Virus record (IMG/VR): IMGVR_UViG_2617271044_000001
Strand: one strand, 5' to 3'
Source of the DNA: a virus
Taxonomy: Duplodnaviria; Heunggongvirae; Uroviricota; Caudoviricetes
Length of the DNA: 9,562 bases
In this document: in pieces, positions 1 through 9,562 of the stretch
Layout of the letters: the number at the start of each line of letters is the position of its first letter
Position numbering within the stretch: the stretch's first letter is position 1
Made by a program: the position numbers and the translations under genes
Notes under the pieces: model-generated
Database searches by the model: none
Told to the model about the DNA's origin: nothing
Seen by the model: only the letters and a program-made list of their open reading frames with translations

Positions 1-355
1 CTTCTATCATCCACTTTCTGAGAGTTTCAACGGATAAAGATAAACCGTGTATCTCGCGCAATTTTTCGCACGCAAACGTAGGTCCAAAATCAGCGTAACG
101 GCCTTTGAGGAGTGAAATTACTGTTGCTCTGAATTCAGTAGAAAAGGAATTATTAGGACGCTTTCCACGTCGGTGGGAAACCAGACCAGAAGGCCCTTCA
201 TTTCTATACCGTTGCACCAGACGTTTAACCTGCCGAATAGAAATGCCAATGCGTGCCGCAGCTTGTTCCTGAGTAATATGTCGATTAATTGACTCCTGAA
301 TAATCTGAAGTCGGTGGAGTTCCTTATGACTCATCGTAACAGTTTCTTTGGTCAT
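1..355 (-). CDS. Transposase, N-terminal part only (gene runs off the window start); IS481/ISNCY-like DDE transposase with N-terminal helix-turn-helix
   Basis: Open minus-strand frame from ATG at 355..353 to position 1 with no stop (118 codons). My translation begins MTKETVTMSHKELHRLQIIQESINRHITQEQAAARIGISIRQVKRLVQRYRNEGPSGLVSHRRGKRPNN. The HTH followed by an RY-x-N-E-G-x-S-G-L and basic R-R-G-K-R-P segment fits the N-terminal architecture of IS481-type transposases. Family assignment is from memory of that pattern; the IS ends are not identifiable in the window. Confidence 0.6.
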   Translation of the reverse strand, partial: MTKETVTMSHKELHRLQIIQESINRHITQEQAAARIGISIRQVKRLVQRYRNEGPSGLVSHRRGKRPNNSFSTEFRATVISLLKGRYADFGPTFACEKLREIHGLSLSVETLRKWMIE

Positions 356-689
356 GAAAAATCCCCCAGAGAATTGTCTGGGGACATTTTAGAATGGTTC
401 AAAGGGGACATTACAGCTTGGTGTTAACAATAGCCTGCTTCTCCTTGCCTTTCGGCACGTAAGAGGCTAACCTACATGTGTCCGGCATGAAATTGGCCTC
501 AGATTAATGTTAAGCGTCTTGCAGGACGCGTAATGTTAACTGGGGCTTTTCTCTACCTGCCGTTGGTGTTCGTGCCCGAGGCAGATAGCCTCAAGCACCC
601 GCAGTCATTCTACTTAACTAAGATTTCCCCGCAAACCGTTTTTGTCCAGCACAGTAAATATCCAACTAAACCAATGGAGTTCGCTGTAT

Positions 690-869
690 TTACCGCCAGT
701 ATTCAATGCACATGACCGCCATGAACACCCCTAAAAAAAGGGCATTTATATATCCAAATATTAATATCAAAACATCAACTTTTTCCATATACCTTGCTGT
801 GAAGATGATGGGCATACATGATGCGAACAACCAGAACGCAACAAACAAAAACTGCAATGCGTTTTTCAT
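690..869 (-). CDS. Small hydrophobic protein, 59 aa, likely two transmembrane segments; function unknown
   Basis: ATG at 869..867 preceded on the minus strand by a canonical AGGAGG (plus 874-879) about 4 nt upstream. Translation MKNALQFLFVAFWLFASCMPIIFTARYMEKVDVLILIFGYINALFLGVFMAVMCIEYWR is dominated by two hydrophobic stretches. The track ORF 690..908 extends it upstream, but that extension has no ribosome-binding site. Confidence 0.45.
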   Translation of the reverse strand: MKNALQFLFVAFWLFASCMPIIFTARYMEKVDVLILIFGYINALFLGVFMAVMCIEYWR

Positions 870-1953
870 TATTCCTCCTACAATCAATGTGCAATTACAT
901 TTAAACACACCTCAATTTGGCCGGACATATAAATATCTAAACCAGAAAAAATCACTTACATAGCGTTACAAACTCTTTAGTCTAAAGGTTCATCGTAAAA
1001 CATTCCCCATACTTATCAGTCCGTTCCGCGCCAGGTAGCTCATTGCCTTATCTGGCAACCTGTAATCAGGTTTCCGCTTTTTCAGTTGGCTGGTCGTTTA
1101 ACCGACATAGTTAACCCATTAATCTAGTTGCCGGATGTTGGTGGATTTTCGCGTTTTAGTTGTTCATAAAAGTGCACAGCTTTAACCAATTCTTCTGATG
1201 TAACCGGGACTGGTGAGGCAGTGAATAAGGCCTGAATTTGATAGTTCGGCCTGTCGTTACAATCCTCTTTTTTCGGTACATATTTCCAGTCACCAGACCA
1301 CTACTTCCCCTGAAAGTCCGTAACGCCTTTTTTCACGTAGCGATATCGCCATGTCACTGGTTTTGCTTGCCCCGCCGTTTCATGCCCTTCCTGATAATTA
1401 ATCTCGCTCATTCATCGCCCCACTCATCACAATATGCTTCGACCGGAGTTTTTCCCGCTTCATAGTCATCACGCTAGGATTCGACATCAGCAGCACTTCC
1501 ACCGCGTAACTCACCATAGTCCATTAATAGTTCATCCCGCTCTTCAAAACTGATGTTATATTTAGCTGAACAAAAATCAGCCACTTTGTTCTTCCTCATC
1601 GTCTTTTATTTCGTGGTATGAGTAATTGCAGTAGTTAAAGAAAATTTCTTATGCTCCGTCATGAATTTCATCAGGTGTTGCGTCATCGTCCACTTCGAAT
1701 ACATCCTCAAAATCTCCACCAGCTATTCCCGTTTCAATAATAATTTTGAACTTTCGCATTTCACTACCGCCCTTTCGGGCGGCCTCCTGATGTTCTGAGG
1801 GTGCAGAAATCCATCCGGTTAAGGATTAAGTTTTATTTACAGAACTGAATTTAATTATTCAGATATACGTATCTGTAACCTTACGAATCTACTCACTGGA
1901 TGCCTCTTTCATAAAAATAATCCAGTGGGTTTTATCGTTTTTTCCCTGTTCGT

Positions 1954-1982
1954 TGACAGATAACAGGCTTTCTATCTGTCAG
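1954..1982. repeat. Inverted repeat TGACAGATA-N11-TATCTGTCA (9-bp perfect arms) just downstream of the methyltransferase-like ORF
   Basis: Direct reading: tgacagata at 1954-1962 and tatctgtca at 1974-1982 are exact reverse complements. No U-tract follows on either strand, so it is not a canonical intrinsic terminator. Confidence 0.5.
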
Positions 1983-2021
1983 TGCCAGAATCTGGCTTAC
2001 CGGTATTTGCGTTTCATTCCA

Positions 2022-2378
2022 TTAAAAAATCAGAACGCCGTGCGGCCTCAACACCCGAAAAGCTTCTTTAAATCTCTGTCGCAAATCATCACGCCAGGCA
2101 TCTTTATTCAGCCGTCCATATTTCTTTCCCATCCAGGCGTTATCACCAACACGCTCAAGATGCGGAGGGTCTAATACAACCATCGAAAAAGATGCGTCTG
2201 CAAATGATAATGCACGAAAATCTGCGATAATGTCAGGGCTGATAATCAAGCGTCTCCCATTGCGTAATGTGTATCCTTCTTTTCTGATATCGCTGAATAT
2301 CGCCCGTTTGTCAGACTTATCGAACCAGAACATGCGGCTGCCACAGCACATATCAAGAATGGTTGCCGGTGCACTCAC
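2022..2378 (-). CDS. SAM-dependent methyltransferase-like protein (DNA N6-adenine/N4-cytosine type motifs), short at 118 aa and possibly truncated
   Basis: Track ORF 2022..2378. The start codon is GTG (plus 2376-2378 = cac), overlapping the upstream stop as GTGA. Motif I-like LDMCCGSR near the N-terminus and a motif IV-like VVLDPPH about 60 residues later. No room for a target-recognition domain, so it is either an unusually small enzyme or a remnant. Confidence 0.55.
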   Translation of the reverse strand: MSAPATILDMCCGSRMFWFDKSDKRAIFSDIRKEGYTLRNGRRLIISPDIIADFRALSFADASFSMVVLDPPHLERVGDNAWMGKKYGRLNKDAWRDDLRQRFKEAFRVLRPHGVLIF

Positions 2379-2797
2379 TGCGCCACGTCCTGAAAATTAC
2401 CCTGATAGAAAGCCAGTATGCGCTGCATAACTTCGCTCTTCCGGCACTCGCGACAGATTATGTTTAGGCGACTGTCGTAGCGACGTATTTCTCCGTCAGG
2501 TGATGACCAGATAAGGTCCGGATCAACCACAGCAGGTTTCTTCACCTTTGCCCTCGAGAGTTTTTTGCGGGCGTTTTGCCAGTCCTTACGCGCCTGTTCA
2601 GAGGGGAATAACCCGTAGCCGGAGTTGTATACATCGCCACTGGCTACCAGCTCTCTGGCAAGAACGCTCATCAGATATCTAGTCGCACCTGTTTTAGCTT
2701 CCAGTTGCCGTAACGTCTCACGGCCGCTCTGGCGCACGAGTTCCACCACCTGCCATTTAATTTTTTCCCGCTCTTCTTGTGTAAAAACTTTTGCCAC
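2375..2797 (-). CDS. Hypothetical phage early protein, 140 aa, with a helix-turn-helix-like segment
   Basis: Track ORF 2375..2797. GTG start (plus 2795-2797 = cac) with a GGGGGA Shine-Dalgarno about 5 nt upstream on the minus strand. Its stop TGA overlaps the GTG of the methyltransferase-like ORF, implying translational coupling. Segment RETLRQLEAKTGATRYLMSVLARELVASGDV looks HTH-like. Confidence 0.55.
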   Translation of the reverse strand: MAKVFTQEEREKIKWQVVELVRQSGRETLRQLEAKTGATRYLMSVLARELVASGDVYNSGYGLFPSEQARKDWQNARKKLSRAKVKKPAVVDPDLIWSSPDGEIRRYDSRLNIICRECRKSEVMQRILAFYQGNFQDVAQ

Positions 2798-2837
2798 CAG
2801 TCCCCCTTAAAATTACCTCATGACCTGAAATCAACAC

Positions 2838-3803
2838 TTATCCTCTGAAACCAGGCGGAATTTCTGTATCCGGTTCAGAAATATGATTAACACAACGCTG
2901 TACAGGTGAACGTCCCAGGCGGATGACCAGTTCGTCCCATTTTTCGCGGAGCTTTGACGGGCTCATGATGTTTTTTACCCAGAATGGATCTCGCTGAACC
3001 CGACCAAACATTTCGCAAATTTGTCTGTGGCTTCTGCCATCCAGCATCCGCATTGTGCGCACGTCATTGGCCCAGGCAGTCCAGTTAGGCTCTTTTGGTC
3101 GCATGATCTCGCCATCATCACTGGCTGCCTGTTCGTAGAGACCCACGATCCGCCCCCAGATCCACTGCGCACACGCCAAATCCTCCCTGCTACCCCACTG
3201 GCGTTTTTTCGCACTAAACACAACCGCGTCGGAGTTCCGGGTTAAAGAATCCTGTTCAGTCGTCTGCGGGTCCGGTTGCGAAGCTTCCGGACGAAAAGTG
3301 TTTTTATTCTCTGTAGTAATCTCTGTTGTATTCTCTGTAAGATCATCAGGCCATTTTGACCCGATGACATTGGGTCGTTTTGAACCAATGGAGCGTTTCA
3401 TTTTGACCTCTTCCATCGTGTCATTTTGACCTGATGGAGCGGCGCATTTTGAACCGATGGATTCGCTCAATTTGCCACCATCTAAAAGCTCGCTCCCATA
3501 GTTGATCGTGTAGAAATTGGTCATATCGCGCTTTGATTTATTGAGCTTTTCACAACGCAAAAGCCCCAGCGTTTTCAGACTTGCAAACGCGCGCTTTAAC
3601 GTTGACTCTGACCAGAATGGGAACTGTTCCAGCCATTGTTCCGTTGTGTTATAAATCCAGCGAACACCATCACATTCCATGCCGGAGTTGGTATCTCTCA
3701 ACCAGTAGTGCAGTTGTTGCAAAACAATGGCTTCGTTTAAGCCAATTTTCATTGCCAGCTGCGTGTTTATAACCAGTGGGCGTTCAGCAAAAAGAAGGCT
3801 CAT
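2838..3803 (-). CDS. Phage replication initiator protein, lambda O-like, with origin iterons embedded in its coding sequence
   Basis: Track ORF 2838..3857 (TTG at 3857). The more plausible start is ATG at 3803..3801, giving MSLLFAERPLVINTQLAMKIGLNEAIVLQQLHYWL..., about 322 aa. The mid-gene DNA repeats translate to repeated peptide motifs (SIGSK three times, TENTTEITTEN), the hallmark organisation of lambda O and ori-lambda. The start overlaps the last 20 nt of the upstream 173-aa gene. Confidence 0.7.
   Translation of the reverse strand: MSLLFAERPLVINTQLAMKIGLNEAIVLQQLHYWLRDTNSGMECDGVRWIYNTTEQWLEQFPFWSESTLKRAFASLKTLGLLRCEKLNKSKRDMTNFYTINYGSELLDGGKLSESIGSKCAAPSGQNDTMEEVKMKRSIGSKRPNVIGSKWPDDLTENTTEITTENKNTFRPEASQPDPQTTEQDSLTRNSDAVVFSAKKRQWGSREDLACAQWIWGRIVGLYEQAASDDGEIMRPKEPNWTAWANDVRTMRMLDGRSHRQICEMFGRVQRDPFWVKNIMSPSKLREKWDELVIRLGRSPVQRCVNHISEPDTEIPPGFRG
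3309..3480. repeat. Putative phage origin of replication: three tandem 12-bp repeats followed by five to six iterons at 23-24 bp spacing
   Basis: Direct reading: ctctgtagtaat / ctctgttgtatt / ctctgtaagatc at 3309-3344, then cattttgaMC-type repeats starting at 3352, about 3376, 3399, 3422 and 3445, with a degenerate copy near 3468. An AT-rich stretch (3296-3310) flanks them. Confidence 0.65.
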
Positions 3804-4305
3804 AATTCCATCCAGCTTTTTGTTGGTATTGCTGTCGATACGCAAGCTTGAAAGCAATTGCTTTTTCTATAAGTTCGTCAGTTTCACGATCCACTACGGC
3901 AGGATCAGCAAAAAGCAGTCCGGACTCCACCACATCGCCATATTCTTTGTTTAACCCGGCGATCATGCACGTGATGCTTTTTCCGTCAGTAATTTCACGA
4001 TACAACCTGAAATCACTAATCCGGATAGCCTCCATAATCGCAGGCACTAGCGCCGTGAACTTTTCACGCTTATCCCTGGTGTCGATAGCCTTCCAGCGTT
4101 CGAATATCTTCACTCGATTAACACCAAGCGCTCGCTGATCAACCGCGCCACCTTCATCTGTGACACGCTGAACATCGATGTTCGGGCGCTCTTTCAAAGC
4201 CCAGAATGCTTCAGTGATTAATATCGTCGCCTGCTCCTGTGTCATTCCTGGTCGACATATCCAGGCATCCAGAGCCTCACGAGCCTGTTCAGGAGTGATT
4301 TTCAT
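3784..4305 (-). CDS. 173-aa early protein between cro-like and replication genes; possibly a YdaT/CII-like regulator (tentative)
   Basis: Track ORF 3784..4305 with ATG at 4305..4303. Its 5' end overlaps the dicC stop by 17 nt and its 3' end is overlapped by the replication gene start, so it is tightly packed in the operon. Protein begins MKITPEQAREALDAWICRPGMTQEQ.... Product assignment is by position and weak remembered similarity only. Confidence 0.55.
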   Translation of the reverse strand: MKITPEQAREALDAWICRPGMTQEQATILITEAFWALKERPNIDVQRVTDEGGAVDQRALGVNRVKIFERWKAIDTRDKREKFTALVPAIMEAIRISDFRLYREITDGKSITCMIAGLNKEYGDVVESGLLFADPAVVDRETDELIEKAIAFKLAYRQQYQQKAGWNYEPSFC

Positions 4306-4519
4306 TGTTCAACCACCCCGCCCGCTTCGTCTTACGATATTCATCATAAACTTTGGGATCATACTGAAGCTCCCCGCCAGATGCCTCCTGTAGACGCATC
4401 GCGCGACCTTCGGGAACTAAATCCCCTTTCCAGCTATAAAGCGAAGCCAAACGAATACCTGCTGCTTGTGCAAGTTTTGTTTTTGAACCGAAATACAAAA
4501 GAGCGTCAGTTTTAAGCAT
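4289..4519 (-). CDS. dicC: Cro-like small DNA-binding regulator (DicC-type)
   Basis: Track ORF, 76 aa, ATG at 4519..4517 with an AGGTG-like Shine-Dalgarno upstream. Transcribed divergently from the repressor gene. The segment GSKTKLAQAAGIRLASLYSWK is a P22-Cro/YdaS-type HTH. Length and genomic context match DicC of the Qin prophage as I recall it. Confidence 0.75.
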   Translation of the reverse strand: MLKTDALLYFGSKTKLAQAAGIRLASLYSWKGDLVPEGRAMRLQEASGGELQYDPKVYDEYRKTKRAGWLNNENHS

Positions 4520-4602
4520 TTAAAACACCTTTATTGTTAGTCATAACTAACAAGATAGATGTTAACAAAAACATAGTCAATACGATTTAGCATTAGCTAA
4601 CT
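4520..4602. promoter_or_regulatory. Divergent promoter/operator region of the dicC/dicA immunity switch
   Basis: 83-bp AT-rich intergenic region between divergent Cro-like and repressor genes. It contains the near-perfect 20-bp palindrome TTGTTAGTcataACTAACAA (4534-4553, 8-bp perfect arms) and the 8-bp palindrome TTAGCTAA (4594-4601, ending 1 nt before the dicA ATG). Exact -35/-10 boxes were not resolved. Confidence 0.55.
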
Positions 4603-5010
4603 ATGGAAACAAAAAATTTAACTATCGGCGAACGCATCAGGTATCGTCGGAAAAACCTCAAACACACCCAAAGGTCTCTTGCTAAAGCCCTGAAAATCTC
4701 CCATGTGTCTGTATCACAATGGGAACGGGGTGATAGTGAACCTACAGGGAAGAACCTTTTTGCCCTCAGCAAAGTATTGCAATGCTCACCAACATGGATT
4801 CTATTTGGCGATGAAGACAAGCAACCAACACCACCTGTTGAGAAGCCAGTTGCCTTATCCCCCAAAGAACTAGAGCTCCTTGAGCTGTTTAATGCACTGC
4901 CAGAATCAGAACAGGATACCCAGCTCGCCGAAATGCGAGCTCGAGTAAAAAACTTCAATAAACTCTTTGAAGAATTACTAAAAGCCCGTCAGCGGACAAA
5001 TAAAAGATAA
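4603..5010 (+). CDS. dicA: XRE-family HTH repressor (DicA-type prophage repressor), 135 aa
   Basis: Track ORF with ATG at 4603 and stop TAA at 5008-5010. N-terminal HTH (RSLAKALKISHVSVSQWERGDSEPTG) typical of Cro/CI-type repressors. Too short to carry a LexA-like peptidase domain. Length and context match DicA. Confidence 0.85.
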   Translation: METKNLTIGERIRYRRKNLKHTQRSLAKALKISHVSVSQWERGDSEPTGKNLFALSKVLQCSPTWILFGDEDKQPTPPVEKPVALSPKELELLELFNALPESEQDTQLAEMRARVKNFNKLFEELLKARQRTNKR

Positions 5011-5045
5011 CATCATCAATGAGTTATCTTTTACCACATCAATTA

Positions 5046-5096
5046 TGTTAGCTATAGCATACAAAATCACTTGACCGATATGTTAGTCATGGCTAA
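5046..5096. promoter_or_regulatory. Operator-like repeats upstream of the ydfA-dicB operon, related to the dicA/dicC palindrome
   Basis: tgttagctatagca (5046-5059) and tgttagtcatggctaa (5081-5096) share the TGTTAG...CTAA half-sites of the 4534-4553 palindrome. A TTGACC (5071-5076) lies between them as a possible -35. Promoter assignment is inferred. Confidence 0.4.
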
Positions 5097-5176
5097 TCTT
5101 GTTTGCATCAACACACCGCACGGTGTTCTCAGCAAACAGTTCCGCTACCCCAGCGTTAAGGGGAAATGAGGTCCGC

Positions 5177-5332
5177 ATGGATACTATCGATCTTGGCAAC
5201 AACGAATCTCTGGTGTACGGCGTGTTTCCAAACCAGGACGGTACGTTCACCGCGATGACGTATACCAAAAGCAAAACGTTTAAAACCGAAAATGGTGCCC
5301 GTCGCTGGCTGGAAAGAAACTCAGGTGAGTGA
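5177..5332 (+). CDS. ydfA: Small prophage protein, 51 aa (YdfA-like)
   Basis: ATG at 5177 with GAGG 6 nt upstream and stop TGA at 5330-5332, in the same frame as track ORF 5099..5332. Protein MDTIDLGNNESLVYGVFPNQDGTFTAMTYTKSKTFKTENGARRWLERNSGE. Position and size match YdfA, the first gene of the dicB operon. Confidence 0.7.
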   Translation: MDTIDLGNNESLVYGVFPNQDGTFTAMTYTKSKTFKTENGARRWLERNSGE

Positions 5333-5333
5333 T

Positions 5334-5462
5334 ATGGATTTCGACACAATCATGGAAAAAGCTTACGAAGAATACTTCGAAGGTCTTGCCGACGGCGAAG
5401 AAGCTCTCAGCTTCAACGAATTTAAACAGGCGCTTTCCAGTTCGGCAAAATCTAACGGCTGA
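5334..5462 (+). CDS. ydfB: Small acidic prophage protein, 42 aa (YdfB-like)
   Basis: ATG at 5334 immediately after the ydfA stop, with AGGTGAG just upstream. Protein MDFDTIMEKAYEEYFEGLADGEEALSFNEFKQALSSSAKSNG, stop TGA at 5460-5462. Below the track size cutoff; found by manual reading. Confidence 0.6.
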   Translation: MDFDTIMEKAYEEYFEGLADGEEALSFNEFKQALSSSAKSNG

Positions 5463-5491
5463 TAAGCGAAACAGCACAGCGAGGAATCAGT

Positions 5492-5710
5492 ATGCAGAAA
5501 CGAGAACCCGTCATCATCGCGCCAGACTATACCGATGATGAACTTTATGAGTGGATGCGCCAGAAAATTAATGCAGCGCAGGATCTGAAATGGGCCAATG
5601 AAGCCAGGGCTAAGCAGGCTGAAAATCTGTCCGCTCTGGAGCAGGATATCACCAATCTGGAAAAAGCAGCGGCATTAAGCATTGCCAGAATGATTACATA
5701 CCCGCGTTAA
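5492..5710 (+). CDS. ydfC: Small prophage protein, 72 aa (YdfC-like)
   Basis: Track ORF with ATG at 5492 and GAGGA about 7 nt upstream. Size and order match YdfC. Confidence 0.7.
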   Translation: MQKREPVIIAPDYTDDELYEWMRQKINAAQDLKWANEARAKQAENLSALEQDITNLEKAAALSIARMITYPR

Positions 5711-6050
5711 TAGCTAACCAACGAAGCTAAGGTTGGTAATTAAGGAGTTCTCCACGGGTGAGGTGGAGTGCGTGCGCCGGACACGGGTGAGCATCCGGCA
5801 CTGACAGTTTACTGAAAGGATATTTCCCTGAAAAGTCAGACCATAACGCGAAAGCGCACGGCGAGGTAGCTGGTTCATAGATAGCCTGTCGTTAAATTTT
5901 CGTCGACCGTGCGCTTCCGGTTGTGGCAACCCGCGAAATGGTGCGGCGGTAAGTATGGCGGGGTTATTTCTTCCCCGTTGAGGACACCGGGTTGTCAGGT
6001 TGACCATACGCTTAAGTGACAACCCCGCTGCAACGCCCTCTGTTATCAAT

Positions 6051-6103
6051 TTTCTGGTGACGTTTGGCGGTATCAGTTTTACTCCGTGACTGCTCTGCCG
6101 CCC
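6051..6103 (+). ncRNA. dicF: DicF small regulatory RNA (53 nt), 3' end at a terminator-like GC stem plus T-run
   Basis: tttctggtgacgtttggcggtatcagttttactccgtgactgctctgccgccc followed by ttttt (6104-6108). This matches the DicF sequence as I remember it, and sits where dicF lies in the operon, between ydfC and dicB. It is preceded by about 340 nt with no ORF and extensive stem potential. Confidence 0.7.
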
Positions 6104-6277
6104 TTTTTAAAGTGAATTTTGTGATGTGGTGAATGCGGCTGAGCGCACGCGGAACAGTTAAAACCAAAAACAGTGTTATGGGTGGATTCTCTGTATCCGG
6201 CGTTAATTGTTAACTGGTTAACGTCACCTGGAGGTACCAGGCACTGCATCACAAAATTCATTGTTGAGGACGCGATA

Positions 6278-6466
6278 ATGAAAACGTTATTACCAAACGT
6301 TAATACGTCTGAAGGTTGTTTTGAAATTGGTGTCACTATCAGTAACCCAGTATTTACTGAAGATGCCATTAACAAGAGAAAACAAGAACGGGAGCTATTA
6401 AATAAAATATGCATTGTTTCAATGCTGGCTCGTTTACGTCTGATGCCAAAAGGATGTGCACAATGA
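6278..6466 (+). CDS. dicB: Cell-division inhibitor DicB-like protein, 62 aa
   Basis: ATG at 6278 with GAGGA about 7 nt upstream, in frame with track ORF 6173..6466. Protein MKTLLPNVNTSEGCFEIGVTISNPVFTEDAINKRKQERELLNKICIVSMLARLRLMPKGCAQ. Size, position after dicF and sequence fit DicB. Confidence 0.8.
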   Translation: MKTLLPNVNTSEGCFEIGVTISNPVFTEDAINKRKQERELLNKICIVSMLARLRLMPKGCAQ

Positions 6467-6654
6467 ATTCAGCATTTGTGCTTGTTCTGACAGTTTTTCT
6501 TGTTTCCGGAGAGCCAGTTGATATTGCAGTCAGTGTTCACAGGACAATGCAGGAGTGTATGACTGCAGCAACCGAACAGAAAATTCCCGGTAACTGTTAC
6601 CCGGTCGATAAAGTTATTCACCAGGATAATATCGAAATCCCGGCAGGTCTTTAA
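6463..6654 (+). CDS. ydfD: Small protein with hydrophobic N-terminus, 63 aa (YdfD-like lysis protein)
   Basis: ATG at 6463 overlapping the dicB stop as ATGA, with AAGGA 8 nt upstream. Protein MNSAFVLVLTVFLVSGEPVDIAVSVHRTMQECMTAATEQKIPGNCYPVDKVIHQDNIEIPAGL. In frame with track ORF 6409..6654. Confidence 0.7.
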   Translation: MNSAFVLVLTVFLVSGEPVDIAVSVHRTMQECMTAATEQKIPGNCYPVDKVIHQDNIEIPAGL

Positions 6655-6746
6655 AACAGTTCCGTAATAAATATCCGGTTTCATTCTTATATGCCAGCAA
6701 TGGCAGGGATTTGTTCATCCTTAAATCTGTCATGAGGTTAAAACAA

Positions 6747-9218
6747 ATGAGTAAAGTCTTTATTTGCGCCGCTATTCCTGACGAACTGGCAACAAGGGAA
6801 GAAGGCGCTGTGGCTGTAGCCACAGCCATTGAAGCTGGCGACGAACGCCGTGCTCGAGCAAAATTTCACTGGCAATTCCTGGAACATTATCCGGCTGCTC
6901 AGGACTGCGCTTATAAATTTATTGTCTGCGAGGATAAACCTGGCATACCCCGCCCTGCCCTCGATTCATGGGATGCTGAATATATGCAGGAAAACCGCTG
7001 GGATGAGGAGTCTGCTTCTTTTGTCCCGGTTGAGACTGAATCCGATCCGATGAACGTCACTTTTGACAAGCTGGCCCCTGAAGTACAGAACGCTGTCATG
7101 GTTAAGTTCGACACATGTGAAAACATCACCGTTGATATGGTTATTAGCGCACAGGAATTGTTGCAGGAAGACATGGCAACATTCGACGGACATATCGTTG
7201 AAGCGTTGATGAAAATGCCAGAAGTTAACGCCATGTATCCGGAGCTTAAGTTGCACGCCATTGGGTGGGTTAAGCATAAATGTATTCCTGGTGCTAAATG
7301 GCCCGAAATTCAGGCAGAGATGCGCATCTGGAAAAAACGTCGCGAAGGTGAACGCAAGGAAACCGGAAAATACACGTCTGTTGTTGATCTCGCCCGCGCC
7401 AGAGCCAATCAACAGTACACTGAAAATTCAACAGGAAAAATCAGCCCGGTCATTGCTGCCATTCATCGCGAATACAAGCAGACATGGAAAACACTGGATG
7501 ACGAACTGGCCTACGCTCTCTGGCCTGGTGATGTGGATGCCGGAAACATTGACGGCAGCATCCATCGCCGGGCAAAAAATGAAGTTATCGACAACGACCG
7601 CGAAGACTGGAAGCGTATCTCGGCATCAATGCGCAAACAGCCTGATGCCCTTCGCTACGACCGCCAAACTATTTTTGGCCTTGTCCGTGAGCGTCCGATC
7701 GACATTCACAAAGATCCCGTAGCACTGAACAAATATATCTGCGAATACCTGACGACAAAGGGCGTGTTTGAGAATGAAGAAACAGACCTGGGCACTGTTG
7801 ATGTTCTCCAGTCATCAGAAACACAAACTGATGCAGTGGAAACTGAGGTATCTGATATCCCAAAAAATGAAACCGCGCCGGAAGCTGAACCATCTGTAGA
7901 GCGTGAGGGGCCGTTCTATTTCCTCTTCGCAGATAAGGACGGAGAAAAATACGGTCGCGCAAACAAACTTTCTGGTCTGGATAAGGCACTGGCTGCTGGC
8001 GCCACTGAAATCACAAAAGAAGAATATTTTGCCCGAAAAAATGGCACATACACGGGCTTACCGCAAAATGTAGATACCGCTGAAGATTCAGAACAACCAG
8101 AGCCGATAAAAGTTACCGCTGACGAAGTAAACAAAATTATGCAGGCAGCCAATATCATCCAGCCTGACGCCGATAAGTTGCTTGCTGCATCACGTGGTGA
8201 ATTTGTTGAAGGGATTAGTGACCCGAATGATCCGAAATGGGTTAAGGGGATCCAGACCCGCGATTCTGTGAACCAGAACCAGCATGAATCGGAACGGAAC
8301 TACCAAAAAGCGGAACAAAACAGCCCAAATGCGTTACAAAACGAGCCAGAAACGAAACAGCCTGAATCAGTGGCGCAACAGGAAGTGGAAAAAGTCTGCA
8401 CCGCCTGCGGTCAGACCGGCGGCGGCAACTGCCCTGATTGTGGCGCGGTAATGGGCGACGCAACATACCAGGAAACATTCGATGAAGAGTATCAGGTTGA
8501 AGTTCAGGAAGATGATCCGGAGGAAATGGAAGGCGCTGAACATCCACACAAGGAGAACACTGGCGGCAATCAGCATCACGATAGCGATAATGAAACTGGC
8601 GAGACGGCAGATCACTCAATTAAGGTGAACGGTCATCAAGAAATCACATCCACCAGCAGGACGTGTGACCATCTAATGATCGACCTTGAAACCATGGGAA
8701 AAAATCCTGATGCCCCGATCATCTCAATAGGTGCAATATTTTTCGATCCGCAAACCGGAGATATGGGACCGGAATTTAGTAAGACTATCGATCTGGAAAC
8801 TGCTGGCGGAGTCATTGATCGGGACACCATTAAATGGTGGCTTAAGCAATCACGCGAAGCGCAATCTGCCATTATGACCGATGAAATCCCGTTAGATGAT
8901 GCACTGTTACAATTGCGGGAATTTATCGACGAAAACTCCGGTGAATTTTTTGTTCAGGTCTGGGGAAATGGAGCCAACTTCGACAACACGATTTTGCGCC
9001 GTTCATACGAACGGCAGGGGATCCCCTGCCCGTGGCGTTACTACAACGATCGCGATGTACGCACAATCGTTGAGCTGGGGAAAGCCATAGACTTCGATGC
9101 CAGAACGGCTATTCCATTCGAAGGTGAGCGCCATAATGCACTTGATGACGCCCGTTACCAGGCAAAATACGTTTCAGTTATCTGGCAAAAACTGATCCCG
9201 AGTCAGGCTGATTCTTAA
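6747..9218 (+). CDS. Large prophage protein (~823 aa): N-terminal ~550 aa of unknown function, CxxC-x7-CxxC zinc-ribbon motif, acidic linker, C-terminal DnaQ-like DEDDh 3'-5' exonuclease domain
   Basis: Track ORF 6711..9218 begins at a TTG. ATG at 6747 with GAGG 8 nt upstream is the likelier start (MSKVFICAAIPDELATREEG...). Exonuclease motifs seen directly: MIDLETMG (Exo I, D-x-E), VWGNGANFDN (Exo II), HNALDDARYQAKY (Exo III, H-x4-D). Zinc ribbon CTACGQTGGGNCPDCG is encoded from 8397 to about 8444, followed by an E/D-rich stretch. It occupies the position of ydfE in the dicB operon. Confidence 0.8.
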   Translation: MSKVFICAAIPDELATREEGAVAVATAIEAGDERRARAKFHWQFLEHYPAAQDCAYKFIVCEDKPGIPRPALDSWDAEYMQENRWDEESASFVPVETESDPMNVTFDKLAPEVQNAVMVKFDTCENITVDMVISAQELLQEDMATFDGHIVEALMKMPEVNAMYPELKLHAIGWVKHKCIPGAKWPEIQAEMRIWKKRREGERKETGKYTSVVDLARARANQQYTENSTGKISPVIAAIHREYKQTWKTLDDELAYALWPGDVDAGNIDGSIHRRAKNEVIDNDREDWKRISASMRKQPDALRYDRQTIFGLVRERPIDIHKDPVALNKYICEYLTTKGVFENEETDLGTVDVLQSSETQTDAVETEVSDIPKNETAPEAEPSVEREGPFYFLFADKDGEKYGRANKLSGLDKALAAGATEITKEEYFARKNGTYTGLPQNVDTAEDSEQPEPIKVTADEVNKIMQAANIIQPDADKLLAASRGEFVEGISDPNDPKWVKGIQTRDSVNQNQHESERNYQKAEQNSPNALQNEPETKQPESVAQQEVEKVCTACGQTGGGNCPDCGAVMGDATYQETFDEEYQVEVQEDDPEEMEGAEHPHKENTGGNQHHDSDNETGETADHSIKVNGHQEITSTSRTCDHLMIDLETMGKNPDAPIISIGAIFFDPQTGDMGPEFSKTIDLETAGGVIDRDTIKWWLKQSREAQSAIMTDEIPLDDALLQLREFIDENSGEFFVQVWGNGANFDNTILRRSYERQGIPCPWRYYNDRDVRTIVELGKAIDFDARTAIPFEGERHNALDDARYQAKYVSVIWQKLIPSQADS

Positions 9219-9230
9219 TGTTCAACTGTC

Positions 9231-9260
9231 GCCGGTTGTGACTGGTATTCTGCAACCGGC
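9231..9260 (+). other. Stem-loop (8-bp GC-rich stem, 14-nt loop) between the exonuclease gene and the excisionase-like gene
   Basis: gccggttg (9231-9238) and caaccggc (9253-9260) are exact reverse complements. No T-run follows, so probably not a simple intrinsic terminator. Confidence 0.35.
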
Positions 9261-9290
9261 GCTCGTCTGATGTAAGAGATAAAGAAATCG

Positions 9291-9491
9291 ATGAGCGAAG
9301 TAATCATGATTGTCTCTCCCGGCAAATGGGTATCCGAAGAGCAGTTAATTGCGCTGAAAGGAATAAAAAAAGGTACGTTAAAAAAGGCCCGGGAAAAATC
9401 GTTTATGGAAGGAAGGGAATATAAGCATGTCGCTCATGACGGTATGCCATGGGATAACAGTCCAGGTGATGCTGCCAACTTACTGATTTAG
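9291..9491 (+). CDS. Excisionase-like small DNA-binding protein (lambda Xis-like), 66 aa
   Basis: Track ORF with ATG at 9291. It contains a W ... GREY arrangement (KW at residues 12-13, EGREYKHVAHDG later) reminiscent of lambda Xis (QEW ... DGREYLFHE). It lies at the distal end of the repressor-side operon, where xis/int sit in lambdoid phages. Assignment is by motif and position. Confidence 0.5.
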   Translation: MSEVIMIVSPGKWVSEEQLIALKGIKKGTLKKAREKSFMEGREYKHVAHDGMPWDNSPGDAANLLI

Positions 9492-9562
9492 TGTATGATG
9501 GTGTTTTTGAGGTGCTCCAGTGGCTTCTGTTTCTATCAGCTGTCCCTCCTGTTCAGCTACTG

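What the first reader, a model, noticed from the sequence alone, without database searches (positions are those of the whole stretch)
3309..3480. Origin-like iteron array embedded in the replication initiator gene
Three tandem 12-bp repeats (3309-3344) and five to six cattttgaMC-type iterons at a regular 23-24 bp period (3352-3480) lie in the middle of the O-like gene and are translated into repeated peptide motifs. This mirrors ori-lambda inside gene O, where the initiator binds iterons in its own coding sequence next to an AT-rich unwinding region. The array defines the likely replication origin and specificity determinant of this prophage.
Basis: partly seen in the sequence, partly recalled or inferred. 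Interest (0 to 1): 0.5.

Follow-up and report, generated by a model that had tools for sequence, protein, structure and literature searches.

The report
Prophage replication origin inside initiator gene
The repeats are real and are very probably the replication origin of a common Qin-like E. coli prophage, built on the phage lambda plan (initiator-binding repeats plus an opening region inside the initiator's own gene) but using a different, unannotated DNA-binding domain and a strikingly conserved 12-base element.

Summary
On the minus strand, a 321-aa O-like initiator gene (3803..2838) contains five strong 23-bp repeats and one degenerate repeat (3345-3483; spacing 23/23/23/24). Three tandem 12-mers, ACAGAGAwTACw, follow at 3303-3338. 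The periodicity is far beyond chance (z = 11.7 against codon shuffles), and the repeat occurs nowhere else in the 48.7-kb phage genome.

The repeats fall in all three reading frames, so selection acts on the DNA and not on the peptide. Each repeat is an imperfect 21-bp dyad. Relatives in Enterobacterales, Pseudomonas, Acinetobacter, Campylobacterales and Firmicutes carry the same architecture: N-domain, then 21-24-bp iterons, then the 12-mers, then a variable C-domain. The iteron sequence changes with the N-domain lineage.

The 12-mer block is nearly invariant, including at synonymous sites (ACA 97/98, GAG 96/98). It is therefore a sequence-specific DNA element and more than an AT-rich tract.

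The C-domain is lambda-O-like. The N-domain is not PF04492. No P-like loader gene follows, and the last 21 residues copy the tail of E. coli DnaT.

Verdict: a lambda-type origin, supported by comparison only and with no experiment. It is a new variant of a known kind, of moderate interest.

The parts
2838..3803 (-). O-like replication initiator gene (321 aa, ATG at 3803, stop at 2838-2840)
   Evidence: ORF and translation. phrog_391 'replication initiation O-like', E 5.6e-91. The same CDS is annotated 'DNA replication protein O' in phage PhiR42_1, 99.8% identical.
3489..3803 (-). N-terminal domain (aa 1-105), the presumed iteron-binding winged-helix-like domain; no Pfam family
   Evidence: No Pfam hit. 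It is 43-78% identical to the N-domains of initiators in the nine aligned phages of Klebsiella, Pantoea, Erwinia, Pseudomonas, Acinetobacter, Geobacillus, Staphylococcus and Escherichia. The low-confidence model has the order H-H-E-H-H-E-E. hhalign against the lambda O N-domain gives probability 0.05%.
3461..3483 (-). Iteron slot 1, degenerate in this window (AGATGGTGGCAAATTGAGCGAAT)
   Evidence: It lies in register 23 bp upstream of iteron 2. Relatives hold a good copy here, AGATGAGGTCAAAGTGACC.
3438..3460 (-). Iteron 2, CCATCGGTTCAAAATGCGCCGCT
3415..3437 (-). Iteron 3, CCATCAGGTCAAAATGACACGAT
3392..3414 (-). Iteron 4, GGAAGAGGTCAAAATGAAACGCT
3369..3391 (-). Iteron 5, CCATTGGTTCAAAACGACCCAAT
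3345..3367 (-). Iteron 6, TCATCGGGTCAAAATGGCCTGAT, the copy nearest the 12-mer block
3297..3344 (-). Low-stability, purine-rich block holding three tandem 12-mers ACAGAGAwTACw (3327-3338, 3315-3326, 3303-3314); presumed unwinding and helicase-entry element and a mosaic junction
   Evidence: GC 0.31 and sense-strand purine 0.65. It is the 8th least stable 40-mer of the window, in the top 1.3%. Nucleotide identity to five Gram-negative relatives is 83-97%, against 48-70% for the N-domain coding region. Synonymous sites are fixed.
2916..3197 (-). C-terminal folded domain, homologous to the lambda O C-terminal domain
   Evidence: BLASTP against lambda O: 34% identity over aa 147-294, E 5e-26. phrog_2357 and phrog_277 hits. 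Helices at aa 206-295 in the model.
2841..2903 (-). C-terminal tail (aa 301-321, VQRCVNHISEPDTEIPPGFRG), matching the last 21 residues of E. coli DnaT
   Evidence: PDB chains 2ru8, 6aep and 9zbt (DnaT) align at their C-termini. NCBIfam NF002770 positions 160-179 match, at 16.3 bits against a cutoff of 201.
4552..4580 (-). pR-like promoter candidate upstream of cro-like (4519..4289), cII/YdaT-like (4305..3784) and the initiator gene; its transcription would cross the origin
   Evidence: Consensus scan, 9 of 12 matches. Gene identities. It is a consensus match only.

Best explanation
This is the vegetative replication origin of a Qin-like lambdoid prophage, and it lies inside the gene of its own initiator.

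Inferred mechanism:
1. Transcription from the pR-like promoter expresses the Cro-like, cII-like and initiator genes.
2. Dimers of the initiator's N-terminal winged-helix-like domain bind the five or six 21-bp dyad iterons (consensus ATCrGGTCAAAATGAcCyGAT). The iterons are spaced 23 bp apart, and binding builds an O-some-like nucleoprotein complex.
3. The stress of that complex, on supercoiled and transcribed DNA, opens the adjacent 3x12-bp ACAGAGAwTACw block.
4. The C-terminal part of the protein then brings in host DnaB helicase. That part is a lambda-O-like domain plus a DnaT-like tail. No phage P-type loader gene is present.

Shown: the anatomy, its statistical significance, selection at the DNA level, conservation of the architecture, and the domain homologies. 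Inferred: binding, opening, helicase recruitment and origin activity.
For: - Real, unique array. z = 11.7 against codon shuffles. Only the five iterons score above 20 bits in the window and in the whole 48.7-kb PhiR42_1 genome, where the next best site scores 16.
- DNA-level selection. Iterons occupy fixed slots that fall in all three reading frames. The encoded residues 108-202 are modelled as unstructured.
- Dyad symmetry. 63% complementarity about position 13, against at most 40% at other centres. Core information content is 1.5-2 bits.
- Same layout as ori-lambda. The array sits at mid-gene, with iterons followed by a low-stability, purine-rich block. Lambda iteron spacing is 20/24/23.
- Conservation. 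The best lag is 21-24 bp in 68 of 78 genome loci picked by N-domain protein alone. 65 of 78 also carry the 12-mer. 91 of 115 viral loci picked by the 12-mer alone have a 23-bp array upstream.
- Specificity. 40 N-domain clusters each have their own iteron consensus at constant spacing. In close relatives the iterons are 81% identical, against 70% for the N-domain coding DNA.
- The 12-mer is under synonymous-site constraint. ACA is used 97/98 times and GAG 96/98 times, against 25% and 45% elsewhere in the same genes.
- Protein identity. phrog_391 O-like hit. C-domain homologous to lambda O. Homologues in Staphylococcus and Geobacillus phages sit directly upstream of helicase-loader and DnaB-like genes.
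- A 99.8% identical gene lies in phage PhiR42_1, whose record gives E. coli ECOR13 as host.
Against: - There is no experimental evidence for any member of this N-domain family: no binding, no unwinding, no autonomous replication.
- The N-domain is not detectably related to lambda O's PF04492, so binding specificity rests on analogy.
- The structural model is of low confidence, mean pLDDT 50.9.
- The correlation between N-domain identity and iteron similarity (rho 0.90) is also expected from shared descent alone.
- The position-weight-matrix uniqueness test was trained on the same five sites.
- In GC-rich hosts the 12-mers are not especially AT-rich, so simple 'AT-rich melting' may not be their role.
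- A subset of short Neobacillus homologues lacks both arrays.
Confidence: 0.85

Rival explanations
1. The repeats exist because the protein needs a repetitive linker peptide (IGSK and TENTTEITTEN motifs). On this reading the DNA periodicity is a by-product of peptide repeats and not a binding-site array.
For: IGSK occurs three times, and TE(N/I)TTE is conserved as a peptide in many homologues. The 12-mer is almost always read in the same frame, 154 of 161 hits.
Against: The 23-bp period is not a multiple of 3, and iteron slots fall in frames 0, 1 and 2, giving unrelated peptides (SGQN, EVKM, IGSK). Within TExT peptides the synonymous positions are fixed, ACA 97/98 and GAG 96/98, against 25% and 45% elsewhere. 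The region is modelled as disordered.
Confidence: 0.03
2. The array does bind the initiator, but it acts as a regulatory or incompatibility element (autoregulation, titration or handcuffing). Replication would start at another site.
For: Iterons in plasmids also serve copy-number control. No experiment locates the initiation site here.
Against: No second iteron cluster exists in the 48.7-kb phage genome. The array is joined to a low-stability conserved block exactly as in ori-lambda. The architecture is kept across phyla next to helicase and loader genes.
Confidence: 0.06
3. The 12-mer block is kept mainly as a recombination junction that allows N-domain-plus-iteron modules to be exchanged between different C-terminal domains. 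It would not be the unwinding element. This reading is compatible with the iterons being the origin.
For: The block is the only stretch shared at 97% with the Stx-phage O genes. Similarity to Klebsiella ST147phi7.2 drops from 91% in the block to 38% further downstream, where the C-domain changes to Phg_2220_C. C-domains differ among homologues: lambda-O-like, Phg_2220_C and DnaD-like. The lambda record itself marks recombination points in the equivalent region.
Against: A junction needs only local identity between exchanging partners. It does not need a tandem 12-mer kept from Firmicutes to Proteobacteria at a fixed distance from the last iteron. The two roles do not exclude each other.
Confidence: 0.2
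4. The conserved purine-rich 12-mers act at the RNA level. The pR transcript would form a stable R-loop there (purine-rich RNA on a pyrimidine-rich template), and that R-loop would open the origin. This would be a sequence-specified form of lambda's 'transcriptional activation'.
For: Sense-strand purine content is 0.65, against 0.55 for the whole gene, and lambda's AT-rich block is also purine-rich at 0.68. The origin lies inside the early rightward operon. Synonymous constraint fits an RNA-level as well as a DNA-level role. Lambda-type origins depend to different degrees on transcriptional activation (PMC7466680).
Against: There is no direct evidence. Purine richness alone would not require the exact motif ACAGAGAwTAC.
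Confidence: 0.1

Closest known systems
ori-lambda inside gene O of phage lambda (O protein, four 19-bp iterons plus an AT-rich tract)
   Same: The origin is embedded at mid-gene between the initiator's N- and C-domains. The iterons are dyad-symmetric and spaced about 23 bp apart (lambda 20/24/23). In the direction of pR transcription they are followed by a purine-rich, low-GC block. The C-terminal domain is homologous (34% identity, E 5e-26) (PMC7466680).
   Different: The N-terminal DNA-binding domain is not PF04492 and is not detectably similar. The iteron sequence differs (GGTCAAAATG core against TCCCTCAAAACGAGGGA). There are five or six copies, not four. The opening region is a conserved 3x12-bp motif rather than a generic A-rich tract. 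No P gene follows. The protein carries a DnaT-like tail.
Origins of the Stx phages 933W and P27 (lambda-type O, six iterons)
   Same: There are six iteron slots, with the distal ones weaker or degenerate. The origin lies inside O (PMC7466680).
   Different: Those phages have a lambda-family O and P. This element belongs to a different N-domain family. Another Stx-phage O type (Stx2_14040, L012) shares only the 12-mer block, at 97%.
Initiators annotated as 'DnaD-like helicase loader' or replication initiation protein in Firmicute phages (Staphylococcus phage 96 ORF015, Geobacillus phage NIIg9.7 gp46)
   Same: The N-domain is homologous (49-52% identity). Iterons with the nearly identical core GGACAAAATGGC lie just after it at 22-bp spacing, followed by ACAGAGAyTAC.
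   Different: The C-domain is DnaB_2/DnaD-type, not lambda-O-type. These genes are followed by dedicated helicase-loader and DnaB-like genes. They have fewer iterons (3) and no DnaT-like tail.
The three tandem 13-mers of the E. coli oriC DNA-unwinding element (comparison from general knowledge)
   Same: Both have three tandem short repeats of 12-13 bp, beside an array of initiator sites, in a low-stability stretch.
   Different: The sequences are unrelated. This block lies inside a coding sequence. The comparison is an analogy recalled from textbook knowledge and was not tested here.
E. coli DnaT (primosomal protein I)
   Same: The last 21 residues are nearly identical (SEPDTEIPPGFRG against SEPDSQIPPGFRG).
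   Different: Only the tail matches. The NCBIfam DnaT score is 16.3 bits against a cutoff of 201. The protein is not a DnaT homologue overall.

Membership tests
Lambda-type phage origin embedded in the initiator gene | Array of at least 3-4 direct repeats, each an imperfect inverted repeat, about two helical turns apart | tested here: met
   Five strong copies plus one degenerate copy at 23/23/23/23/24 bp. Dyad complementarity is 63% at the centre.
Lambda-type phage origin embedded in the initiator gene | Located inside the initiator's coding sequence, between the DNA-binding N-domain and the C-domain | tested here: met
   The array spans codons 107-167 of 321. Folded regions lie at aa 14-101 and 206-295, with an unstructured stretch between them.
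Lambda-type phage origin embedded in the initiator gene | Low-stability (AT-rich) region directly downstream of the iterons in the direction of transcription | tested here: met
   At 3297-3344, GC is 0.31 and the 40-mer free energy is -45.6 kcal/mol, against a window mean of -55.1 (top 1.3%). The order is the same as in lambda.
Lambda-type phage origin embedded in the initiator gene | The initiator protein binds the iterons | not testable with these tools
   Only indirect support: the iteron consensus changes with the N-domain lineage at constant spacing.
Lambda-type phage origin embedded in the initiator gene | The segment supports initiator-dependent replication | not testable with these tools
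   No experiment was found for this family in the searched literature.
Lambda-type phage origin embedded in the initiator gene | Lies in the early rightward operon, so that transcription crosses the origin | tested here: inconclusive
   The gene order cro-like, cII-like, initiator on one strand fits, as does a 9/12 promoter-like site at 4580-4552. That site is a consensus match only.
Lambda O protein family (Pfam PF04492 Phage_rep_O, N-terminal domain) | N-terminal domain matches PF04492 | tested here: not met
   Lambda O hits PF04492 at E 5.7e-36 and the window protein has no Pfam hit. hhalign gives probability 0.05%. The only link is the broad phrog_678, at 8.6e-9.
Lambda O protein family (Pfam PF04492 Phage_rep_O, N-terminal domain) | C-terminal domain homologous to the lambda O C-terminal (P-interacting) domain | tested here: met
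   BLASTP E 5e-26 with 34% identity over aa 147-294. phrog_2357 hit at E 1.8e-46.
Lambda O protein family (Pfam PF04492 Phage_rep_O, N-terminal domain) | Cognate P-type helicase-loader gene immediately downstream | tested here: not met
   The downstream genes are a DUF977/Ren-like gene and a small methyltransferase-like gene. No helicase or loader is annotated anywhere in the PhiR42_1 genome.
PHROG 391 'replication initiation O-like' | Full-length profile match | tested here: met
   E 5.6e-91, residues 17-321 on profile positions 11-298 of 298.
DnaT (NCBIfam NF002770) | Whole-protein score above the curated cutoff | tested here: not met
   16.3 bits against a cutoff of 201. Only profile positions 160-179, the C-terminal tail, match.
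Rac prophage oriJ / YdaU (DUF1376) replicon | Initiator homologous to YdaU, with the same repeat architecture | tested here: not met
   YdaU has a different sequence, no 23-bp array (best lag 12, 47/90) and no ACAGAGAnTAC. It shares only the PPGFRG tail.

The most novel reading that the evidence does not exclude
The tandem ACAGAGAwTACw 12-mers would be a sequence-specific origin-opening element shared by a very large family of phage initiators that has no Pfam family and is mostly annotated as 'hypothetical protein'. The element would be conserved from Firmicutes to Proteobacteria, independent of iteron specificity, C-terminal domain and host GC content. It would be recognised as DNA or as an R-loop by a conserved feature of these initiators or of the bacterial replisome. 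In the loader-less enterobacterial members, a copied DnaT tail would plug the origin complex into the host primosome in place of a lambda P protein.
Probability: 0.3. Interest if true: 0.65.

Novelty: new variant of a known kind. Interest (0 to 1): 0.45.

Why it matters
The segment is present in 1956 of 5426 complete E. coli genomes, and the gene is almost always annotated 'hypothetical protein'. Recognising it gives several practical results:
- It supplies the replication origin and initiator of one of the commonest E. coli prophage types.
- It gives a simple rule (N-domain, then 23-bp iterons, then ACAGAGAwTAC repeats) that locates origins in hundreds of phages across phyla.
- It provides a natural series of initiator/iteron specificity pairs at fixed geometry, suitable for studying how initiators recognise DNA.

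The synonymous-site-fixed 12-mer suggests that origin opening in these phages depends on a defined sequence and not only on AT-richness. That can be tested by synonymous recoding.

Phage origins of this layout are also what the Lamassu defence system senses in lambda (PMC12663957). Mapping origins therefore matters for phage-defence work.

Tried and rejected
- Structure. The job with close homologues gave a low-confidence model, mean pLDDT 50.9. I ran no fold search and use only the ordered/disordered pattern.
- Literature. Searches for the 12-mer and for its peptide strings returned noise or nothing. The Weigel and Seitz review of phage replication modules is not held. More general searches found only lambda and Stx origin work.
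- DnaT. The preprimosome paper says nothing about the C-terminal tail, beyond stating that the way DnaT recruits DnaB/DnaC is unknown.
- Rac oriJ/YdaU. I examined it as a possible experimentally validated relative. It is a different family.
- N-domain against iteron similarity. The correlation (rho 0.90) is reported but not used as proof of co-evolution, because shared descent predicts the same result.
- DnaT-like tail and absence of a downstream ATPase. The association is only a trend: 1 of 27 against 22 of 118, p = 0.08, with a crude Walker-A proxy. Rac YdaU has the tail and also a DnaC-like neighbour.
- Position-weight-matrix uniqueness. This test is circular for the five training sites. 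It shows only that no other cluster exists.
- Rfam. No RNA family overlaps the region.
Full report
**Observation**

The window contains an ORF on the minus strand, 3803..2838, of 321 aa. Its best profile match is PHROG 391, 'replication initiation O-like', at E 5.6e-91, and it has no Pfam match. A 99.8% identical gene in Escherichia phage PhiR42_1 (host recorded as ECOR13) is annotated 'DNA replication protein O'.

Tandem Repeats Finder and the repeat finder both report a 12-bp tandem repeat at about 3305-3340. They also report a 23-bp repeat family starting at 3344, 3368, 3391, 3414 and 3437. The plus-strand core CATTTTGAMC occurs five times in phase between 3352 and 3454.

Read in register on the gene's sense strand, the parts are as follows:
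- five iterons at 3438-3460, 3415-3437, 3392-3414, 3369-3391 and 3345-3367
- a degenerate sixth copy at 3461-3483
- three 12-mers ACAGAGAwTACw at 3327-3338, 3315-3326 and 3303-3314

The periodicity is far from chance. The best 90-nt self-match is 58/90 at lag 23, against a mean of 38.1, sd 1.7 and maximum 47 in 2000 codon shuffles of the gene, so z = 11.7. A matrix built from the five copies finds no other site above 16 bits in the window or in the whole 48.7-kb PhiR42_1 genome. So there is a single cluster.

**DNA or peptide?**

Three copies do give IGSK. Because the period is 23-24 bp, the slots fall in all three frames, and the other copies are read as SGQN and EVKM. The repeat is therefore maintained as DNA.

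The AlphaFold model is of low confidence overall, with mean pLDDT 50.9. Its pattern is still informative. There are two helical or mixed regions, at aa 14-101 and 206-295. They are separated by about 95 residues without secondary structure (108-202), and this stretch is what the iterons and 12-mers encode. A tolerant linker is the obvious place to embed DNA signals.

**Anatomy of the iteron**

I collected 55 copies from 11 genomes whose N-domains are 67-100% identical. They give the consensus cCATCAGGTCAAAATGAaccGaT. The core carries 1.5-2 bits per position and the flanks 0.3-0.9 bits. Dyad symmetry is clear, with 63% complementarity about position 13 and at most 40% at any other centre.

This is the same design as lambda's 19-bp imperfect inverted-repeat iterons, which are bound by O (PMC7466680). 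It fits binding by a dimer.

**Layout compared with lambda**

In lambda the iterons start at codon 116 of O, with spacing 20/24/23. In the direction of transcription they are followed by a purine-rich, low-GC tract. Here the iterons start at codon 107 and are followed by the 12-mer block. That block has the following properties:
- GC is 0.31, and sense-strand purine content is 0.65, against 0.68 for lambda's tract.
- It is the 8th least stable 40-mer of the window, at -45.6 kcal/mol against a mean of -55.1, which puts it in the top 1.3%.

The protein's residues 147-294 are 34% identical to the lambda O C-terminal domain, E 5e-26. The gene follows Cro-like and cII/YdaT-like genes on the same strand, downstream of a promoter-like site. 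DicF RNA at 6052-6103 and the Ydf-type neighbours identify a Qin-like lambdoid prophage.

**Comparative test**

Three independent samples address it.

1. Ten phages chosen by gene or N-domain similarity. The phages of Klebsiella, Pantoea, Erwinia and Escherichia, a Stx2 phage and SopranoGao have a 23- or 24-bp lag as the best self-match at the same gene position. In the Pseudomonas phage lag 23 ranks second, after a 12-nt lag. Staphylococcus phage 96 shows lag 22 and the Geobacillus phage only weakly.
2. 78 usable genome loci, one genome per species, chosen only by two N-domain peptide patterns. 68 have a best lag of 21-24 bp (23 bp in 41 of them). 65 carry ACAGAGAnTAC with at most 1 mismatch downstream, and 154 of 161 hits are in the same frame.
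3. At least 120 viral contigs chosen only by two adjacent 12-mers. 118 place the motif inside an ORF of about 300 aa, typically about 140-200 codons from the upstream end of the open frame. In 91 of 115 the best lag in the 150 nt upstream is 23.

Across the viral set there are 40 N-domain clusters at 70% identity or more. Each has its own iteron consensus, for example GGTCAAAATG, GGGCAAATTGC, GGGAAAACC or TGGCGGAAAGCGCCA. The spacing stays at 23 bp (249 intervals), 24 bp (47) or 46 bp (22).

All copies within an array change together from lineage to lineage, as expected for sites that track one binding protein. The numerical correlation between N-domain identity and iteron similarity (rho 0.90) is also what descent alone predicts, so I do not count it as independent proof.

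**The 12-mer block is a conserved sequence and more than an AT-rich tract**

It is the best conserved DNA in the gene. Identity to the five Gram-negative relatives compared is 83-97%, including a Stx-phage O gene that shares nothing else. The N-domain coding region shows 48-70% identity.

I defined the motif at the peptide level, as TExT within aa 110-230 of genes picked by N-domain only. The first Thr codon is ACA in 97 of 98 cases and Glu is GAG in 96 of 98. In the rest of the same genes ACA makes up 25% of Thr codons and GAG 45% of Glu codons (Fisher 1e-40 and 8e-30). The sequences are related, so these p-values overstate independence. At 50-75% protein identity, however, synonymous sites should be randomised.

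In the Pseudomonas phage the 12-mers are kept even though they are not AT-rich there.

My reading is that this block is the origin's opening or helicase-entry element and is specified by sequence. It also coincides with the point where different C-terminal domains are joined: lambda-O-like here, Phg_2220_C in Klebsiella ST147phi7.2, and DnaD-like in Staphylococcus and Geobacillus phages. A role as a module-exchange junction is therefore a real alternative, and the two roles are not exclusive. An RNA or R-loop role is a third possibility.

**What it is not**

- The N-domain is not the lambda O domain. Lambda O hits PF04492 at E 5.7e-36, the window protein hits nothing, and hhalign gives probability 0.05%. 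Only the broad PHROG 678 touches both.
- No P-like, DnaC-like or DnaB-like gene follows. The next genes are a DUF977/Ren-like gene and a small methyltransferase-like gene. None is annotated anywhere in PhiR42_1.
- The protein is not DnaT, although its last 21 residues copy DnaT's C-terminus.
- It is not related to Rac's YdaU/oriJ replicon.

**Mechanism**

Shown: the anatomy, DNA-level selection, conservation, and the domain homologies.

Inferred, by analogy with lambda (PMC7466680):
1. N-domain dimers fill the iterons and distort the DNA.
2. The adjacent 12-mer block opens on supercoiled, transcribed DNA.
3. The C-terminal part recruits host DnaB.

How the helicase is recruited without a P protein is open. 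The DnaT-like tail is a lead. The way DnaT itself recruits DnaB/DnaC is still unknown (PMC13377028).

**Novelty and interest**

The principle, an origin inside the initiator gene with iterons followed by an opening region, is textbook for lambda and the Stx phages. This member is specific in four ways:
- a different N-domain family without a Pfam model
- a 12-mer element fixed at synonymous sites and shared across phyla
- no phage-encoded loader
- a DnaT tail

I found no description of it in the searchable literature. A key review could not be read. The gene is labelled 'hypothetical protein' in most of the 1956 of 5426 complete E. coli genomes that carry the segment.

I rate it a new variant of a known kind, with interest 0.45.

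Noticed in passing
window 2841-2903 (minus strand; aa 301-321 of the initiator): The C-terminal tail VQRCVNHISEPDTEIPPGFRG is nearly identical to the last 21 residues of E. coli DnaT (PDB 2ru8, 6aep, 9zbt; NCBIfam NF002770 positions 160-179). Relatives with unrelated C-domains end in the same P-x-GFR[GS], and so does Rac YdaU. Initiators with the tail tend to lack a downstream Walker-A ATPase gene (1 of 27 against 22 of 118, p = 0.08, crude proxy). This may be mimicry of a host primosome contact.
   Followed up: partly
window 2022-2797 (minus strand), and the whole PhiR42_1 genome (L013): No P-, DnaC- or DnaB-like gene follows the initiator. The next genes are a DUF977/'Ren-like' gene (2797..2375) and a small methyltransferase-like ORF (2378..2022). 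The replication module appears to be 'initiator only'.
   Followed up: partly
window about 8270-8380 (plus strand), inside ORF 6711-9218 (RecE/exonuclease VIII-like): A second periodic stretch, 56/90 self-match at lag 21 (gaaccagaaccag...cggaacggaac...gcggaacaaaac...). It was not analysed further.
   Followed up: no
window 6052-6103 (+) and 429-600 (-): Rfam hits to DicF sRNA (76.7 bits) and sok antitoxin RNA (98.7 bits). Together with the Ydf-type genes these mark a Qin-like prophage that carries a hok/sok module.
   Followed up: no
window 6282-6306: A 13-bp tandem repeat, AAACGTTAATACC x1.9 (TRF score 43), about 180 bp downstream of DicF. Its significance is unknown.
   Followed up: no
window 3461-3483: The outermost iteron slot is degenerate in this prophage (GGTGGCAAATTGAGC). 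In Klebsiella, Enterobacter and mEp460_4F5 relatives it is a good copy (GAGGTCAAAGTGACC). This recalls the weakly bound distal iterons of Stx phages.
   Followed up: partly
L179, L183, L188, L189, L194, L204, L209, L212 (Neobacillus and Bacillus genome loci): Short homologues (about 227-246 aa) of the N-domain family lack both the 21-24-bp array and the 12-mers. Their origin, if they have one, must lie elsewhere or be built differently.
   Followed up: no
proteins P0001, P0002, P0004: Some database entries are 448-aa proteins that carry a YdaT (PF06254) domain and are 99-100% identical to the initiator over about 99% of the query. They are probably fused or mis-called cII-like plus initiator ORFs. 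The two genes overlap at 3784-3803 in the window.
   Followed up: no
E. coli genome search with window 3290-3500: The origin segment occurs in 1956 of 5426 complete E. coli genomes, up to 4 places per genome and 4 places on plasmids. RefSeq labels the gene 'hypothetical protein' in nearly all listed cases.
   Followed up: partly

Follow-up and report, generated by a model that had tools for sequence, protein, structure and literature searches.

Introduction

RecE of the Rac prophage has a recT partner and carries a PD-(D/E)XK 5ʹ-3ʹ nuclease head (PF12684/DUF3799; RecE 606–866), and the scaffold present in full-length RecE gives a specific boost to linear-linear recombination (PMC11611040). T4 DexA (exonuclease A, PDB 8KEL) is a DNA 3ʹ-5ʹ exonuclease with a scavenging role, and its E. 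coli homologue EcD ("HREX") is reported to degrade T4 DNA and, if supplied on a plasmid, to confer protection on cells (PMC12153337); both are stand-alone proteins of about 190–230 aa. Rv2179c of M. tuberculosis, the founder of Pfam family PF16473, is a bacterial stand-alone exoribonuclease. DnaQ-like nucleases are also contained in lambdoid Rec modules, and a survey of these modules (Zheng et al. 2025, PMC12315714) treats the copies near int cautiously and presents phage Tritos as the prototype of a type with a nuclease only, no SAP, no anti-RecBCD function, and 7–21 top-strand Chi sites.

Here, we analyzed a window of 9,562 nucleotides, the whole stretch of viral DNA under study, which carries an intact ydfE-type gene in the slot that recE occupies in the Rac prophage, namely that of the last large early-left gene before xis-int. 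Judging from sequence comparison, the 823-aa product is a modular RecE-family protein in which the nuclease head and recT have been replaced by a predicted DnaQ/DexA-like DEDDh domain, and it is most likely an early-lytic DNA-end processing enzyme that works with host recombination. Our literature search on ydfE found no functional study of the protein.

Results

An intact ydfE-type gene at the end of the dicB operon

The coding sequence lies at 6747..9218 on the plus strand within an open reading frame of 6711–9218 (+); it begins with the ATG at 6747, 9 nt downstream of a Shine-Dalgarno sequence GAGG (6734..6737, +), and ends with a TAA stop codon at 9216–9218. The encoded protein and RefSeq WP_016242145.1, annotated as "exonuclease", have the same sequence (100% identity). 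The gene is the last large one in the dicB operon of a Qin-type E. coli prophage, an early-left, repressor-controlled operon beside xis-int. According to the record of strain A38 (99.97% identical), dicA (4603–5010, +) is followed by ydfA (5177–5332, +), ydfB (5334–5462, +), ydfC (5492–5710, +), dicB (6278–6466, +), and ydfD (6463–6654, +), all in the same leftward early operon upstream of the gene; this operon also contains the sRNA DicF (6052–6103, +). Downstream of the stop codon, a gap of only 72 nt precedes the excisionase gene xis (9291..9464, +), which is cut by IS1 (9465–9562) after codon 58. The element in the window is itself in decay: IS1 interrupts xis, and pseudogenes lie upstream. 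A hairpin past the stop codon (9231–9262) was considered as a terminator and rejected because it was no better than shuffled sequence (z = −1.2) and lacked a T tract. In K-12, IS2E interrupts ydfE and leaves a pseudogene, in line with the IS-disrupted state given in the sequence-only reading of this DNA.

The scaffold is shared with RecE

The sequence-only reading described a multidomain protein, and both the domain matches and the AF2 model agree; its further statement that about 550 aa bear no recognizable motif does not hold, as this part has relatives in the middle region of RecE and in the newer Pfam families YdfE_N (PF27430) and YdfE_C (PF27432). In a Pfam search that lacked the YdfE_N and YdfE_C models, residues 1–550 gave no match; membership in these two families was read from precomputed matches on cluster representatives 86–99% identical to the query and on a 900-aa sibling, not on the window protein itself. 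In BLASTP against K-12 RecE, residues 262–625 matched RecE 278–591 (E = 1e-62), so the zinc ribbon and acidic linker, together with roughly 360 residues upstream of them, are not novel but are the non-catalytic region of RecE. Over the first ~260 residues, the protein follows the YdfE type instead of the K-12 RecE type. Identity to K-12 RecE reached about 85% across residues 468–625, which comprise the hinge motif, the zinc ribbon, and the acidic linker. The NCBIfam exoVIII model NF007259 matched at model positions 271–602 only (E = 2.8e-84), and the full-length equivalog test failed with 283.8 bits against a cut-off of 1269. As to whether the N-terminal region is simply a known RecE domain with a characterized function, which the sequence-only reading had named as a refuting outcome, this applies in part only: the homology to RecE is clear, but the enhancement of linear-linear recombination is the only function known for it (PMC11611040).

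The non-catalytic scaffold spans the N-terminal 625 residues. The AF2 model of the N-terminal region, the structure prediction that the earlier reading had proposed, gave three folded domains, a small beta domain, and a disordered linker. Residues 1–100 form an alpha/beta domain in the YdfE_N region (6747..7046, +; pLDDT >90; dN/dS 0.10), followed by helical domains of residues 110–205 (7074..7361, +) and 246–340 (7482..7766, +), the latter being where the BLASTP homology to RecE starts (RecE 278 onward). A disordered acidic linker of residues 341–387 (7767..7907, +; 32% D+E), which is under relaxed selection (dN/dS 0.60), leads to a small beta-hairpin/helix domain of residues 388–432 (7908..8042, +). 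The most conserved family motif, the hinge DKLLAASRGEFVEGISDPNDPKWVKGIQTRD at residues 476–506 (8172..8264, +), is about 95% identical in K-12 RecE. The zinc ribbon CxxC-x7-CxxC, CTACGQTGGGNCPDCG from residue 551 (8397..8444, +; C551, C554, C562, and C565), is common to K-12 RecE and was found in just 7–8 of 48 family representatives. A second acidic linker (residues ~566–639; 8445..8663, +; 27% D+E) precedes the C-terminal head. The dN/dS of the scaffold was 0.10 whichever head was attached, and 0.10–0.24 over the folded parts; purifying selection acts on the scaffold.

Two nuclease heads are exchanged within the acidic linker

Past residue ~620, sequence identity collapsed against both RecE and the 900-aa sibling. 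The 900-aa proteins of sibling prophages are 89% identical to residues 1–625, carry PF12684, and are followed by recT, whereas a Pfam search found no match to PF12684/DUF3799 in the 823-aa protein, whose gene is without recT. At the DNA level, identity to the 900-aa sibling locus was 94% over window positions 5138–8613, and homology to this RecE-nuclease/recT locus stopped at 8613, inside the second acidic linker, which is thus the cassette junction. The sequence-only reading reported no recombinase partner, and none is present here; in the siblings, however, a near-identical scaffold that carries the RecE nuclease head adjoins recT. Because phage 813R8 pairs a RecE-type N-terminus with an identical hinge and DEDDh head, all four combinations of N-terminus and head exist. 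In other phages, a scaffold relative bears an annealase-like domain, assigned by comparison of predicted structure; the profile of this domain had no PDB match by sequence, and hhalign against Erf and RecT also gave nothing.

The head is a predicted DEDDh 3ʹ-5ʹ exonuclease

Sequence profiles assign residues 640–823 (8664..9215, +) to the DEDDh (DnaQ/DexA/Rv2179c-like) 3ʹ-5ʹ exonuclease fold. The domain search suggested by the sequence-only reading matched residues 642–813 to PF16473 (Rv2179c-like 3ʹ-5ʹ exonuclease) with 226.4 bits against a cut-off of 27 (E = 2.5e-67), over profile positions 2–177 of 177, that is, the full-length domain, with RNase_T as a weak match. The motifs MIDLET (residue 644), NFD (744), and HNALDD (796) supply a complete catalytic set: D646 and E648 (Exo I, D-x-E), D746 (Exo II), and H796 with D801 (Exo III, H-x4-D). 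The claim of a complete DEDDh domain with a polarity opposite to that of Exo and RecE is therefore supported at the level of the profile and the intact catalytic residues. By analogy with the chemistry of the family, the head would cleave nucleotides off 3ʹ ends through two-metal-ion hydrolysis, with DNA as the most likely substrate.

T4 DexA belongs to the same DEDDh subfamily and was the best sequence match with a solved structure (E = 5e-8, ~26% identity), and the only match for the protein in PDB sequence searches, including phmmer. The catalytic residues of DexA are conserved (D7, E9, and D119 align with D646, E648, and D746), but its extra loops are missing from the head described here, and while DexA and EcD stand alone, this domain heads an 823-aa scaffold protein. 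E. coli EcD (HAK9828821.1) was compared from its description in PMC12153337. Closer relatives are the stand-alone DnaQ-like nucleases of epsilon34/g341c (gene 29) and LLS (gene 34), which are 56–58% identical to residues 640–823 and are encoded in the early-left operon. In the P22-like phage g341c, the homologue (56% identical) lies within the Rec module erf-ssb-exo-abc2, with the annealase and SSB of that phage; the LLS homologue lies directly upstream of xis-int, as here, and outside any Rec module. Neither has a RecE-type scaffold.

No annealase accompanies the nuclease, and Chi sites are enriched in related phages

RecT, Bet, Erf, and Sak were not annotated in the early-left operon of the A38 locus, Tritos, or 813R8, and the whole-genome annotation of HannyBb holds no gene for any of them. 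The genes upstream in the dicB operon (4603..6654) include no annealase, SSB, or Gam. Taken over the early-left annotation of A38 and Tritos and the open reading frames of the window, the nuclease is present but annealase, SSB, and RecBCD inhibitor are absent. The absence of a RecT/Bet-like gene before xis, which the sequence-only reading had observed, thus extends to the intact relatives HannyBb, Tritos, and 813R8.

In Tritos, the operon is the same and the gene is 98.9% identical, and the Tritos type resembles the present locus in lacking annealase, SSB, and anti-RecBCD; Tritos itself is Chi-rich, with the sites clustered in the right arm. The type is listed in the survey, and the accessible part of that paper does not describe the scaffold-plus-DEDDh build or the cassette relation to RecE (PMC12315714). 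We counted 8 top-strand and 2 bottom-strand Chi sites in Tritos, all in the right 20 kb, and 5 top-strand and 2 bottom-strand sites in HannyBb, compared to about 0.85 expected. The window (9.5 kb) has two Chi sites, so that the enrichment is known from Tritos and HannyBb only; one of the two, GCTGGTGG (8650..8657, minus strand), lies inside the 823-aa gene and is conserved in both phages. Chi enrichment and gene position are correlations.

The DEDDh cassette is widespread

Of 5426 complete E. coli genomes, 4048 (75%) carried the DEDDh cassette, with up to seven copies per genome in EHEC-type strains; it was commoner than the RecE nuclease cassette, found in 1730 of the same genomes. The 823-codon frame was intact in 3537 genomes. 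Given that Tritos and HannyBb, which form plaques, carry the gene (PMC9928086) and that the cassette is this frequent, we regard the gene as functional and not as a relic.

Discussion

We propose, with a probability of about 0.5, that the DEDDh exonuclease on its RecE scaffold trims or resects 3ʹ ends and thereby aids host-driven or annealase-independent joining, rather than serving as one half of an Exo/annealase pair. After induction or infection, the scaffold would deliver the 3ʹ-5ʹ exonuclease, encoded in the slot of the lambdoid recombination module, to DNA ends; trimmed or resected 3ʹ ends could then enter RecBCD-Chi-RecA recombination or annealase-independent joining of linear phage DNA, yielding concatemers. 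Such 3ʹ-end trimming is probable because there is no annealase and no RecBCD inhibitor, and Chi is enriched in the correct orientation. The 3ʹ-5ʹ exonuclease XthA alone can make cohesive ends that join linear DNAs in E. coli (PMC6379578). Against the proposed role, recombination is usually inhibited by DnaQ-family enzymes such as ExoI and ExoX, which destroy 3ʹ tails (PMC12315714), and a xonA mutation reportedly enhances RecET assembly (PMC13048471). RNA is a possible substrate, since the Pfam family takes its name from an RNase, and the position of the LLS homologue, adjoining xis outside a Rec module, was also counted against the role.

Several other roles were weighed against DNA-end processing. 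The protein might be an anti-phage defence nuclease of the prophage, of the HREX/EcD type, that degrades the 5hmC DNA of T-even phages and spares host DNA. The protective effect of plasmid-expressed EcD (PMC12153337), the kinship of the C-terminal domain to DexA, and the retention of the cassette in 75% of E. coli genomes, frequently within prophages that have decayed, are in line with this. We nevertheless consider it unlikely: the 5hmC-recognition residues proposed for DexA (W152 and D169; PMC12153337) correspond to Y766 and A788 here, in a stretch where the DexA alignment is weak, while LLS gp34 and g341c gp29 keep W and D in an alignment that is unambiguous among the three lambdoid proteins. 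The gene is distal in a repressor-controlled lytic operon and is missing from the Tritos genes listed as having expression in the LF82 lysogen (PMC9928086, Table 1), and the RecE scaffold and its swap with RecE plus RecT would be left unexplained. Because PADLOC returned only a generic CRISPR-associated DEDDh match (E = 7.8e-7), we did not file the protein as a defence system. A counter-defence or takeover nuclease, which would destroy immunity nucleic acids (retron msDNA, cDNA, or nuclease-made 3ʹ ends) or scavenge host DNA fragments for nucleotides like T4 DexA, would suit early expression from the leftward operon together with the host-manipulating dicB, DicF, and ydfD. However, temperate lambdoid phages are not known to degrade the host chromosome, and the recombination-linked scaffold and the annealase-bearing relatives would be unaccounted for; with the scavenging role of DexA (PMC12153337) placed on its side, we still consider this role improbable. 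End processing in the recombination slot is favoured over both defence and counter-defence.

An exoribonuclease like Rv2179c, for example one that trims the 3ʹ ends of small RNAs or of transcripts from phage or host, or that clears R-loop or primer RNA in lytic growth, has a similarly low probability in our view. The best Pfam family is "3ʹ-5ʹ exoribonuclease Rv2179c-like", many copies are named "3ʹ-5ʹ exoribonuclease" by NCBI, and the operon already yields the processed sRNA DicF; yet DexA, the sole solved relative recovered by sequence, is a DNA exonuclease, the same scaffold can bear a DNA nuclease (RecE) or a DNA annealase in place of this head, and in DNA recombination modules stand-alone homologues are flanked by ssb and abc2. 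That the gene is a decaying, functionless recE remnant of cryptic prophages, as the IS-disrupted K-12 copy and the IS1 and upstream pseudogenes of the window element might suggest, is effectively refuted by the conservation data, namely the frame intact in 3537 genomes, the fully intact catalytic residues, dN/dS of 0.10–0.24 over the folded parts, and carriage by plaque-forming Tritos and HannyBb (PMC9928086).

A broader form of the end-processing proposal, which we put forward tentatively and consider rather doubtful, is that the YdfE/RecE N-terminus is a general recombination hub with interchangeable heads (5ʹ-3ʹ nuclease, 3ʹ-5ʹ nuclease, or Rad52-like annealase), of which the DEDDh form would be a second, polarity-reversed end-joining route. 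On this hub, 3ʹ-5ʹ resection would bare 5ʹ tails able to anneal with no help from a phage annealase, or would ready ends for RecBCD-Chi. If true, the hub would account for concatemer formation in the large "no annealase" class of lambdoid phages and would give a purpose to the N-terminal 600 residues of RecE, which have long gone unexplained. Nearly the same scaffold bears two opposite nucleases and, in other phages, an annealase, and this provides a natural comparison for the role of that N-terminus; the comparison also bears on recombination in Chi-rich, annealase-less lambdoid phages, and recombineering tools based on 3ʹ-5ʹ resection are possible. In phage records, the 823-aa type is often labelled "exodeoxyribonuclease VIII", a name that implies an absent RecT partner and, given the predicted DEDDh head, probably the wrong polarity, so that correcting the annotation has practical value.

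Locus and prophage state

The window is part of a Qin-type lambdoid prophage of E. coli, and positions 1–9464 are 99.97% identical to the Qin locus of strain A38, adjoining rspB. The leftward early operon runs dicA, ydfA, ydfB, ydfC, DicF (6052–6103, from Rfam), dicB, ydfD, the gene for the 823-aa protein and xis, and an annealase gene is absent. The 823-codon frame (6747–9218) begins with ATG, with GAGG 9 nt upstream, and its product is identical to RefSeq WP_016242145.1, "exonuclease". Each motif that the sequence-only reading had quoted from this protein was found in place, and its statement that the K-12 copy is IS-disrupted was correct, the K-12 gene being a pseudogene cut by IS2E.

The window ends in an IS1 terminus (9465–9562, a 100% match to IS1A), whose sequence is found at 72,714 sites across E. 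coli genomes. As IS1 interrupts the excisionase frame after codon 58, compared to an intact xis of 83 aa in A38 and the phage Tritos, this prophage copy is probably unable to excise normally. The element is a decaying prophage, in which the 823-codon frame is nonetheless intact. Left of dicC, several genes of the near-identical A38 record are pseudogenes (a methyltransferase gene with a frameshift, a DUF7167 gene that contains an internal stop and a truncated ISEsa1 transposase). A sok antitoxin RNA lies on the minus strand at 429–600 (Rfam). The inverted repeat CGCCGGTTG...CAACCGGCG (9231–9262), between the stop codon of the 823-aa gene and xis, showed no folding advantage over shuffled sequence (z = −1.2) and lacked a T tract; its last position, 9262, is exactly where high DNA identity to phage 813R8 stops.

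RecE-type scaffold and nuclease heads

The N-terminal 625 residues, in most of which the sequence-only reading recognized no motif, do have relatives: residues 246–625 matched positions 271–602 of the NCBIfam exonuclease VIII model (E = 2.8e-84), though far below its equivalog cut-off. In BLASTP, residues 262–625 aligned with K-12 RecE 278–591, and the hinge motif, zinc ribbon (CNACGQTGGDNCPDCG in K-12 RecE) and acidic linker were about 85% identical. In newer Pfam releases, this N-terminal region bears the family names YdfE_N and YdfE_C.

Residues 1–640 had their best database matches in E. coli proteins of 900 aa, with identities of up to 97% across the query and a C-terminal PF12684 domain (RecE PD-(D/E)XK nuclease) in place of PF16473; their loci, at the Rac attachment site, read dicB-ydfD-[900 aa]-recT-lar-xis-int. 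For one such sibling, P0116, identity over residues 1–625 was 89% (protein) and 94% (DNA), and DNA identity spanned 5138 to 8613, ending inside the acidic linker. In phage 813R8, conversely, the N-terminus is RecE-K12-like (58% to RecE 50–591) and is followed by a hinge and a DEDDh head that match the window at 98–100% identity from residue ~451. Thus, all four combinations of two scaffold types and two nuclease heads exist, and the gene encodes a RecE-family scaffold whose catalytic cassette can be exchanged.

An AlphaFold2 model of residues 1–460, confident at a mean pLDDT of 83, comprised an alpha/beta domain (1–100), two helical domains (110–205 and 246–340), a disordered acidic linker (346–383) and a small beta-hairpin/helix domain (388–432); a search of this model against solved structures found no useful resemblance. 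Against the RecE-head sibling, dN/dS was 0.10 for residues 1–330, 0.60 in the disordered linker and 0.24 for residues 391–620, and that of the hinge against 813R8 was 0.10. The low values of the folded parts indicate purifying selection on the folded scaffold, whichever head is attached. The family is narrow, with just 250 matching clusters (50% identity) in 1.84 billion proteins. Its best conserved stretch, K-12 RecE included, is 8172–8246 (residues 476–500; L-A-A-x-R-G-E-F-V-E-G-I-S-D-P-x-D-P-K-W-V-K), which, in an otherwise disordered region, looks like a candidate short binding motif. The zinc ribbon was limited to 7–8 of 48 family representatives.

Sequence probes on 49 long representatives detected a DEDDh head in 6, a RecE head in 13 and neither in 30. 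At least nine of these 30 share a C-terminal domain with "GEAQKKSLTDALKKALSLLGFSADV", which gave a sub-threshold match to Pfam Rad52_Rad22 (E = 0.0047) and is encoded in the order kilR-gam-[gene]-Sipho_Gp157-xis-int. The same scaffold is thus fused, depending on the phage, to a 5ʹ–3ʹ nuclease, a 3ʹ–5ʹ nuclease or a single-strand annealing domain, which is the strongest argument that it belongs to recombination. A fourth variant, P0126 (702 aa; L013 6001–8109), lies in kilR-[gene]-xis-int without an annealase; its C-terminal ~260 residues had no Pfam match, and PHROGs gives the variant as of unknown function (phrog_26058). In the natural shorter variant P0121 (527 aa), scaffold residues 1–385 are joined straight to the DEDDh head, suggesting that the skipped small beta domain, hinge motif and zinc ribbon are dispensable for some function.

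Pfam PF16473 (Rv2179c-like 3ʹ–5ʹ exonuclease) matched residues 642–813 end to end (E = 2.5e-67), and all five DEDDh residues are intact (D646, E648, D746, H796 and D801). Among solved structures, sequence searches turned up T4 DexA alone (8KEL, E = 5e-8), a 3ʹ–5ʹ DNA exonuclease (PMC12153337). Stand-alone homologues in lambdoid phages are 56–58% identical to the head; that of the P22-like phage g341c lies inside a recombination module (erf-ssb-exo-abc2), and that of phage LLS immediately upstream of xis-int. From family chemistry, the head would remove 3ʹ-terminal nucleotides in a Mg-dependent manner, probably from DNA.

Distribution and Chi sites

The 823-aa protein is a catalogued, extremely common variant of RecE, in which the RecE-type scaffold bears a DexA-like predicted 3ʹ–5ʹ exonuclease and RecT has been lost. 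Of 5426 complete E. coli genomes, 4048 contained its DEDDh cassette (8664–9218; 8111 places, up to 7 per genome) and 1730 the RecE nuclease cassette; among the matches listed, the latter covered recE and recT in 8/8 records. Active phages with full-length copies include HannyBb, PhiR42_1, mEp460_ev081, Evi and Tritos. The last of these is carried by strain LF82 as a prophage and forms plaques (PMC9928086); its operon is exactly as in the window and its gene is 98.9% identical.

According to Zheng et al. 2025 (PMC12315714), lambdoid Rec modules include DnaQ-like nucleases, and Tritos is the prototype of a type with a nuclease and without annealase, SSB or anti-RecBCD protein, top-strand Chi sites being abundant in 4/4 members; the annealase-less phage LLS grew better with RecBCD present. 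In Tritos, we counted eight top-strand and two bottom-strand Chi sites, every one of them in the right arm; the counts for HannyBb were five and two (0.85 expected). One Chi site (GCTGGTGG, 8650–8657, minus strand) lies within the 823-aa gene, where the linker meets the DEDDh domain; this site is retained in HannyBb and Tritos, in the orientation of their right-arm Chi cluster. A Chi site also occurs at the 3ʹ end of the stand-alone DnaQ-like gene of LLS (L010 7545).

Proposed role and alternatives

We infer that the protein is most likely an early-lytic DNA-end processing enzyme in the recombination slot, which would work alongside host RecBCD-Chi-RecA or via annealase-independent annealing of 5ʹ tails. 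A pro-recombination role for 3ʹ–5ʹ resection is credible because the RecE scaffold specifically boosts linear–linear recombination (PMC11611040) and XthA, an E. coli 3ʹ–5ʹ exonuclease, alone makes cohesive ends through which linear DNAs are joined in vivo (PMC6379578). On the other side, DnaQ-family enzymes such as ExoI usually antagonize recombination (PMC12315714, PMC13048471).

A defence nuclease of the HREX/EcD type (PMC12153337) is an unlikely reading, as the proposed 5hmC-recognition W and D are replaced by Y766 and A788, PADLOC gave no specific match, and the gene belongs to a repressed lytic operon and is missing from those expressed in the Tritos lysogen (PMC9928086). RNA is a less likely substrate of the head, and a counter-defence or nucleotide-scavenging nuclease found no support. 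The sequence-only reading was right in observing a large DEDDh protein with no recombinase partner, while its interpretation, namely end processing, host takeover or counter-defence rather than classical recombination, holds in part. That the gene is a dead remnant is ruled out by its conservation.

Many deposited phage genomes label the gene "exodeoxyribonuclease VIII / ds DNA exonuclease" (for example, OV696610 26518–28989, PV340562 and ON470619) with the RecE nuclease domain absent; RefSeq names it "exonuclease" or "3ʹ-5ʹ exonuclease".
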